The notes beneath the pieces were generated by a model. It was not told where the DNA came from. It did no database searches and worked only from the letters and a program-made list of their open reading frames with translations. A stretch of 64,000 bases of DNA, taken from NCBI GenBank assembly GCA_000182565.2, contig KQ257457.1. The stretch is one strand, 5' to 3'. This DNA comes from Spizellomyces punctatus DAOM BR117 (lineage: Eukaryota). Positions 1 through 64,000 of the stretch are shown one piece after another (within the stretch, counting starts at the first letter, position 1; each line of letters starts with the position of its first letter). The position numbers and the translations under genes are program-made.

Positions 1-679
1 GGTCCCTTGACGGATTGATAGCATCCTGCAGGTTCTCACATTAGAGGCCAATTGATGCCCACAAATGCAACTGGTGTGGTCTTACCTTCCAAGTACCATT
101 TTTTGGCTCTATCTTCGGGGGCAACTTCAGGGGGTAGCGGGGTGGAAGGAGTACCTTGATATGAGATGCTTCCATTGCCTCTACCGACTTCGTACACGGC
201 GATATTGAAGCCTAAACCGAGCGCCCTAAATCCACCACATCCACCGTCTATCTTTCCGCGCAGCGGACAAGGTGTTGAGCACTTTTGATCCGGAATTACT
301 CCACCTTTCCGCCAGTCCCCCGTCCATGGCCCTCCCAAACAGAGTCCCCCGCCATTTGTCACTTTATTCTGAGGTATTACTCCACAGGCGGTCAAGCCGT
401 ATGAATCGCACATTTGCAGGCACGCCTCCAGAGTTCCCTGCTGCCCGGTTTTCTCGACGACCTCTGACAGCGTCCCCAGGTTCACTGGGAAGATGTGATT
501 GTTTCCACTGGGGTCGTCTTCGTAGCAGCCAGCATATCTAAAGTCAAGCTGAATGGTCTCTGTGGACAGTCTATCAGCAAAACAAGTACGCGTTTTCGTC
601 GCTTTCAATACGCCTACCAACCTGCTGCCAGAGCACCGGTCGCCATCATTGCCAGAACGCTGTAGGAATTCAGGCGCAT
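1..679 (-). CDS. Secreted multi-WSC-domain protein (3' end runs off the window)
   Basis: ATG at 679 gives signal-peptide-like MRLNSYSVLAMMATGALAA. An intron joins it to a WSC pattern (YAGCYED...ACLQMC...LCLGG...CSTPC...CGG...IAVY). A further GTAAG..CTAAT..CAG intron near 27-85 leads into a second WSC start (WYLEGCYQS). Confidence 0.8.
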
Positions 680-1259
680 TGTGACATGTTCATGATGTCA
701 AAAAAAAAAGGAGATTGCGGGCGAAACCCCTCGCACACTAATCATCTTTCATCCAAAGTGTCCAGAACACGTGACACCGGGGAGGAGATTCTGAACGTCA
801 CACTTGCTGGTCAGTTGTTGCGGAGCTGAAACTGGTCTGGCTTTATCATCAGTTCGATAGCGTAAGGGAAGCATTTGCTTTCATGCTTTTAACGAAAACC
901 AGCAAATGATTTGTAGTTATGTGTTGTCGTTTTGTCCAGCATTTGGGGGGGATTATCGCCCAGTTCGCCCCGACAAGGGCTATCCAGCTGACAAGGTGTC
1001 GCCCAACAGGAACAGCCAGCGACTAGAGTGGGTGCCAATGAGTGGTCTAATCCCGTCCGTGCTCCAATTGCAATCCTATCTATTAGTTGTAGCGAGTCGG
1101 TGGCCAGCAGTCCGTAATATCTACCAAATCCCAATTTGGTCAAAGTTGACAGTCTCCGTATTAAACATCCCGAAATTAAGCAACTCCACAACTATATACA
1201 AAATTAATCCAGAATACATGTCAGACAATATACAACAGTCAATCTCTCCACCGCAAGTT

Positions 1260-1705
1260 TCACTGAGTAGAAGGCAGAGGGGTTGCTGCCACAGGAGCGG
1301 ACGACCCGGCTGATCTCAATGCGCCAGTTTGCCACAGGACGATCAGGATCACCACCGCTAGCAAGAACAGCACAAGACAGGCCAGACAGACTTGCATTTT
1401 GACATTCTGCCACCACATTTTTCTTCGCACTTCTTTGGCAGACTTTTTGAACCGATTCGCTTGCGTTGCGAGGTTCTCTGTTTTCCCCTGTAGCTGTTCG
1501 AGATTCTCCCCTCGTGCCATGAGCTTTTGGATATTATCTTGGGCAATATCGACAGTTTCATTGACTTCTTTCAACACCTGTGAATGACAACATTATAACC
1601 AAGTCCTTCTGAGATTGTACACCTTCTGTCAATTACCTGTTCGGTTTTGGTTGGCACCGGCTGGTATGAAGCAGCCTTCCCATTGTTTGCTGGAACCGCT
1701 TGCAT
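1260..1705 (-). CDS. Synaptobrevin/VAMP R-SNARE (Snc1-like)
   Basis: R-SNARE motif (VNETVDIAQDNIQKLMARGENLEQLQGKTENLATQANRFKKSAKEVRRKMWWQN) plus a C-terminal TM helix. Short first exon from ATG 1705 and one GT-AG intron (~1579-1636). Confidence 0.92.
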
Positions 1706-2360
1706 GATGTGACAGTGGATATCAACGGTCTGGGGGAAGCTCTGGAGATGAATGCAAATAATCCAACGCTTTAAAACGTTCGAGCCGTTGAGTAGCTAGC
1801 GCGGGGCGGAGCAGCTCGACGTTGCAAGGCTGAGTGCCCTGTGGCACAGTCATCGTTCTCTGTATGCTAAAGGCAACGACGTTTCGCTGACATCTTCTTG
1901 GTTCAGATTCTTGCCCTGAACTACCCTCTTGACCTGACTCTAGGTATAGTGTTCGGATCGGAGAAGTTGACATGAGAATATGGTTCGCAAGGTGACGCTG
2001 GTATAAGTCTTACCTGGTTGGCGTGCCTGGCCTTGTTCATCCCGTCCGTCAAACACGGTCGAAACTCTTTCTTTCTTTCTGGCCTGTGCCTAGCACAGAC
2101 TGTTTATGATTAGCCCGCATATGACTAGCCCGCATTGCTATTTGTTTATTGCAAACTTATGGCGACGAGAATGTCATTGATCTCCAAGTGGTTGGCATTG
2201 CCCGACACGATGGAATGATTATGTAACGCCTCGATCAGTTTTACACACTTGGGCGGCGGTGCAAGTTCAAAAGCATTCTCCTGGCCTCAATTTCCACCTG
2301 GCATGGCCCAGATTGCGTCCCCGAGCGCAGAGATGGTAGCAGCGGCTGCGACGGGCATAT

Positions 2361-2922
2361 TGTATATTAAATAGGGCAGCAAAGGCGACTGAAAGTATAA
2401 ACAAATGACCATCTTTCCGGGTCGCGTTTACATAATCTTCTCGTTAGCGTCGTCCTTCCAGGAGACATCCGCGGAGAGCTTAGGCCCAGGAGATTCACCA
2501 GGAGGTTCCAACGACGCTCTTGGTAGGCCCCCCTGCGTTGCGAAGGAAGGTCATGCAACCGGAAACTTTCGTATTGTGGAGAATTCCGGAGCGGAGGATT
2601 TTGGAAAAACCGCAGTTCCCGAGGGTTATAAAAAGGGCAGCATTTCTCGCCTCCCCCCCGCTTCTTCTCTACGCGGTGGGGTTTTCTTGTGCTTTGGTTT
2701 TTGAGGTGGTATTTGTTTTGCTTTGTGTTTTGTGTTTTTTATGTCAGGTTTGTAAGGTCGGGTTTCTTTCTTGTCTTCTTCTTCTTCTTTATTTCCTGCC
2801 GCGTATTCTAGTCTTCTCGTTGGTTGAACAGGACTGAGTGACCCGCGTTGGGGGAGCGGCACCCACGATCCACCTCGGTGGGAGTGTTCTCTGGTTCCGG
2901 CCAGGGGGAGGGCCTGTCTACA
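2361..2922 (+). other. Non-coding block resembling an LTR/promoter relic
   Basis: GC-rich stretch, TATAAAAA near 2627, then a long T-rich tract. Bounded by TGTA at 2361 and TACA at 2919-2922, but no matching target-site duplication. Confidence 0.25.
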
Positions 2923-3079
2923 ATAAAGGAAGAAAACAATAATAAGGAAGAAATGTGCAGGAAGCTTTCAAGTGCTGTCCTCTCCCAAATCCAACTATGC
3001 ATTCTATGGTGTCCAAACGCGCTCGCAAGGAGATGGTATCAACCAGATCGTCCACAATTCATGTCAAATATAGACATTG

Positions 3080-3421
3080 TTGGCAGAGATTATCATAGAT
3101 CCGGTAAACTACTCGAAATGTGTCCAATGGGCACATTATCATCCATGAGTACAGTTTTGCAGTCCGGCCTACGATTCTCATCCGAAAAAGGGATTGATTG
3201 ACAACGCAGGACGCCCTTATCACGTCTCTGAAACCTATAAAACGTGTGGCATCTGCTATCATAGTCATCCAAGACTGGATGAATAGAGAGTACCTGGTTG
3301 CTCGGGCTGTGTATGCTGCGACGGGTATCGCTTCAAGAGCATATGCTTGCATGTTTTCGAATTGGAGATAGAGTTCGCACACGTACTGTGTATGTTGGAC
3401 ATAATTGAGCCTCCGATGTAA
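3080..3421 (+). pseudogene. Possible decayed SWIM zinc-finger ORF
   Basis: One frame reads GCVCCDGYRFKSICLHVFELE (CxC-x9-CxH, 3308-3352). In-frame stops at 3146 (TGA) and 3284 (TAG). Confidence 0.3.
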
Positions 3422-3582
3422 TCAATCGATGTTCATCAGAGCACTGATACAAGTTAACGTTATTTAAATCACAGTTTCATTACATTAAACCAACCCAAAA
3501 ATTATGTACAATTAAACGTTCAGTTCAACAGTGGAACCAATAAATACAATCTACTACTAGCACGTTGTCTAATCGCTCGCCT

Positions 3583-6500
3583 CTAAGCTATTATAGTTTG
3601 CACCTCCTTATTCACCATCCTGTATCCTGCCATTTCCTTCTCTCGCTTTATTCTTCTCATCTCGCTCTCAAGGGTTTGTCTGGCTGATATCTCTTTTGTC
3701 AGCTGGGCGGAATGCTCGGCTCGCAAGTCAGCCACCAGCTTTCTAAAGTCGGCTCTCATTGACGCTGCGGATGATGGAGCTCCATCACTTGAAGATCCTA
3801 GTTTTTCAATTGACAAATCTTGTATCTGCGCTTTCAAGGCATCGAGCTCGGCCTTTTGCTTCGAGACAAGTTCGTTGTGCTCAGCTGCCTCAGTTTCCAG
3901 CTCTTTATTCGAGCGAGTCAGCTATAAAGGCACTCGATGTCAGCAACAGCTCGTGTATAGACCAGACAAACAGAAATCAAACTTACTTTTTCATATTCTG
4001 ACTCCAATTTGCTGAGCTTGCGTCTCATGATTTCTTCACGGTATCTACAGTCTTCCATTTCTTCCACCATGTCCGCCTTGCCCTTTTTCAAATCCATCAC
4101 CATTATCTGCATGGTCTCCACTAAGCGCGAACCTTCGGCAAACTCTTTCTCTTTTGCCGCCATAGACTCTTTATATTGAGCCAGCTCGCTGGTGGCACGT
4201 TCAGCTTCTGCTCGTGCGTTTGAGATTTCCGACTCTTTGTTCTCCAACATATCCTGTATTTCCCCAATCTCTCCAGCTATGGATAGTGCCTCCTGAAGCT
4301 GCTTCTCCTTTTCGTCCATCCTTAGCCGCAGGGAAGTAAGCTCTTCCTCCTTTGAGTCTACCTGAATGCGTAAGCTCTCGAGCTCGGCAACCATGGAGCT
4401 CGCCTCTGCTTCTGCTTCTTGAGCTCTCTTTTCTGCCTTTGCCAGGTCTGCTTCTATCTGCTGCAGACGAGACTCAGCTTGCGCTTTCTGTTGCGTAAGG
4501 TCCGCAAGGCTGCTCTCCACCCTCGCCTTCTCATCTCGCAAGGCAGTCTCAATGGCATCTTTTTCTCGTTGCAAGGAATCGATTTCTTCCTGCAGCCGCT
4601 CTCTTTGCTGGAAGAACTGCTGTTTTGATGTAACCAGGGCAGTTTCGGAGACATCCAGTCGAGCGCGCATTTGCTCTGTATCCGTTGTCAAGGAAGCAAT
4701 CTCCGCATCATATGTCTGGCGCAGCTCAGTCAAAGCTCGCTCGTGCTCAGCACGTAATGCTTCAACATCGTCAGATGATGATGATACGCTGGCTTTGAGG
4801 CTTTCCTCCTTTTCTATCGATTTCTCTTTCTGTCCTTCTCCAACAACCATATCCTTTCCCATGTTTTCCCATCTCGTCCGCAAGTCACTGCATTCTCGCC
4901 GTGCCATCAGTAGGTCATCAGTAAGCCCGTCCAGCTCTTCCCGTTGACTGTTCCGCAGCAACTCCATTTCATTCCTATGTTTTTCTTCCATTGATCGTGC
5001 TTGTTCCATTAGTTCACGGTCGAGATCTGCAAGTTGCTCTTTAATATCTGAACACTCCTCTTCCAAGTCATTGCGCTCTCTTCTGAGCTTCTCCAGCTCA
5101 GCAACAACTTCCTCTAGGCGCTCGGATTTCATTGTCACCTCCTTCTCAAGAAGCCCTATGCGGTTCTCATATTGAGTGCGCTGAACCTCCAATTCTTCCT
5201 GTTGTTTGTCAACACTCTGCGACAGATTTCGGGATGCGTTCAACGAGTCTGTAGACCTTACGAGAGCCAATTCCCGCACCACGGAAGCATGATCTTCCTT
5301 TATGCGGTCTCGTTCCGCTTGAGTTTTCCGCAACAATATCTGCAACTCGGCCAGTTCCTTCGTCGACCCAGAACGAGCATTCTCCAATTCGACCTCCCTC
5401 ACAGCCACGTTTTCAACATGTCGCTGTACATCTTGAAGTTCGGATGCAAGAGAGGCGCGCTCTTTGAGAATTTCCTCAACACCGTTAATTAAAGCGTCAA
5501 CAGAAAACGCCTGATGATCGCGTTTGCGCATGGTCGCTGTTACTTGGGAATAGAGTTGACGGCATTTGGCAAGGTCTTCCTCAGAAATTGCCATGGCGGT
5601 AACATTCTTTGATAACTGTCGCCGCAAATCCGCAATAAGTGACTCTTGCTGCTGAACCTTGGCATCCAACTTTAAGGATTCAGAAGAGGACCTAGTATTG
5701 TTCCCTTGGCGCATAATATTGCTGTTAATACTTCTTAATGAAAGGACCGACTTGTTCTCGTCGTCATCTTCCGTTTCCGTGTCAGAATCTGACTTTGGAC
5801 CTCCTCGAGGGCTCTTTAACAACGTGATCGGAGACGGTTGTTGTCCCTCCTGGCGCATTTCTTCCAGCTGCCGCCGCAAATCACTCGATATTTCCTGTTC
5901 CTCATTCAACTGAAGCTTTAATCGCTCACGTTCCAAGACAGCGTCCCTCAATTGTGCACCAAGCACCGATCGCATACTCTCCGATTGAGTGGCAAGCTGC
6001 TGTGACATCTGCTGACGGTACCAGACACTAGATCTAGCTGGTTTCTCATCCCCAGATGACGGTGTCGTCGAGAGTGCTGCTGCTGCGGCCTTCATATCGG
6101 CTTGATTTGTAACTTCCTCGTTTTCTGCTAGCAGATCTGCAATGGTCTGGTTTTTGGCTTCCATGGCGGTAACATTTTCGTCCAACTGCAGCTGAAGCAT
6201 TGCAATGTTGTCACGCGCAGCAGTCAATTCCTCCATTGTCGCTGCCAGCTCTGCACGGGTGGTAGCCAAATCAAGTTGTGCTTTGTTGTAGTCGGCAGTG
6301 GATGGGGTCCCTCCCAACTGAACCTGTTGCCTAAACTCGCGCGTCATCCGAGCTTCTCTCTTTGCTTCCGCTGCCAGTTTGCGAATCGGTTCCTGCTCAT
6401 ATTCAAGTCGTGTGATGGTGTTTTTCAGAGCTAGATTCTCGCGCTCTTGTTCTTTTATCCGAGTCTCCGCCGAGGCTAGTTTGCGTTGCAATTCCACTAC

Positions 6501-7976
6501 AGAAGACGTGTCACCGTCCATGTAGCGCGACGGCGAAAGTTCGTTTCCGTCTTTGGCGTTCGCAGCACCCCATCGTAGTACTCCACCAATATGCTTAAAT
6601 ACCATGCGCTCCACCTCGATCAATCGGCTGAGGCATCCCCAAAGCTCAGCTGCAATCGCATCCACCTTTTTATCAGCTTGTGCCAGTTGCTCTTTCGCTG
6701 CTTGGGCCTGAGCTCTATCCTTTGAATCAAGCCTTGCTAATGACAATGCTGCTTCTCGGATTTTTGTTTCGAGTGCTAGCCTACTTTGTAAGCTTGATAT
6801 CTGGTTCGATAGAGATTTAAGATCCTTCTTTCGCTCTTCGTACTTTTCAGCAGGCAAAACTCGAAAACGTGCAGCGTCCTGCATGGCTTCCCGCGCCATG
6901 AGTTGCATAATCATACCGTCAGCAACGTCAGCCATCGAAGATGTCGTAGTCACGGTAAAAGAGCTCAGCCGTTTCCCTCCAGGCATGAACGAATCGTTGC
7001 CGGTTTCTGTGTCTTCGTTTCGGTCGCTCCCATTTATCGTCGGCTGTTTAGCAAACGCATCAATAATTCGCATTTTTAGAATGACGTTCAAACAGGTATC
7101 TCCAATGATGAGCGCTGGGGACGGGGATGTGTTTCGCCCTATGTCATTCGAGGGATTTCTTGTCCGCGGAGGCACGGAAGGCGTACTGCTGGCAGATAGA
7201 AGTGAACCAGCGGAGGAGGAGGGAGAGACAGCTTTGCGAGGTGGTACTATCAATCTGGTCCTGACCGTACCAGCGGTGATCGGACCCATACGCGGTGGCG
7301 CTTGCAATTGGGGGCGCTGCGCACGAATATTCGAGAGATCATTAGGGGAGTACGTTAGATGTTCACCACGTTTCTTACATACCTCGTGATCTGAACCTCC
7401 TCTTGGAGATGATCCTGAAGATACGCTAGTTTTCGATGCATGCGAGGACTCGGATGATCGACTAGGGGATGTCTGACGATTTCTGCTGCCTTTTCCGCGT
7501 CCTGGTAGGAGCTTCTCAATATCAGCCAGAATCTTATCAGACTCAAAATCTAGCCCGTCGTTCATGTCACTAGAGCTCTCTGAGCGATCTACGTTGGACT
7601 CCTTTTCTTCTGCCACGAAGCTCAGATCGCTGTGACCGTTTAGGGATGGTGACATTTCCACAGTGAAATCTTCGAGCTGAGATAGCAGGCTTGAGATTGG
7701 ACGGGCACCCTTGCCTTGCTTGCGAGCTTCGGCCTTTAGCTGAAGCTGCAGAGTTAGCAATCTCCAAACACATTTCCGACTCGTTCATCAATGAACACAT
7801 ACCAGGTCCAAAGTCCCTGGGGCACGGCGCTTCTGCGCTAGCGCGCCCTTATCAGGAGGCTTTCTTGATGGGGGCACATTGCCCGAAGGTGGTGATGTAG
7901 TCCGACTAGCAAACTGGTTGGAAAAGAGTTAAAGTGGTGAATGGCGCGAAAAGGGACAGTCAGAGTCCCTTACCAT
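3583..7976 (-). CDS. Large coiled-coil protein with an Up-regulated-during-septation (Uds1)-type domain
   Basis: 1280-codon ORF with LQSRLALETKIREAALSLARL...KKVDAIAAELW...LIEVERMVFKHIGGVL and long heptad repeats. Putative ATG-only first exon at 7976-7974. Last intron 3922-3986 leads to the MRADFRKLVADLRAEH terminal exon. Confidence 0.8.
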
Positions 7977-8234
7977 AGCTTTCGCGGCAAGTATAAAGTT
8001 GCAAACCTGAATCCACAGACGTTAGTTTCACCTTCAGCTATTGCTCTCAAGTATCCATTTCTCCATACATACGTAGCCTGCAGGCTATCAAGCACTGTAA
8101 TGTGCTCAAGGTAAAATGCTTGCTTGTTTTTTGCCTGGTCAAATTTCTTGAAATGGGGTTGGAGTCAAGAAACTAGGAATTCGGGCAAAGGGCGCCTCAT
8201 CAAAGCGGATGAAACGGGGAGCTAAGCCATCCTT

Positions 8235-8244
8235 CCATATATGG
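8235..8244. promoter_or_regulatory. CArG box CCATATATGG in the divergent promoter of RPL43 and the Uds1-like gene
   Basis: Perfect palindromic CC(A/T)6GG, ~145 nt upstream of the RPL43 ATG. Confidence 0.5.
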
Positions 8245-8388
8245 TCATATAGCGGTTCCAATCAAGTTTCAAATTTAATTCTCATTTGGCAACCCTGCAG
8301 GCATCTTACTTTCAACCCAAAGGCCATATCGCAAAATCCCATTTCTTGCGGGTCGACCATCCATCCATCGTAGCATCCATCCATCCAA

Positions 8389-9070
8389 ATGGCTGTAAGT
8401 GAACTGCTTGTCGATCTTGTGGAGACGAACGTCGTCGTTTGTGGAGTGGAATGTTGGAGAATTTGGAATGGGGCGGGCATGGGGATGACATTTGCATGGC
8501 ACGAAATTGACATTTGGATTTGAAATTTGCAGAAACGCACAAAGAAGGTTGGAGTGACCGGAAAGTACGGTACCCGTTACGGTGCCTCCCTGCGTAAGCA
8601 GGTGAAGAAGATGGAAATCACGCAGCACGCCAAGTACACCTGTACTTTCTGTGGAAAGGTGTGTATTCTTGAAAGCGCGGCATATGGACACGAGTTTAGA
8701 AAGAGAGAGTTGAGAGTCCTGGTCTGGAGAAGTTGGGGGATGGAAACCATGTTTGAATATTGCGGAGAGGAACATATCCGAAAAGACAGAAACAGCTCCA
8801 TACTGGCGTGGACAAAAGATCGGAATGCTCATTTTGTTTTTTGTTTTTCAGGACTCTGTGAAGAGAACTGCTGTGGGTATCTGGAACTGCCGAAGCTGCC
8901 GGAAGACATTGGCAGGTGGTGCGTGGACTGTCGGTACCAGTGCTGCTGCCACTGTCCGTAGTACTGTCCGTCGTCGTAAGTTTTTTTTTTTTTTCGTGCA
9001 TTGTGATTCTCGAACTGTAAATCTGAAGCTTGCCCTATCACAAATAGTCCGTGAGTTGACCGAGGCGTAG
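8389..9070 (+). CDS. RPL43: 60S ribosomal protein eL43 (L37a)
   Basis: Four exons (8389-8394, 8533-8658, 8852-8975, ~9048-9070) give [60 protein letters not shown]...LRELTEA. Confidence 0.98.
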
Positions 9071-9589
9071 ATGCAGCTCGGGGATGGAGATGTTTGTGCA
9101 GGCTACATGGAGAGGAGCGACTGTAGATCAACGTTGGGTTATTCCCGCTGTGTGTACCAAAGCTCTCTGGGTACAATACATTTGAAATCAATAGTTCGAT
9201 TTTTGTTTTACCTGATGCGAGATGTGGAATGCTGTTAAAGAATTGGTGTCACGGTCCTGCCATCACGCTTTCGTCTATGAATTGGCGGTTCACACTGCAG
9301 TAGTTTCTCTCTAAAATCGTCCAATGCTTCCAATGATTGCTGGCACACGAGTTATCGTTCTGCTTGCCACTGTGGGCCTGTCGAATGCGTTACTGTCACC
9401 AGCTAATGAAACGTACAGCCACTCATGTCCATGGCAACAATAGTTCGTCCCAACTTACCACCAATACTCGCGCGGACGGTGGATGGGACGTGGTGAACGA
9501 CGACACTGGCATAAGTTTCCATCCGTGGACTGCCCATAACTGTTAAGTCTGGCGTACCCATCTTTATTAGCACTCTGCGATCGCTTGTC

Positions 9590-12500
9590 ATGGCCGCAGA
9601 GTGGCAGCCAGAAGCGTGCCGTGTCCTTCATGATCTCCTGACCACGGCATTGCGATCTCCGTCCGCGAACGTTTCCAGGAAGCTTCAGGTTACCTTATCT
9701 CAGCTTGGGACAGTTCTGTGCAACCCTTTCCATGCGGAGCATAAACTTAAAACGGCCAAGAAGGAGCTCCAAGAAGGTTAGCTACTCTATACAAGCTGTG
9801 CACTGACGATCGTGATGAGGTAGATGCCCCCTCCGGCGAGTGTAGTGAATACTCCCGGACAGGGAAGCTAATCCGGAAAGGGGCTCTACTCGTCCTGTAC
9901 CGACTGTTGTTAAGACGCCTTTTTGGCAGAATGGAAAGCTAACTTGCGATGTGTGCCTGTGTCGTGTAGGAACGATTGTCATTAACGGAAGGCGACAGCA
10001 CGCCAATGCGCAGTTTGTCGAGGCAGCCATCTTTCTCTCTGATGTTCTTGATATCCATGAGACACGGGCTGCAGCTCTATTTCAATATGCTTGTGCTCAA
10101 CGTGCTCGATACGAGGGTTGGTCACCGATCAAGATTGCAGTAGATGCCTATCATACCGAGCGAGGTTATATGCTCGAGAGTGTGGTTCTACTTGTAACCA
10201 GATTTGTAGCCGGAAAAGCACCGGAGGAATCAATGGCTGGAGTCAAAACATTTTTGGAGGGAATGATTGAGCCAACTCCTTCTTACGCCCAGACATTGCT
10301 TAAATCGATGACTGATATGGAATCCAGAATTCAAAAGCTTACCAGAGATCCGACGCTCAATGGCATTCTGACACAAACGAAAATGCAGAACCTGGGAGTC
10401 GAAGATGATATTGTTGCGTTGCATACAAAATTCCTAGAAAAGGAGAGAACACGACTGGGGGATATATTCTATTATGTCACTGCCAGATGGAAGCTGGGTA
10501 GCGAGGAGTGCGTGAAGGTGCTACGGATACTGCAGAAGGCAGAAACTCCCAACCTTGTCACCGTTTCACTCTTGTGCGCGTTTATGATCAACTTCGATCG
10601 GTTTCACCCAACGATTGATCCTGACATGGAGGAAAAGGAAGATCCTGACGCTGGGGTAATAGATTTGCTGCAAAAAGAGATTCAAAGTACAGCATGGGTT
10701 TTGCCAGGACTGAGAGGCGTAGTCTGGACGCAATGGGCGTGTTTTCTTCACGGTTACTTTTTGAATAAATCGGACGCCGCGCCGCGAGATGACGGTTTGC
10801 ACATCTCTGCCAGGATGCAACAGGATACCGTGAGCCGCAAGTGGATGGAAAGTGTGGGTCGGCATCCTGATGCATACAATTTCTTGGTGGACTTTGTGAT
10901 ACCATTTCAGAGGAGTAAGGAGGAAATTCGGCTTGCAGAAGTGCGTGGAACTCCGACACTGTATATAGACGAGGAACTGCGTGAAGAGTACATATTCCGT
11001 GTGGAGCATCTCATCGACGGGATTCTGTTGCACCTAAGACGGTATTTGAAAGAAGTCAAGAACGCCGACGAAGATGCAACACGGGCTGCGGAGGAACCAA
11101 TCGAGCGTGGTCGCTTTGGAAGCTCCCACGCCCCTGTACCTAGCAGCTTGTCGCCACCAGGTGGTCCAGTGCGACGAACCGCGTGGGAAGCACTTTTATC
11201 CTTGATAACAATTTTGTATCGTGACCGACCTGATGCTGGGATGAGTTTTTGGAAGGATCCGCGGACCGATAGGATGGATTACGATAGAGCAGATGGCACT
11301 TTCTCCGAAACACTTGAGAAACAGGCCTTTGTGAAAATGGCAGCAGATGTTACGACCAGCCGATTTTTGAAAGCCTTCATCGATATGCTAGCGTCTCTGG
11401 CAACGGGCAAAGTGTCCGCTCAGGAAGTGCATATCCGACTCAATGCAGAAGTCAGCCAAAGTCAATTGGGCAAAGTCCTGTGGACAACGTTCTTTCGCTC
11501 TTTGACGGGTGCCATCGACGTTTTAAGTAGAGGCGCGCCTGAATTGAAGCCGGATGAATTGGGACTGATAATGGCTTTCCTGCGTCTTCTGCGCCAAGTC
11601 GTTAAGTTTTCTTATCATGCGCGGCGAGTTCTTTGCGATAATCAGCAGTTGCGAGCATTGTCCACTTTATTCCGGCTTCTTGTGAGCAGAGTTCCCGTTG
11701 AACTGAAAGGCGCATTGCTGGAGAGCATTGCTGCTTTTTGTATCCCAATCGGCAATTCATACGCTATCCAGAGTCAAGTGTGGTTGTTGCTGGAGCAAAC
11801 TCAGATTGTCCCCACAAAGCCACCAAATCGAGGCGCCCAGTTTACAAATGCATTGTACAGCGGCAGTTCGCAACCGATGCCAATATCTGATGACCGTCGT
11901 GATGGCATCGCTTATGATTTAGAGGAAAGAGAGCGCCCGATTAGGACATACCCGGAGACACTAGCATTTCTTCGACTCTTGGCAGTGCTATTGCATGGAC
12001 CGAAAAATGCGCAGATGGTGTCTGTGTTGGAACAACTTGGCTTACCGGAGCGCGCACCAGGAATAGGACCGTATATTCGATTTGTAGCTGACCATGTGTT
12101 CCTAACGGCGCAATCTCGAGAGTTCAATTACGAAGACGAAAGATGGGAAATGATATCCACCTGCCTGACAATTTTTGAGAAATCCTTGCAGTTGTTTGAT
12201 CTAGGCTCCCTTATGTCCGAAAGATGGGATGGCGATAAGGGCACCGGCAGTAATGCTGAGCAAGTTTTGACCGGTCATGGCGGATTTGGACCAAATATCC
12301 TCCACAATGCGCGATCGCTGGTGTTACATCCCGGATTTGAGATCGAAAGTCGCATTCTGAACGACTCCAAGTTTACCAAAAAACTTTTCGAACTCCTGTC
12401 CATCGGCGTAGAAAGCGTAAACGAGAGTATTGACAACGTACCACTGCGCGGACGGTCGGTTCTGCTAATCTTCCGGATTCTTCTGCGGGTGCTGCAGAAT

Positions 12501-15500
12501 CAGCGAGTTTTTTTGGAGATTCTTGCGCCCGCTTTGTTAGAGGCACGAGCTGGAAGCGCCCCGGGATTATCCGCTTCCATGTGTGGTCTCGATCAACTGC
12601 TAGCATGTAACAAGGATGTCATTGTCCATATAGTCCGGTATCTTCTCTGCGCAGATGATGCGATTGCCCTCTATGCTGTACGTATTGTGAACACCTTATC
12701 TCAGTCACCATTCCTCGGAAGTGCTGACGGAGGCGGGAGAGTTAATCGACTGGTGAGCATTCTTCAATCTTCGGAGCATCGCGACATGCTTGTCAGAGGG
12801 TTCGTCAAACGCCTGGAAATGGAGGAAGAGGAGCAAAATGCTGCAGTCATCGAAAATGCGGATATAAGAGGGACGGAAGGTGGACCAATGTTCAGCGAAG
12901 GACCGGACACTAAAGAGTCTTTGGCTTTGATAGCGGAGAATTGGCAGGACAAAATCTGGCCTGACTACCAAGTCGGATTGGTGCACATGGTCCGTATGGC
13001 TATCCTCGATCTACTCCTTGTCAATGTCACCGCAGTCCGCCCTTCGCCGACAATCGCGCATTTTCTCCTTGGGTACACTGGACGCGTCTCAGCCGCGCAG
13101 TCAAGCGTTAATGGTCCTTCGGGTTTGAGTGGCGAATATAATTGTTTGCATGCTATCCTAAATCTTATCCGGGTCAGAGCGCGGGATACGGCCAGACCGC
13201 ACGATGCACCTGAGTTTGAAGATGTCCGAGCTCAACCCTTGTTTGTCACTCATCCGCGTCTGGCAGAGCGTTGCTATCGCCTAATATATCACCTATGCGC
13301 CGATAGCTTCACATCGGCCTCTACCATGCGTTATTTGCGAAATACCGAAGACTATTTCTACCGACAGCTGCAAGCCATGCCAGTTGACAAAGTGGAGATA
13401 TCGGAGGATTCCGATATTGAAAATAGCATTCTATTGGCGACATTGCTTCAGCGTGCATGGCTGATGAAGTCGGTTGCCCTCGAGCTTCACGTTACAACTG
13501 GTGCACAACAACGGTCGCATGCACAGAAATTGGTCAATGTGCTCTATGTCGAGCCGATGCAAACAACCGCATCGCAGCAGACGGAAGACGAAGATGACAT
13601 GGAGCTTGCAGACGACGATTATGATGGCATGGGCCCCTCGTCGAACTATCCCACGTCGTTTGAGCAACCACTTACAAAGATCATGGAAATCTTGAATTCC
13701 ATGAGTTTCCATGATATGGACGCTCAGAGTCTCTCAGTGAGCATTCCATCAAAGATTCTGGAGATGATTAACTTGGAGGACTTCCGTCGGGACGGTATAT
13801 ACGATATTCGCGCTGTCCACCATCACTTAGTTGCGATATCAGAAAAGTCGGATCCAAAGGGGGAAGTACTCGGCGAGACAAGGAGGATACTGTCAGAACT
13901 TCTCAGGAGTAACTTTGGTCAGGAGATTGGCTCTGCTAGGTGCCATTGTGCGCAGGCATGGGGCCAAATGGTGCAAGTTACTCTCACTCGGTGCTTTTCA
14001 CTCATCCCGGCTGATGTTCGCGAGGGAAAACTGTTTGAGATATTATCCACTTTACTGCCGAAGATGAACTACAGTCCTACTGCCCCATCGATTGCCGAGG
14101 GAATGTCTACCGTGGTGCTTGTTTTGCTAAATGGGATGCAGAAAGATCGGACATTCCAGTCCTTGATACAGACGGCTACCTTACAATCCGAATCTACAAT
14201 ATCTACAATTCGTTTGCCAACTGAGACTTTGCAACAGGTCGTACTTCGCGGGATACTGGACGGAATAGGAAAGTCGGCGGCCTCCTTAACTATGCGAGGC
14301 AATCTTTATGTAGCACTTTTGAAGTTTCTGCAGTATACGAAACCTGAAGAGCTGGAACTTCTTCAGCGCTCAGTGTTGGGTCATTCCATCTCCAATGGCC
14401 AAGCCGAGAACGATAACACGCTTTTGGTAGCTCGTCGTGAGCGCTTGCTTCAGGGCAACTATCTTATCATAGATGGCTATGGTCAGAAATTATTGGACAC
14501 GATTTGTCCCGATGCGACCGGTGGCAACGGTGTTTGGAATATAGTTTCCTTTGCGGTCCTTGATGCAATATATGAACTTGCATCATGGAGCAAAAAGGAG
14601 CAGAGAACAAGAGGCAATGGGATCCTTGATATTCTGGTCCAGCGCAATTTCCTCGGTGACGTCGTCAGAACTATTAAACATGAGGATGATCGGGCATTGC
14701 AGGATCTCCTGAGAAATGAGCCAGGTAAACTTGACCGTCATGTGACGAGCCCTTGCCGCTTTGTAGAACTAAACCCAGGCTTCTGTCTCAGATGCAATGA
14801 ATTCGCAGCTCATTTTTGAAGTGAAAATGGCATTCCTGCTCCGATTGTCTTTGACATCGGACGGAGCCAGAAAATTGCTAGAATATGGAGTCTTTGAAGC
14901 GCTTTCAGATTGTAGATTTGTGGACCTTCGGCCCGACGTGGAAGCTCGCATAACTGGTAACGTTACTGTACTAGATTGCACTAGGGGGCACTCGAGGCTA
15001 ATGCAATAGGCACGCTATTCCAGACTATGATGACATAGTACCGCCTGCACATGAGCGTTACCATCAAGTTCTGCTGCCAACTTTAGAGCTTATTTTATCT
15101 GTAGCGCAACATACTCACGACGACTACAGCGCGCCCGCCAGGGTATGAGCATAATCACGTCCACGCCAAACCGTGCCTAAACTAAGGATTTCTTTAGGTT
15201 GCCGGCTTTGTGGTTGCCCATCAGCATGTTTTGGCAAAGATATTGAAAGATAGCTCTCAGTATATCACATTGGCATCCTTAAAGGAGCTAGAACTGACGA
15301 CGGGTCTGTTGTCATACTTGGCCCCCCGGCAGGAGCTTATGGAAAAAGAGGTTGGAACTATGCGTCATATTTAGCGTCATGCATCGCGGGACTTATAGAC
15401 GATTTCGCTCTCAGTTACCTGTAGCTGGACACTCTAGCTTCCACGCCCTCCTCCTAGCCCTATTGAACAAGTATGCCTCACCAAGTCGATGGATTAGCCA

Positions 15501-16671
15501 GCTCAAGCCGATTAGTCGGGTTGAACAGGAGAAGCATCGTACCATGGTCGCATGTAAGACTCTTGTTTCATATAGCATGCGATAAGTCAATCCTTTACAC
15601 TCCTCCCAGTCCTAGGAAGGCCTACGGATGTCAGTAATTTCCGGCAGGAAGCTGAGACCCTAGTAACCAGCATTTGCCGAAATCTATTGTCTTATTGTCG
15701 CACTGCAAGCGAGTGGAAAGAAGCTGAAGGTACAACGCGCCGATACCTCTCCCAGATTGAAGTATGCTAATAACTGAATCAGGAGGACTCGGCAAGTCAA
15801 TTGTTCCGCGGCCACCTTTATTCACCCCGTCCTTTACCATGGAAAATGACCGGATTCCGAGCGCTGGGTTGGTAGCAGGTACGGAAGATTACCAAAGTGC
15901 AATGCGTAATTGTATGTTGAGACTGACCATATCATAGGTCAACCAAGACCTTCCATGTACACCATTTGCGCGTTCACCTCACGAGTGGTCCAAACCCTGA
16001 TGCAGTCAATTGAGGACTACAAGCATTTAAGTCTTAAAATTGCTGAAACGCATCGACTGTCTGTCGATGAAGTCAACGAGGTATGTCAGTATGGTTTTAA
16101 TGCATATGGACATCGTCCTTACATTACTGTGCGCTCGTAGATAACCCGTGATGTCACCGAGTTTGAGGAAGAGCTGTCAGCCGCGCAGAGGCGACAATGG
16201 GCTCTCCTTCAGCTTGATAAGACTTTAAAGAAGAAGGCTGACGATGTGTGGTCTTTCCTATGTACGTGAAAATATTTTGTGTCTTCTCTTGCGGGGATAC
16301 TCATTTTTGTCCCATTGCGCAGATCTCCTTGAGCATCTTCTGCTATTACTATGGCGTCACCTTGTAACGTTTATCGCAGAATATCATGTCATGCCTCCGC
16401 GTTCCCGAATAGCCACCGAGAAGGAGAATTTGGGACCGCAAATCAACACTTGCCTCGCTCCAATAATAACGCGTGTTCAGGCTCTCGAACTGGTTAGTTG
16501 GAAGTGCAGCTCCAATGACTGTTTAAAGGATCTATCTGACGAGTTTTAATATCTACTGCACAGAATGAAGACATTGTTGGTAGCCTAGGCAATGTGGAGA
16601 GCCGAAAAACATTTTTGAGCATGCTCGTCCGACAATTGCGAGAGCTCCTCCAAAGCGTACAGCAAGACTAA
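9590..16671 (+). CDS. NUP205: Nucleoporin Nup205/Nup192
   Basis: ~2000-aa helical protein with family-like segments (FVEAAIFLSDVLDIHE, VPVELKGALL, YDLEERE..RTYPETLAFLRLL, PTIAHFLLG, PRLAERCYRLIYHLC..TSASTMRYLR, LLQRAWLMKSVALELH). One large exon (9970-~14724) and about ten short introns 3' of it; stop at 16669-16671. Confidence 0.92.
9812..9903 (+). ncRNA. Candidate structured intronic RNA (C/D-box-like) in Nup205 intron 1
   Basis: Intron 9777-9969 is 193 nt. It has box-C-like GTGATGA (9812-9818), a long stem (9814-9830 with 9880-9894), two internal hairpins and a degenerate D-like CCGA (9900-9903). Confidence 0.45.
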
Positions 16672-17001
16672 ACGACCAAAGAAGATCTTGGTCACCCTGG
16701 ACAATTCATGCGGGCCTCAGAGTGCACGTAGATTCGCGCGTGTCCCCGTTTGTGGATTTAGTTAATTGTATATTCTGTACAAACTCCTACCTGTCTGCCC
16801 CCCGCAACCCCACCATCAGGTCATCCGGAAAGATGGACATGGATATCGGAGTATATATATATGTATAAAGGGAAACTTTTCCGCTAATAAAATTCTGGAA
16901 TTGCACATTAAAAGAACATTCGTGCATCACCACGGAAGGAACGAGAGTCAAACACAAGGGAATCCCTTCTCGCTTGTAAGCTGATGGAATCGGGGACAGA
17001 A

Positions 17002-17400
17002 ACGTGCTTTGTCTGTGGTAGGTAAATGGAGTGTCACGTGAAGCCTATGTCGTCATCAGTAACCGCTGCTGATTGGTCCACAAGGCTAGCCATGAGTTCG
17101 AAATTCGGTTGAGGTGTTGCAAGTGTTCTTGATTTCTTTTTAGATTTGCTCTTGTTCTTTGATCGAAACGTCAGAGTCGTTGCGCTGCAGGAACTGTTCC
17201 GTCATCGAATGCAGAATGAATCGGCAAGGATTCTTTCATCAGTGGGGGTCTTCCATTAGGATACCGCCATTGTTGCACGTGTAGGGGTCTGGAAGCCTCC
17301 TCCCTGAACAGTGCCAAAGGAAATTTCATGTGCAATACAACATTGCTGCTTGTTTGATTATACTGGTTATCAGTTTGGATGGGGGTGCGCTTATATAAAG
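17002..17400 (+). promoter_or_regulatory. PHO84 promoter: Pho4-type E-boxes and TATA
   Basis: AACGTG (reverse complement of CACGTT) at 17002, CACGTG at 17035 and 17276, TATATAAA at 17392. Confidence 0.5.
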
Positions 17401-17442
17401 GACAGCCACAAAGAAAGTTCACTCCCATCAAACATAGCAACC

Positions 17443-19639
17443 ATGGGTACTCAATTGGCCGCGAGCGCACTCGAGTCTAGCCGTTTTACACGCCATCATG
17501 TCAAGGCAGTCGTCGTTGCCGGGGTGGGATTCCTGGCTGACCAATATGACCTTTTCATCATGTCAGTTTGTTTTTCATCAGTTGCTTACACGTTCAGACA
17601 TTAATGATGATAGACTTTTTGACTCTGTACTAGTAACCTTATCGTGCCAATGTTGGGTTATGTATATTTCGCCTCCAACCACAATTCTATTCCAGACTCC
17701 CAAAAGTCTATATTAGTAGCTGCTGTAAACCTCGGTGCCATTATCGGACAGGTGAGCCTTACATGTATCACAATGCTGGTTCCTTTTACTGTCTTACCGG
17801 ACCTTGTGTGCTTTATTTGGTAGTTTACATTCGGTCTCTTGGCGGACAAATTCGGAAGGAAGAAGATGTATGGAACGGTACGGTTGATTCCATCATTGTT
17901 CTCTCATCGTTTTTGTGACTTTTAATCATGATCTAACCCATAATTTAGGAACTTATGATCATCATAATGGGAACCGTTGCTGGATCACTCGCTGGGGGTG
18001 GCCCGTACCTCAGTGTTGTGTTCACCCTTGGTTTCTGGCGATTCATACAAGGAGTAGGCATCGGAGCTGATTATCCAATGTCTGGTAGGGCTATATTCTC
18101 GCTTTGAGCACGTAACTACAGTTCCTCTGACACTCAAGTCGTTTCTTTAGCCACCATTGCTGCGGAATTTGCCAATCTTCGCAATCGTGGGGTCATGATG
18201 GCCGCTGTGTTCTCTATGCAAGGGTTTGGGCTTCTTTTCGGGGTTTTGGTGGCCCTTATCGTTCTACCGTGCTTCAAATCAGCCATCAACGAAAATGTTC
18301 AGGCATTCGATCATGTCTGGCGTATCATTATGGTATATTTCTGTCTTCCGCTGCAGTAGGTAACTGTATTGCCGGTCGACTGGTGCTTAAACACTGTTCA
18401 CAGGCTGCTGGATTGATCCCAGCCTTGCTGGCCCTCTATTACCGCCTCACTATTCCGGAATCTCCTCGATATACAAGCGACATCACCAGGGACGAGATTA
18501 AAGCATTGCGCGATGCGAAATTGTTCCTCAAAGAAGCCTCAGACGAAGGAAGTATAACAGTCACTGAGTGCAACCCAACGGCGCCCGTGCGCTTTGAGCA
18601 CAACATAAGCTCGTTTCGTGCCTTCTTTGGACAGTGGAAAAATGCGAAATTATTGATGGGAACGGCTGGCACATGGGTAGGTTGCTGTTAGGATTCATAA
18701 TGTACTCAGCAGTCACTGAAATGGTTTCCTTCAGTTTCTCATTGATATCGCTCTTTATGGGCTGGGTTTGAACAATAGTATAATCCTATCGGAGATCGGC
18801 TTCGCTAAGGGTGATACTCCGTATGACTCTATGCTAAAAATTATCTTGGGAAACCTGATCATTTCGCTGTTGGGAAACTGTAGGTGTAAACATCTAGAAT
18901 GACTGCATTGGCTCTCGATGTAACGTTATGCTTTACATGTAGTTCCGGGGTACTTCGCTGCAGCTGCTGTCATAGATACGATGGGCCGCCGACTCCTGCA
19001 GCTCGTTGGTTTTGCCGCCTTGACTGTATTCTACGTAAGTCTTAATGCGTCGCTTATGCATCCATTAGAGCTGTACTCAAATATCTGGCGCTCATCTCGC
19101 AGGTGGTTATTGCCTCGGCCTATCACCAGATCCTGGACACATCGATCGCGTTGTTCGTTGTCATCTACACGTGCGCGCAGTTCTTTGTCAACTTTGGTCC
19201 CAATGTGACAACGTTCATTATTCCCGGGGAGGCGTTCCCAACCGAATGGCGAGCGACTGCGCATGGGATATCGGCGGCGTGCGGAAAGATTGGAGCGTTC
19301 ATCGCATCGTATGCATTTACTCCTGTTGCAGCGTCGATCGGTGTCAATGGCACTATTGGTGTCCTTGCCGGGTGCATGTTCTTGGGTTTCGTGCTGACGT
19401 ATTTCACAATTCCCGAAACAAAGGGACTGGCTCTTGATGGCGGCATTAACGGTAATAGTATGGAGACTATCGACGTTGTAACGGAGCGAAACGATTCATT
19501 GGACGGCATTCAAGGTAATAGTATGGAGACTATCGACGGTGTAACGCAGCAAAACAATTCAACGGACGGCATTCAAGGTAATGGTACGGAGACTATCGAC
19601 GTTGTAAAGCAGCGAAACGATTCAATGCGCGAACGTTAA
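17443..19639 (+). CDS. PHO84: MFS inorganic phosphate:H+ symporter
   Basis: Spliced product contains VAGVGFLADQYDLF, LADKFGRKKMYGTEL, GVGIGADYPMS, VFSMQGFG, RLTIPESPRYT and FFVNFGPNVTTFIIPGEAFPTEWRATAHGISAACGKIGA. Confidence 0.93.
19439..19627 (+). repeat. Three 63-bp coding tandem repeats in the PHO84 C-tail
   Basis: GGCATT..GGTAAT..GGAGACTATCGAC recurs at 19442, 19505 and 19568, encoding a 21-aa unit like DGIQGNSMETIDGVTQQNNST. Confidence 0.95.
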
Positions 19640-19997
19640 GCGTGTAATCTGTTTGGGGATCGGATGGGAAGGTACAATTATCGATAGTCTCATTTAGTGC
19701 TGCATCGGATTGATTCTACAGTGCAGAATTTCTCAGTTTGACACAATGACATTTTCATTCGATCTCAAGACTTGAATTAAACCTTCGACGGAGCCTTTCT
19801 CTGTCCATCCACTTGCTACCCAAAGTTATCGCCGGCCATGTTCTGTCGGGCACTGATCCTGAAATCTGACTTGTAGTGATGGCACTGCGGCCTAATCTTG
19901 TAGTTTCTCCGTAAAGTTCGACGTATGATTTGATTATATTCTTTGATGATTGGAAGGAATTATGTCCCCCCAGTCACTATCGCCAATTAAGACAATA

Positions 19998-21985
19998 TCA
20001 ACCTTCTATCTCTATGCTACATTCACTGTCTGAAAAGCTACTCTCAGGCACACTTTCAGTCTCGAATGCAGAGAGCCCCTTGCCATCAATCACAAACAGC
20101 GCTTCTACAAACTGAACAAGAACCAGTACAACGAGAATATGATAGACCAGGTGGTGCTTGAGAGGGAGTGAGCTGCTGAGGGACCATGACCAGATGGCTC
20201 CCGCGAGAGCAGGTCCGATAGTTCTATTGAACAAGCAGCGATTCAGCGCAACAGCAAACGGAAAAAAAAATGAACCTAAGGGAGAACAGACATCAGTACG
20301 AACCTGACACCTGCTGCCGCGCATTGACCAACTCCATTCACAGTTCCAAGATTTGCGGGGTCGGTGACAGAGTTATTGACCTACGAATAAACGTGAGTGA
20401 GAGTTCAAAATTGCAAAGTATTGGATACACTAGTAAGTTTACCAGAATGGTAACACTCGTAAATGATACGACATTAAAAAATATTCTCCACCCAAGACAG
20501 CTCATCAATGCACCCCATACCAGCCAATCGATTTGGCCATCCTCGGTACGCCCACGCTCGGACCCTCTCGCTTTGGCAATAGCATTAACAAAGGGTACCG
20601 CGACAAATGCTGGTATCAGTCCCAGGAGCGCTGCACGATAAAGATACAAGGCCCCGTATTTCCGCTCCAGGCGTGGATAGATAAATATTTGGATAAATAA
20701 AGTTAATATGCCCAGCATCGATAGGCTGACGCCAATATCTTTTGACTGAAACCCCAGTCCACCACGCCCGAGAGAAGTAGAGGCGTATAGAGGATACGTC
20801 TCGTCAAAGATGATTTGTTGAAATGCCCATGACGCAAAAGCATACAGCGAAAGAAGCGTGAGTCGAGTCAATGCCGGACGCCTTGCATTGCTTCGGTTGG
20901 CATGCGGCAATAGAGGACTATTCTCGTTGTCGCATACTTCGGGACCATTCTTGTTTCTTATGAGTGTTTCCTTGAGGTTGAAATACCCGATAGTAAATCC
21001 AATTGTGCTAACCGCGGCGCTAACAAGACAAGGCAATAGGAAAGGGTATTCCCGCCAAAAGGGTGTGTCGAACCAAGAGGGAAATGTCAGAGCTGGTTGA
21101 CTAAGGAGTCCGCCGACCATTGGCCCACCTGCAAACCCACTGTTGAGCTGCCACGAAACCAAGGGTAATAATGACCAATCAACTTACAAATGGACCCAAT
21201 GCCCATGGACAATCCAAGAAGAGAGAAGGCTCTGCCTCTGTTGCTGTTGTCAGTTACTTCACCTAACATGCTCTTGGCCACGCCAATATTGCCTTTAGAA
21301 ACACAATCAGTATCTCCACTTTACTCGTGTCCATCGCATCCACCTACCATTCAGTAAGCCACCAATCGTCCTAGCTGCTATAGCCCATTATAACGACTTG
21401 CTCAATCCAAATAGAACAATCTGCGAAAACAAACTAGTTAATAACCCAAGTGTTTGTAGGACACATTACAGGGATCAAGTCAGTACCGCGCAAGCATTTC
21501 CAGCTAGTCCCAAGAGCAGCACCGGCCGCCGTCCTATTCGATCACTCAACGTCCCCCATGGCAGTGCCGATAAACATTGTGCTCCCGCAAATGCGGCGGT
21601 GATGAATCCCACATAGTAACCAAGGGACTCAGAATCTGGTGCAACTCCAAAGCTTTCTACCTACACAAGAAACCTAGCAATTAGAAGAACAATACAAATC
21701 GAAACGAATGAGCGAGTCACTTGTACGTGGACATACCATAAACACAATAAAGGGAAACAAAATGGTAAACTGAAATGGCTCACACAAGATTACGGTCATC
21801 AGAACTACCAACTGCTTCGTGGGCAGAGGAGTGCGAGCAGGCATGTTGATGTTATCAGAACAGCCGTTGGCATCATTCTTTTGGTTGTTGTGAAAGGTGT
21901 CGGCAATCCCTATTGGCATCAATCCATCGTTCTCATCTATAAGCTCAGGTTGTGAGAGGAGGGGTGTGCTCTCTTGAGGTGGCAT
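19998..21985 (-). CDS. MFS transporter (ZIFL/YCR023C-like)
   Basis: TPLPTKQL, EPFQFTILFPF, WGTLSDRIGRRPVLL, AKSMLGEVTDNSNRGRAFS, GPMVGGLLSQPA, FWREYPFLLPCLVSA; multi-exon. Confidence 0.9.
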
Positions 21986-22634
21986 GGTGGAGCGGATGGA
22001 TATTTTGGCAAATGTTACAAGCGGGTTACTCTATGGTCCCCAAAGGCTCTTTAGATCTGACTGACTTGACGACGAGCAGCAACAACAACAAACACAATAC
22101 CTTGCTAAAAGAAATCTAAAATCATCTTTTCTCCCCCACCCTGCAATGTGGAGTAGAGGGCGGTAAAGATCTTTGAAGAGTCTCCCAAGATCAGCGTGGC
22201 GCAGCTGATTACGAGGATCGCGACATTCTCCTTGCGATCAACGGCAACTCTCTTGTTTCCTGCCATCTTTCAGCTTTGGAGGGATGCACTTGATCGTTGT
22301 GCATTCGCTTCTTGCGTGGAAGAGCGCAATAAATTACAAGAATGATGCCGTGTTTATCATTTACAGATTGGCCATGGGTTTTCAGCAAACCCACCGTTGA
22401 CAAACGACGGCTTTGGATAACCTCTGGAGAGGGCACCAGATGTTCCCCCTTTGATCTTATCGCATCTGGAAAACCATCTAAATTACAAACGAACCCAAAA
22501 AAAGATGAAGCCCGCGGAGATGCGCAAAGGGAGCATTAATAAGCTCCCAGCAAGCATGTATAAATATGGATACTCGCCTTTGGGGATTCCCTTCAAAAAC
22601 ACCCTTTCTCGCACCTAAACTGGGAGATTGAGAT

Positions 22635-25383
22635 ATGCATCGTCTGGCTACCTGCCTCGCTTTACTTATCGGCCTTGCTGCCGCGCACACCGAGACGACA
22701 AAGAAGCCCAACATTGTATTTTTACTGTGCGTATTGCAATCTCGCAAAATGGGCCAATGGTGGGTTCTGATATTCGTCCTAAACTAGTACCGATGATCAG
22801 GATCAGCGGATGGGAAGTCTCGAATACTTGCCTTTGATACGCAAGCATTTAATTGAAAAAGGTACACAACTAAGCTCCGAGGAACCTTTGATATTCTCGA
22901 TTTCACCTCACACCAATGTCATTTGTCAGGAACAATCTTCCCCAATCATTATGTAACGACATGTCAGTAGGTCGTCGATATCAAATCTCATAGCAGACTC
23001 TCATCTTTCTTGCCAACAGCTATTTGCTGTCCCTCTCGTGTTTCGATCCTCCGGGGACAACTGGCTCATAACCATAATTTCACCGATGTCTTTGCACCAC
23101 ATGGAGGGTACGATAGATTTCTGGAAAAGGGTCTTAATGAAGAGTATCTGCCAAAATGGTTGCAGGCGGCAGGTTATGATACTTATTATATCGGAAAGGT
23201 GCATATCTATGCATCAACTCTCGTACATAAAGGCAAAATTGGTGATCAAGATTCATTCCATGACACTAGTTTCTGAATGGCTACGGACTCGACAACTACC
23301 AGCAAACCCCTGGGGGCTGGAACATCTTTGATGCGCTAATTAATCCTTGGATTTACGATTACTTCCACTCTGTCTTTTCTCGGAATGGTGCCGAACCCAG
23401 ACACTATCCGGGATGGCATCAAGTCGATGTAATTGCTGAGAAGGGTAAGCGCTGTATTTGTTAATTATCTGAAAATGGAGTCTAATCCAAAATCATTCTG
23501 TAGCGCTTGATGTTTTGGAATCACATTTGAAATCCAAGGAGAAGCCGTTTTTCTTGTACCTCGCTCCCACGGCACCGCACACTACAGTGTACTTGAGTAG
23601 TCCAAGATCCGCTAAAAGCTTGTATTCCAAAGATAACTAATCTCTGCTCCTGCCCACTTCAGAGCGTTTCCGCCCGACGCTACCGACGAATCAGACATTA
23701 TAATTACAGAAGCACTTCCAGCTGTTAGGCATCAGCACCTGTTTTCAACTGTGAAGGCTCCACGTGTGCCAAATTTCAATACCGCCAACGTGGAAGGGAA
23801 GCCCAGGTACATCAACCAACTACCGTTGCTTAACGATTCAACAATCGAGACTCTCGATCGGTGGTATCGACAACGACTGAGGACCTTGCAGTCCGTGGAC
23901 GAATTGCTCGACTCTGTTGTCAAGACCTTAGAAGAAAATGGCGTCCTAGACAATACGTACATGTGAGTATAAGGATCAGTTTGTGTGCAATATTGCGTAT
24001 TGTTGATGTTGATTTTACTAGCTTTTTGACTGCGGATAATGGATATCACATTGGTAAGTTCTTGAGCGGTTTGGAGAGCATTTGGCAAAATTGTTTAATA
24101 CGATTGTGTCCCCAGGAACGCATCGCCTGAATGCAGGAAAGACAACACCTTATGAAGAGGATGTCAACGTACCCTTCATTGTCCGGTATGTGAAAGCAGT
24201 GGCAGTAGCGCTTGACGATAGCAACTGACACATTCATCTGGGCTATTAGGGGGCCCGGCGTCAAAAAAGGAGCGGTTAACGACAATGTCAACACGTCAGT
24301 ACGCTAGCAAGTGCATTTGATTAACTAGCAGTTTCATCGCTGTAACAACCGGTCAAAAATAGGCACACAGATATTGCTACGACCCTTCTGCAGATAGCCG
24401 GCGCAAGCTTGCCACCAATCGAACTCGACGGCATTCCAATCCCAATTCACGAGTCCGATTCGATCGACGACGAGGCGGTTTACGAAAGTTTCAATGTGGA
24501 ATTCTGGCGGCCAGTTGTGCCCGAAGTATGCAAGCTCGTATGAGCAGTACACCTCTCCTATCCGTTCCTAACCCCAATGCCTTCCTAGCTTTATAACATC
24601 CCGTACGCACTCGAAAACAATTACAGATCTGTACGTGTAGTTGCCCCCGATTACAGCTTTCTGTATACAGTCTGGTGCACTGGCCATAGGGAGCTCTACA
24701 ACCACACCGCTGATCCCTACCAATTACACAATATCTACGAAACCGTCGATGGGCGAGTACTGCAGCGGTTGGATGCGTTGTTAGTTGCGCTGCATGAATG
24801 CAAGGGCAAAACATGTAGTAAGCCTTGGGAGGTGCGTGGAACTCTAGAACGAATACGGACTGTGAAGTTGCCTGTGACTCTTCAGCTGTGCTCATCCGGC
24901 TGTCTTTGCCCAGTATATCCACAAGGCCAAACACGCTAGAACGCTTCGTGATGCCCTATCTCCTTCGTTGGACCCCTTTTATGAAAAACATCAACACCGC
25001 CTGCGAATCAATGCGTGCCTAGACCATTACGAAAGGGAAAACGAAATTGTGGAATCAACGACTTCCGAGGTGCACGGTAGTAGTCGCCTCGTGTTGCAAG
25101 GACAAGGACATTCACAAGGTCAAGACGATTTCGTCGTGGCGCAAAACAATCTGAACGCCCGATGGGGGCGTGCGATAAAGGGAAAGCGGTATAAACATCC
25201 CAGAGTGAGGAAGATCTTTGAACCGCGGACGGATATTGAAGAGTATGGGTATGTTGTCTTACTCTTTCGGGGATTGCCAGGAGAAGTGCAACCCTCCTAA
25301 TGCTGGATTGTTTGCTTAGGGTGCCGCTTACCGTTGAAGAAGTTAAATTGGGGCTCAAGCCTAATGCATATGATTACGATTAG
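22635..25383 (+). CDS. Secreted arylsulfatase / N-acetylglucosamine-6-sulfatase family
   Basis: Signal peptide, KPNIVFLLTDDQD, formylglycine motif CCPSR (23025-23039), YIGKFLNGY, RQRLRTLQSVDE, TADNGYHIG, YEEDVNVPFIVRGPG. Many short introns; the 3' exon structure is inferred. Confidence 0.92.
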
Positions 25384-25654
25384 GGATGGGTTCTTGTATT
25401 ACTTATCGGTCAGGTTGTTTACTGTTCTATACATGTTCGCCTTTGCGCAGGCATTTGTTAATCCGCTGTCGATTTCGAGAGAACACACCAGGCAAAGCAT
25501 ATTCCAGTTTACATGCGAGTAAACATGCGACTATATTCTGGCAGAGCTGTTCCATAGAAATTCTGAGTTATTCACATATGTACTATCCTGCTCCAATACC
25601 TAACCTGACTGAAAATTCCTATCCTGTGTTTATCTACAAATGTACCGTTTCTAC

Positions 25655-28600
25655 CTAAGATTTCATATTACTCAGAATATTATCCACTACCAGTTGAATG
25701 GCTTCTTCCACCGTTTGAGGCTTCTCAAGAGTTCCAACCCACAAAGTTGGTGATTTACCACCCTCTCCAGGAAAGAGCTGATCAAGAGTCCGCGCAATAA
25801 ACTTTTGTGCCTTTTCCTCAATCAGAACAGAGGAAGATTGAAGAGCAGACATGCGGGCTTTAAGATATGTCAACACGACAGAGGTCATGTAGACCGTACT
25901 AAAGAGATTGTCGTCTATATTCCGTGGAATATCGGCTTTGAGACTTGCCAAGCCCTCGGATACTGCTTCAGCAGTAAGGCCAAGAATTTGGATAAGGCGA
26001 TCGCTTTTTGGCCAGGATCCAGCAAACGACTGTTCGGCAGTGATCAAATGGAGTAAGGCATGAGGGTCTGATGATGGCTTTGGAGCACTTTGCAAAGACG
26101 GCGGTGCGCAAGGCAATGCTGGTGCCACAGCACCTCCAGGTGCACCAGATCCTCCAAACATGGGAGCCATCGCGGAGCTCAATTGCAAAGGTTCACTGTC
26201 CATAGCCACCTCATCTGCAACGTCCTCGTACTCCACATCGTCCTCCTCGGAATCCTCATCGTTCTCAGAGTCTGATCCACCTCGACAGCTCAGCGAGAAG
26301 CGAAGAAGGGACCCTATGTCGTCCGCCGGATCTTGGTAGCCACGTTCAACTGATCCAAATGTTACGTTGCTCGCGCCGTACCCTGACATGTAGGTTGCCT
26401 TGGGTACAGTAGAAAAACCGGCTCCAGATTTGCAAGAGCCGCCGCTACTTCGAATAGCGCTAAGCAAGTCTGCCTTGGAGGACTCAGTAAACGGTTTAGC
26501 TGCTCTGCATGATGCTGGTGGCGGTCGTGGTGGTGGTAAAGACGCAAGCGGTACCACACGTGGTTCAGCTGCTCCCCATGATGTTGCTGCTGCTGCTGCT
26601 GGTGGTGGTGGTGAAGGCGCATACGCTGCCAGACACGCCACCCGCTTCCGCATTCTGCCAGGACTCATTCGCCAATGCTGAGCGACTATATCTAATATCA
26701 AATCAACCAGGGTTAGTGTCACCGTTCAATAAACCACCAGCAATGCAAGGACATACCAGACACATCTATCTTGCGTTCGACCTTTGTTTCCTCATCGACA
26801 ACTATCCAGCTCGTATGCTTGCTGGCAAGATGATAGTGGACACCTAGTCTGACAACTTCCTGCTTGATCATGCTATCGGGTACCGCGACAAAACCTTTCT
26901 TCTCCAAGAAAGGTCCAATCCAGCTCCTGCCTTCTTCTAGATCTTGAATCAGTTTACGGGCAGCAAGGGTATGTACCATGGGTGTGTCTCCTGAGGAAGA
27001 AAGCCTAACAACTGGCACCTCTAATTCCACTGGCCCGTCTGGAGTGCTGCCCGTAAGTAGTACTTTGGATGGAATCTGAATGGTTGGCGCCAAGATAGCG
27101 TAAGTCACGAAACGGAATCCAGGGAACAAGGGCGGAATTTGGAATGGAGCTGTCTGGACATCGCGCTTCAAATCGGGGATTGAAAGTGGAGGTGGAGATT
27201 TGGAGGCAATTGGGTTTGGGTTGAATAGATTGATGACTGTTGGCTGTGATTCCTTCTCAGAGCTGACGGTAGTAGCTTCCGTGCTTGGGTTGATAATTTC
27301 AAAATCGTCGTCAACACTTTTGGCTTCAACCCACGAGATGCGAAGGTTTGTAATCGGAGGAATCAGTGCTGCTTTCAGCATCTTTACAACTTTTTCCTAA
27401 TGGCAAAAAGGTTATCAGAATGGCTGTCCATTTTATGAGCAAGACTTTTCGCAGACCTACCTCCATTCTTTCGTTTGACAGCACAAATTGGGCAAAACCT
27501 TGACCTGCTCTCGATAACCCCTCAACAAGGTGATGAGACACGGCATCGCCAACCCCGAGCGAAAAGACTCTCACGAACGGCTCTTTTCTCTCTTGGGCAT
27601 CATTAACAGCAGATTCGATCTGTTTAATAACCTCAAGTACGTTTGTTACTTCTCCATCCGTGAGCACGAAAATCTGCGTTGGCATCTTCTTATTCCTATT
27701 CTTCAATACTGTCGATAATGCGCTAGCTATTTCCGTGCCACCCATGTCCGCTTGCATATCGCCAACAGCTCGTAGTGCAAGCCCGAGATTCTCTTCAGTG
27801 TACTCGTACGACGTTGGGAAAAGCGATGTATGAGTAGATCCAAACGAAACAATGTTGAAGAAATGGCCATGAGGGATCGAGCGGAGAAACAACTGAAGAG
27901 CTGTTTTGGCCTGCTCAATTTGACGGCCTTGCATGGAGCCTGATCTATCAATGATAAACACAAGTTCGCTCGTGCGGATTTCGGTAAGTGCGAAGCGGGG
28001 GCTCAGGGTTAACGCCAGCGCGTTAGTGCCTTCCGTAGGATGCGGTTCGGCAACGCAATGTGGTTCATCTACACCCTTGGCCTTGACAAGAAACACAAAG
28101 TCCCCATTGAGAAAGGTGTCCGAAATGAATCCTGCACCTGCTTTACAAGGATCTCGAGGCTGAGACTCATCGTCTCCTCCCAGCGAGATCTCCATTGAAT
28201 GTGATGGAGACTTTACGGAGAGAATTGGATATGTCATCTCACAACGCACGGATATGTTTAGCAACGTCCCCGCGGGTTGCGATCCTGCCTCTGCGGGATG
28301 TGGTATGGATCCAGAATTGTAACGAGGTGCAATTGTTGTTGGAAGGACCAAACGAAGCTGATCTGCTTGAGCATCCCCCTTGAGCTCTGAGATGTATCTC
28401 AAATGGATGGTTACGACCTTTCCAGCAGGTATGTTACCAATTGAAGTTTGGAATACTGGAGAAAGTACTTTATTAGCTCACATTCAGTTAAACAGATACA
28501 AGGTCAATTTTCCTCGTTTACTCACCATCAGCGCTATGGCTCTCTAGTAACGATGCTAATTTGCCTTCATCAACTGCCTTCTGAAAGTCCTTTTTAGCCT

Positions 28601-28959
28601 CTGTCAATAATACTATGCGTTAGCTTCTCCGAAAGAGCAAAATAATACAAAGATTTCTCACCTTCTTTTTCCTTGACCTCTCCTCGAGCCTTTCGTCCAT
28701 CTATTTCAACTTCAAAATCACATACAGCGGCACCTTCGTAAAGTGGAAAGATATATACGGCATCTACTGCCGCCTCATTGAAGCTATTTTGATAACTTTG
28801 CTCGACCAAGACCGATGCGACAGAGTCACGCACAGTGGCAACAGCATTAACGTAAGTTAACTTTGCGGTTTGCGGTTGAGGTTGCGGGTCGACACCGCCA
28901 GATATCTGTAGATACAGTCCGCATCTACCAGCATAAGGCTTTAGGAATGACGACAACAT
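25655..28959 (-). CDS. VIT + vWA domain protein (VWA5A-like)
   Basis: VIT domain (AVYIFPLYEGAAVCDFEVEIDGR), MIDAS motif (FIIDRSGSMQG...MGGTE...VLTDG), VHTLAARKLIQDLEEG, LASKHTSW, LITAEQSFAGSW. Confidence 0.92.
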
Positions 28960-29338
28960 TTTCGATTGGCAATTGCTTTGATTGAGATGCGATGAAATTC
29001 AATTGTAGGGAGGAGATGCCAGGAACGCATTGCTTTTATAGATCTCAGCGGGCTGTGGGGAAGTTGCGTGTGTCGCGTAACTCAGCGTTGGTTACGTGAT
29101 CGCCAAGACCTCCAGCAGCGCCTCGCCACGTAACGAAAAACACTTCTAGACGGCAAAGCCACTCCTGCAAGTATCACTGGAAAGTCATTCCATGGCGTAC
29201 GTGTGCAGTTTACTGGCGACTTTCTTTTCTCGCCGCACATTTTGTTTGGCCTTTCAAATTCTTTCCAGTTCATCCAGAAGAGTTGGCAAGTCATATGTAA
29301 CAGAGGGCATCAGATATACTGTGTACTTGATATCAACC

Positions 29339-29412
29339 GCCTCCTTGGCTCAGTTGGTTAGAGCGTCTGCCTAGTAAGCAGAAGGTCCCGCGTTCGAATC
29401 GCGGAGGAGGCA
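29339..29412 (+). tRNA. tRNA-Thr (AGU), intronless
   Basis: Acceptor stem GCCTCCT/AGGAGGC, A box TGGCTCAGTTGG, anticodon arm TCTGC-CTAGTAA-GCAGA, T loop GTTCGAATC, oligo-T terminator at ~29430. Confidence 0.97.
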
Positions 29413-30104
29413 TCACTGTTGTGGACCCCTTTTTTTGCTGATACTTTGTTTGAAAGTTTCTGCCAAGGAAAGTTCCACATGAGCTTTTTTATCATGAAAA
29501 TCAGAAGGTTCGCCTATATGTGTAGGTTTCATTGTTGGTGTCAATTGCTGGGTGCAAACATGTGGTTTGTGCATGATCAAATCCTTTACGAAAATGGGCT
29601 ATGGCATTTATGATTCTAGATGTATCTGCTGATCCCCGAGAATCAACAAGAAAAACAAAACTTCCTTTGTTTCCATTTGTTGAAACACAAAGCAAGCGGT
29701 CTTGCGGTGAGGGCAAACCCTTCAACTGTCCACGACCACTTGAAAAGGGCACGACGACAGGTCGCTTGAATCCCCCAAACAACACATTCTATTTTCAGTT
29801 GATGCAAATGAAATTCCTACCAAAAATAGTATCAATCTAACGCACAGTTCGCCCCCCCGTCACCCGCCGCCGTGGTCATTTCCGCTAGCCGCGTGTGTGT
29901 TTGTTTGTTTGTCGTTTGCATGACCGCTCCTTCGTTTCGACCTCTTGACGGCGAGTTGATAAAACTGCGCGAAGAGCGTTCAAGCCCCTCATCCGTTCAT
30001 TCCATAATTTCCGTGTCTTTTTTTTCAAGTGACCTCTTAGGAAAAACAAGCCCATCAGAACCTCATCTTCTTTTCCTTTGCTTGACAAAGGCTACTTTTC
30101 GACC

Positions 30105-31061
30105 ATGTCGTCAAGCCATGGGTTCAACCTGACAAGTCTCCTCAAGATTACCTCAAATTATACAGTATCGCATGGATTAGATGGATATTGGGGCCCAGTG
30201 ACCTCCACGCTAGACTGGTGCGAAGAGAACTATATCGTCTCCCCATACCTTGCCGAATACTGGAACTCGACTACCAACCTCGTCTTCCTTGTCTGGCCTT
30301 TGATTGGGCTGTATTCCTGCTGGAAGACGGGAGCGGAAAAGAGATTTTGGGCAAGTTTTGCTGCTTTGATGTGCGTGGGGACAGGAAGTTTCCTCTTCCA
30401 TGGAACCCTGCGATACGCTATGCAGCTTTTGGATGAGCTTCCCATGGCGATGGGCACTTGTGTCTTTGTCTACTGCCAGTAAGTGTCCATAAAATGCAAA
30501 ATGTACATGGTATTTGTCCCTTCCCGGACTGACCATATTTCTATTTCCCTTAGCCTTCAAATGTTTTCCAAGAAGCTCTCGCCCTCCATCATCCTTGGTC
30601 TCTTCCTTACCTTCCTTCTGACCTGTACAGCTTATCTCGTCATCCAAACGCCGATTCTATTCCAAGCGGCCTTTGCCACCCTAACGCTCCTCCAACTCTT
30701 CATCGGCCTTTACAACCTTTACAAAATTTCCAAAGTCAACCCGAAAGCTGGTCGGACCCTGGGCAGAATGACGGCAGTCTGCGTCGCTTCCATGTTGACA
30801 GCCTTTGTCCTTTGGAACACTGATCAATTGCACTGTGGTACCATTCAGGAACACCGCAATCGGTTGGGTTATCCTTTCCGAGTCGGGTTGGAACTACACG
30901 CTTGGTGGCACTTGTTGACAGGGTACAGTGGGTATACTAGTGTAGTAGCCAGTCAATACGGCAGAGCTCTTGCCCTTGGACGGGAGGATGTTAGTTTGAC
31001 ATGGGTATGTGGAATATTGCCAGTTTGTGTAAGTAGAACCGACAAGATAAAGCATGCGTAG
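30105..31061 (+). CDS. Alkaline ceramidase (YPC1/YDC1/ACER3 family)
   Basis: GYWGPVTSTLDWCEENY, VGTGSFLFHGTLRYAMQLLDELPM, ELHAWWHLLTG; one intron at ~30479-30554. Confidence 0.95.
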
Positions 31062-31492
31062 ACATCCAATGTAGATATGCATAGTCTGTAACTATAGTAG
31101 TACTAAATGAGCTATAATAATACGCTATATCATATGGAGACTTCTTTACTTTGTCATTGAGCGCTGCTTGATATGCAAAAGGTATCCTTATTTACATCAA
31201 ACACCAGCTCTGGTTGCTTGTTTTGACCACGTTTTTTTCCATTACCACATCATTAGATAATCACGCTTACACACCACGCGTCTCGTCTGCTCCCCCAAAA
31301 GTCCGATCGCGACCCAGTCCGACATTCTTTCACGGAGCGCAGCGGTGATAGCGATTAGAGGGTGTGGCTTCTTTGTTAGCTCATTGTATTTTATATATTA
31401 AGGCAAGAAAGGAACATCCTCGGCGCCAGACAGAGTCCACGTATACAACGATTTATCCTTCGGTTTTTGCCTAACCTTTGTGGAGCTTGGGC

Positions 31493-32566
31493 ATGATGTA
31501 TTTCCAGCCAGCACCCGCACCTGCTGCGGAGCCTTTCGACGCTCCACTGACTCGCCCAACGGAAATTCCATTCAAGCCTGACGTCCCTTTTCCTCCGTCT
31601 CTGTGCCCTCCCGCTCACTTACCTACCACCTCACACCAACCCGCACAACACTATGCGTCCTTGACCTGGGGCAAAGAAATGTCTTCATCGGGTTACCCAA
31701 CCCACGCAGCTAACCAAACGGTTCCTGTTCCCGTTCAATTACATGTCCCCTATCCTCAGCCATTTATCACTGCGCCCGCCGCGGACGTTGTTGGACCCTC
31801 GGCCGCTGTGAGTCCCATGCCAGTGTCAGCACCCGTCGCTCAGGGATGGACTGCCGAGTCGTCCACCGGATACACTAGCACCAAAAAAGCTCGTCGTTCA
31901 TCCCGACCACAATTGAGTAGCGTCCACTGGCAAGGGCCTCCTGCACCTGCTACCTGCATGCAGCAGCAGACCCAATCCATTTCCAACCATCAGCACAATA
32001 TTGATTTCTCCCGACGCTATTCTATGGGCAGCACTGCACCCACGTCTCCCCCACCCATGTCGCAGGGCGCACCAGTCCCATTCCGGAAGGACTCTCTCCA
32101 GCCTCAACACCCACCGTCCTACTCAGCACAACCACAGCAACCGCCCATGCAACGCCGCTACACTTATCACTTGGGGGATGACGATGTCCCTTTACGACCT
32201 GTAAGATCGTATTTTCGCTGAAAAATAGCTATACCTGTCTAAATTGCCCAATTTTCAGCAAGGAATAGCTGGATGGGCTTCATCCATCATGAACCGAGTC
32301 GATTCGGTCGGAAACAAGATTGTGGATGCATTGGGATTTGGGGCACCGATGAGTACCGCTCCTTGGGACATGCGACACAAGGTATGTCATTCGTCACTCT
32401 TCCGTATGGATTAGCAAGGAATTTGAACCCTAGGTTAAATTAATTGCAGTATGATCAGGCACCACTAACCCACGTCGGGGTTGCGCGACCGTCTGGTGAG
32501 AAGGGTGCAAGTCCAGTCAAGCATGCAGCTTTGCATCAGTCCTACGATCCATCTGCTCTCGTTTAA
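31493..32566 (+). CDS. Pro/Gln-rich protein of unknown function
   Basis: Long Pro-rich exon, then two GT-AG introns (~32200-32258, ~32382-32448) keeping frame to TAA at 32564-32566; TATA-like element at ~31392. Confidence 0.65.
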
Positions 32567-32808
32567 CTCGGTGGAGAGTGTGAAACAAACAGATGTAATC
32601 TGGCAAAACACTTTGATCCGGAAGCGCGAAAACTGTGTACATCATTACGGTCGACCTCATGATAAGAATCAGAAGTAGGGACTAGGCTGAATAGACATTC
32701 CTAAACTCCATTGTTTTGGTGCAAAAGGAAAACATCATGCTGGATTTACAAATAAAATGCATACGATCTACAAGTACCATAGCCCCGTTCCCGCAAGTTC
32801 TTTTGCAT

Positions 32809-35800
32809 CTACCCTACTACTTCTTCTCCAGCGACCGCCTGCTCATTCCCACCTTCGCCAGTATCTTCCAAATTGTGAAGCTTCCTCCCTACTAAAAATT
32901 CTTCTTCTTTAACTTGCTCCATCCATCTCTTTACAAAACCCACAAGTACCCAAAGAATGCCTCCAAGGAGTGACGAGAGCAGTGCACCGGGGAAAACCCA
33001 CCGTAACGCATCGGTTGATACGGTGCCGTCCTTTACCATCATCTGCATCAGAATCCCTAGGGCCCAAGGGCCAGCTGCCAGTCCAATGCATATAGCAACT
33101 AACGGGAACAAGACCTTTTGCCAGATGGGACCAACACGTAAACGGCGTACGCCACCCCGAACTAACTCTGTCAGCACCCGCTTAACTTCCGTGTCTGGTC
33201 CCACCATCACTAGCGCCCACGCTATCTTCATGTATACAGCTCCCAGAGCCCAGTCCTGAAGCACTGCCTGAACCAATGCTCTTGTCGGAGGACCACCGGC
33301 GGTCCGTGGAGCGGTATGGCCATCAACCACAGACGCGCGCCCAGTACCCAATGGCCGGAAGGGCTGTATTAGGTACAGATCAAATACCAAGCCCNNNNNN
33401 NNNNNNNNNNNNNNNNNNNNNNNNNNNNNNNNNNNNNNNNNNNNNNNNNNNNNNNNNNNNNNNNNNNNNNNNNNNNNNNNNNNNNNNNNNNNNNNNNNNN
33501 NNNNNNNNNNNNNNNNNNNNNNNNNNNNNNNNNNNNNNNNNNNNNNNNNNNNNNNNNNNNNNNNNNNNNNNNNNNNNNNNNNNNNNNNNNNNNNNNNNNN
33601 NNNNNNNNNNNNNNNNNNNNNNNNNNNNNNNNNNNNNNNNNNNNNNNNNNNNNNNNNNNNNNNNNNNNNNNNNNNNNNNNNNNNNNNNNNNNNNTGAACC
33701 GGAAGGTCCGGGCGAATGGCTCTCCGAGGGAGAACGTCGCTTGTCGTGGGGTTTGCCGGTGCAAAAACGTCTAATTCAGGTAGGCATTGGAAGATTTCGA
33801 TGGATATGATACGCCCGAGATACACTGATGAATCGACACGTTCGGATGAATAATGAGCGAATCAATGTATAAATGCCTGAATGTTACTTCACTTACGTGG
33901 TCCCACTATCACGGTTGTCATTAGAACCACTCCACAAACCCACTGAAATAGCAACAGTACCGCAATCTGAAATCCGAAACAATGGGTATTTAGTACGACC
34001 GTGAGTTGCAGCGTTGGACATGAGTCCTAGTCTTGTAGATGTGTGCAAATCAAAACTCACCCTGATCTTGAATCTGTCCGGAACATACACCTTTGTCCAG
34101 TTGACTCTCACTTCCTCCTCGGTTTCACCCTCTCTACCCATCAGCCCTTCTCCAAACTTGAGTGGTATCAACATCTTCTGCCCGGCAATTACTTCTACAT
34201 GATCGTGGTTGGGCACCCTCATATATCGATACTCCCGTCGAGGTCGCCATCTCTTACGTTTTATGCCGGTTGTTGTGGATGGCGGAGTCCTTGGACCCGG
34301 CCCGTTAAGAACAATCACTTCCTCATCCTCCCACTCATCATCGGCGTCATCAGCACGGTCAGAGCTTGATGAGCCTGCACTTGTAGGAAGAGGTTGCTCC
34401 TGCGAGTGGGCAGGGGCTGCTGGCTGCTCGACCGTTCCATTGCCCTCCAACGATGGACTATCTGCGCTCGCGCTAGGGGCTGCCTCATCGTGATACACTA
34501 TTTCCTCTGTGGCATCGTTTACTTCAACCTCGACCTCATCATCTGATTCCTCATCTTTGTGAGCACCCCCAAATAGGAAACTCGTTAAGCGTAGCCTTCT
34601 CGCAGTCCATCTGAACCATTGATCGACCAGCCAACGGAGAATGCGTTTGGGACGGATCCACGCGACGGTCCACGGCACCACGAAGTGAAAAATCAGCAGG
34701 TCAATAGGAAATTCTGACACCGGGATGCTAAAAGGGGCGAGTTCGGTAAATAAACTCGTGGATACCGGACACACTCACATGGGTCTCAATGGACTCACCT
34801 AAGATCCCATTGTAAAGGCCAAATTTTCCCGGGACCCTCTTTTATACCAAAAAGTCGATCTATACTCCATACAAGAGAAACAAAACCGCCTACACCTCCC
34901 AGAACCATGCCAGCATACATTATAGTTCCAACAGCCAGCTTCCTGAGTTGTGTCAGAACCGGGCGTTCTAAAATGTCGTTCATAGGATGAAACTGCGGAT
35001 CGTTGGGGTCTCGAATAAACCACATCACACCAGGTCGAACGATCTCGCGAACAGTCGAAACGTACAAAGCAAACTGGAACATGAAAGTTGTACCTGCCAG
35101 CCAGTGGAGGAACTCTGACGTCCAAGGATGAGCATTGTAAAAAGCCCAGCGGGAAGCGATTGTGGCGCTAGGGCCAAACACTGGAAGGGTACATATATCA
35201 ATGAGGACGCCGCAGAAAAAGGGGAAAATTCCCAATTCGATAGTAAGGAAGAATGAAAACTGCCATTATTTAAAAGTGAGTCGGGTACAACCTATTGAAC
35301 GTCAGAATAGTAAATAAGCATACCTTTGCGGCCATGATCACATATAGGACCCATTTCATCATGATACGCTTCACGGTTTGAGCGTACGGATGCTGCAGCA
35401 AGCCTGTTCTTCTCTAGAGCATTCAGAGTGATCCCATGTTACCGTAAGCGCAATGATCGAAAAGAGCAGACGCGAGAATCTTACGGCATAGTCCATGATG
35501 AAGAAGCCATGGGTAGTGTACCCAACAGCTGTAAACAAAACCTTGTCCGGAACACCCGCCACCCTTTTCCCCTTTCGGCCGTCCCCGCCTGTGGTCTTCC
35601 TGTCGGCAGCGCGTTTTTTCAAGTTTTCCATAGCGTCCTTTTCCCTGGCTGCTTCCGGAGAACCTTCTGGCAGATCTGCAGACCCATTACTGGCAGATCC
35701 TTCTGGTGAAACATCGGCAGCGTCCTTCACGGTGGCTTCGTTTCTAATGAACCCATCTCCAAGCTCTTCCACCTGCGCCTCCAGATCGGCTACTTGTTCC

Positions 35801-38545
35801 ATCAACTCGAGGACATTCGCATGGACAGGCACTTTCACGTCATTTACCGGTGCTACACCTGCTCTGATGCCTGTTCCAACCTCATTAACACCTTCAGTCA
35901 GGTTTTTTGGAAGAACATCCGTCACATTGTAGGAGGTCAGATTTCCTTTCACGGTGCCAAGTCCTTCTCGCCATTTGCCACCCCGTCCCGCTCTGATACC
36001 AAGGAGTCTGATGCACCACACGGTAACGTCTACAACCGGGTCTAGCACGGGATCAGTTACCTTCTGCAGGCTTCCGACGATCCACTCAAGACTCGGTGCA
36101 TAAATATCCTTAATGAGCCACACCATGAAGCGTCCTGTGAGATAAGGCCATAGTACACCAATACCCAATGCTACTATGATGACTAGCAAAACCATGGTGA
36201 CATTTTGCGCCAGATTTTCCAGAGGGCCTTGTACCCCGACTAGCTCTAAGAATGCGTTGACATCGTTGTTGTCAGCGTTTGGATTCGGATCCACCACAGG
36301 GGCAGGTGGAGCTGGCGCTTGTGCAGGCGGGGGAGGAAGTTGCGGCTGTTCCACTGGTGGCCGCTGTATTGGGGGCATGACGGGTACGGGCGCCATGCCA
36401 AGCGCGGGTGTGTTTTCTGGGCGAAATCCATTCGGCACTTGACCTGCAGGCGGCCCCAAATCAGACATTGAGGAGCGCCTTCTCCTGTAGGTCTCCAGAT
36501 CCGTTTCAGCGTGCTGTAACCTAACAGCACTGAGGCTTCTTGGTAGATGAGCTGAACCACTTTGACCCTGGAAGACCCTGTTTTCTGGCAGTCCGGTATC
36601 CCATCCAAAGTTGTGCTCCGCATCCATATGGATAGAGGACGCTTTACCATTTCCTTCGCTAGCCTCAACGTGAAAAGAGCTCGAGGCGTCCCCTGAACTT
36701 GGCTGTGCATCATGTGATGCACTTTGAGCCAGTGTCAAAGCGTCCGATCTACCGCCCTCCAGTTCGTTTGCGGATGTTGCTGTATTTTTGCCCTTTCCAG
36801 TTTCCGAGCCGGCAGAATGCCTTTCTCGATATTGTTTCTCATCATAAATTGCAGCTGAAATGAGTTTTCTTTCTCTCTCAATCAAGTCAGAATCGTTTAA
36901 TCCTGGGAAGGGTGTCCGAGCACCATCAGAGAGTGAGTTTGTTGACAGCTTATTCGTGCTTCCGAGGTCTGAGGTTCCTTCAAAGTCAGCTACTGAGCCA
37001 TTTATCTCGCCCCCGGTCACCTCTGATGAAGATAAACGATCGTCACGTAGCGCAGACCAATGGTTGTCAGAAGACGTCCCGATATTGATTAAACGATTAT
37101 TCGGACCAGCGTACTCGTTCTGCTCGTCCTCCAGCGATCTAACCGCCCCATACTCAAGCCGCTCGCCAACATTACCTCGAGGAGCTCTCGTGGTAAGACT
37201 GCTTTCCTGGTCATTACCCAAGATACGTGCAGCTTTGCCATGGGAAAATGCATCATAATCCGTCTTAGTATGTGGTCTTCCATCCACATCTTCGCCGTTC
37301 TGCTGCAGACCAGTTTTACGGTGTTGTGCATTGGAAGGTTCGCCCAAATCGTAACCAGCAATCATATTTGCGGGTTTAGCTTCGCCTTCGTCCTGCTGTC
37401 CTTCGTCTCTTCGTTCCACTGGGTTCGGTTCTATGAATGGGGCGCCTTCTGCTTGATCCATTTGCTCACGAGGATGTACATCATTCAAGGGTAATCTATC
37501 CCTTCTGACAAATATGGGCTGCACAGGCCTATCTACCAATGGAGGTGCTTCTGCCATCGCTGCTGCTTCATCTGGAACATTCACCGGATTTCCTTGGGGA
37601 TCCACAGGCGTATTCATAACAACGTACTCCTTCAAACACAGGAACGCGAGACAAATGACAACCGCTACGGATGCTATAATCTGCCCCTCAAACACATCGG
37701 TAAAAAAGGTACTAACGCATTGGATCAAAATCTGTTCACGAAATATGATAGATACCGTACTTTAGAACGTACTTCAGTATTTTTCGATAGTCTGCCGCGT
37801 TCAGATTGCTGGGATGAGCTACCCCATCAACAACATCGATCAGATCGGTTCTCGTCTCATTTCCAGGGGATATAGTGTTTACTGGCGCCCAAATAGTTTT
37901 GTAAATCGCAACAGCTTGCCAAACCATCGTACTCCCAGCACCGACAGAATTGAAGAGAAACCGTGGATTGAAGTAGATCCTCCAAACCCAAACTGTGAAA
38001 TACGGAACCCATATGAGCCACACGAACGCGGCGAAAAACACGCGGAGATAAAGGCGAGCAAGCGACACAATTCGGCGCGACACTATAGACAAGAAAAACC
38101 ACACGGATATTCGTTCGGGTGCTCGGTCTGAATAGACTTTTGATTTCAAGTAGTTAGGTGTAGCCTGATTTAAGGACCTGCGCAAGTCAATCGTGCCACG
38201 TACTGGGGGTGAACGCGAAGGCATGATTACAGATTTCGCATTGTCGCTTCCTGCTATGTTGGAGCCATTCTTCCAAGCTGAAGAGGAGCGTTAATGATAC
38301 AACGGGCAGCTCAGGTTTGATTAGATTTGTTGTGAGGTACCTACCAATCTTGGTGAACGTATTTCATACTCCCGGAACACTTGCAAGGGTAATAGAGAGG
38401 TTGGTCCGGAGTAGAGGGACACCGACACACTCTGCAAATCTCCACTATTTTCGTTTCATTTCGAGGAAACAGTGAGCGAACCAATGCAGACAGTTCCGAT
38501 AGATAATTGAGCACTGTTCCCACCTTCTTCCTCGTCCCCCGCCAT
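32809..38545 (-). CDS. DOA10: RING-CH membrane E3 ubiquitin ligase Doa10/MARCH6
   Basis: RINGv ([31 protein letters not shown]), [21 protein letters not shown] domain ([14 protein letters not shown]...HWL.GT.FMF...[18 protein letters not shown]), C-terminal element [11 protein letters not shown]. Interrupted by the N gap. Confidence 0.95.
33395..33694. other. Assembly gap (300 N) inside DOA10
   Basis: Run of N characters. Confidence 1.
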
Positions 38546-39300
38546 CGCACAATTCTTTGTCGCAGAGAGTTATATGGAATCTTTCGCTACTCAACTCTGG
38601 AACACTGGAATTGCGATAAGGTGAGGTGGATCTCGCCAACACCTGTCTGGAAAATGGATAACCCGCCCAATGAGTACCGCATACCCTCAAGTGTAGCTGC
38701 AACACCATGTATTACTACTCACATAAATGAATGGCAACAATAACAACCTCCGAATAGGAAGGTTGCTCTGAGCTGTCTACCCGTCCGGCGTTGGGAATCT
38801 CGTAGGTTGGCGAAAGTCTGGATAAACTCGTGAGATGACGGTCGTGGGCTTTTGTCATGATGGGCACGTGAGATGATGACTAAGCTCTGCAATGGAAACT
38901 GCTCCATGGACACTCAACACTTCCTCAAGCAGATAAATCTGGTCATGGGCACTGGGTATCCTGGTGCGTATGCAGCATTGCTGCGACACAGAGGTGGGGT
39001 TGTTTTCAACAACTTGAGGAACATGTCAATGGATCCAAGAGAACATCTTTTGGGCAGCAAATCTTTGTATTCCATGCATTAAGCTTTCCTTTCAATGCCT
39101 TCGATCTTCGGTTACCATGAACAATCGACCCTGCAGGTGTAGAAAACAGGTGCCGCCACCATTCATGGATGCGTTAAAGAACGGCCCATAATTTGACTGG
39201 CTAGTCATGGCAAGTCTTTAAGACTTCAACTCGCTGCTTGCATCGGTTTGAGAGCCGCATTCATTCAAAAATATCAATATGCCCAACCAAGCAAACCCCT

Positions 39301-40244
39301 TTACCCAACTCGCTGACACAATTCCACCAGTCGTTTGGCACCCAATACCCACTTTCCTTCCTGATCAAAACTTGTCGTCATCAACGCCATGACAATGGAA
39401 TGGCACGTAGTGTAGTCCTTGCTATTCAGTGCTAGATTGAGTAGCCGACAGGTCTGAGTAAACGGCACCCATAAAGGAAGATGAGGAATTGCCATACCTG
39501 TTGCAAGTTGCACTGCTGAAGCCAATACATGATTAGGCACCTGATCCGCCGAGAGCCGTTCGTAGAGATTTTCGAGTCGCTTATCCGTATCCTCGATCAT
39601 CCGCCGCTGGCTCGCCTAAATACATGGACATGGACAATCATGAGCATACAGCCAAAGCAGCGGCCCATCATACCCATTCAATTCCTTCTCACCTCTACCA
39701 CACCAGATTTCACTCTGTCCATAGCTGCAGTAAATGCGCCCACAATCAAACCCTTGGGATTTGCCACATCGTTCAAGACTGAGCTCGGATCGTCCAAACA
39801 TGCCACTGGCGCCGGACTAGCTGTTCCGGAAGTGGTACCAGATCCCGATTGTCCTTTTTTTCTCACCGCAATTCCCGTAACCATATGCGTCGGGAGATCA
39901 TTCCAACCGTTCAGTCCGGCAACGCCAGCTTGATAGTGACCTTGTGGCGGAGGAGTATTCCTCAAGTGCTCTGGGTATGCAGAATATGCTGTTCGTGGAG
40001 GCGCACTACTGTCAGCTGTGGGGGCGGGGGGAAGGAGAGGAGGAGGCGTGCCATATCCCGTCGTTGGCGGGGGAGTTCCATACTCTCCAGCCGGAGGCGC
40101 ATTCGTCGCCGCACCGTGCGCAATGATAGGTGGTCCTTGAAATAGAAGCCCACCCAGCGAAGGAGGAGCCGCTAGTGGTTGTGGATGCGACAGTTGCGCG
40201 TCAGAGTCTTGCAGCAGCTCTGGAGGAGATGGCTGGATAGTCAT
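39301..40244 (-). CDS. SRA1/Sec31-C-terminal-domain protein
   Basis: Pro-rich N-terminus, GWNDLP motif, then MIEDTDKRLENLYERL...LMTTSFDQEGKWVLGAKRLVEL; two introns. Confidence 0.75.
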
Positions 40245-40519
40245 GGCAAAAAAGAATGAGCAATTCCAAGATGCCAAACACACTCGCAGTTTGGTGGTCA
40301 GCGGCACAGTTGCGTGACTTGAGCTTACGCACGCTCTGGTAAGCGAATCCTCCGACACCCAGTTAGTCGAGGGTCGACCCGCTGTACTTTTCCCTGCTCT
40401 TCACGAGACTGTCGTCAACGATCCCCAACAAAATATGTCAACATCATCAATGTCTTCAAAGCAACAGCCGCATTCAAATAAGGTCCGCGTGACTTTGTTC
40501 TCGCCCTGTACATACCAGA

Positions 40520-41275
40520 ATGTCCGTTGAACACACCACCCCCGAGTCGACGCTCTTTGGAATAGCTTTTTGCATCGGTGTTTCAACACTTGTTGCGTTG
40601 GGATCTAATCTTCTTGGACCGTACTTTGAAGAGAAGCACCGACTTATTGACCAAGCTCGGGAGTTTGAGATGACACGCCAGAGAGTTTCAGCGGAAGCCG
40701 AAAAACAAAAGGTGGCATCTGCTCTGTCTTTTATCCCAACAAAAGAGACTCATCGACCCATCATAACTTTAAAGCCTGCCGAACAAGTATCGTCTTCCTC
40801 CACCGATGACAAAACAATCACTCGCCTTCGGAACCGGGTCATGCACCTTGAACGACAGAAGGAAGCCCTAGGAGATGAAATTATACGTCTCCGTGCCGAA
40901 AGCTCGACAGCAAGAATTGAACTGGATATATACAAGGAAGAAGCCAAAGATGTGCAGGCAGGCATGCAGCGAGAGATGAGCATTCTTCGCGACATGATAC
41001 GTGATTATCGGAATGGGAAGAAGCCTGGGGTGTGCTGCACTGCTCTTGACGAAAAGATAGTGGTCTGTATATATCGCTTCATACAGCCGAGAATTAGGAG
41101 CTGACATTTGACTTTGTCTCTAACCGGTCCACAGAATGGTCCACCTATTAGCGCCGAAGCACCTGGTGCATTCGATAGGCTTGCCACGAAGCTGGACAAC
41201 TTGGACAGGACAAAGCTGGTCCACTCTTTTGGCCAGACGGTTCAGGTCAATAAGGTTCCGGATGTTGCTGCTTAA
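40520..41275 (+). CDS. N-terminal TM anchor plus coiled-coil protein, unknown function
   Basis: Hydrophobic segment LFGIAFCIGVSTLVALGS, heptad region, putative intron ending at 41134 and last exon to TAA at 41273-41275. Confidence 0.6.
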
Positions 41276-41628
41276 CGCAGTTATACACAGTAGGCTTGGG
41301 TCAACATAGCCGGGAGAGAATAGGCTCGTGCGGATTTGCCAATGCTCGACAGTGACGAAAATCAATATGAGTCTATTGATGCCCTTGATGGCGAGGCCAT
41401 TATGTTTCGTCTCTATAGGTTTTGCTTAAGGTGACTTGAACAGACTTGAGTATGCATTTGGACAAATGTCCAGGTGAAAAAAAAGCACAAGAAACACTAT
41501 TGGTATTATATGAGAATTATCGCTACAGTTTAACTATCTGGGAATGAGTGAACAAGAGCACGTCATCTTTATCATGCCTTCTTGAATGTCACAGCTAGAG
41601 CTGCTATGTAACATACTAGTAAACCAAA

Positions 41629-42371
41629 TCACGCTGCGATCTCCTCCTGCAGAGAGTCCTGGCCGTTGGAATCCTCGTACAACTCCTCCTGGCTATGTGA
41701 AAGCTTGTCATTCACCGACCTGGGCACAGTCGAGCCATCTCCCTTCTTCACATGGCCAATATTCTCAACCTGTTTCTTGGGAGCGTTTAACGCATGCTGG
41801 GTCTGCAGTGTATTGAGTCCATAGCTGTACTGCTCGCCGGTTCCAACTTGAACTTTGTGTAGATTTTCTGCTTGTTTCTTTGGAGCGCTTAGAGCGTGCT
41901 GTGTTTGCACAGTATCGAGCCCGTATGTGGGACTTTCTCCCGTGCCGACCTGGATTTTGTGCAAACCTGGAAAAGACGTTAGGTTGAATGCTAAATTCTT
42001 TGAAAAGCATCTTCTTAACTGACCTTCTGTGGTCTTTTTCGGGGCACTCAGCGCATGTTGAGTTTGCACCGTGTCTAGACCGTAGGTAGCATTCGGCTTC
42101 GGTGCGTGCTTACCGCACCAAACGTTATCGTTGACGACTTGGAACGTTTTCAGAGTCAACTGAATATTACAATGTGGGTCGTTGCATTTGAAGCATCCCT
42201 GCATGGACATATAAAAGAACCATTGAGTCTGACTGACGGTGGCCACAATGGCCATGTTACTTCATTACCGATTGTAAACCACTCTACCTTATGATACCAC
42301 TTTTGTGCCGCTTCAACCTTTTCGGTCGCATACACCGTTTTATCACACTTGCCGCAAACTTGAGAAGACAT
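41629..42371 (-). CDS. Single-LIM-domain protein with three C-terminal repeats
   Basis: CGKCDKTVYATEK..WYHK|GCFKCNDPHC..VWCGKH LIM domain, then three copies of YGL(D/N)T(V/L)QTQHAL(S/N)APKK; two introns. Confidence 0.88.
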
Positions 42372-43001
42372 GGTTGAAGACGGTGAGGTATGTAAGAAAA
42401 TAGGCTGAATCGTTTGCAAGACGAAGTGTGGAGAAAGGTCCTGCCTTTTATGGCGGACCTATCGCTTATTCTATAGATGTTCCAGAAGAGACGCAGTGAA
42501 TCTACGCTGATGTGAGGATCGATGGAGTCCCGATTTAGCACACCTCACAGCTACGCTGTTACTATTTTCGATGCATTGGAATGACGTTTTCCTTTTGACA
42601 AGTGCACTGACGATATATCCTTAATTTCATTTCGCCTTTTGTGATAACTAGCATGGGATTGCTTCACTGGCCAAGTGGGTACGTTACGAAATCACCTCTT
42701 GCCGTGGATCATCTCTGAAGGAGCACAAAAGGACGACAGAATCCCGAGATGGACGATGTCAGCAGCAGCAGACCAGGGCAGCATTGAATATTTCGCAAAA
42801 TCTTTAATAATCCTCTATAGAAAACTTTAAAAGTGATTTACAAACATGGCCGCTAGCTTGGCGGCTACATCCCAGCATCTGGCGCCGGTGCTGAAATATA
42901 CAGAGCCCCAAGTGGCAGCGCAGATGCAAGGGGACTAGCAACATAAATTCTAAATATTCTACATACATCCAAAACCAATTTCCATAGACAGGATTCTATC
43001 G

Positions 43002-44877
43002 TCATACCGCCCGCACAGTTCCTCCCAAGACATTTAATCCATCCACTGCCTGCTTCACAAGTTGTGCCTTTCTCCAGTTTTGCAGTTGACGAGTCGCTAG
43101 GAAAATCGCCAAGGCTGTACATCCTACGGCCCAGGCAAGTAGGATCAAGTAGCTTCGTGTAAGGTAATGTGTTCTCGTCCCAAGCAGGTATGCTCGCATG
43201 CCTATCAGGCCCCAGTAGAATGGAAATCCTTCGCCTATTTTGACAGCACCAGCCATTGCAACGTGGTCTACGATGGCACCCGAAGTGGTAAGCTGGAAAA
43301 TGAGTAGTAGTGATGCTGGGATCTGCAATGGCGAAAACATATGAGATAACTGGTCAAGGCAAAATCGCGGAATATTGCACAATACGTACCGCAAATCCAT
43401 CAACACCAAAAACGACGCAGAGAAGCCACATAAATCCCAGACAGGCATAAGAAAAGAACCACAAGAATCCAAACACCTGGCCAGGATTTCCATAGGTAAA
43501 GGCTTCGTCTCCGCCAAGGATGTAAAATATACCCCATCCCAAGAAGGTATGAAAGAGTGTGAAACAGCCGCTAAGTGCGAGCGAAGCTAGTGCGATTTGT
43601 ATTGGGGGGAAGTTGGCGCGAGGCAGACCGTGGGCGTTTTTCACTCCAGTAAGGTGGGGGAGTCGAGCAAGCAGTAGCTTGTTCACTACTGTAACCGACA
43701 TCATGCTGCTCAGCCACATGAGGAGAGGAAGGATGTATGTTGCTAGATTGATACCGAATTTGGCGACGGCATGTCGGCGGCCGGGTGCGACAACGATGGG
43801 AGTGATGAGGAAGGCAGGATCGAGGAGAGTCGGATTGGATGCGGTAGCGTTGACCATGGCTTGTGCTAGGCTGGTGGATAGCCCTGAGAGCGAGCCGGAC
43901 ACAGCCTGGTTTGCAAAGTTGGCAATAGTGAATTGACGACCTTGATCCCATATGTATTCTGAACAAGGGATGCATGAGACATGGCACCTGAATAGAAACG
44001 GGGTTGTAACTGATGCTTACCCACTGATAGGGTCTGAGGCTTGACCTCAGCAGTTCGGTTCAGACGAAGGTTGGTCAGGAAATTGTCACTAAAATTGCTT
44101 GGGATATAAACAATTCCCCAATAGTCGCCGCGGTCCACCTGATATTGACCAGTTAGTGCGAAAACCTCGAAAGAGTGCCCTTTCACAATCAACCTACCAT
44201 ATCAATAGCATCCTGATATGTCAACCCCGTACTACTAATGTTTGTCCATTTAAGTCGACCGTTTACTGCGGGTGTCTCGAATATGTATTGCTCAAGAAGT
44301 GTCCCCATAGGAGTATTGTTTCTCGTCAATCCTGCGACGATATTTTGCGATTCTGGGCTGAGGGATGGGAGGGTGGAGTATCCAATGTCGTTATTGAAGA
44401 CTCCTACAGGTACCCGGTTAAGCTTCCCTTGAGGATCCCAGGAAGAACCGAGGTACATCAAGCCGTACAGGGTAACAACGATGCCTAAAACCCAAATGTT
44501 TAGGGTTTGCAAAAGTAATGGGACTTGTCATGTTAGGCATTACCTGTCACGATCCATAGAACTGTGACCGTCCTGTTCCATACATGAGGAAAAATGGAAT
44601 TGCGATAGAACCCACTCCCTCGTTCTATCACACTACGCACGCTTCGCATGCTGGTGACGCTTCGGATGCTACGATTTAAACTGGGTTGACTGAAGGAGTG
44701 GGCACGGGAGCAGTGGGTATGATGATGAGGTTCCGTGTCGTCAGGGCACTTTTCAGAGGGATCCAACCGTGGTGATGGTGGCCGTTCTTCACTGTGCATG
44801 TCAACGACAGTCGATGTGTCCGACAAGCGTAGTGGCCCTTGGCGAGCTGCCGGCGGCGGTGGTTGTATTGGGTTCAT
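43002..44877 (-). CDS. DUF3533/SNG1 (YhgE-like) multipass membrane protein
   Basis: LYGLMYLGSSWDP..LNRVPVGVFNNDIG, VDRGDYWGIVYIPSNFS, YIWDQGRQFT, several TM helices; multi-exon. Confidence 0.75.
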
Positions 44878-45671
44878 GCCAAGCTTCAACTGGACGAATT
44901 TTCAAAAGGGCAAGTTGATCGTAAAAAGACGCAGGGAACTGATCGCTTCTGCAGGTTCTTTTATTAAAAAAATAGTGGAAAAGGTTGCCTGGCGGCGGTT
45001 AAACGTGCAAAAGTATTCTTCTTTTCTTTTTTTGCGACGGCGGGCGCTTTAACTCGCCAGTCGACGGGACCGACTCGCTTTGAAATTACTTTTTGACAAA
45101 AGCTTTCTCCTTCCCCGGCTGAAATGTTTTTGCTGAAAGTTTGGGCGAGTAGGAATACGCGTAGAAGGTTTCGGAATGGTGACAAAACATGTCGATGAGC
45201 GTCGACCTTTTGGCTGTGCTGAGACGATTTTTTTACGGGAGCCAGGCAGTTTTGCCGCTTGGAGCTCTCGGGCCTTTTTCAAACGTGGCCGTTTCCGCTG
45301 GCGGGGTTACCCTTTGGTAGAATTCGCTCATGTCAATGGGGGCAATTTTGCCTGCAAAATGGAAGGAATGCAAAAGTAGTCAAAAGGGCCGAACTGAAAG
45401 TGTGATTGGTCTAAAGGACTTCTGTTCGAGAATCGACAAACGACAATTTAGAAACACCGCTCAACGTGCGCAAAAATCGCTAGTCACAACTAGAGTCCCC
45501 AGGTCTAAATTTGAAAAAAGTACACTGTCCTACGACTACTACGTCTATCCTTTCCTCAGTCACCCAGATCTCGTTACAATGCGTAGGGTATATAAAGCTG
45601 TAATTTCGAATACAATTCCGGTTCTCGCCCGCGAGATAGCGTAAACTACATATCTATGGAGAATGAAACAT

Positions 45672-46154
45672 TTACCCTTTGACGGGAGTGCTGGCTGCCC
45701 CAGCGTTCAAACTGGTAATGCTCCCAGAACAACGGCTAGGCGCTTCACTCTTATCAAATGTGTATACAACGCTTTCTCCAAATGATACCCGCCGTGATGA
45801 TGACGTTGAACAGGATCCGGGGGACGACAAAGACAATAAGCTCGACTCGCTGCTGCGTACCGGGGATGCCGACGAAAGCGACGTGGCACGGGACCGTGAT
45901 AAAGGGGTTCGCGGTGTCGTTGACGGAGATGCAGGTTCTGAGAAGACTTGTCGGATCACATGAGATGTCTTGCGTACATGGAGCTGAAGGTGCGGCAGAC
46001 CATCGACACTTGATATACTTGTTGTGGATCGTCTGCGGGAGCTGTACTTTGTGGACATTCGTGAAACTGTCGAGGTTCCCTCCGAAGCACCATAGCGCGC
46101 TACTCGAAGTGCTGCGGCGAGCCTCTTGAGTGGATCATTGTCTTGTTGAGACAT
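45672..46154 (-). CDS. Small Ser-rich protein with an RVxF PP1-docking-like motif
   Basis: 160-aa ORF with RRVSFGESVVYTFDK; TATA-like sequence ~25-30 nt upstream on the minus strand. Confidence 0.6.
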   Translation of the reverse strand: MSQQDNDPLKRLAAALRVARYGASEGTSTVSRMSTKYSSRRRSTTSISSVDGLPHLQLHVRKTSHVIRQVFSEPASPSTTPRTPLSRSRATSLSSASPVRSSESSLLSLSSPGSCSTSSSRRVSFGESVVYTFDKSEAPSRCSGSITSLNAGAASTPVKG

Positions 46155-47310
46155 GCGTACCGAGTGTGCAAAAGGAGTATTATAAAAAAAATAACACTAC
46201 TAATGGGGAGGAATGTCACACGTCACGCTTTATAGGGGAGGTGACAAAAGGACGACATCGCTTGGCGCATCGATATGGCACAAGTCTTGGCCACTCTTGT
46301 TTGGCGTCGATTACCGAAACCAGAAAGAGGATGTTTGTCGTCGTGCTCGTTCAGAGCGATGTCTTAATTGCCTAGCTTGGTCTTCGTTCGAACAACCCCT
46401 CCCACGGGGCCTTCTGGACCGATTGGGGATTACCGGCCACAAGGTCAGTGATCCTTGAAGAGGGCGTTAAAATGGGATGAAGGACGCGCTTGCCGCCTCC
46501 AAACGCAAACAAGAATCAATGGTCTCGCCTCAAATATTGTGTGTGCACTCAGTGGATTCCGCCACTTTGTTGGCGAGCCCAGGTAGGCTGTGGTAGGTTT
46601 GTCTTTCTTATTTTTCATATGCTCCAGAACAGCCCAATTGTGTCAAGCTCGTTCGGGATCGGCCCGTCCTACTGAATTGCATCCCTACTGCATTCGTCAT
46701 CGTGCATGCAATTTGATAACTTGCCCGTGTAGTGCCTTCAGGCATGTGCAAGGCACTGAACTACACCCATCAGCCACTGCATCTGGACCTATCCGAAAGT
46801 GTGTAACATGCACCTGGCATTACAATTAGATGATATATTTTATTGATAAGCCAGTCTTGAAAGCGAAAGCCCATTGAACTCTTTCAGCCTTTTGGGGGAT
46901 GAACAAATGGAGAAGACAATGGGGTGAGGGAAAGAAACCATGCGACGCTCAGGTAACTCAGTAAGTCAGCTAAAATACCCACCCATCCGCCACTGTAGTC
47001 GGGATGACGTTCTGGACCAATCTGCCACTATTTTACTTTAAAACTCCCCATAGTATATTGGCAAATTGACAACATACCTTGTCGCAGCGGTGTCGTCAAG
47101 TCCGTAGGCTTTTGAATATTTTGTGAGCAACACAGAAAGAGCATCTATTGGTTACGCAAGAGGATTTGAGTACTGCCGTGCATGATACTGGCACAAGATG
47201 CTTCTTGTATGTATATACCAAGATCAGGTAAAAAAGGTCCAGGGGCAATTTGCTTGGACGACCACAACGCCTACCAAGAATAAAGTACTTGAGTTCAAAT
47301 ACTCCAAAGC

Positions 47311-48073
47311 CTATGCTTCGTTCTTTGAGCAACCAACGTGTTGTTCAGCATTCTCATCTTCTGGTCCCGGCTCATGATGCCAAAGAGGCTGTATAACCAA
47401 GTCTGTCTTCAGCAACTTTACCAGTTTTTGACGAGTTATGCCAGGTGCCGTTGAGAAGAAAACTGTCGGTGGAACGTCTGGAAAACGGGCTTGAGTTCGT
47501 AGTTGTTCTTCGATGAGCGGCATGTGCATTGACGACGATAAAAGAATGACCACGCTAAACTGTGCCAGAAACTGATTCCCTCATTCAGTAATCTCATACT
47601 GCAGACATTTATGGAAATAACAAGAGTACCTCTTGGTTGTCCCAGTCCCAGAGTATATCAAGACTTTTATGCCGCTCTGCCAAAGAGCTCCTAATGATAT
47701 CCGACCGTCGCCCGAGAATCGTGATATCTTTTTTTGTTAAAATCTTTGTTTGATCCAAAACGGCATCCAGCAGCACACGACACATCATCTCGCCGGTTGC
47801 GGGCAGCACATCTGCAATAAATAGACCCACGCGGAAAGGTCTTGTGCTGTCTACGGATGGGATGTTCTCATGCATCTGCTTCAGGGCACGCAGGGTGTAG
47901 GTTGCTTGATTGCGAATACATTCCACTTGGCGATGGTATGAGATGCGCCATTGTGATCCCTCGGCTCGATTGGCTTCTGAAGGGAGACTCTTGCTAAAAG
48001 AAAAAGAAAGATTACGACAAAAGTCTTCCAGCGGGGGAAACGGCTGTGAAGGATCTGCGCTGGTTGCTGCCAT
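47311..48073 (-). CDS. NOXRED1/pyrroline-5-carboxylate-reductase-like Rossmann-fold protein (ends uncertain)
   Basis: RVGLFIA..TGEMMCRVLL..ITILGRR..VVILLSSSMH..VFFSTAPGITRQKLVKLL pattern across an intron. Confidence 0.5.
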
Positions 48074-48427
48074 GGCTGTTGGTATCTCGTTCGTAATCTC
48101 GTTTCGAATTTCTCGTAATCCACCATCCAAACCTCACTGACGGTTCACAGTCGATGGGTTTGACCAACCTCAGCAGCCGGCGGACGCTCGTAAGCAGTTC
48201 CGCTCAGCCGTCAGCGGTTGTTTCTATTCATAACCACAGCTTAATGCGTCCGTTCTATATTTAGATACCATCCCCTTTCTGCTCAGATTACCCACCATGT
48301 GCTTTTCATCCGTTCTCCAGATGATGCATAGGAAACCAGATCTACATATATAGACAGAACTTGCAAAACATCCTGTCCGTTTGAACAACTAGACTGCCAA
48401 CAAGTTAAGTACAGCCACCTGTCAAAG

Positions 48428-49264
48428 ATGCGGAATCAGACATCGCTCGTGTTCCTTGTCTTTGCCCTTCTCGCCCTCTTCGTTCTCCCAACAACATGCC
48501 AGAATGCCACCGACCCCACAACGACACCCGCCTTACCACCTGTCGTCGCCCCTAGCACAACTGCTGCTCCTGTCTCTCCAAGCCCGACAACACCAATTCT
48601 ACCTCCCGTTGTCACAACCCCAACCCTACCCCCCGTCGTCACAACCCCAATCATTCCACCAGTGAATTCAGCAGTAACTCCCGTACCAACGACGCCCACC
48701 ATAGCCAGCCCAACTCCCACCATAGTTACAACACCCCCAGCTACCACTCCCACCGTAGTTACAACGACCACGAAGCGCACAACGCCCGCATCCGCCACCC
48801 CAATCCCAACATCAACAGGAATCGGCCAGGAGCAAAATCAAGATCCCTTAACAACCCCATACACCAGCCTGCCGAAGCCCATCACAATAGCCCTCTCCAT
48901 CACCGGAGCCGCCATCGCCGTGGCCATGCTCGGAATCTGTTTATTCAGAAAATACGGTCTCCCCAGTCGAAAACTTCACCGAAACCGCTTCACAAGCTCA
49001 TCAGAAGAAGGTCTGAATCAAGCTCACCTAACACACCGCCCCTCAGAACACATAGACTACACTTATCAGCACCACAAGCAGCAAAACTGGCCTGGCATGA
49101 TCGAACATCCTACGTTCGGCCGGACCAGGTTGACGGACGCTCTGTCGGCCCCCGTCGAAAACAAACCGTTGCCCCCTGCTCCTGCTCATCATGATTCGGC
49201 TGCTCATCATCCCCAAACTTCTCAGCAACAGCAAAGACCATATAGTGGGTATTACTATCAATAG
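48428..49264 (+). CDS. Mucin-like type I membrane protein (Mid2-like architecture)
   Basis: Signal peptide, Pro/Thr-rich ectodomain with PPVVTTP repeats, TM helix (IALSITGAAIAVAMLGICLF) followed by basic residues, cytoplasmic tail. Confidence 0.85.
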   Translation: MRNQTSLVFLVFALLALFVLPTTCQNATDPTTTPALPPVVAPSTTAAPVSPSPTTPILPPVVTTPTLPPVVTTPIIPPVNSAVTPVPTTPTIASPTPTIVTTPPATTPTVVTTTTKRTTPASATPIPTSTGIGQEQNQDPLTTPYTSLPKPITIALSITGAAIAVAMLGICLFRKYGLPSRKLHRNRFTSSSEEGLNQAHLTHRPSEHIDYTYQHHKQQNWPGMIEHPTFGRTRLTDALSAPVENKPLPPAPAHHDSAAHHPQTSQQQQRPYSGYYYQ

Positions 49265-49388
49265 ACACCTTGACACTTTTGTGTAGAAAATGTAGTTTAA
49301 ATTAGTTTGTACATGACATATATACACGGCTTTTTAAAAGCATTGAGAACCTAGAGTAAATAAAGCTGTTTCGGATATTCAAGCACCC

Positions 49389-49852
49389 TGCTCTTTCATA
49401 GCTCTTCATTCTGATTTACTCTGCTCACAAGGATTGATTCACGCCACTGATCTCCCTTCTCATGCTCACTGCCGTTTTACCATGTCCAAGTTGTCGTAAA
49501 CTATTAGTCCAGCCAGTAAAAACTGACTGAAGATCGAAACCGGCAAGTCCTCGTCCATTACTATGAAACAAGAGATGTTGGGCCAACAGCCCGACCACCG
49601 CGGCAGAACGCAAAAGCTCTGCTCATTCATAGCTCTTCACTCTGAATTAGTCTGCTCACAAGGATTGATTCATGCCACTGATCACCGGTCTCTTGCTAAC
49701 TGGCATGTCCAAGTTGTCGTAAACTATTAGTCCATGCACGACCAGGAAAAACTGAAGATCGAAACCGGCAAGTCCTCCTCCATTACTACGAAACAAGAGA
49801 TGTTGGGCCAACAGCCCGACCAGGAACCATCTTGCCGCGGCAGAACACAAAA
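49389..49852. repeat. Diverged tandem duplication, ~231-bp unit, two copies
   Basis: Blocks such as CTGCTCACAAGGATTGATTCA, CATGTCCAAGTTGTCGTAAACTATTAGTCCA and GAAACAAGAGATGTTGGGCCAACAGCCCGACCA occur in both copies (starting ~49389 and ~49620), with indels. Confidence 0.92.
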
Positions 49853-50093
49853 TTTTTGTCAATCAACGTTTAAATTACAGATTTATTTCCGTCCACGTCA
49901 CATCTTGCAAATATCTAGATGATACATGCACAGAATCTAAAGTATCAGTCCCACCTTCGGGTCGACGAAGCAGCGTATTGTGTACAGAAAAAAAGCAAAA
50001 AAAGAAACGAAAAACGGATTTGGTGGCAAGAACCACCTGAATAAATACACTCCACTCTAACTCATAGAAGAAGGAACACCACTACGGAAACCA

Positions 50094-51758
50094 TCACAAC
50101 TGTCCTCGTAGGTGAATGATATAAGCTGTGGCATCATCGTACCGTACTTGTCCGGGGAAATATAGATCCGGATGGATACAAACCCCGTCAGACCCCAGTG
50201 CTGCAAGACCTTCAGGACGTTCACGTTCGACGAGGATGCGCGACGCGAGATGAAGACGGCGATGCGGCGGGAGAGGGGAGGGAGAGGGAGGCGCCATTGT
50301 TTGTGGTGGGTCATCGCACTCTTCTTCGAACGGACTGTCACCTGCGAGTGTCGAAGGCGAATCGGGATCGCTGTTGTTGACTATGCCATCCGCAAGCATC
50401 CCACTGGTCGTTTTCGACTCTCTTTGAATCGAAAGCTGATCCCACTTGCCATCTAACCAACCTCCGACACAATCTACAATGATTTCATTCTGCTTCTCAG
50501 TGTTCTGGATCTTCATATGATCCCAAACACCGTCGGTTGCCGCTACGACGACATAGTTCCGGTGTTTTTCTAGCTTTATAAACTCTACGTCGGGGATACA
50601 GCTAAGAACGGCTGGCTCGACCTTGAAGAGCAAGTCGCCCATCGTTGCCGAGAGATTCAATGTCCTTCGATGTGAGACACCCACAGCACGGATTTGCGGA
50701 GTTGGCGGTCGGTAAATACGCATCCCAACTAGTTCAGTGTAAGGACGGGAAGGGGGGCATGGTGTTGATTGCACAGACTTGGTGCGGAGGGTTCCGTATG
50801 GGTAGACAAATTGACCTCCGGTTGAGTTAATATGGTGAATCTTGACGGGATGCGTCATGTTGTGATCGCTCGACGAGAACACAGGCGTCCAAGGCGGTAG
50901 CCCAAATGCCAAGGACGCAGCCTCAGCCTCAGCCTCCTCCTCTGCAGACCGTCGTGCACCCACCACTGTCCTCGAGTCTCCAACATTTATATTACAAATC
51001 CATCCATTGAGGATTACGTTCACAAGAAGGGTGCAGCCATCGTCTACCGGGCGGGCTTTTCCGTCACTTCCCGCATCCATCCACCTTCGATATTCTTCAA
51101 CTTTTCGCGAGGCATACGAGGCATCCAGAATTTGGAACGCAGTGTGAATCTCAGTACGAAAGGCAACTCTGTCTTCTTCCTTGTCAAATTCCCAAGAACG
51201 AGACTCAAGAAGAGACCGTACGACTCTGGTAGCTCCTCCAACGAAAAACCGAGGGGCTTCCACGCCGCCATGGCCGTCAGCCAAAACAAAGACGTGTGCT
51301 CCTGATGTGGTTGTCGGTTTTGCTTTCGTGCCAGTCACTTGGTCCTCTTGGGTCGGCCAATGGACATCCTCAAGTTCAAGATGAATTGGTGTTCTCCCAC
51401 GCCCGTCAAACGGAAAACTTTCCCCAAACGTCTTTCTATAACCCTTTTCCGCTGCGACAGTCCACGATACTGAATGTGATGGTGACCCTTGGACAAGTAT
51501 CTCAGCCTCAGCAGCAGGGGCAACATCCTCAACCAAAGGCTCCTCCTCGTCAATTTCCCATCCCTCCAGCTTGAGTTTCTTTTTTTGTGGGCTTCCACAC
51601 TCTGCCTTCACGTTGGTTTCATCCTTTCCGGATAGGGTGCCAGAAGAGGAAAGGCCGGGAATAGGGACGGGGATAGGACATGGTGCAGTGGGAGGAGATG
51701 CGGAACCAGCAGGCAAGGTCTCCAGCGAGATGGGCGCCGTAGGTCCCATGACGGACAT
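50094..51758 (-). CDS. PP2C/PPM-family protein phosphatase, intronless
   Basis: LEDVH, VLADGHGG, DDGCTL, NVGDSR, LNLSATMGD, AATDGVWD, YDDATA. Confidence 0.9.
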   Translation of the reverse strand: MSVMGPTAPISLETLPAGSASPPTAPCPIPVPIPGLSSSGTLSGKDETNVKAECGSPQKKKLKLEGWEIDEEEPLVEDVAPAAEAEILVQGSPSHSVSWTVAAEKGYRKTFGESFPFDGRGRTPIHLELEDVHWPTQEDQVTGTKAKPTTTSGAHVFVLADGHGGVEAPRFFVGGATRVVRSLLESRSWEFDKEEDRVAFRTEIHTAFQILDASYASRKVEEYRRWMDAGSDGKARPVDDGCTLLVNVILNGWICNINVGDSRTVVGARRSAEEEAEAEAASLAFGLPPWTPVFSSSDHNMTHPVKIHHINSTGGQFVYPYGTLRTKSVQSTPCPPSRPYTELVGMRIYRPPTPQIRAVGVSHRRTLNLSATMGDLLFKVEPAVLSCIPDVEFIKLEKHRNYVVVAATDGVWDHMKIQNTEKQNEIIVDCVGGWLDGKWDQLSIQRESKTTSGMLADGIVNNSDPDSPSTLAGDSPFEEECDDPPQTMAPPSPSPLPPHRRLHLASRILVERERPEGLAALGSDGVCIHPDLYFPGQVRYDDATAYIIHLRGQL

Positions 51759-52278
51759 TATGGAGCCTTACGAAATTGTTCAGAGAATAAGATACAAGGT
51801 ACGTGTTGCTTCCTTTTGACTGCGAACGATACGTGAACAGACGCTCCAACGAAGGGTTGCGTGTTGGTTTTGTTTGAACAGAAAACCCTCCGCCGCACGT
51901 AAATGCGCCCTTGCTCTCCGCCTTACTTCTTTTCCCACTTTCGTCTGTTTTCCTTCTCAGTCTTCCGCCGTGTCGGTTGCTTGCCCAACAGTGTTTGTCG
52001 GGCGTCGTCCGTCGTTTTTGTTTCGGCCGTGGAGGGAGCGTTGCGGGCGGCCGCGCGAGGGAGACGTTTCAAAAAAAAAAAAAAGTGTTCAAAAACCTTC
52101 TAAAAATAAAAACGAGGCCTTTGGGACACCAAAGCGTGTTTCCATGACTGTGCCATCAACATTGTTCCGCTCAAAGCAAATTGCGACTTTTGGGATTTTA
52201 ATAGTACTTTGAGCATGAGATACCTATCTACATTAAAAATTACAAATAAACAACATTATAATAGGTGGTAACGATAAT

Positions 52279-53511
52279 TCATGATCCAGAAGGAGCAAGA
52301 CCAGGTTTGGCTGCGCTTTCACGCTTCTTTTTGCGTCTCCCCCACTTGCGCTGTCCACCATCCCCGCCCTCTGCCCACTTTTCCTTCCAAATCCACTGCT
52401 CACCCACAATTCGCTTCCCTCCCTTCACCGCTTCTCTGAGCCATCTCGCCGCGCGCTTTTTATCCCGCTTCACGCCGTTTCCTCCTCTTAAATACAGATA
52501 TCCAACTTCTGCCTGTGCATCTGCATCACCTAATTGAGCAGCAAGTTGAAAGTAGTAAAGGGCTGTTGACTTTGATTTGGGTACGCCCCATCCTTGATGA
52601 TAGCACACGCCGACCTCGTAAAGTGGGAGCGGAAGAAAGGAACGAGCTACTACAAATTGATCACGTCGGCGGTTAGAGTCATCACGTAATTGACGGGTCA
52701 AGGGAGATGGTGGTGAGGGGGAATTGGCATCATCGCTCTGTAGCGTAATAGGTGATGGTACGTTGGGAGAACCTGTGGATGCGCGCCGAAGCGATGGAAA
52801 CGTAAGCGACGCAAGGGAAAACCGCTTCCATTTTGGAGTAGTAGGGGAAATCGGAGGGGATGTTGCCGTAAGTGGAGACTCTGGACTATATTCCCCTTCA
52901 GACGACGATCCAGAAGACTGTGAAGGAAGACGATCCAAGCTGGCCGCTCTTGAAAGGGGTGGCGATTGACTTGGTAATGTGATAGAGTGCCTACGTGAAA
53001 ATTCCTCCTCAGCAGCTTCCGGAAGACTCGGCAATATGTTCTTTTCAATCTGTCCTTCAGCGCCGCTTCCCCAGTCAAATCCCGTGCCCGCGTCTGCTCC
53101 CTCAACCTGCAACCTAGGCAAAGCCTCCAAAACGATACCGGCCGCCCTTTCAAACAATCTTACGGCCTCTGGCATATCCTGTGTACATCCCCAGCCGTGC
53201 CGAAGCGCCATGGCAAACAAATACATGCCGACAGCATGGCCCTGTCGAGCCGATATGGAGAGATAGTGCGCGGAGATTGACATGTCACCCGTGTCGTGGT
53301 AATGAATTCCGAGTTGGAGAGGGTCGTTTATGTCCACCCCAGCAGGAGGTGAGGGAAGCGGAGATGGGAGACAAGCCAAAGCAATGTGCGGGTCAAGTCC
53401 TTCCAAGATCTCTGGTTTCCGATATGCCGTCTCTTGTTTCTCCGGTAAACCTTCCAGCACGCAGTCGTTCAGACGCTCTCCATCCAACTTTTTCTCCTTG
53501 TCGGGATCCAT
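52279..53511 (-). CDS. Sel1-repeat protein (Dsf2/Nif1-like)
   Basis: LGIHYHD..GMYLFAMALRHGWGC..LYEVGVCYHQGWGVPKSKSTALYYFQLAAQLGDADAQ..KKRAARWLREA..GEQWIWKEKW. Confidence 0.88.
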   Translation of the reverse strand: MDPDKEKKLDGERLNDCVLEGLPEKQETAYRKPEILEGLDPHIALACLPSPLPSPPAGVDINDPLQLGIHYHDTGDMSISAHYLSISARQGHAVGMYLFAMALRHGWGCTQDMPEAVRLFERAAGIVLEALPRLQVEGADAGTGFDWGSGAEGQIEKNILPSLPEAAEEEFSRRHSITLPSQSPPLSRAASLDRLPSQSSGSSSEGEYSPESPLTATSPPISPTTPKWKRFSLASLTFPSLRRASTGSPNVPSPITLQSDDANSPSPPSPLTRQLRDDSNRRRDQFVVARSFLPLPLYEVGVCYHQGWGVPKSKSTALYYFQLAAQLGDADAQAEVGYLYLRGGNGVKRDKKRAARWLREAVKGGKRIVGEQWIWKEKWAEGGDGGQRKWGRRKKKRESAAKPGLAPSGS

Positions 53512-53864
53512 CACTTTAGGTTAAAAGTCCAAGATTTAGCGCCTGCTCGAAAATCAAATCATGACACCAACTCCTTGAAACGGTCTATCACGTAAGCTCG
53601 ATCACATGACCTTCATCAAGGGCCGATCACCTTTCCGTTTCCTGTTGATCTGCTCAGACGGGCGAAGCAAAGCGCCCAATATCTGCAAAATATCACCGTG
53701 GTGAAGTGGAATGAAGGGTTGGTCGTCAGAAGTATAAACCAAGAAGATATGCTGCGGAGGACTGTGTGGTCTAATGCTTAGTGTGTGGGCGACTGAAAGT
53801 GTCACTAGGTCGTCATATTTTAAATAGCCGCGGTCGCGGCATTCCCTCCTTAGCCCATCCTGAC

Positions 53865-54023
53865 ATGGGTTGTCCAACATGCAACGGCACCGACCATAGC
53901 CGGGCATCCAGCAAACTTTGCTCCTTCTACAAACCTCGAAAGAAAAACGAAGCTCAGGCGGGTTTGAAAAGGAAGAGGGATACCGACCTTCCCGATGACG
54001 AAATCTTCGTTCTTTCCACTGTT
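53865..54023 (+). mobile_element. Truncated N-terminus of a transposon-type protein (Zn knuckle plus basic NLS)
   Basis: ATG 53865: MGCPTCNGTDHSRASSKLCSFYKPRKK...LKRKR...DDEIFVLSTV, then non-protein-like sequence; TATA-like TTTAAATA upstream. Confidence 0.4.
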
Positions 54024-54387
54024 GTAAATCACTCAAAGTTCATCGCATGTGTAATCTACATTAAACTATGGTGTAAAACACATATACCGCATTATTATCC
54101 TGTGCGATTCACACCAATTTCCATACGTTATCACAATATACCCATTTTTGGTTTAAATTGCGGGTTTGCCATCCATTCTCCCACATCCTCGTGCCTCCGA
54201 ATCGTCGTCCCAGTCGATTAATCGCTAAGCGAGTCTTCCTCATCGAATCGGAAATCTAGGATTACTGGGTTGCCTGGATGACTCCAACAAGCCAACCACC
54301 GATAGGGACCTTGTCCTTCCGGGAGTTGATGATCGGGATCCCAGTATGTGAAAAAAGATAAGGATCCTCTCCGGGTGTTCCCCAACA

Positions 54388-54801
54388 ATGCTTGCGATCG
54401 GGACGGAGAGCGCACACCCTGGTTGCCGTGGACAACCACGAGTATTTCCTACTATGTAAGTGCCTTGTCCTTTTCCCCGTCAACTGCTCGCAGGTGCTGA
54501 GAGAACCTGGTTTTTAGGACTTTTTATTTTATAGCGTACCGAGGACTTACAAGATATCGTTCAGTCGAGCTAAAATTGACCAATTCATGGTTAAATTTGC
54601 CAACGACGATGAGATTGGCGCCGACTGCGGCACTTACAGCAATACAAACAATGGGTGTGATGTTCCGAAGGGGACTCCTCCTGTAAGTATTACCCTTTCT
54701 TTCTGCAGCAAACGTCATGTTGAGCGGAATGATGAATGCATACATTGCTTTTATCAATACTTTGCAGGGCTTGCTTGACGAAGTGTCTGATCATAGGGCT
54801 G
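54388..54801 (+). pseudogene. Spliced gene fragment of unknown family
   Basis: Two GTAAGT...AG intron-like segments (~54456-54534, ~54683-54767) flank an open exon (VPRTYKISFSRAKIDQFMVKFANDDEIGADCGTYSNTNNGCDVPKGTPP). Confidence 0.3.
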
Positions 54802-55023
54802 TGTACGTGCCTTCGTTATCGTATATGTACGGGTCGAAGCGGTACATGTTGGGCTGTGAAAACGATTTCCTGTTTTTTTTTGTTTTGTTTTTTTTTTTTT
54901 TCTGCCTTGTAAATGCTGCTTGGACCAATAGAGCGCTTAGTCACGATTTTGTCAGCGCTTAGTCACAGTCGGGGTGACCCAAAGTTACCAGTGAACTCTC
55001 CATCGCCATGCTCGTCCTTGGGA

Positions 55024-55542
55024 ATGGCGGAACCCACCCCTCAGTTACAACATCTACCTCGCTTGCCCGGAGAGGTCATCGACAATATCCTTCTCTATGT
55101 CCAGAACCCATTGACTCGCTTTCGTTTCGCTGTCACCCTCAGGAGGATCCTTGTGCGCGACATCACCATCCCAGAACTGCCGCAATGCACGTGGCATGAA
55201 GCTGCCAGACTCGCCCGCACTGACTTGCTCCGCTGGTGGGATGCCCGTTGGCGGAAAGTAGGTGGGGTTCCCTCGCCTTCCTCCCTCTCCCGGCTCCAAG
55301 ACGCCGGCGTTGAAAGGGGTCATGTGGACGTCCTCCAGGTTTGGGCTTCTAGCTTGCCCAGATTCCATCCGAGGAAGAACCCGTACTATACTGCTTCCTT
55401 CAATGGCCAGGTCCAGGTCTTGCAGTGGCTCAAGGACATTGGATATCCTGTTGATGAGCTTCCCAGATTCCCCTACATGGATGATGCTTTTCGTGGTAAG
55501 CCCGCCCTCACTCTTCAGTGGTGGAAAGACAGCGGTTTGTAA
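55024..55542 (+). pseudogene. F-box-like + Trp-rich ankyrin-repeat gene interrupted by the LTR element
   Basis: LPRLPGEVIDNILLYV, then repeats WHEAARLARTDLLRWW / AGVERGHVDVLQVW / TASFNGQVQVLQWL / TLQWWKDSGL. The stop codon is supplied by the first bases of the LTR. Confidence 0.75.
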
Positions 55543-56137
55543 CGACGAGGACGTCTTCGAGAGATCGCGAGTAAGCCCAAATCGGACGCGGGAAGCACGA
55601 ATCGCGTGACCAACTCCACCGATTGGGTTACCGCGACCGAAAAAACCGGTTCGGAGAATGGCAATTGGCGCATTAGATTTCAGCGTGCCTCGTACAACCT
55701 GTGGAGGCCCGAGCCAGTGCGGAAAAGGAAGAGATCGGTACCGCCACCAATAAATCAGTTGCGGTGCAGCGACACCCATTAGTTTAGTTTAGTTTAACAG
55801 TTTATCCAAGAATCTTGTATAAAAAGGATGTATTCAATAAAATAAGTCGGGGGCAGAAGCCGTAGCGACAAAAAATCCCCATAACTCGCTTCTCAACTCC
55901 AATCTTAGGTTAACAGGAACCTAACAGAGCGCTTCAACGGCCTGATCACCCGTACCGAAGCCTCTAAATCCTGCTCGGTTCACAACTAACCGACTCTCCT
56001 TGCCTCTCGCCCCCAAGTCGCTACCGACGCCCAAAGAAAGGATTCGGAGACTATGATTCCTAGTACGGCCACCCACATAACCTGCTAGGAGACCCAAGTC
56101 GTCTTTACCGTAGTCTACCAACAAAAAATCCGTTACA
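55538..56137 (+). repeat. 5' LTR (600 bp)
   Basis: Inverted termini TGTAACG...CGTTACA; TATAAAA at 55818, AATAAA at 55836; first 172 nt identical to 63829-64000. Confidence 0.97.
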
Positions 56138-56152
56138 TGGTGGAGAAGCGCG
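56138..56152 (+). promoter_or_regulatory. Primer-binding site (tRNA-Ala-like)
   Basis: TGGTGGAGAAGCGCG directly after the LTR, complementary to a ...CUUCUCCACCA tRNA 3' end typical of tRNA-Ala. Confidence 0.75.
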
Positions 56153-56292
56153 ACGAACCGCCTTCCCCTCTCAAATTCAGCTGAAAACCTTATTCGGTCG
56201 TACCGAAACTCTTGCGCAAACCGAGATCCGCTCAGGTAGCTACTCGGAAACCTTTTCTCTCGTTTCGGAGACAGAACTTCACGAAACCGAGA

Positions 56293-59200
56293 ATGATGCC
56301 GGTCGAACGCTCACCAACGCGAGGCCGCTCACCTGTGATCCAGACTCGTAGTCAGGGTCCTGCGGAGGACGTCGAAGTCCCTCCCGCAACACGCCCAAGG
56401 CGTTCAGGGACCACTTCCGTCGAACCGGAAGCCCCTAACTTGGCCACGATGGCCTCTGAAGTGGCAGCGTTAAAAGAAGACATTGCCCGCTCGACTGCTG
56501 CAACGCAGTTGGCAACTCAAAACCTTACGGAACAGCTTCATAGGCTTTCCGAACGTCAGACAGCGGCGGATGAGCGCCTCGCACGAGCCTTAGAAGCCCT
56601 AGCGCATCGCCCGCTGCCTGAACAACCTCCCATAGCACGAGCTACAAGAGAACGGTCCGCAACCCCGTGGGAAACGGCGGACACACCAAGGGAGCGTACC
56701 GAACCAAGTTTTTCAGGTGCGGTGCCTCCAATCCAAGTGCCAGCGGCCCCGTGGGCCAGCGACACCAAGATCGATTCCTTGAAAGCAAAGGACGTACCCG
56801 AGTTTACGGGCAGAAGAAACCAAGACATTGAAGAATGGCTTAACAAAGTCCAACTTCTTCAAAACATTAGCGCAACGTCGGATGCCAGGATGGTACAGCT
56901 CCTACCAGCCATGATAGCCGAGAAAACCCCTGCTGACGCTTGGTTTTACACTCTGGAAGCCCAGGAAACTCGCTCATGGACCTGGAAAAGGTGGAAAGAG
57001 GAACTGCTTCGAGAGTTCCGAGATCCCCTAACCGAGTCCAAGTGCAAAACCGAATATGTGCGCTGCCATGCGAACCCCAAAGAATTTCGCAGCTTTCTCG
57101 CGTTCATCGACCACAAAACTCATCTCCGGCGCCTCGCTTATGGCGACCGGGCAAACATAGAATGTCCCGCTGACCAGCATTTCGACCTAATAGTCGAACA
57201 ATTGCCCAGCGACATCCAAATCATGGTCAAATCCTGTAACGTCACGAACCTGACCAAATTAAAAGACTTCCTGCGCCTTTATTTCGGCTCTGATGACACC
57301 AGAAAACGAGACCCTTGCTACAGCGGTGCTGCAGAAGCTCAGAAGAAGTCACAAAAGACCGGAACCGACAAAGGCCCTAAGCAGACGGCTCCGCATAAAA
57401 CCGGAAACCCCGAAAAGGGTCGCGATGGTCCTCAGAAGATGGTTCCGGACCCCAACAAGGAACCACCGGCACCCTGCAAATTCTGTCAGAAAAAGCATTG
57501 GAATGTTTTCTGCTGGCAGAACCCGAACCGAAAAGATCCTGAAGATGGAAAGAAAGGACCATATGGAGCACCCATGCCCTCAGGTTGGAAACCCAAACAG
57601 GAATCGAAGAAGGCGTACATAGTGGAGCTGGACTCGACGTCCGCTACCACCGAGACTCTTTTTTCGGCTTCGGAACTGGAAAGAACGGAAGCCGCTAATC
57701 AAGGATTCCACACCATCGGGTTCTTTCATTCACCCAAGCACTCGGAATCAACAATTTTGATGACCGCACCTCTTTCCAAGGTCACGGTGACCAAGGAAGA
57801 GGACCCCCGCACGCCCACGCAGGGCTGGGACCGAGTCTGGGACAACATAGCCATCATCTGGGGCACCCCGCAAGTGGCTCTGATGATGGGCAACAACCCC
57901 CGCGCGCTCAGCTTCTTCGCCAAAGAACCGAAGCGAGGCGCCGGGCACCTCGGGAACGACCCCTACGCAGTCGCGTGGAGTTCCCACCACCTCTACATCG
58001 CTGCCGCAGCCGAAGCTGACAAGGATCGAATCCTGCGAAAGGTCCGAGAAGACGGTACCCCTCGTTTGATTCTCCTTGCCTGGATAAAGCTCGACGAGCG
58101 CGAGAAATTCTTGATGTGGAGCTCTGAAGATCCTGTTATCTTTGATGCGTACGCCAACCTGCAACTGGTGGCATTTCTCCTGACAGGCAATATCGTTCGC
58201 TCAGACTATTATTATCGTCGCGGAAACCCCAAATTTCGGCACGTTAAAGACCATCCACGTCTCCAAAGACACGAAGAGAGCGAACGGACGCGTATAGTCA
58301 TGCTGGCTATCGAACAAGTTGCTCGCCAGAATAAAACAACAAAACCACAAAACGACAAAACTAGAGAACACTTTGAGAGTGTGATCAAGGCTACGGAAGC
58401 AACAATTAACGACATCGCGCCCCATTTCGAGATCGCGGTGCCTTCTATCAACGCCTTCTACTCAGTAGATTTAGGCGATGTACTCAAAAGCCAGACTAAG
58501 ACCCAAATGCAGCCTTGCTGGACGCTAGCCGTCATCGCGCAGCTCTGGGCACCTGTGGTACTAGACACAGGGGCCTGCGAGTCTCTGATTTCCGACACGT
58601 ACCAAGGCCTTCTGTTCTCCGAAACCGATTTGCAGGATGCGGAAACGATGGCTTTCAACGGCATTGGTGGACGTATCTCATCTACCAAGACAGTATGCCT
58701 CGAAACTTCCCTCAGAGGCCGCGGCGGAGAATACCTGACTTTCCGCGCCTACTTTCGGGTCATCGCGTATGGGAAACCTCTCATCATCCTAGCCAACGAC
58801 GTTTTGGGACATTTGAAACTCCAAACCTTGGTTCAGGAACCCCCGTTACCCAGTTTCGCGGTGACGCTCAAGAATCCAGACATCCTTATCCCCTGCTCCA
58901 TAACGGATGAGCTGGACACCGATCACATGCGCGGCACGCCATACAAGACCAAGCAGGGTGAATTCATGAAGGATGTGTCAATGCCACGGCTGACCAAAGC
59001 CAAAGCTCAGAAGTCTAGATTAACCATGTTAATCACGGGACAGACGCGCGTGGCAGCCCAAACTTTTCTCATCGAAAACCCTCTTGAGGCCACCGCTGCT
59101 AGCTCAACGGTCCCGTTAGGCCTCAAACTGTCCACCGCGACCCATAATTCGGTTGCGGACCCCGAAGAGAACATTTCCAAAGAAGAATGGCAGACACTTC

Positions 59201-62200
59201 GGAACAAATGGAACCTCGACTCTACGGAGAGGGCTCCAGGGGCCTTCGAAGCCCAATTAAAAGACGCGGAACGTTTCCACGTCGATCTCAAGCGACCCAA
59301 ACCCGTGGTCTGGGCCCTAATCAACATTCTACGACACTTCCATCAAGCCTTCAGCTATGAGGGTCATCTCATAGGGAACTACACCAAGATTCCTTATGCG
59401 CCTCGATTTATCTCGGCTCCGCCACCCCTTTCGAGGCCACGGTCGTACTCTCCGTTGGAGCGGACAGCCCTCGAGACGGAGCGAGACACCATGATGGGGC
59501 TTCAGAGGTGGAAACGAACCACCGAAGTAACCTTTGCCAGCGATCCTGTTATCATTCGCTATGCAGACAAACCCCCGCGCGTAGCCTTCGACTATCGCCG
59601 AGCCAACGACTGCATGGCCTGGGATCCATATCCCTTTCCCATCATGCTCGACATCCTGAACTGGATCGTCGCAGTCCCATTCCGATACATATCGGGAGGT
59701 GACGCAAACAAAGGATTCTACCAAATCGCCATCACCGATGCGTCGGTACGCAAATGGCTCGCGCTCAGACTCCATGACGGCATCTACGAACCACTCTTTA
59801 TGCCCTTCGGACCCAAGACTGCCCCCTCGCACTTCTGTCGGGTGATGGACGACACCTTGGGTCCCTCCAAATGGCGAAATATCAACAACTTCGTCGACGA
59901 TATCCACACACGAGCGGAGACAGCCGCGGAAGCCCTAGACGCCATTGCGGACTGGCTCGACCGCTTTTCCAGAGCCAAACTCACCCTAAGACTCGACAAG
60001 TGTCAATGGCTCTTTCACCAGCTCACGGCCCTCGGTTTCGTTGCCTCCTCTCAGGGTCTCGCTACCGATCCAGACAAGGTCGCAACCATAGTCGATTGGC
60101 CACAACCCAAATTCATAGGTGACCTATGGTCATTCGTGGGTCTCCTAGGGTTCTACGCCCAATTCATTTCTCGCTACGCGGAACTCGTCCGACCCCTGCA
60201 AGACGCTATCCAAGAGGGCGTTCGCGAATACCGAGACCTTAAAAAGGGTCGCGCTGACCCGAAGAAAGGCGCTGAAAAGCTCAATTCACCATCCATGCTC
60301 GACACGGCGGTGGCCCCTACAATCACAGCCACCGGAGCCCGATTTGAGGTTTCGCAACATCCGAAATCTAGCTCCTCAGACCTACCGGCGGTCAATCTAC
60401 GCCAATCATCGCTGGCGGACTTACCCATTGACCCCTTTTGTGTCGGACGCCTTGCTCGCAAGCGCCCCGACCAAGGTCTGCGCAGATTTATCGCGAAGCG
60501 TGAAGTTTCATGGACCGATTCCCGAAACTCTGCCTTTGCAGCCGCCAAGCAGGCTCTGACAACAGCTCCAGTGCTCGCGGCACCCAGAAAAGGGTTCCCC
60601 TACACCCTTCACAGTGACGCTTCCTACACAGCATTTAATGTCACGCTCGAACAGTTACAGCCGGATGCTTCTAAACGCCCGCTGTGCTACCATTCCCGAG
60701 GCACCACCACCTCGGAAAAGAAGGCCCCCCCCGTCGAACTCGAGGCCGGATGCCTCATTTGGGGCCTCGGAAAACTCCGCCCATACCTCGAAGGCCTGCC
60801 TTTCACGGTCATTACTGATCACCGAGCTCTTTTGTGGCTCACTAAATACAAAGGCGAGAACCGTAAGCTTCTCCGCTGGGCCCTCGATCTTAGTTACTGG
60901 TCCGAATGGATGACAATCGTTCACAAACCAGGACATTTTCACATTGTCGCTGATACACTTTCACGGCTACTAGGAGCGGAAACCCTACTCTGCTCCACCG
61001 CGACCCAAATATGGGTGTCGAAACGCGGAAGACGACGGCTGCGCACCACACCAGCTGCTCTCACACCTTCCTCGACACTGGCAGATGCCGTCTTTCGTCT
61101 GGCCTTACAGCCTGCACTCATTGCCGCCATCCGCGCTGGCCTCACCGGCCAGCTCCACCCCATAGCCCAACAGGCCCGCACGCTCCTATGGGAGACCAGC
61201 CCCGACACGTACACTACCGCCGACACGCGCTTTCTTCAGGACTGGCAACGTGCAGATAACCTGCTGTGGCACCGTTTTTCAGTCTCCGAAGACCTTTGGC
61301 GCCTTTACGTGCCCCCTGCTTGCACCCCTGAGGTGCGCAAGCTTTTTCACGAGGGGGGAGGACACTTCGGATTCGAAAGAACCTACGCTAGAGCTGCAGC
61401 GCAAGTCTGGTGGCCGAAAATGGCACAAGATTTCAGAAAACACTGCGCAGGATGTGAAACCTGTCAACGCTCAAAAAGGGTACCGCAACTGATTCCGGGG
61501 TTGCTGAAACCCATACCACCAGCTCCGGGACGCTGGACAGTCATCACGACTGACTTCGTAACCAAGCTCCCACTTACTTCCAGAGGGTACGACGCCTTTT
61601 GGTTAATAGCATGTAAATGCTCAAAGAGGATCCACGTATGGCCCCTCAAGAGCACTGCGACAGCTATTCAGGTCGCGGAACTCTTTATAGAGCGCTACGT
61701 CCCATTGCACGGCATCCCGGAGACCATTATCTCGGACCGCAACTCCAAATTTACGAGTCGATTTTGGCAGGAGGTCTGCAAAAACCTAAAGATTAATCAA
61801 GAGCTCACCACAGCCTACCACCCTCAAGGTGATGGACAATCAGAAAGAGACAACGCAACGGTCTTGCAGGTCCTTACCACAATGGTCAACACCCGATTAG
61901 ATGACTGGGACACCTTTCTTCCGGTTGCGGAATTCATTATCAACGATACGGTACACGAGGCGACAAAAATGACGCGATTCAGAATGGACCTAGGCTATGA
62001 GCCCCACAATCCACTGGCGGACATCGTCGAAAGGCCGTCAGAAACCAGAAATGCAGATGCGGAGGAGCTCTGTAAACACCTCGGCGACCTAAACATCCTT
62101 ATCCGAGATCTGATGATCGAAGCCCAGGATTCGCAGAAAAGATATTACGATTTATCGCGACGACATTTGGAGTTCCGGAGAGGAGATAAGGTGCTTCTGA

Positions 62201-63771
62201 GCACGAAAAACCTAGCAGGGTATGAGTCCAAGATCGCTCCGAAATGGCTGGGACCAGTCACGGTGACCGACTGTAACCCTCTCCGCGACAACTACGAGTT
62301 AAAACTGCCAGACAAGATGAGACGACTTCATCCATGGTTTCACATATCGAAATTACGTCCGTACCAGAAGCCTGTCGACGCCGAAACTGAGGAAAAGGTC
62401 GCGGAAGCACAAGCGGAGGATTCCGACGCTTCAGATGGCGAGTTTGAAGTGGAAGCGATAGTAGACCATCGAACCAGGCGCGGAAAACGTCAATTTCGAA
62501 TACGTTGGTCCGGATACCCACCCCATGAGGATACCTGGGAACCAGAGGAAGCCCTAACAGAGGCTTCCGAAGCCTTAGAAGAGTACTGGAGATCCAGAGC
62601 TCCCACTAGCGCGCTAGTAGAGGACTCTTTGGTAGTCAGCCTTGCAGGCGACGCCCCGGAAGATACGGCTTATGCTTCCGACCACCAATGCTTCGCGGTT
62701 TATCCGGACGATAGCTCACGTGATAATCACGCCCTCTCACCAGAAAGAAAACCAGTTTCGCGTGGCTTACCTCACCAGTCGAGAACGCCACACCAAGCCT
62801 CCCGATCACGCTTACGCGCGTCCGAGCTGTCAAAATCAGCCGGCGACGACCTTAAAAGGACGCCCCTGCACGCTCCCCCTCTTTTTTCTTCTTCAACCGC
62901 CCACGACCTACTTCCCTTACACACTCACTCTGCTTCGCAAACCCCTTCTATCGACACCGAAACTAAAACTTCCATTTCTAACACAATGAACACCGATCTC
63001 AGAGGACAAGCAGGAGTGAGCGTACCCTCCACGTACATGTCCGGCTACCCTTGGGAGGAAGACTCGGGCGACTTCGAGGCCGAGGGCGTGCTGGATCGCC
63101 TTGGGGTTGCGATCGCTACCTGGGTTCACTCCTGGGTTCATCAGCTTCGGACCAACCCCAACGCGCCGCTGCAGACTCCAGGGCATGAGTTTTGGCTGGG
63201 AGTCGACGCTCCGAAACCTTACGCGGTGGGCCAGCCCCTCACAAACCACATCGCGGACCCCTACAGCAAGGCCACCGATGGTGGTGAAGCAGCGGTCGGA
63301 ATAGTTGCTGACGCGAAAAAACCCGGAAAAAGAGGGCGCCCAGCTCCGTGCGCCGCTTGGCTCGACCGCGGGGTTCCCCAACACGAGGCGGGAAGCCGAA
63401 AAACGGCTCCGTTCACCGATTGGCCGAACGACGACGCCCACGAGTTTGCGTCCGCCGTCATTGAAGCAGCTAGGACGGTGCTCCTAAGGACGGCGAACGC
63501 AGCGGAAGCCTCTGCAAGGCTCACCAGACCCCGACATCACGAGCACGCGGAGTACCATTTCCGCGCGACAAACCTGAAAAGGGCCGCGGAGACCTTTACG
63601 GCCCTCTACGTAACCAGAACTGGCCCCGACGTGACCCCGGGTACCATCGTTCGTACCGCAACAGATCAAATCTGGTTTTGTTGCAACGTCAGTGGCCGTG
63701 CCAGTATCATCTGGGTCGTGAACCAAGATGCAGATGAAGCGGACCCCACAGATCCGGTACCGACCTGGTAA
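56293..63771 (+). CDS. Gag-Pol polyprotein with extra domains
   Basis: Capsid (VPEFTG..IEEWL), CKFCQKKHWNVFC knuckle (57475-57513), protease VLDTGA (~58558), RT FVDD (59890), RNase H (HSDAS, ELEA, TDH, ADTLSR), integrase HHCC, DDE (TTDF, SDR, SERDN) and GPY/F-like KWLGP, chromodomain FEVEAIVDHR..IRWSGY..DTWEPE (~62440-62590). Confidence 0.97.
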   Translation: MMPVERSPTRGRSPVIQTRSQGPAEDVEVPPATRPRRSGTTSVEPEAPNLATMASEVAALKEDIARSTAATQLATQNLTEQLHRLSERQTAADERLARALEALAHRPLPEQPPIARATRERSATPWETADTPRERTEPSFSGAVPPIQVPAAPWASDTKIDSLKAKDVPEFTGRRNQDIEEWLNKVQLLQNISATSDARMVQLLPAMIAEKTPADAWFYTLEAQETRSWTWKRWKEELLREFRDPLTESKCKTEYVRCHANPKEFRSFLAFIDHKTHLRRLAYGDRANIECPADQHFDLIVEQLPSDIQIMVKSCNVTNLTKLKDFLRLYFGSDDTRKRDPCYSGAAEAQKKSQKTGTDKGPKQTAPHKTGNPEKGRDGPQKMVPDPNKEPPAPCKFCQKKHWNVFCWQNPNRKDPEDGKKGPYGAPMPSGWKPKQESKKAYIVELDSTSATTETLFSASELERTEAANQGFHTIGFFHSPKHSESTILMTAPLSKVTVTKEEDPRTPTQGWDRVWDNIAIIWGTPQVALMMGNNPRALSFFAKEPKRGAGHLGNDPYAVAWSSHHLYIAAAAEADKDRILRKVREDGTPRLILLAWIKLDEREKFLMWSSEDPVIFDAYANLQLVAFLLTGNIVRSDYYYRRGNPKFRHVKDHPRLQRHEESERTRIVMLAIEQVARQNKTTKPQNDKTREHFESVIKATEATINDIAPHFEIAVPSINAFYSVDLGDVLKSQTKTQMQPCWTLAVIAQLWAPVVLDTGACESLISDTYQGLLFSETDLQDAETMAFNGIGGRISSTKTVCLETSLRGRGGEYLTFRAYFRVIAYGKPLIILANDVLGHLKLQTLVQEPPLPSFAVTLKNPDILIPCSITDELDTDHMRGTPYKTKQGEFMKDVSMPRLTKAKAQKSRLTMLITGQTRVAAQTFLIENPLEATAASSTVPLGLKLSTATHNSVADPEENISKEEWQTLRNKWNLDSTERAPGAFEAQLKDAERFHVDLKRPKPVVWALINILRHFHQAFSYEGHLIGNYTKIPYAPRFISAPPPLSRPRSYSPLERTALETERDTMMGLQRWKRTTEVTFASDPVIIRYADKPPRVAFDYRRANDCMAWDPYPFPIMLDILNWIVAVPFRYISGGDANKGFYQIAITDASVRKWLALRLHDGIYEPLFMPFGPKTAPSHFCRVMDDTLGPSKWRNINNFVDDIHTRAETAAEALDAIADWLDRFSRAKLTLRLDKCQWLFHQLTALGFVASSQGLATDPDKVATIVDWPQPKFIGDLWSFVGLLGFYAQFISRYAELVRPLQDAIQEGVREYRDLKKGRADPKKGAEKLNSPSMLDTAVAPTITATGARFEVSQHPKSSSSDLPAVNLRQSSLADLPIDPFCVGRLARKRPDQGLRRFIAKREVSWTDSRNSAFAAAKQALTTAPVLAAPRKGFPYTLHSDASYTAFNVTLEQLQPDASKRPLCYHSRGTTTSEKKAPPVELEAGCLIWGLGKLRPYLEGLPFTVITDHRALLWLTKYKGENRKLLRWALDLSYWSEWMTIVHKPGHFHIVADTLSRLLGAETLLCSTATQIWVSKRGRRRLRTTPAALTPSSTLADAVFRLALQPALIAAIRAGLTGQLHPIAQQARTLLWETSPDTYTTADTRFLQDWQRADNLLWHRFSVSEDLWRLYVPPACTPEVRKLFHEGGGHFGFERTYARAAAQVWWPKMAQDFRKHCAGCETCQRSKRVPQLIPGLLKPIPPAPGRWTVITTDFVTKLPLTSRGYDAFWLIACKCSKRIHVWPLKSTATAIQVAELFIERYVPLHGIPETIISDRNSKFTSRFWQEVCKNLKINQELTTAYHPQGDGQSERDNATVLQVLTTMVNTRLDDWDTFLPVAEFIINDTVHEATKMTRFRMDLGYEPHNPLADIVERPSETRNADAEELCKHLGDLNILIRDLMIEAQDSQKRYYDLSRRHLEFRRGDKVLLSTKNLAGYESKIAPKWLGPVTVTDCNPLRDNYELKLPDKMRRLHPWFHISKLRPYQKPVDAETEEKVAEAQAEDSDASDGEFEVEAIVDHRTRRGKRQFRIRWSGYPPHEDTWEPEEALTEASEALEEYWRSRAPTSALVEDSLVVSLAGDAPEDTAYASDHQCFAVYPDDSSRDNHALSPERKPVSRGLPHQSRTPHQASRSRLRASELSKSAGDDLKRTPLHAPPLFSSSTAHDLLPLHTHSASQTPSIDTETKTSISNTMNTDLRGQAGVSVPSTYMSGYPWEEDSGDFEAEGVLDRLGVAIATWVHSWVHQLRTNPNAPLQTPGHEFWLGVDAPKPYAVGQPLTNHIADPYSKATDGGEAAVGIVADAKKPGKRGRPAPCAAWLDRGVPQHEAGSRKTAPFTDWPNDDAHEFASAVIEAARTVLLRTANAAEASARLTRPRHHEHAEYHFRATNLKRAAETFTALYVTRTGPDVTPGTIVRTATDQIWFCCNVSGRASIIWVVNQDADEADPTDPVPTW

Positions 63772-63818
63772 TTGACGTCCCAACACCCCCGCTCGGAGCG
63801 CCGGTGCGTTGGCTCTTC

Positions 63819-63828
63819 AAAGGGGGGA
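63819..63828 (+). promoter_or_regulatory. Polypurine tract
   Basis: AAAGGGGGGA immediately before the TG of the 3' LTR. Confidence 0.93.
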
Positions 63829-64000
63829 TGTAACGACGAGGACGTCTTCGAGAGATCGCGAGTAAGCCCAAATCGGACGCGGGAAGCACGAATCGCGTGA
63901 CCAACTCCACCGATTGGGTTACCGCGACCGAAAAAACCGGTTCGGAGAATGGCAATTGGCGCATTAGATTTCAGCGTGCCTCGTACAACCTGTGGAGGCC
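63829..64000 (+). repeat. 3' LTR (partial)
   Basis: Identical by eye to 55538-55709. Confidence 0.97.

What the first reader, a model, noticed from the sequence alone, without database searches (positions are those of the whole stretch)
57826..58188. Catalytically erased DIRS-type N6-adenine methyltransferase-like domain inside a gypsy chromovirus polyprotein
Seen: an extra ~120-aa globular-looking segment between the Gag zinc knuckle and the protease, W..VWDNIAIIWGTPQVALMMGNNPRALSFFAKEPKRGAGHLGNDPYAVAWSSHHLYIAAAAEADKDRILRKVREDGTPRLILLAW...LQLVAFLLTG. Knowledge: DIRS1 tyrosine-recombinase retrotransposons carry a phage-Dam-like MTase domain, which I recall as I..WG.P.VDLFAS..N..L..F.S..P..GA..DAF...W...LYA(F/N)PPF..I.RVL.KI..D...ILIAP.W...L.L.AW.LSG. 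The order and spacing agree along the whole segment, but the SAM-binding DLFAS reads ALMMG (57877-57891) and the catalytic (N/F)PPF reads AAAA (58000-58011). Inference: a gypsy lineage captured the MTase fold and kept it in frame in a young, intact element as a pseudoenzyme. It might bind nucleic acid, read 6mA or act as a decoy. That matters because early-diverging fungi mark active genes with 6mA at ApT, and the element also has a chromodomain.
Basis: partly seen in the sequence, partly recalled or inferred. Interest (0 to 1): 0.9.

Follow-up and report, generated by a model that had tools for sequence, protein, structure and literature searches.

The report
Dead methyltransferase-like domain in chytrid retrotransposon
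An intact gypsy-type retrotransposon of a chytrid fungus carries, between its Gag zinc knuckle and its protease, a conserved relative of the methyltransferase-like domain of DIRS retrotransposons that has lost the motifs needed for catalysis, so it probably has a non-enzymatic job.

Summary
Window 57826-58188 encodes exactly the peptide quoted, inside one 2519-codon open frame (56212-63771) of an LTR chromovirus. The resemblance to the DIRS MT domain is real homology. A profile of the segment and its relatives from named Spizellomyces and Geranomyces records matches 46 DIRS-type domains fetched from metagenomes: hhalign probability 98.7%, E 2.8e-16, 128 columns. With the motif used to fetch them cut off it is still 96.6%, E 6.5e-10; the best of 200 shuffles scored 21 against 57. 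The DIRS-type set in turn matches phage Dam PF05869 at 92.9%. No library profile (Pfam, NCBIfam, PHROGs) sees the segment directly. The Pro-Pro of motif IV, kept in 44 and 46 of 46 DIRS-type domains, is lost in all seven chytrid sequences. DLFA survives in Geranomyces but reads ALMM in the window. The domain is about as conserved as Gag (36% against 29%) and more than the linker to the protease (21%). The MTase fold was not shown: both models were poor. One nuance: 39 of 46 DIRS-type domains already read FPP, not NPP, and a 2016 review calls them inactive. A 2026 preprint describes Dam-carrying LTR elements, but its main text names no fungi.

The parts
55538..56137 (+). 5' LTR, 600 bp, starting TGTAAC and ending GTTACA (inverted termini)
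   Evidence: An exact 172-nt direct repeat joins 55538-55709 and 63829-64000. The ends were read from the sequence. The 3' end of the LTR is inferred from the GTTACA/TGG junction.
56138..56155 (+). Putative primer-binding site (TGGTGGAGAAGCGCGACG) directly after the LTR
   Evidence: Read from the sequence. The assignment rests on position and the TGG start. The tRNA was not identified.
56293..63771 (+). Single Gag-Pol polyprotein frame, open from 56212, first ATG at 56293, stop codon included
   Evidence: Two proteins from a named S. punctatus record are nearly identical: P0018 has 4 differences in 704 aligned residues and P0020 has 5 in 1071.
57475..57513 (+). CCHC zinc knuckle (CKFCQKKHWNVFC), the nucleocapsid-like end of Gag
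   Evidence: Read from the translation. Residues 416-440 are 56% identical to Geranomyces P0011.
57823..58218 (+). MT-like domain homologous to the DIRS-type MT (Dam/PCIF1-like) domain. This is the range aligned by hhalign.
   Evidence: hhalign A3 against 46 DIRS-type domains: probability 98.7%, E 2.8e-16, query positions 12-143. Window lineage alone: 88.4%, E 2.8e-6. HMM hit at aa 541-623.
57859..57891 (+). WGTPQVALMMG, the counterpart of DIRS-type WGxPx(V/I)DLFA and phage Dam FGFxLDxAAS. D, F and A are replaced here but kept in Geranomyces.
   Evidence: Combined alignment. Alignment of DIRS-type and phage Dam profiles. The SAM-binding role of this motif is inferred and was not tested.
57991..58014 (+). 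LYIAAAAE, the counterpart of motif IV (DIRS-type YAFPP, phage Dam WCNPPY). Both prolines are lost.
   Evidence: In the DIRS-type set the prolines are present in 44 of 46 and 46 of 46 sequences. All 7 chytrid sequences lack both.
58027..58083 (+). RILRKVREDGTPRLILLAW, the best-kept stretch. It matches DIRS-type (R)VLxKv...(L/I)ILIAP, a helix followed by a strand.
   Evidence: hhalign alignment. Secondary structure of the low-confidence model: H75-87, E92-100.
58159..58188 (+). LQLVAFLLTG, the counterpart of the DIRS-type C-terminal LxLxAWxLSG
58189..58260 (+). A 24-residue tail (NIVRSDYYYRRGNPKFRHVKDHPR), strongly conserved in the chytrid elements and not part of the DIRS-type domain
   Evidence: 54% identity to P0011 and 50% to P0006. 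DIRS-type frames end soon after LSG.
58555..58575 (+). Aspartic protease active-site motif VVLDTGA
   Evidence: Read from the translation. Relatives are named 'Peptidase A2 domain-containing protein' by UniRef. Pfam gave no protease hit.
59689..60894 (+). Reverse transcriptase (aa 1160-1276) and RNase H (aa 1434-1561)
   Evidence: Pfam RVT_1 E 5.9e-10; RT_RNaseH_2 E 1.4e-22
61309..62364 (+). Integrase: H2C2 zinc domain, rve core, Tf2-1-like SH3
   Evidence: Pfam E 5.2e-18, 3.8e-08 and 1.8e-08
62443..62592 (+). Chromodomain
   Evidence: Pfam Chromo E 6.4e-16
62593..63768 (+). About 390 residues of C-terminal extension after the chromodomain, with no family match
   Evidence: No Pfam hit at E<=1. 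Not studied further.
63819..63828 (+). Polypurine tract AAAGGGGGGA directly before the 3' LTR
   Evidence: Read from the sequence
63829..64000 (+). 3' LTR, cut off by the end of the window

Best explanation
The segment is a diverged descendant of the MT domain of DIRS-type tyrosine-recombinase retrotransposons. That domain is a small Dam/PCIF1-like N6-adenine methyltransferase module. A chromovirus lineage of Spizellomycetales chytrids took it up and placed it at the Gag-Pol junction, after the nucleocapsid zinc knuckle and before the protease. It has since been kept in frame.

Shown here:
- homology to the DIRS-type domain;
- the position in the polyprotein;
- loss of the Pro-Pro of motif IV in every chytrid copy, and of D, F and A of the DLFA motif in the window's lineage;
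- conservation of the remaining scaffold between Spizellomyces and Geranomyces elements;
- absence from the nearest other gypsy polyproteins.

Inferred:
- It cannot methylate.
- It serves the element as a non-catalytic module. The most likely role is binding the element's RNA or cDNA next to nucleocapsid, in the way METTL14 serves METTL3 (recalled). This is also what Iyer et al. proposed for the DIRS1 domain.
- Whether the protease releases it as a separate protein is unknown.
For: - The family is small. A phmmer search of 1.84 billion representatives found 6 proteins at E<=0.001. Three are real relatives: P0005 at 8e-23, P0006 at 9e-21 and P0004. Their sources name them Geranomyces variabilis, G. 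michiganensis and Spizellomyces punctatus.
- P0011 shows the same order: Gag, CCHC knuckle, domain, protease.
- hhalign of A3 (7 chytrid sequences) against A5 (46 DIRS-type domains): 98.7%, E 2.8e-16, 128 columns.
- With the fetching motif removed: 96.6%, E 6.5e-10, score 57.4. Two hundred column shuffles gave mean 11.6, sd 2.4, maximum 21.0. The reversed query scored 13.7.
- The three Spizellomyces sequences alone: 88.4%, E 2.8e-6, score 39.6, against a shuffle maximum of 21.3.
- Pairwise phmmer, window segment against L070: 21.9 bits, E 3.5e-7 in a set of 46.
- The DIRS-type set is what it seems. RVT_1 lies upstream of the domain in 9 of 10 full frames scanned. Of its 46 members, 24 hit PF05869 and 10 hit PCIF1_WW at E<=1. 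Its profile matches 10 phage Dam sequences at 92.9%, E 3.7e-7, with FPP aligned on NPP.
- Motif loss: the prolines are present in 44 of 46 and 46 of 46 DIRS-type domains and in 0 of 7 chytrid sequences. Of 32 DIRS-type columns conserved at 80% or more, the window keeps 13 and P0011 keeps 18.
- Constraint, window against P0011: domain 36% identical, Gag-like core 29%, linker to the protease 21%, protease start 43%.
- Lineage restriction: 0 of 34 nearest full-length pol relatives carry the domain. Their best score was 5.1 bits, against 266 bits for the positive control.
- Atlas leads for P0006 residues 10-165: a cluster in which 14% of members carry PF05869 (score 0.88) and a PCIF1_WW cluster (0.86). 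These are leads only.
Against: - No library profile detects the segment or its relatives: Pfam at E<=1 and E<=10, NCBIfam and PHROGs at E<=10.
- Direct hhalign against phage Dam gives nothing (probability 0.7%). The link to a true methyltransferase is therefore transitive, through the DIRS-type set.
- The fold was not confirmed. The models had pLDDT 42 and 51. The structure search gave only generic alpha/beta sandwich matches at Z about 7 and no methyltransferase.
- The DIRS-type sequences were fetched with a motif taken from the Geranomyces relatives, and I dropped 9 of 55 frames by eye. The test without the motif answers the first point, not the second.
- Conservation was measured as protein identity between three lineages, not as dN/dS. 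The knuckle-to-domain linker is nearly as conserved as the domain (34% against 36%).
- No function was tested. Nucleic-acid binding is an analogy.
- I did not compare the domain with cellular PCIF1 itself.
Confidence: 0.72

Rival explanations
1. The domain is a neutral passenger. A DIRS fragment recombined into an ancestral element, and the frame stays open only because a stop there would kill the downstream pol.
For: All catalytic motifs are gone. The knuckle-to-domain linker is almost as conserved as the domain (34% against 36%). No dN/dS is available. In a single-frame polyprotein any insert must stay open.
Against: Staying open does not need sequence conservation, yet 41 positions are invariant across four sequences from three lineages. 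The hydrophobic scaffold, including RILRKVRxD..P.LIL and L.AFLLTGN, is kept, while the linker to the protease has dropped to 15-21% identity. The domain has no internal deletions in three lineages that differ by more than 60%.
Confidence: 0.15
2. The domain is still an active adenine methyltransferase with a non-canonical active site, depositing 6mA on cDNA as the 2026 preprint proposes for DAM-LTRs.
For: The host is reported to have high 6mA (PMC12695648, passages read). The preprint finds DAM-LTRs mainly in AMT1-bearing species (Results read). Geranomyces keeps DLFA.
Against: The Pro-Pro is lost in 7 of 7 sequences. In the window, D, F and A of DLFA are lost too, and so is the P.WP..W stretch. 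From general knowledge of N6-adenine methyltransferases (recalled), the (D/N/S)PP(Y/F/W) loop holds the flipped adenine. Even Dam domains of transposable elements that keep NPP gave no 6mA in E. coli in the preprint (Results read).
Confidence: 0.04
3. The domain came not from a DIRS element but from the host's own PCIF1-like gene or another cellular methyltransferase, and it resembles DIRS domains only because those belong to the same clade.
For: Iyer et al. place DIRS1 MT domains in the PCIF1 clade (PMC4738411, passage read). Ten of 46 DIRS-type domains hit PCIF1_WW weakly. The Atlas lists a PCIF1_WW cluster at 0.86. I made no comparison with PCIF1 proteins.
Against: The match to the DIRS-type profile runs end to end, from the N-terminal helix and WGxP to the C-terminal LxLxAWxLSG, with the same small size. 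No chytrid member hits PCIF1_WW or any other Pfam family.
Confidence: 0.06
4. There is no homology. The segment is a lineage-specific Gag-protease spacer whose likeness to the DIRS consensus is chance.
For: No library profile hits. The window sequence alone scores only 15-21 bits.
Against: hhalign E 2.8e-16. It is E 6.5e-10 without the fetching motif, and about 19 sd above the shuffles. The window lineage alone scores E 2.8e-6.
Confidence: 0.03

Closest known systems
MT domain of DIRS1-like tyrosine-recombinase retrotransposons (RT-RH-MT pol; Goodwin and Poulter; reviewed in PMC3266345, passages read)
   Same: It is the same small domain with collinear motifs: WGxP, (DLFA), D..W, Y-A, VLxKv, LIL, LxLxA.LL(S/T)G. 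The profile match is significant. The function is unknown in both. In both, the Asn of motif IV is usually absent.
   Different: In DIRS elements the domain follows RNase H, and the element has a tyrosine recombinase and no LTR-type integrase. Here it precedes the protease in an integrase-bearing, chromodomain-bearing LTR element. The Pro-Pro and the P.WP..W stretch, nearly invariant in the DIRS-type set, are lost. About 18 residues before the last strand are missing.
DAM-LTR retrotransposons (bioRxiv 10.64898/2026.05.21.726589; abstract, Results parts 1-2, Methods section 13 and Discussion read)
   Same: These are Ty3/gypsy elements, some with chromodomains, that captured the DIRS-derived Dam-like domain. 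They are found mostly in hosts with AMT1 and 6mA. S. punctatus is reported as such a host (PMC12695648).
   Different: The described lineages are from Chlorophyta, Ochrophyta, Ichthyosporea, Pyropia and Euglena. The words fungi, chytrid and Spizellomyces do not occur in the main text; the supplements could not be seen. Those elements were found with an HMM at E<1e-5 and are said to keep Asn-Pro-Pro. This one is invisible to Pfam Dam and has no Pro-Pro. The one position the text describes is between integrase and RT, not between Gag and the protease.
Phage/bacterial Dam, Pfam PF05869 (for example phage T1 Dam, E 1.7e-70)
   Same: It is a distant relative through the DIRS-type profile (92.9%), with the same order of motifs.
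   Different: There is no direct match and no hmmscan hit. NPPY is absent and the C-terminal half differs. The segment is not a member of the family by Pfam's own threshold.
PCIF1/CAPAM-clade methyltransferases and inactive methyltransferase partners such as METTL14 (PMC4738411, passages read; the role of METTL14 partly recalled)
   Same: This is a precedent for a methyltransferase fold that has lost catalysis and is kept as a nucleic-acid-binding or scaffolding unit. Iyer et al. propose this for DIRS1 domains.
   Different: No comparison with these proteins was made here. The chytrid domain is much smaller and sits inside a retroelement polyprotein.
dUTPase of retroviruses (recalled from general knowledge, not checked here)
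   Same: It is an accessory enzyme domain that lies after RNase H in some lineages and between nucleocapsid and protease in others. These are the same two insertion sites as for the MT domain in DIRS elements and in this chromovirus.
   Different: It is an unrelated fold, and it is catalytically active.

Membership tests
DIRS-type MT domain | Significant profile similarity over the whole domain | tested here: met
   hhalign 98.7%, E 2.8e-16, 128 columns. Without the fetching motif: 96.6%, E 6.5e-10.
DIRS-type MT domain | Conserved motifs WGxPx(V/I)DLFA and YA(F/Y)PP | tested here: not met
   The window reads WGTPQVALMM and YIAAA. Geranomyces keeps DLFA but reads YAHVA or YAHIH. The prolines are present in 44 of 46 and 46 of 46 DIRS-type sequences.
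DIRS-type MT domain | Position after RT-RNase H in the pol of a tyrosine-recombinase element | tested here: not met
   Here the domain lies between the CCHC knuckle and the protease of an element with rve integrase and LTRs.
Pfam PF05869 Dam | hmmscan score over the gathering threshold of 28.1 bits | tested here: not met
   No hit at E<=1 for the window or at E<=10 for P0003, P0005 and P0006.
Pfam PF05869 Dam | Catalytic NPPY motif | tested here: not met
   The aligned position reads AAA in the window.
Class-I (Rossmann-like) methyltransferase fold | Predicted or solved structure with that fold | tested here: inconclusive
   The models had pLDDT 42 and 51. The C-terminal half shows a strand-helix-strand-helix-strand pattern. 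The VIA-align wide search gave only generic matches at Z up to 7.3.
DAM-LTR retrotransposons (2026 preprint) | Ty3/gypsy LTR element that encodes a DIRS-derived Dam-like domain | tested here: met
DAM-LTR retrotransposons (2026 preprint) | Dam domain detectable by HMM at E<1e-5, with a conserved Asn-Pro-Pro pocket | tested here: not met
   The criteria come from Methods section 13 and the Results of the preprint.
Chromovirus (Ty3/gypsy with chromodomain) | Order PR-RT-RH-IN, a C-terminal chromodomain, and LTRs | tested here: met
   Pfam hits in that order. LTR, primer-binding site and polypurine tract. The protease rests on its motif only.

The most novel reading that the evidence does not exclude
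The dead MT-like domain is a retrotransposon-encoded pseudo-methyltransferase that plugs the element into the host's 6mA system. It might bind ApT/6mA DNA or the host AMT1 complex. New cDNA copies, or the chromodomain-guided integration sites, would then acquire the mark of active genes without the element methylating anything itself. This would also explain why Dam domains of transposable elements show no activity of their own.
Probability: 0.1. Interest if true: 0.9.

Novelty: new variant of a known kind. Interest (0 to 1): 0.6.

Why it matters
- The capture of the DIRS Dam-like domain by LTR retrotransposons was described only in a 2026 preprint, which reads it as a way to deposit 6mA.
- This element adds a fungal lineage that the preprint's HMM screen could not see. 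The domain sits at a different place in the polyprotein and is kept although its catalytic loop is gone.
- Together with the FPP state of most DIRS-type domains sampled here, this points to a conserved non-catalytic role for the whole domain family.
- The host is favourable for a test. S. punctatus is reported to have high 6mA, with 5mC confined to transposons (PMC12695648). It is cited there as genetically transformable.

Tried and rejected
- **Library profiles on the segment and its relatives.** Pfam, NCBIfam and PHROGs gave nothing relevant.
- **PDB by sequence.** The single sequence, the A2 profile and the A5 profile gave only hits at E>=0.3.
- **Structure.** AlphaFold gave pLDDT 42 for the single sequence and 51 with 7 sequences. 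The VIA-align wide search of the second model gave only common alpha/beta sandwiches (Z up to 7.3) and no methyltransferase.
- **Direct hhalign against 10 phage Dam sequences:** probability 0.7%.
- **Word-indexed protein searches.** These returned only Spizellomyces and Geranomyces proteins. DIRS proteins were probably crowded out by the word filter.
- **Scans that found nothing.** Viral contigs had no relative of A2 and no match to the motif pattern. Genome contigs had nothing for phage T1 Dam.
- **ESM Atlas.** The window segment gave nothing informative.
- **Own genome:** none is held.
- **RNA.** No RNA holder was listed by the run search. Reads were laid from one RNA run with the same species label. 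Only 188 reads were laid, 170 of them only partly. Depth was 0 to 0.6 over the domain. Twenty-seven of 30 bins had some depth, almost all on one strand, and there were no joints in the domain. This is too thin to say more than that the family is not wholly silent.
- **Representative-search hits judged as noise.** P0008 and P0009 were read and are repeat proteins that match 26 residues. P0007 was not fetched.
- **Frames dropped from the DIRS-type set.** Nine of 55 frames were dropped by eye. L050, L056, L085, L108, L114, L115, L122 and L125 lack every downstream motif. L099 has a garbled middle.
Full report
**1. What is there**

They are residues 539-659 of one open frame, 56212-63771. It has 2519 codons and its first ATG is at 56293.

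Pfam finds these families downstream, in this order:
- RVT_1
- RT_RNaseH
- Integrase_H2C2
- rve
- SH3_Tf2-1
- Chromo

Upstream of the segment lies a CCHC knuckle (57475-57513). About 120 residues downstream lies the protease motif VVLDTGA (58555-58575).

The frame is flanked as follows:
- A 600-bp LTR at 55538-56137, starting TGTAAC and ending GTTACA, followed by TGG.
- A polypurine tract at 63819-63828.
- The start of the 3' LTR at 63829, which the window cuts off. The 172 comparable bases are identical.

The rest of the window holds ordinary fungal genes: Nup192, PP2C, Sel1, VWA and a MARCHF6-like gene.

**2. Relatives of the segment**

No library profile sees the segment. The PDB holds no relative by sequence.

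A full phmmer scan of 1.84 billion representative proteins found six proteins at E<=0.001. Three are real:
- P0005: E 8e-23, 39% identity.
- P0006: E 9e-21.
- P0004: a fragment.

Two of the other three are repeat proteins that match over 26 residues. I did not fetch the third.

The sources name the relatives Geranomyces variabilis, G. michiganensis and Spizellomyces punctatus DAOM BR117. P0018 and P0020 of S. punctatus are nearly identical to the window's frame, with 4 differences in 704 and 5 in 1071 aligned residues. P0011 of G. variabilis shows the same order: Gag, knuckle, domain, protease.

**3. Is it homologous to the DIRS MT domain?**

I had no DIRS sequences, so I fetched some. I back-translated W-G-x-P-x-(I/V)-D-L-F-A from the Geranomyces proteins and scanned the metagenome contigs with the pattern.

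- 55 of the 120 have at least 15 open codons before the motif and 128 after it.
- I dropped nine of these by eye. Eight have none of the downstream motifs and one has a garbled middle.
- The remaining 46 share the consensus EW.L...V...I...WG.P..DLFA.R.N...P.F.S..PDP.A.A.DAL...W....AYAFPP..L...VL.K........ILIAP.WP...WFP.LL.LL...P..LP....LL.QP.....HP.P..L.L.AW.LS.

These 46 domains are of the DIRS type:
- In 9 of 10 full frames scanned, RVT_1 lies upstream and the domain ends the frame.
- Of the 46, 24 hit PF05869 Dam at E<=1 (best 1e-5) and 10 hit PCIF1_WW at E<=1 (best 0.0027). No other family is hit by more than one member.
- Their profile matches ten phage Dam sequences at 92.9%, E 3.7e-7. 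FPP aligns on NPP and LIAP.WP..W on LLP.D.ST.WF. The phage set includes phage T1 Dam, which hits PF05869 at E 1.7e-70.

The chytrid alignment A3 (7 sequences) was then compared with this set.

| Comparison | hhalign probability | E-value | Score | Columns | Control |
|---|---|---|---|---|---|
| A3 against 46 DIRS-type domains | 98.7% | 2.8e-16 | 96.2 | 128 (whole domain) | not run |
| Same, everything up to and including DLFA/LMMG cut from both sides | 96.6% | 6.5e-10 | 57.4 | 102 | 200 column shuffles: mean 11.6, sd 2.4, max 21.0; reversed query 13.7 |
| Three Spizellomyces sequences alone | 88.4% | 2.8e-6 | 39.6 | 79 | shuffle max 21.3 |

The second row matters because the set was fetched with a motif that the Geranomyces rows carry. 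Cutting the motif off removes that bias.

Two further checks agree:
- An HMM of the 46 domains hits the 2519-residue polyprotein only at 541-623, with 15.2 bits. The segment alone scores 21.0 bits against 5.6 for the best of 1000 shuffles.
- Pairwise, the window segment matches L070 at E 3.5e-7 in a set of 46.

I take the homology as shown. The direct comparison with phage Dam fails (probability 0.7%). The tie to a true methyltransferase is therefore transitive.

**4. What is kept and what is lost**

This comes from the joint alignment.

Of the 32 columns conserved at 80% or more in the DIRS-type set, the window keeps 13 and P0011 keeps 18.

Kept:
- W-G-x-P, the L of DLFA, the D and W of DA...W, and the Y before motif IV.
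- The helix and strand RILRKVREDG..RLILLA, which matches (R)VLxKv....ILIA.
- A proline further on.
- The last strand LQLVAFLLTG, which matches LxLxAWxLSG.

Lost in all seven chytrid sequences:
- Both prolines of motif IV. They are present in 44 of 46 and 46 of 46 DIRS-type domains.
- The P.WP..W stretch.
- About 18 residues before the last strand.

Lost only in the Spizellomyces lineage: D, F and A of DLFA.

One of them was erased after the split from the Geranomyces elements.

**5. A nuance on 'erased'**

In my DIRS-type sample the residue before Pro-Pro is F in 39, Y in 5, N in 1 and H in 1 of 46. The donor family, as sampled here, mostly lacks the catalytic Asn/Asp already. The sample is biased by the fetching motif.

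Iyer, Zhang and Aravind (PMC4738411, passage read) place the DIRS1 domains in the PCIF1 clade. They state that all copies are likely inactive, and that the domains may bind the element's transcripts or mimic PCIF1.

The 2026 preprint (10.64898/2026.05.21.726589; abstract, Results parts 1-2, Methods section 13 and Discussion read) reports the opposite emphasis:
- Asn-Pro-Pro is conserved in the Dam domains that it found at E<1e-5.
- It found no 6mA when these domains were expressed in E. coli.

The chytrid domain goes further than either description, because it has lost the prolines as well.

**6. Is it kept by selection?**

No DNA of the relatives was on hand, so dN/dS could not be computed. 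As a proxy I compared the window polyprotein with P0011 region by region.

| Region | Identity to P0011 |
|---|---|
| N-terminal part | 20% |
| Gag-like core | 29% |
| CCHC knuckle | 56% |
| Linker, knuckle to domain | 34% |
| MT-like domain | 36% |
| 24-residue tail after the domain | 54% |
| Linker, domain to protease | 21% |
| Protease start | 43% |

Against P0006, the domain is 36% identical, the linker to the protease 15% and the protease 44%.

The domain is thus about as conserved as the element's structural parts and more than the linker that follows it. It has no internal deletions in three lineages. This favours function but does not prove it.

**7. Distribution**

Of the 34 closest full-length pol relatives (1385 residues or more, E<=1e-30), none carries the domain. 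Their best score was 5.1 bits, against 266 bits for the window as a control.

Within what these databases hold, the domain at this position is confined to the elements from the named Spizellomyces and Geranomyces records.

**8. Structure and expression**

Both structure predictions were poor. The single sequence gave pLDDT 42 and the 7-sequence alignment gave pLDDT 51 with pTM 0.51.

The second model shows strand-helix-strand-helix-strand in the C-terminal half. This is what strand 4, helix D, strand 5, helix E and strand 6 of a class-I methyltransferase would give. However, the fold search returned only generic sandwiches, with Z up to 7.3. The fold is not shown.

One RNA run with the same species label gave 188 reads on the internal region, 170 of them laid only partly. 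They lie almost all on one strand and in 27 of 30 bins. There are no joints in the domain. This is thin.

**9. Explanation and rivals**

- **Best reading (0.72).** A Spizellomycetales chromovirus captured a DIRS-type MT domain at the Gag-Pol junction and keeps it as a non-catalytic module. It most likely binds nucleic acid beside nucleocapsid.
- **Neutral passenger (0.15).**
- **Origin from cellular PCIF1 rather than from DIRS (0.06).**
- **Still active (0.04).**
- **Chance resemblance (0.03).**

The boldest reading that the data allow is a pseudo-methyltransferase that couples the element to the host's 6mA machinery (0.1).

**10. Novelty**

DIRS-derived Dam domains in LTR elements are in print since May 2026. 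The preprint's main text names no fungus.

Searches of the paper library found no report of this element:
- 'Spizellomyces' with 'chromovirus'.
- 'DIRS1' with 'PCIF1'.
- 'DIRS', 'methyltransferase domain' and 'retrotransposon'.

It is a new variant of a known kind on three counts: a new host group, a new position in the polyprotein and a new, more degenerate state.

Noticed in passing
window 62593-63768: The polyprotein runs on for about 390 residues after the chromodomain, almost to the polypurine tract, with no Pfam match at E<=1. This is an unusually long C-terminal extension for a chromovirus.
   Followed up: no
window 58189-58260: A 24-residue tail after the MT-like domain (NIVRSDYYYRRGNPKFRHVKDHPR) is the best conserved stretch between the Spizellomyces and Geranomyces elements, at 50-54% identity. 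It has no counterpart in DIRS-type domains. It might be a protease cleavage site or a lineage-specific addition.
   Followed up: partly
whole element 56212-63771, compared with proteins P0003, P0004, P0013, P0014, P0017, P0019: Older copies in the named S. punctatus record differ from the window copy mostly by changes that one C>T or G>A at a CpG explains. Examples: P0003, 37 of 55 differences, 35 of them at CpG; P0014, 28 of 38, all at CpG. This fits decay of 5mC-methylated transposons, as reported for this species (PMC12695648, passage read).
   Followed up: partly
loci L012-L131 (metagenome contigs): In 46 DIRS-type MT domains, motif IV reads (F/Y)PP in 44 and NPP in only 1. The 2026 preprint describes Asn-Pro-Pro as nearly universal in the Dam domains it detected. 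The two samples were drawn differently: a motif pattern here, an HMM at E<1e-5 there.
   Followed up: partly
L055:1923-4754 (-) and L064:1806-4055 (-): Two metagenome frames carry RT upstream and a variant MT domain. It reads WINPPV or LYAHPPV, has a different middle part, and has no LSG end. L055 is the only NPP member of the set, and it gives a weak PF05869 hit (E 0.0014).
   Followed up: no
window 57748-58164 (-): A 138-codon antisense open frame overlaps the domain. The laid RNA reads lie almost all on the sense strand. It is probably not a gene.
   Followed up: no
window 62304-62365: One contig of run X1 skips 60 bases here, inside the integrase SH3 to chromodomain region. It is probably a copy with an in-frame deletion.
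   Followed up: no
window 55054-55788 (-) and 63666-63998 (-): The LTR holds an open frame on the minus strand. It has 241 codons at the 5' LTR, where it runs into the flanking DNA. It is probably fortuitous.
   Followed up: no

What the first reader, a model, noticed from the sequence alone, without database searches (positions are those of the whole stretch)
62590..63771. Orphan 261-aa module after the chromodomain, in frame with Pol but with its own promoter-like leader
Seen: the ORF continues ~390 codons past the chromodomain, where chromovirus Pol normally ends. The first ~130 codons are low-complexity S/P/T/H and the DNA reads like a fungal promoter and 5'UTR: TCACGTGA (62716), CTTAAAAGG (62851), a C/T-rich tract (~62870-62980) and AACACAATG with the in-frame ATG at 62986. 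The 261 aa that follow look folded (Trp/aromatic-rich, AT-hook-like PGKRGRP), and I see no env-like TM segment. Inference: an accessory or captured ORF that may be made both as an integrase-chromo fusion and from a subgenomic transcript.
Basis: partly seen in the sequence, partly recalled or inferred. Interest (0 to 1): 0.72.

Follow-up and report, generated by a model that had tools for sequence, protein, structure and literature searches.

The report
Extra protein module on chytrid retrotransposon
An intact chromodomain LTR retrotransposon of a chytrid fungus carries, after the point where such elements normally end, a floppy linker and a well-folded 240-260 residue protein module of an unnamed family with no recognisable fold relatives, which elsewhere exists as a free-standing small protein.

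Summary
An intact Ty3/gypsy chromovirus (LTR from 55538, single gag-pol ORF 56212-63771) runs 389 codons past its chromodomain. In 61 other chromodomain proteins I retrieved, the median tail is 10 residues.

The extension has two parts:
- A 131-codon S/A/L/P/T-rich linker, predicted disordered (pLDDT 26-38).
- A 261-codon module that folds confidently (pLDDT 83, pTM 0.86).

The module is not an orphan. Eight real relatives exist, in Spizellomyces punctatus, S. 'palustris', Gaertneriomyces and four unnamed environmental records. Three are free-standing proteins of 274-284 aa whose Met lies within 8 residues of the window's ATG 62986. No Pfam, PDB-sequence, Foldseek or VIA-align match was found (best Z 4.0).

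The "own promoter" reading is not supported. Its motifs occur at chance frequency. The linker frame is open more than chance predicts (P about 0.02) and stays open in three other copies. The one RNA run laid is too thin inside the element to show or exclude an internal start.

Sister copies share a chromodomain and linker 89-91% identical to the window's, but their module is only 57-59% identical. The module therefore behaves like an exchangeable cassette.

Best reading: a lineage-specific accessory module made mainly as the C-terminal end of Gag-Pol. Its function is inferred, not shown.

The parts
55538..56137 (+). 5' LTR, 600 bp (TGTAAC...GTTACA). It holds a TATA-like TATAAAAAG at 55818-55826, AATAAA at 55836-55841, and a poly(A) addition site at 55875-55877.
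   Evidence: A direct repeat 55538-55709 = 63829-64000 is 100% identical over 172 nt. The ends were read. Poly(A) loose ends at 55875/55877 appear in RNA run X10.
56138..56155 (+). Primer-binding-site-like sequence (TGGTGGAG...) directly after the LTR.
   Evidence: Read from the sequence. Complementarity to a tRNA was not tested.
56212..63771 (+). Single gag-pol ORF of 2519 codons (first ATG at 56295). Order: Cys-His knuckle, DTG protease motif, RT, RNase H, integrase, SH3, chromodomain, linker, module.
   Evidence: Pfam hits: RVT_1 at aa 1160-1276, RT_RNaseH at 1434-1561, Integrase_H2C2 at 1700-1756, rve at 1777-1871, SH3_Tf2-1 at 1991-2051, Chromo at 2078-2127.
62443..62592 (+). Chromodomain, the normal end of a chromovirus Pol.
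   Evidence: Pfam PF00385, E 6.4e-16. In 61 other chromodomain proteins the median tail after this point is 10 aa.
62593..62985 (+). Linker of 131 codons, low-complexity and predicted disordered, in the Pol frame.
   Evidence: There are 0 stops in the Pol frame against 3 and 7 in the other two frames. The chance of an open frame is 0.013-0.022. pLDDT is 26-38. Copies P0041, P0053 and P0097 are 117/131, 119/131 and 126/131 identical. The first 14 or so residues align to relative P0056, whose ORF ends 21 residues later.
62986..63771 (+). Accessory module: 261 codons plus a TAA stop. The ATG sits in CACAATG context, and the folded part starts about residue 20 at the YPW motif. Family motifs are GIVADAxKxGKRxR, PCAAWLDxGxPQ, FTxWP, FTALYVTR, DQIWF and a terminal aromatic residue.
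   Evidence: Relatives. AlphaFold2: pLDDT 83, pTM 0.86. No family or fold match.
63819..63828 (+). Polypurine tract AAAGGGGGGA, directly before the 3' LTR.
   Evidence: Read from the sequence.
63829..64000 (+). Start of the 3' LTR, cut off by the window end.

Best explanation
The stretch 62593-63771 is the 3' end of the gag-pol gene of an intact, probably young chromovirus of a Spizellomyces-like chytrid. It encodes a lineage-specific accessory protein module.

Shown:
- After the chromodomain comes a 131-residue disordered tether, then a compact alpha/beta domain of about 240 residues. This domain belongs to a small, unnamed protein family.
- The family is so far seen only in Spizellomycetales and in a few unnamed environmental records.
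- In the Spizellomyces punctatus copies the module is in frame with Pol.

Inferred:
- It is therefore made mainly as the C-terminal end of the Gag-Pol polyprotein, in the same amount as integrase. It either stays tethered to integrase-chromodomain or is cut off in the linker by the element's protease.
- The ATG at 62986 is most likely the start of a formerly separate downstream ORF, which became joined to Pol by loss of the intervening stop. Three distant relatives are free-standing proteins that start at nearly the same place, and the nearest Pol relatives end 18-33 residues after the chromodomain.
- As to function, the conserved exposed basic loop (K-x-G-K-R-x-R) on an otherwise acidic domain (pI 5.7), together with its position on integrase, suggests a role in a nuclear step. 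Candidates are import of the integration complex or tethering it to a host factor or to nucleic acid. This last step is a guess, at about 0.25-0.3.
For: Element integrity:
- The 172 nt of both LTRs that can be compared are identical, and there is one uninterrupted 2519-codon ORF.

The tail is exceptional:
- It is 389 aa long, against a median of 10 aa in 61 other chromodomain proteins. Only 1 of the 61 has 100 aa or more, and none has 200 or more.
- A profile of the module hit none of the 140 other proteins fetched, nearly all of them chromovirus or related Ty3/gypsy Pol proteins or fragments.

The module is real and conserved:
- There are 8 real relatives at E 3e-95 to 2.4e-7, named from S. 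punctatus, S. sp. 'palustris' and Gaertneriomyces sp..
- Identity falls as low as 24%, yet length, motifs and the terminal aromatic residue are kept.
- AlphaFold2 from only 11 sequences gives pLDDT 83 and pTM 0.86. The same fold returns in the 468-aa model.

The fusion is maintained:
- The linker frame is open with chance P 0.013-0.022.
- It is also open in P0097, P0041 and P0053.
- The linker is disordered, with pLDDT below 50 over tail residues 77-220.

An ancestral separate ORF is plausible:
- P0044, P0045 and P0047 (278, 284 and 274 aa) start with Met 27-28 residues before the YPW motif. The window's Met lies 20 residues before it.
- Pol relatives P0056 and P0055 end 33 and 18 residues after the chromodomain.

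Cassette behaviour:
- P0041 and P0053 are 117/131 and 119/131 identical in the linker, but only 155/261 and 150/261 in the module.
- Copy P0097 is 126/131 and 253/261 identical.
Against: - No DNA of any relative could be fetched. I could not see whether the free-standing relatives lie in retrotransposons, whether a stop separates them from pol, or which state (fused or separate) is the older.
- Their contig lengths (7835, 7956 and 8261 bp) fit an element of this size. However, no Pol hit or 38 has one of those contig lengths.
- The copies compared are from one genome and may be decaying neutrally. Conservation of the linker between them therefore says little about selection.
- No evidence for the protein, for its processing or for its function exists here.
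- The basic loop has low model confidence (pLDDT 61-75).
- One gene model in S. punctatus (P0052, 261 aa) starts at the equivalent ATG. This would fit separate expression as well.
Confidence: 0.6

Rival explanations
1. One reading: besides the fusion, the module is made as a free 261-aa protein from a subgenomic transcript. That transcript would start at an internal promoter in the linker DNA (about 62850-62950) and be translated from ATG 62986.
For: - The ATG is in a good context, CACAATG with A at -3.
- It is one of only 3 in-frame ATGs after 62300.
- It is positionally conserved with the starts of the free-standing relatives.
- S. punctatus gene model P0052 is exactly such a 261-aa protein.
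- A pyrimidine-rich tract precedes the ATG.
Against: - The named motifs occur at chance frequency: TCACGTGA 2 times and CACGTG 9 times in 64 kb.
- The same DNA is an open, in-frame, conserved coding linker.
- In RNA run X10 no cluster of molecule starts and no joints were reported anywhere in the element. The four bins over the module have depth 0.17, 0.25, 0 and 1.51. That depth is too low to exclude a start.
Confidence: 0.2
2. The module is expressed as retroviral env is, from a spliced subgenomic RNA. The acceptor would be the CAG at 63000-63002.
For: - The longest AG-free stretch of the element lies here: 144 nt, 62857-63001, with the next longest 97 nt.
- It holds a pyrimidine tract and a single branch-point-like CTAAC at 62978, 23 nt before the AG.
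- An in-frame ATG at 63037 lies just before the folded part.
Against: - No GTRNGT donor-like site exists between 55539 and 57000.
- No joints were seen in any of the four runs laid, though depth was low.
- The AG-free stretch follows from the low G content of a Ser/Pro/Thr/His-coding linker.
- An acceptor after ATG 62986 would discard the conserved start.
Confidence: 0.05
3. The module is a host gene recently captured by this element family, and the free-standing relatives are ordinary cellular genes.
For: - Free-standing forms of 274-284 aa exist.
- None of the 140 other fetched proteins (nearly all chromovirus or related Pol proteins or fragments) carries the module.
- Capture of cellular domains by retrotransposons has precedents: passages of bioRxiv 10.64898/2026.05.21.726589 and of bioRxiv 10.1101/2021.11.30.470311.
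Against: - Eight S. punctatus proteins carry the module. P0041, P0053 and P0097 carry the element's chromodomain and linker. P0052 and the fragments P0042, P0051 and P0054 are near-identical to those copies. P0115 is a chromodomain-linker fragment of the same element family without the module. No separate cellular paralogue turned up.
- The unnamed relatives sit on contigs of 7.8-8.3 kb, about one element long.
- The Gaertneriomyces protein is a partial model on an 11 kb contig.
Confidence: 0.1
4. The tail is non-functional read-through into former 3' untranslated sequence. It would be an accident of one copy.
For: No known family, fold or function was found.
Against: - The chance of a 261-codon open frame is 0.0008 given the module's composition.
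- Relatives down to 24% identity keep length and motifs.
- The fold prediction is confident.
- The tail is present in at least 8 gene models of one genome.
Confidence: 0.03

Closest known systems
Chromoviruses: Ty3/gypsy elements with a C-terminal integrase chromodomain, such as MAGGY, Tf1 and Tcn1-like elements (names recalled; MAGGY is mentioned in passages of bioRxiv 10.1101/2021.11.30.470311)
   Same: LTRs, PBS, PPT, the order RT-RNase H-integrase-SH3-chromodomain, and a single gag-pol ORF.
   Different: In those elements Pol ends a few residues after the chromodomain (median 10 aa in 61 retrieved proteins). Here it continues for 389 residues with a linker and a further folded domain.
Retrotransposons with accessory domains appended to pol: a cytosine methyltransferase at the 3' end of pol in Cymbomonas chromovirus-like 'EpiLTR' elements (passages), and an m6A demethylase domain in orchid Ty3/gypsy elements (PMC9289625, search listing only)
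   Same: An extra, non-canonical protein domain fixed in an LTR retrotransposon lineage, placed after the chromodomain or integrase.
   Different: Those domains are recognisable enzymes of known families. This module matches no Pfam model, no PDB sequence and no solved or viral predicted fold.
Extra ORFs after pol in Ty3/gypsy elements: env of errantiviruses (PMC13524379, listing only) and the additional ORFs of the plant Retand lineage (PMC11963269, listing only)
   Same: A gene-sized coding unit between pol and the 3' LTR. Relatives of the module occur as separate ORFs.
   Different: The module has no signal peptide or TM-like segment. Here it is fused in frame to Pol rather than being a separate, spliced ORF.

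Membership tests
Chromovirus (Ty3/gypsy LTR retrotransposon with chromodomain), for the element as a whole | Long terminal repeats flanking the coding region, with a PBS after the 5' LTR and a PPT before the 3' LTR | tested here: met
   A 172 nt exact repeat runs to the window end. The LTR ends TG...CA, the TGG-starting PBS-like site and the AAAGGGGGGA tract were read. Only the first 172 nt of the 3' LTR are in the window.
Chromovirus (Ty3/gypsy LTR retrotransposon with chromodomain), for the element as a whole | Pol order RT, RNase H, integrase, with a chromodomain at the integrase C-terminus | tested here: met
   Pfam hits in this order, all above the curated cut-offs.
Chromovirus (Ty3/gypsy LTR retrotransposon with chromodomain), for the element as a whole | Aspartic protease upstream of RT | tested here: inconclusive
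   No Pfam protease hit at E up to 1. Only a VVLDTGA motif is seen in the translation.
AT-hook DNA-binding motif | An R-G-R-P core in a basic context, kept across the family | tested here: not met
   RGRP is present in 2 of 14 family sequences, the window and P0097. The others have RLRD, RARP, RARI, RRRD, RTRE or QRPA at this place.
Retroviral or errantiviral Env-like protein | A signal peptide and at least one transmembrane segment | tested here: not met
   The highest 19-residue Kyte-Doolittle mean is 0.89 in the module and 0.82 in the linker. The N-terminus is polar.
Any curated protein family (Pfam-A, NCBIfam) or solved structure | A significant profile or fold match | tested here: inconclusive
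   - Pfam: 0 families for 8 of 8 members at E up to 1, and 0 for the window's tail.
- NCBIfam: best E 0.047, in 1 of 11 members.
- PDB sequences: 0 hits for the profile.
- Foldseek PDB: best E 0.24.
- Foldseek BFVD: best E 0.16.
- VIA-align against 48,161 chains: best Z 4.0, none at 5 or more.
- Sub-domains were not folded and searched on their own.
The unnamed module family defined here (Spizellomycetales element-associated module) | Length of about 240-280 aa, with an N-terminal YPW, GIVADAxKxGKRxR, PCAAWLDxGxPQ, FTxWP, FTALYVTR, DQIWF and a C-terminal aromatic residue | tested here: met
   Alignments A1 and A3. Invariant columns in A1 are K112, R118, G129, Q132, W146, T205 and A206. The profile gives E 1.5e-110 for the window protein.

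The most novel reading that the evidence does not exclude
The module is an exchangeable accessory gene with a previously unseen fold. Spizellomycetales chromoviruses would swap it between lineages: two versions only 57-61% identical sit on Pol ends about 90% identical in one genome. They would express it in two ways, as the tethered end of integrase and as a free protein from its conserved ATG. Such cassette-like turnover is what one expects of a factor that meets a changing host partner, for instance a silencing or targeting factor. The module would then be a fungal retrotransposon counterpart of retroviral accessory genes.
Probability: 0.15. Interest if true: 0.75.

Novelty: new variant of a known kind. 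Interest (0 to 1): 0.5.

Why it matters
Fixed accessory domains in LTR retrotransposons are rare. The known ones (chromodomains, methyltransferases, demethylases, env) each revealed how an element deals with host chromatin or with spread.

This one is a confidently folded domain with no family name and no structural neighbour. It sits exactly where chromoviruses carry their targeting domain, and it is in a chytrid that I recall, from no call, to be genetically transformable in the laboratory. It gives a concrete candidate for a new integrase-linked function.

The sharp drop in identity at its boundary also gives a natural experiment on modular exchange between elements.

It also corrects the annotation. 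Several 'hypothetical' and 'chromo domain-containing' S. punctatus gene models are pieces of this element's Pol tail.

Tried and rejected
- **Whole genome.** None is held for this window.
- **DNA of relatives.** Two scans of metagenome contigs, three of viral contigs and one of genome contigs all found nothing. Gene order around the free-standing relatives therefore remains unseen.
- **Fused forms.** A word-based search for fused forms among proteins of 1385-4409 aa found none.
- **Linking contigs by length.** None of the contig lengths listed equals 7835, 7956 or 8261.
- **Spurious hits.** Two phmmer hits were rejected. P0048 is a 5332-aa acidic repeat protein with 17 stretches, each with i-E 0.072. 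P0050 is a 1022-aa protein of repeated units with phmmer E 4.5e-4 and profile E 4.9; I took it for a fish immunoglobulin-like protein from its sequence, and no call names it.
- **RNA.** No RNA holder was listed by the index. Run X10 (raw reads, about 6 in 100 of the run read) put nearly all of its 4721 laid reads on the LTR. Depth there is 100-363, against 0-6.4 in the internal bins. Most reads carry a variant (56013 T in 232 of 337), so they come from other copies. There were no joints and no start clusters. This can neither show nor exclude an internal start. X11 laid nothing. X1 and X4 are contigs of unknown kind.
- **ESM Atlas.** The best scores were 0.77 and 0.88, below the 0.9 level at which a hit is more than a lead.
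- **Bacterial-type promoter and terminator scan.** It found 0 sites and is not relevant to a eukaryote.
- **Module tree.** The tree is unresolved: 0 of 5 inner branches are starred. No order of events is claimed from it.
- **Prior description in print.** Three searches listed no paper on this module or on Spizellomyces chromoviruses. Of the 8 papers holding 'Spizellomyces' and 'LTR retrotransposon', I read passages of one (PMC3627910, unrelated). The others I saw only as titles and abstract starts.
- **Supplements.** None were opened. TE tables in supplements could list this element.
- **Complex prediction.** Not run, because no binding claim is made.
Full report
**What is there.**

The finding lies at the 3' end of a complete-looking LTR retrotransposon.
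- A 172-nt exact direct repeat (55538-55709 = 63829-64000) marks the two LTRs. The 3' LTR is cut by the window end.
- The 5' LTR reads TGTAAC...GTTACA (55538-56137) and is followed by a TGG-starting primer-binding-like site.
- The tract AAAGGGGGGA lies directly before the 3' LTR.
- Between the LTRs runs one ORF, 56212-63771, of 2519 codons.
- Pfam places RT, RNase H, the integrase zinc and core domains, the Tf2-type SH3 and a chromodomain (aa 2078-2127, E 6.4e-16) in the order typical of chromoviruses. It finds nothing on the last 390 residues.
- The window holds no second copy of the element or the module.

**Is the tail unusual?**

Yes.
- 66 of them have a BLASTP match to the window's chromodomain.
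- Leaving out the window protein and four S. punctatus copies, the 61 others have a median of 10 residues after the chromodomain. One has 100 or more; it is named from a cockroach and carries Pfam PF01393, so I take it for a host chromobox protein. None has 200 or more.
- The window protein and three S. punctatus gene models have 389.
- The two nearest Pol relatives, P0056 (62% identical) and P0055 (52%), end 33 and 18 residues after the chromodomain.
- P0056 still aligns with the first 14 or so residues of the window's linker.

**The two parts of the tail.**

The linker:
- The first 131 codons (62593-62985) are rich in S, A, L, P, T, D, R and H.
- In a model of chromodomain, linker and module (468 aa, 14 sequences), tail residues 77-220 have pLDDT below 50, with block means of 26-38. 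This marks a disordered linker.

The module:
- The remaining 261 codons, modelled from an alignment of only 11 sequences, give mean pLDDT 83 and pTM 0.86.
- The model has three long helices (35-56, 149-179, 185-203) and four strands (122-127, 205-210, 228-235, 238-245).
- The first 12 residues are below pLDDT 50, and the fold starts near the YPW motif.
- The module has 9 Trp, a pI of 5.7 and no TM-like segment.

**Not an orphan.**

A phmmer search of the 261 aa against 1.84 billion cluster representatives gave 10 proteins at E up to 0.001.
- Two are spurious: a 5332-aa acidic repeat protein, and a 1022-aa protein of repeated units that I took for fish immunoglobulin-like.
- Six S. punctatus proteins carry the module: P0041 with cluster mates P0051-P0054, and P0042.
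- One is from Spizellomyces sp. 'palustris' (P0043) and one from Gaertneriomyces sp. JEL0708 (P0049).
- Four are unnamed records (P0044-P0047).
- A further S. punctatus model, P0097 (484 aa), turned up.
- The window is therefore most likely from S. punctatus or a very close relative. This is an inference from 94-99% identical named proteins.

Family features:
- Members share length, the motifs GIVADAxKxGKRxR, PCAAWLDxGxPQ, FTxWP, FTALYVTR and DQIWF, and an aromatic last residue in most members.
- P0044, P0045 and P0047 are free-standing proteins of 278, 284 and 274 aa. Their Met lies 27-28 residues before YPW, against 20 residues for the window's ATG 62986.

**No known family or fold.**

| Search | Result |
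|---|---|
| Pfam, 8 members | 0 families at E up to 1 |
| NCBIfam, 11 members | nothing below E 0.047 |
| PDB sequences, single protein | one hit at E 1.2 |
| PDB sequences, profile | 0 hits |
| Foldseek against PDB | best E 0.24 |
| Foldseek against BFVD | best E 0.16 |
| VIA-align against 48,161 chains | best Z 4.0, none at 5 or more |
| ESM Atlas | best scores 0.77 and 0.88 |

- The VIA-align tool's own note says models without a clear match typically reach a best Z of 7-8, so Z 4.0 is low even for that.
- The module profile hit none of the 140 other proteins fetched.
- I did not fold sub-domains separately, so 'new fold' is a lead, not a result.

**Promoter or coding linker?**

- TCACGTGA occurs twice and CACGTG nine times in the window.
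- CTTAAAAGG is not a TATA box. The element's own TATAAAAAG sits in the LTR.

The same DNA is open in the Pol frame.
- It has 0 stops there, against 3 and 7 in the other two frames.
- The chance of this is 0.022 (first-order Markov) or 0.013 (shuffle).
- The frame stays open in P0097, P0041 and P0053.
- The pyrimidine tract encodes PLHAPPLFSSSTAHDLLPLHTHSASQTPS.
- GC by codon position in the linker (0.58, 0.56, 0.50) differs from the module (0.64, 0.54, 0.66) and from RT (0.60, 0.47, 0.60). A Ser/Pro/Thr/His-rich linker would give this, and so would a formerly non-coding spacer.

**RNA.**

- The run index listed no RNA holder.
- I laid one RNA run of the same species label (X10, raw reads, about 6% of the run read), one RNA contig set (X11) and two sets of unknown kind (X1, X4) on 55538-63828.
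- X10 put 4721 reads on the stretch, almost all on the LTR. Depth there is 100-363, with poly(A) tails added at 55875/55877.
- The internal bins have depth 0-6.4. The four bins over 62740-63828 have 0.17, 0.25, 0 and 1.51.
- There were no joints and no start or end clusters.
- Most LTR reads carry 56013 T rather than C (232 of 337), so they come from other copies.
- This neither supports nor excludes an internal start. It does show that this copy's interior is at most weakly represented in that sample.

**A splice acceptor?**

- The longest AG-free stretch of the element (144 nt, 62857-63001) lies here, with one CTAAC at 62978 and the CAG at 63000-63002.
- No GTRNGT donor-like site lies between 55539 and 57000, and no junction reads were seen.
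- I keep this as a low-probability rival.

**Mosaic copies.**

Compared with the window:

| Copy | Chromodomain part | Linker | Module |
|---|---|---|---|
| P0097 | 75/76 | 126/131 | 253/261 |
| P0041 | 69/76 | 117/131 | 155/261 |
| P0053 | not comparable | 119/131 | 150/261 |

- P0053 has a different N-terminus in its gene model, so its chromodomain part is not comparable.
- In both P0041 and P0053, the last 40 linker residues are 32/40 identical, and the first 40 module residues are 22/40 and 21/40.
- In alignment A3 the two module versions are 61% identical to each other. Each is 54% identical to the S. 'palustris' protein.
- So two old module lineages sit on nearly the same Pol end, with the change of identity at the end of the linker.
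- I infer that recombination between element lineages, with a junction near the module start, is the simplest cause. Very fast divergence confined to the module is the alternative. Either way, the module behaves as a unit.
- Most differences between the window and P0097 are of the kind G:C-to-A:T transitions give (R>H, A>T, P>L, S>L, D>N, R>C, A>V, T>M, V>I), with one S>G. This was read by eye.

**Verdict.**

- The module is a real, conserved, folded, element-encoded protein domain of a new small family (confidence about 0.85-0.9).
- Its main route of synthesis is probably the Gag-Pol polyprotein, through a disordered tether (about 0.6).
- The conserved ATG is best read as the start of a once-separate ORF. 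Whether it is still used is open (about 0.2).
- The function is unknown. A nuclear or integration-linked role is suggested only by the module's position on integrase and by a conserved basic loop.
- Accessory domains appended to retrotransposon Pol are known. This is therefore a new variant of a known kind, carrying a domain that is itself new.

Noticed in passing
window 57650-58550 (aa about 480-780 of the polyprotein) and about 60080-60500 (aa about 1290-1430): The polyprotein has 2519 aa, against 1400-1700 for most relatives. Besides the C-terminal module, two more long stretches have no Pfam hit. One lies between the Cys-His knuckle and the DTG protease motif (window 57700-58560 scanned alone: 0 families). 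The other lies between RT and RNase H. They may be further lineage-specific insertions.
   Followed up: partly
window 54913-55542: A + strand ORF of 209 aa (weak ankyrin-repeat match, Ank_4, E 0.013, below the cut-off) runs straight into the 5' LTR. Its stop codon, TAA at 55540-55542, is made of LTR bases. The element seems to have inserted into a host coding sequence.
   Followed up: partly
window 55818-55877 (5' LTR): A TATA-like TATAAAAAG (55818-55826) and AATAAA (55836-55841) lie in the LTR. RNA reads carry poly(A) tails added after 55875/55877. The R region would then be only about 25 nt long, if transcription starts about 30 nt after the TATA. Reads of the two directions pile up on either side of 55815, which I could not explain from the library description.
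   Followed up: no
window 62642-62989: A second frame is open for 115 codons across most of the linker. It ends with a TGA that overlaps the module's ATG (ATGA at 62986-62989). This could be chance in C-rich DNA. It could also be a trace of an older arrangement in which an upstream ORF ended at the module's start.
   Followed up: no
S. punctatus proteins P0041, P0042, P0051-P0054, P0097, P0115 (public gene models): At least eight 'uncharacterized' or 'chromo domain-containing' gene models of S. punctatus are pieces of this element family's Pol tail: SH3-chromodomain-linker-module, or fragments of it.
   Followed up: yes
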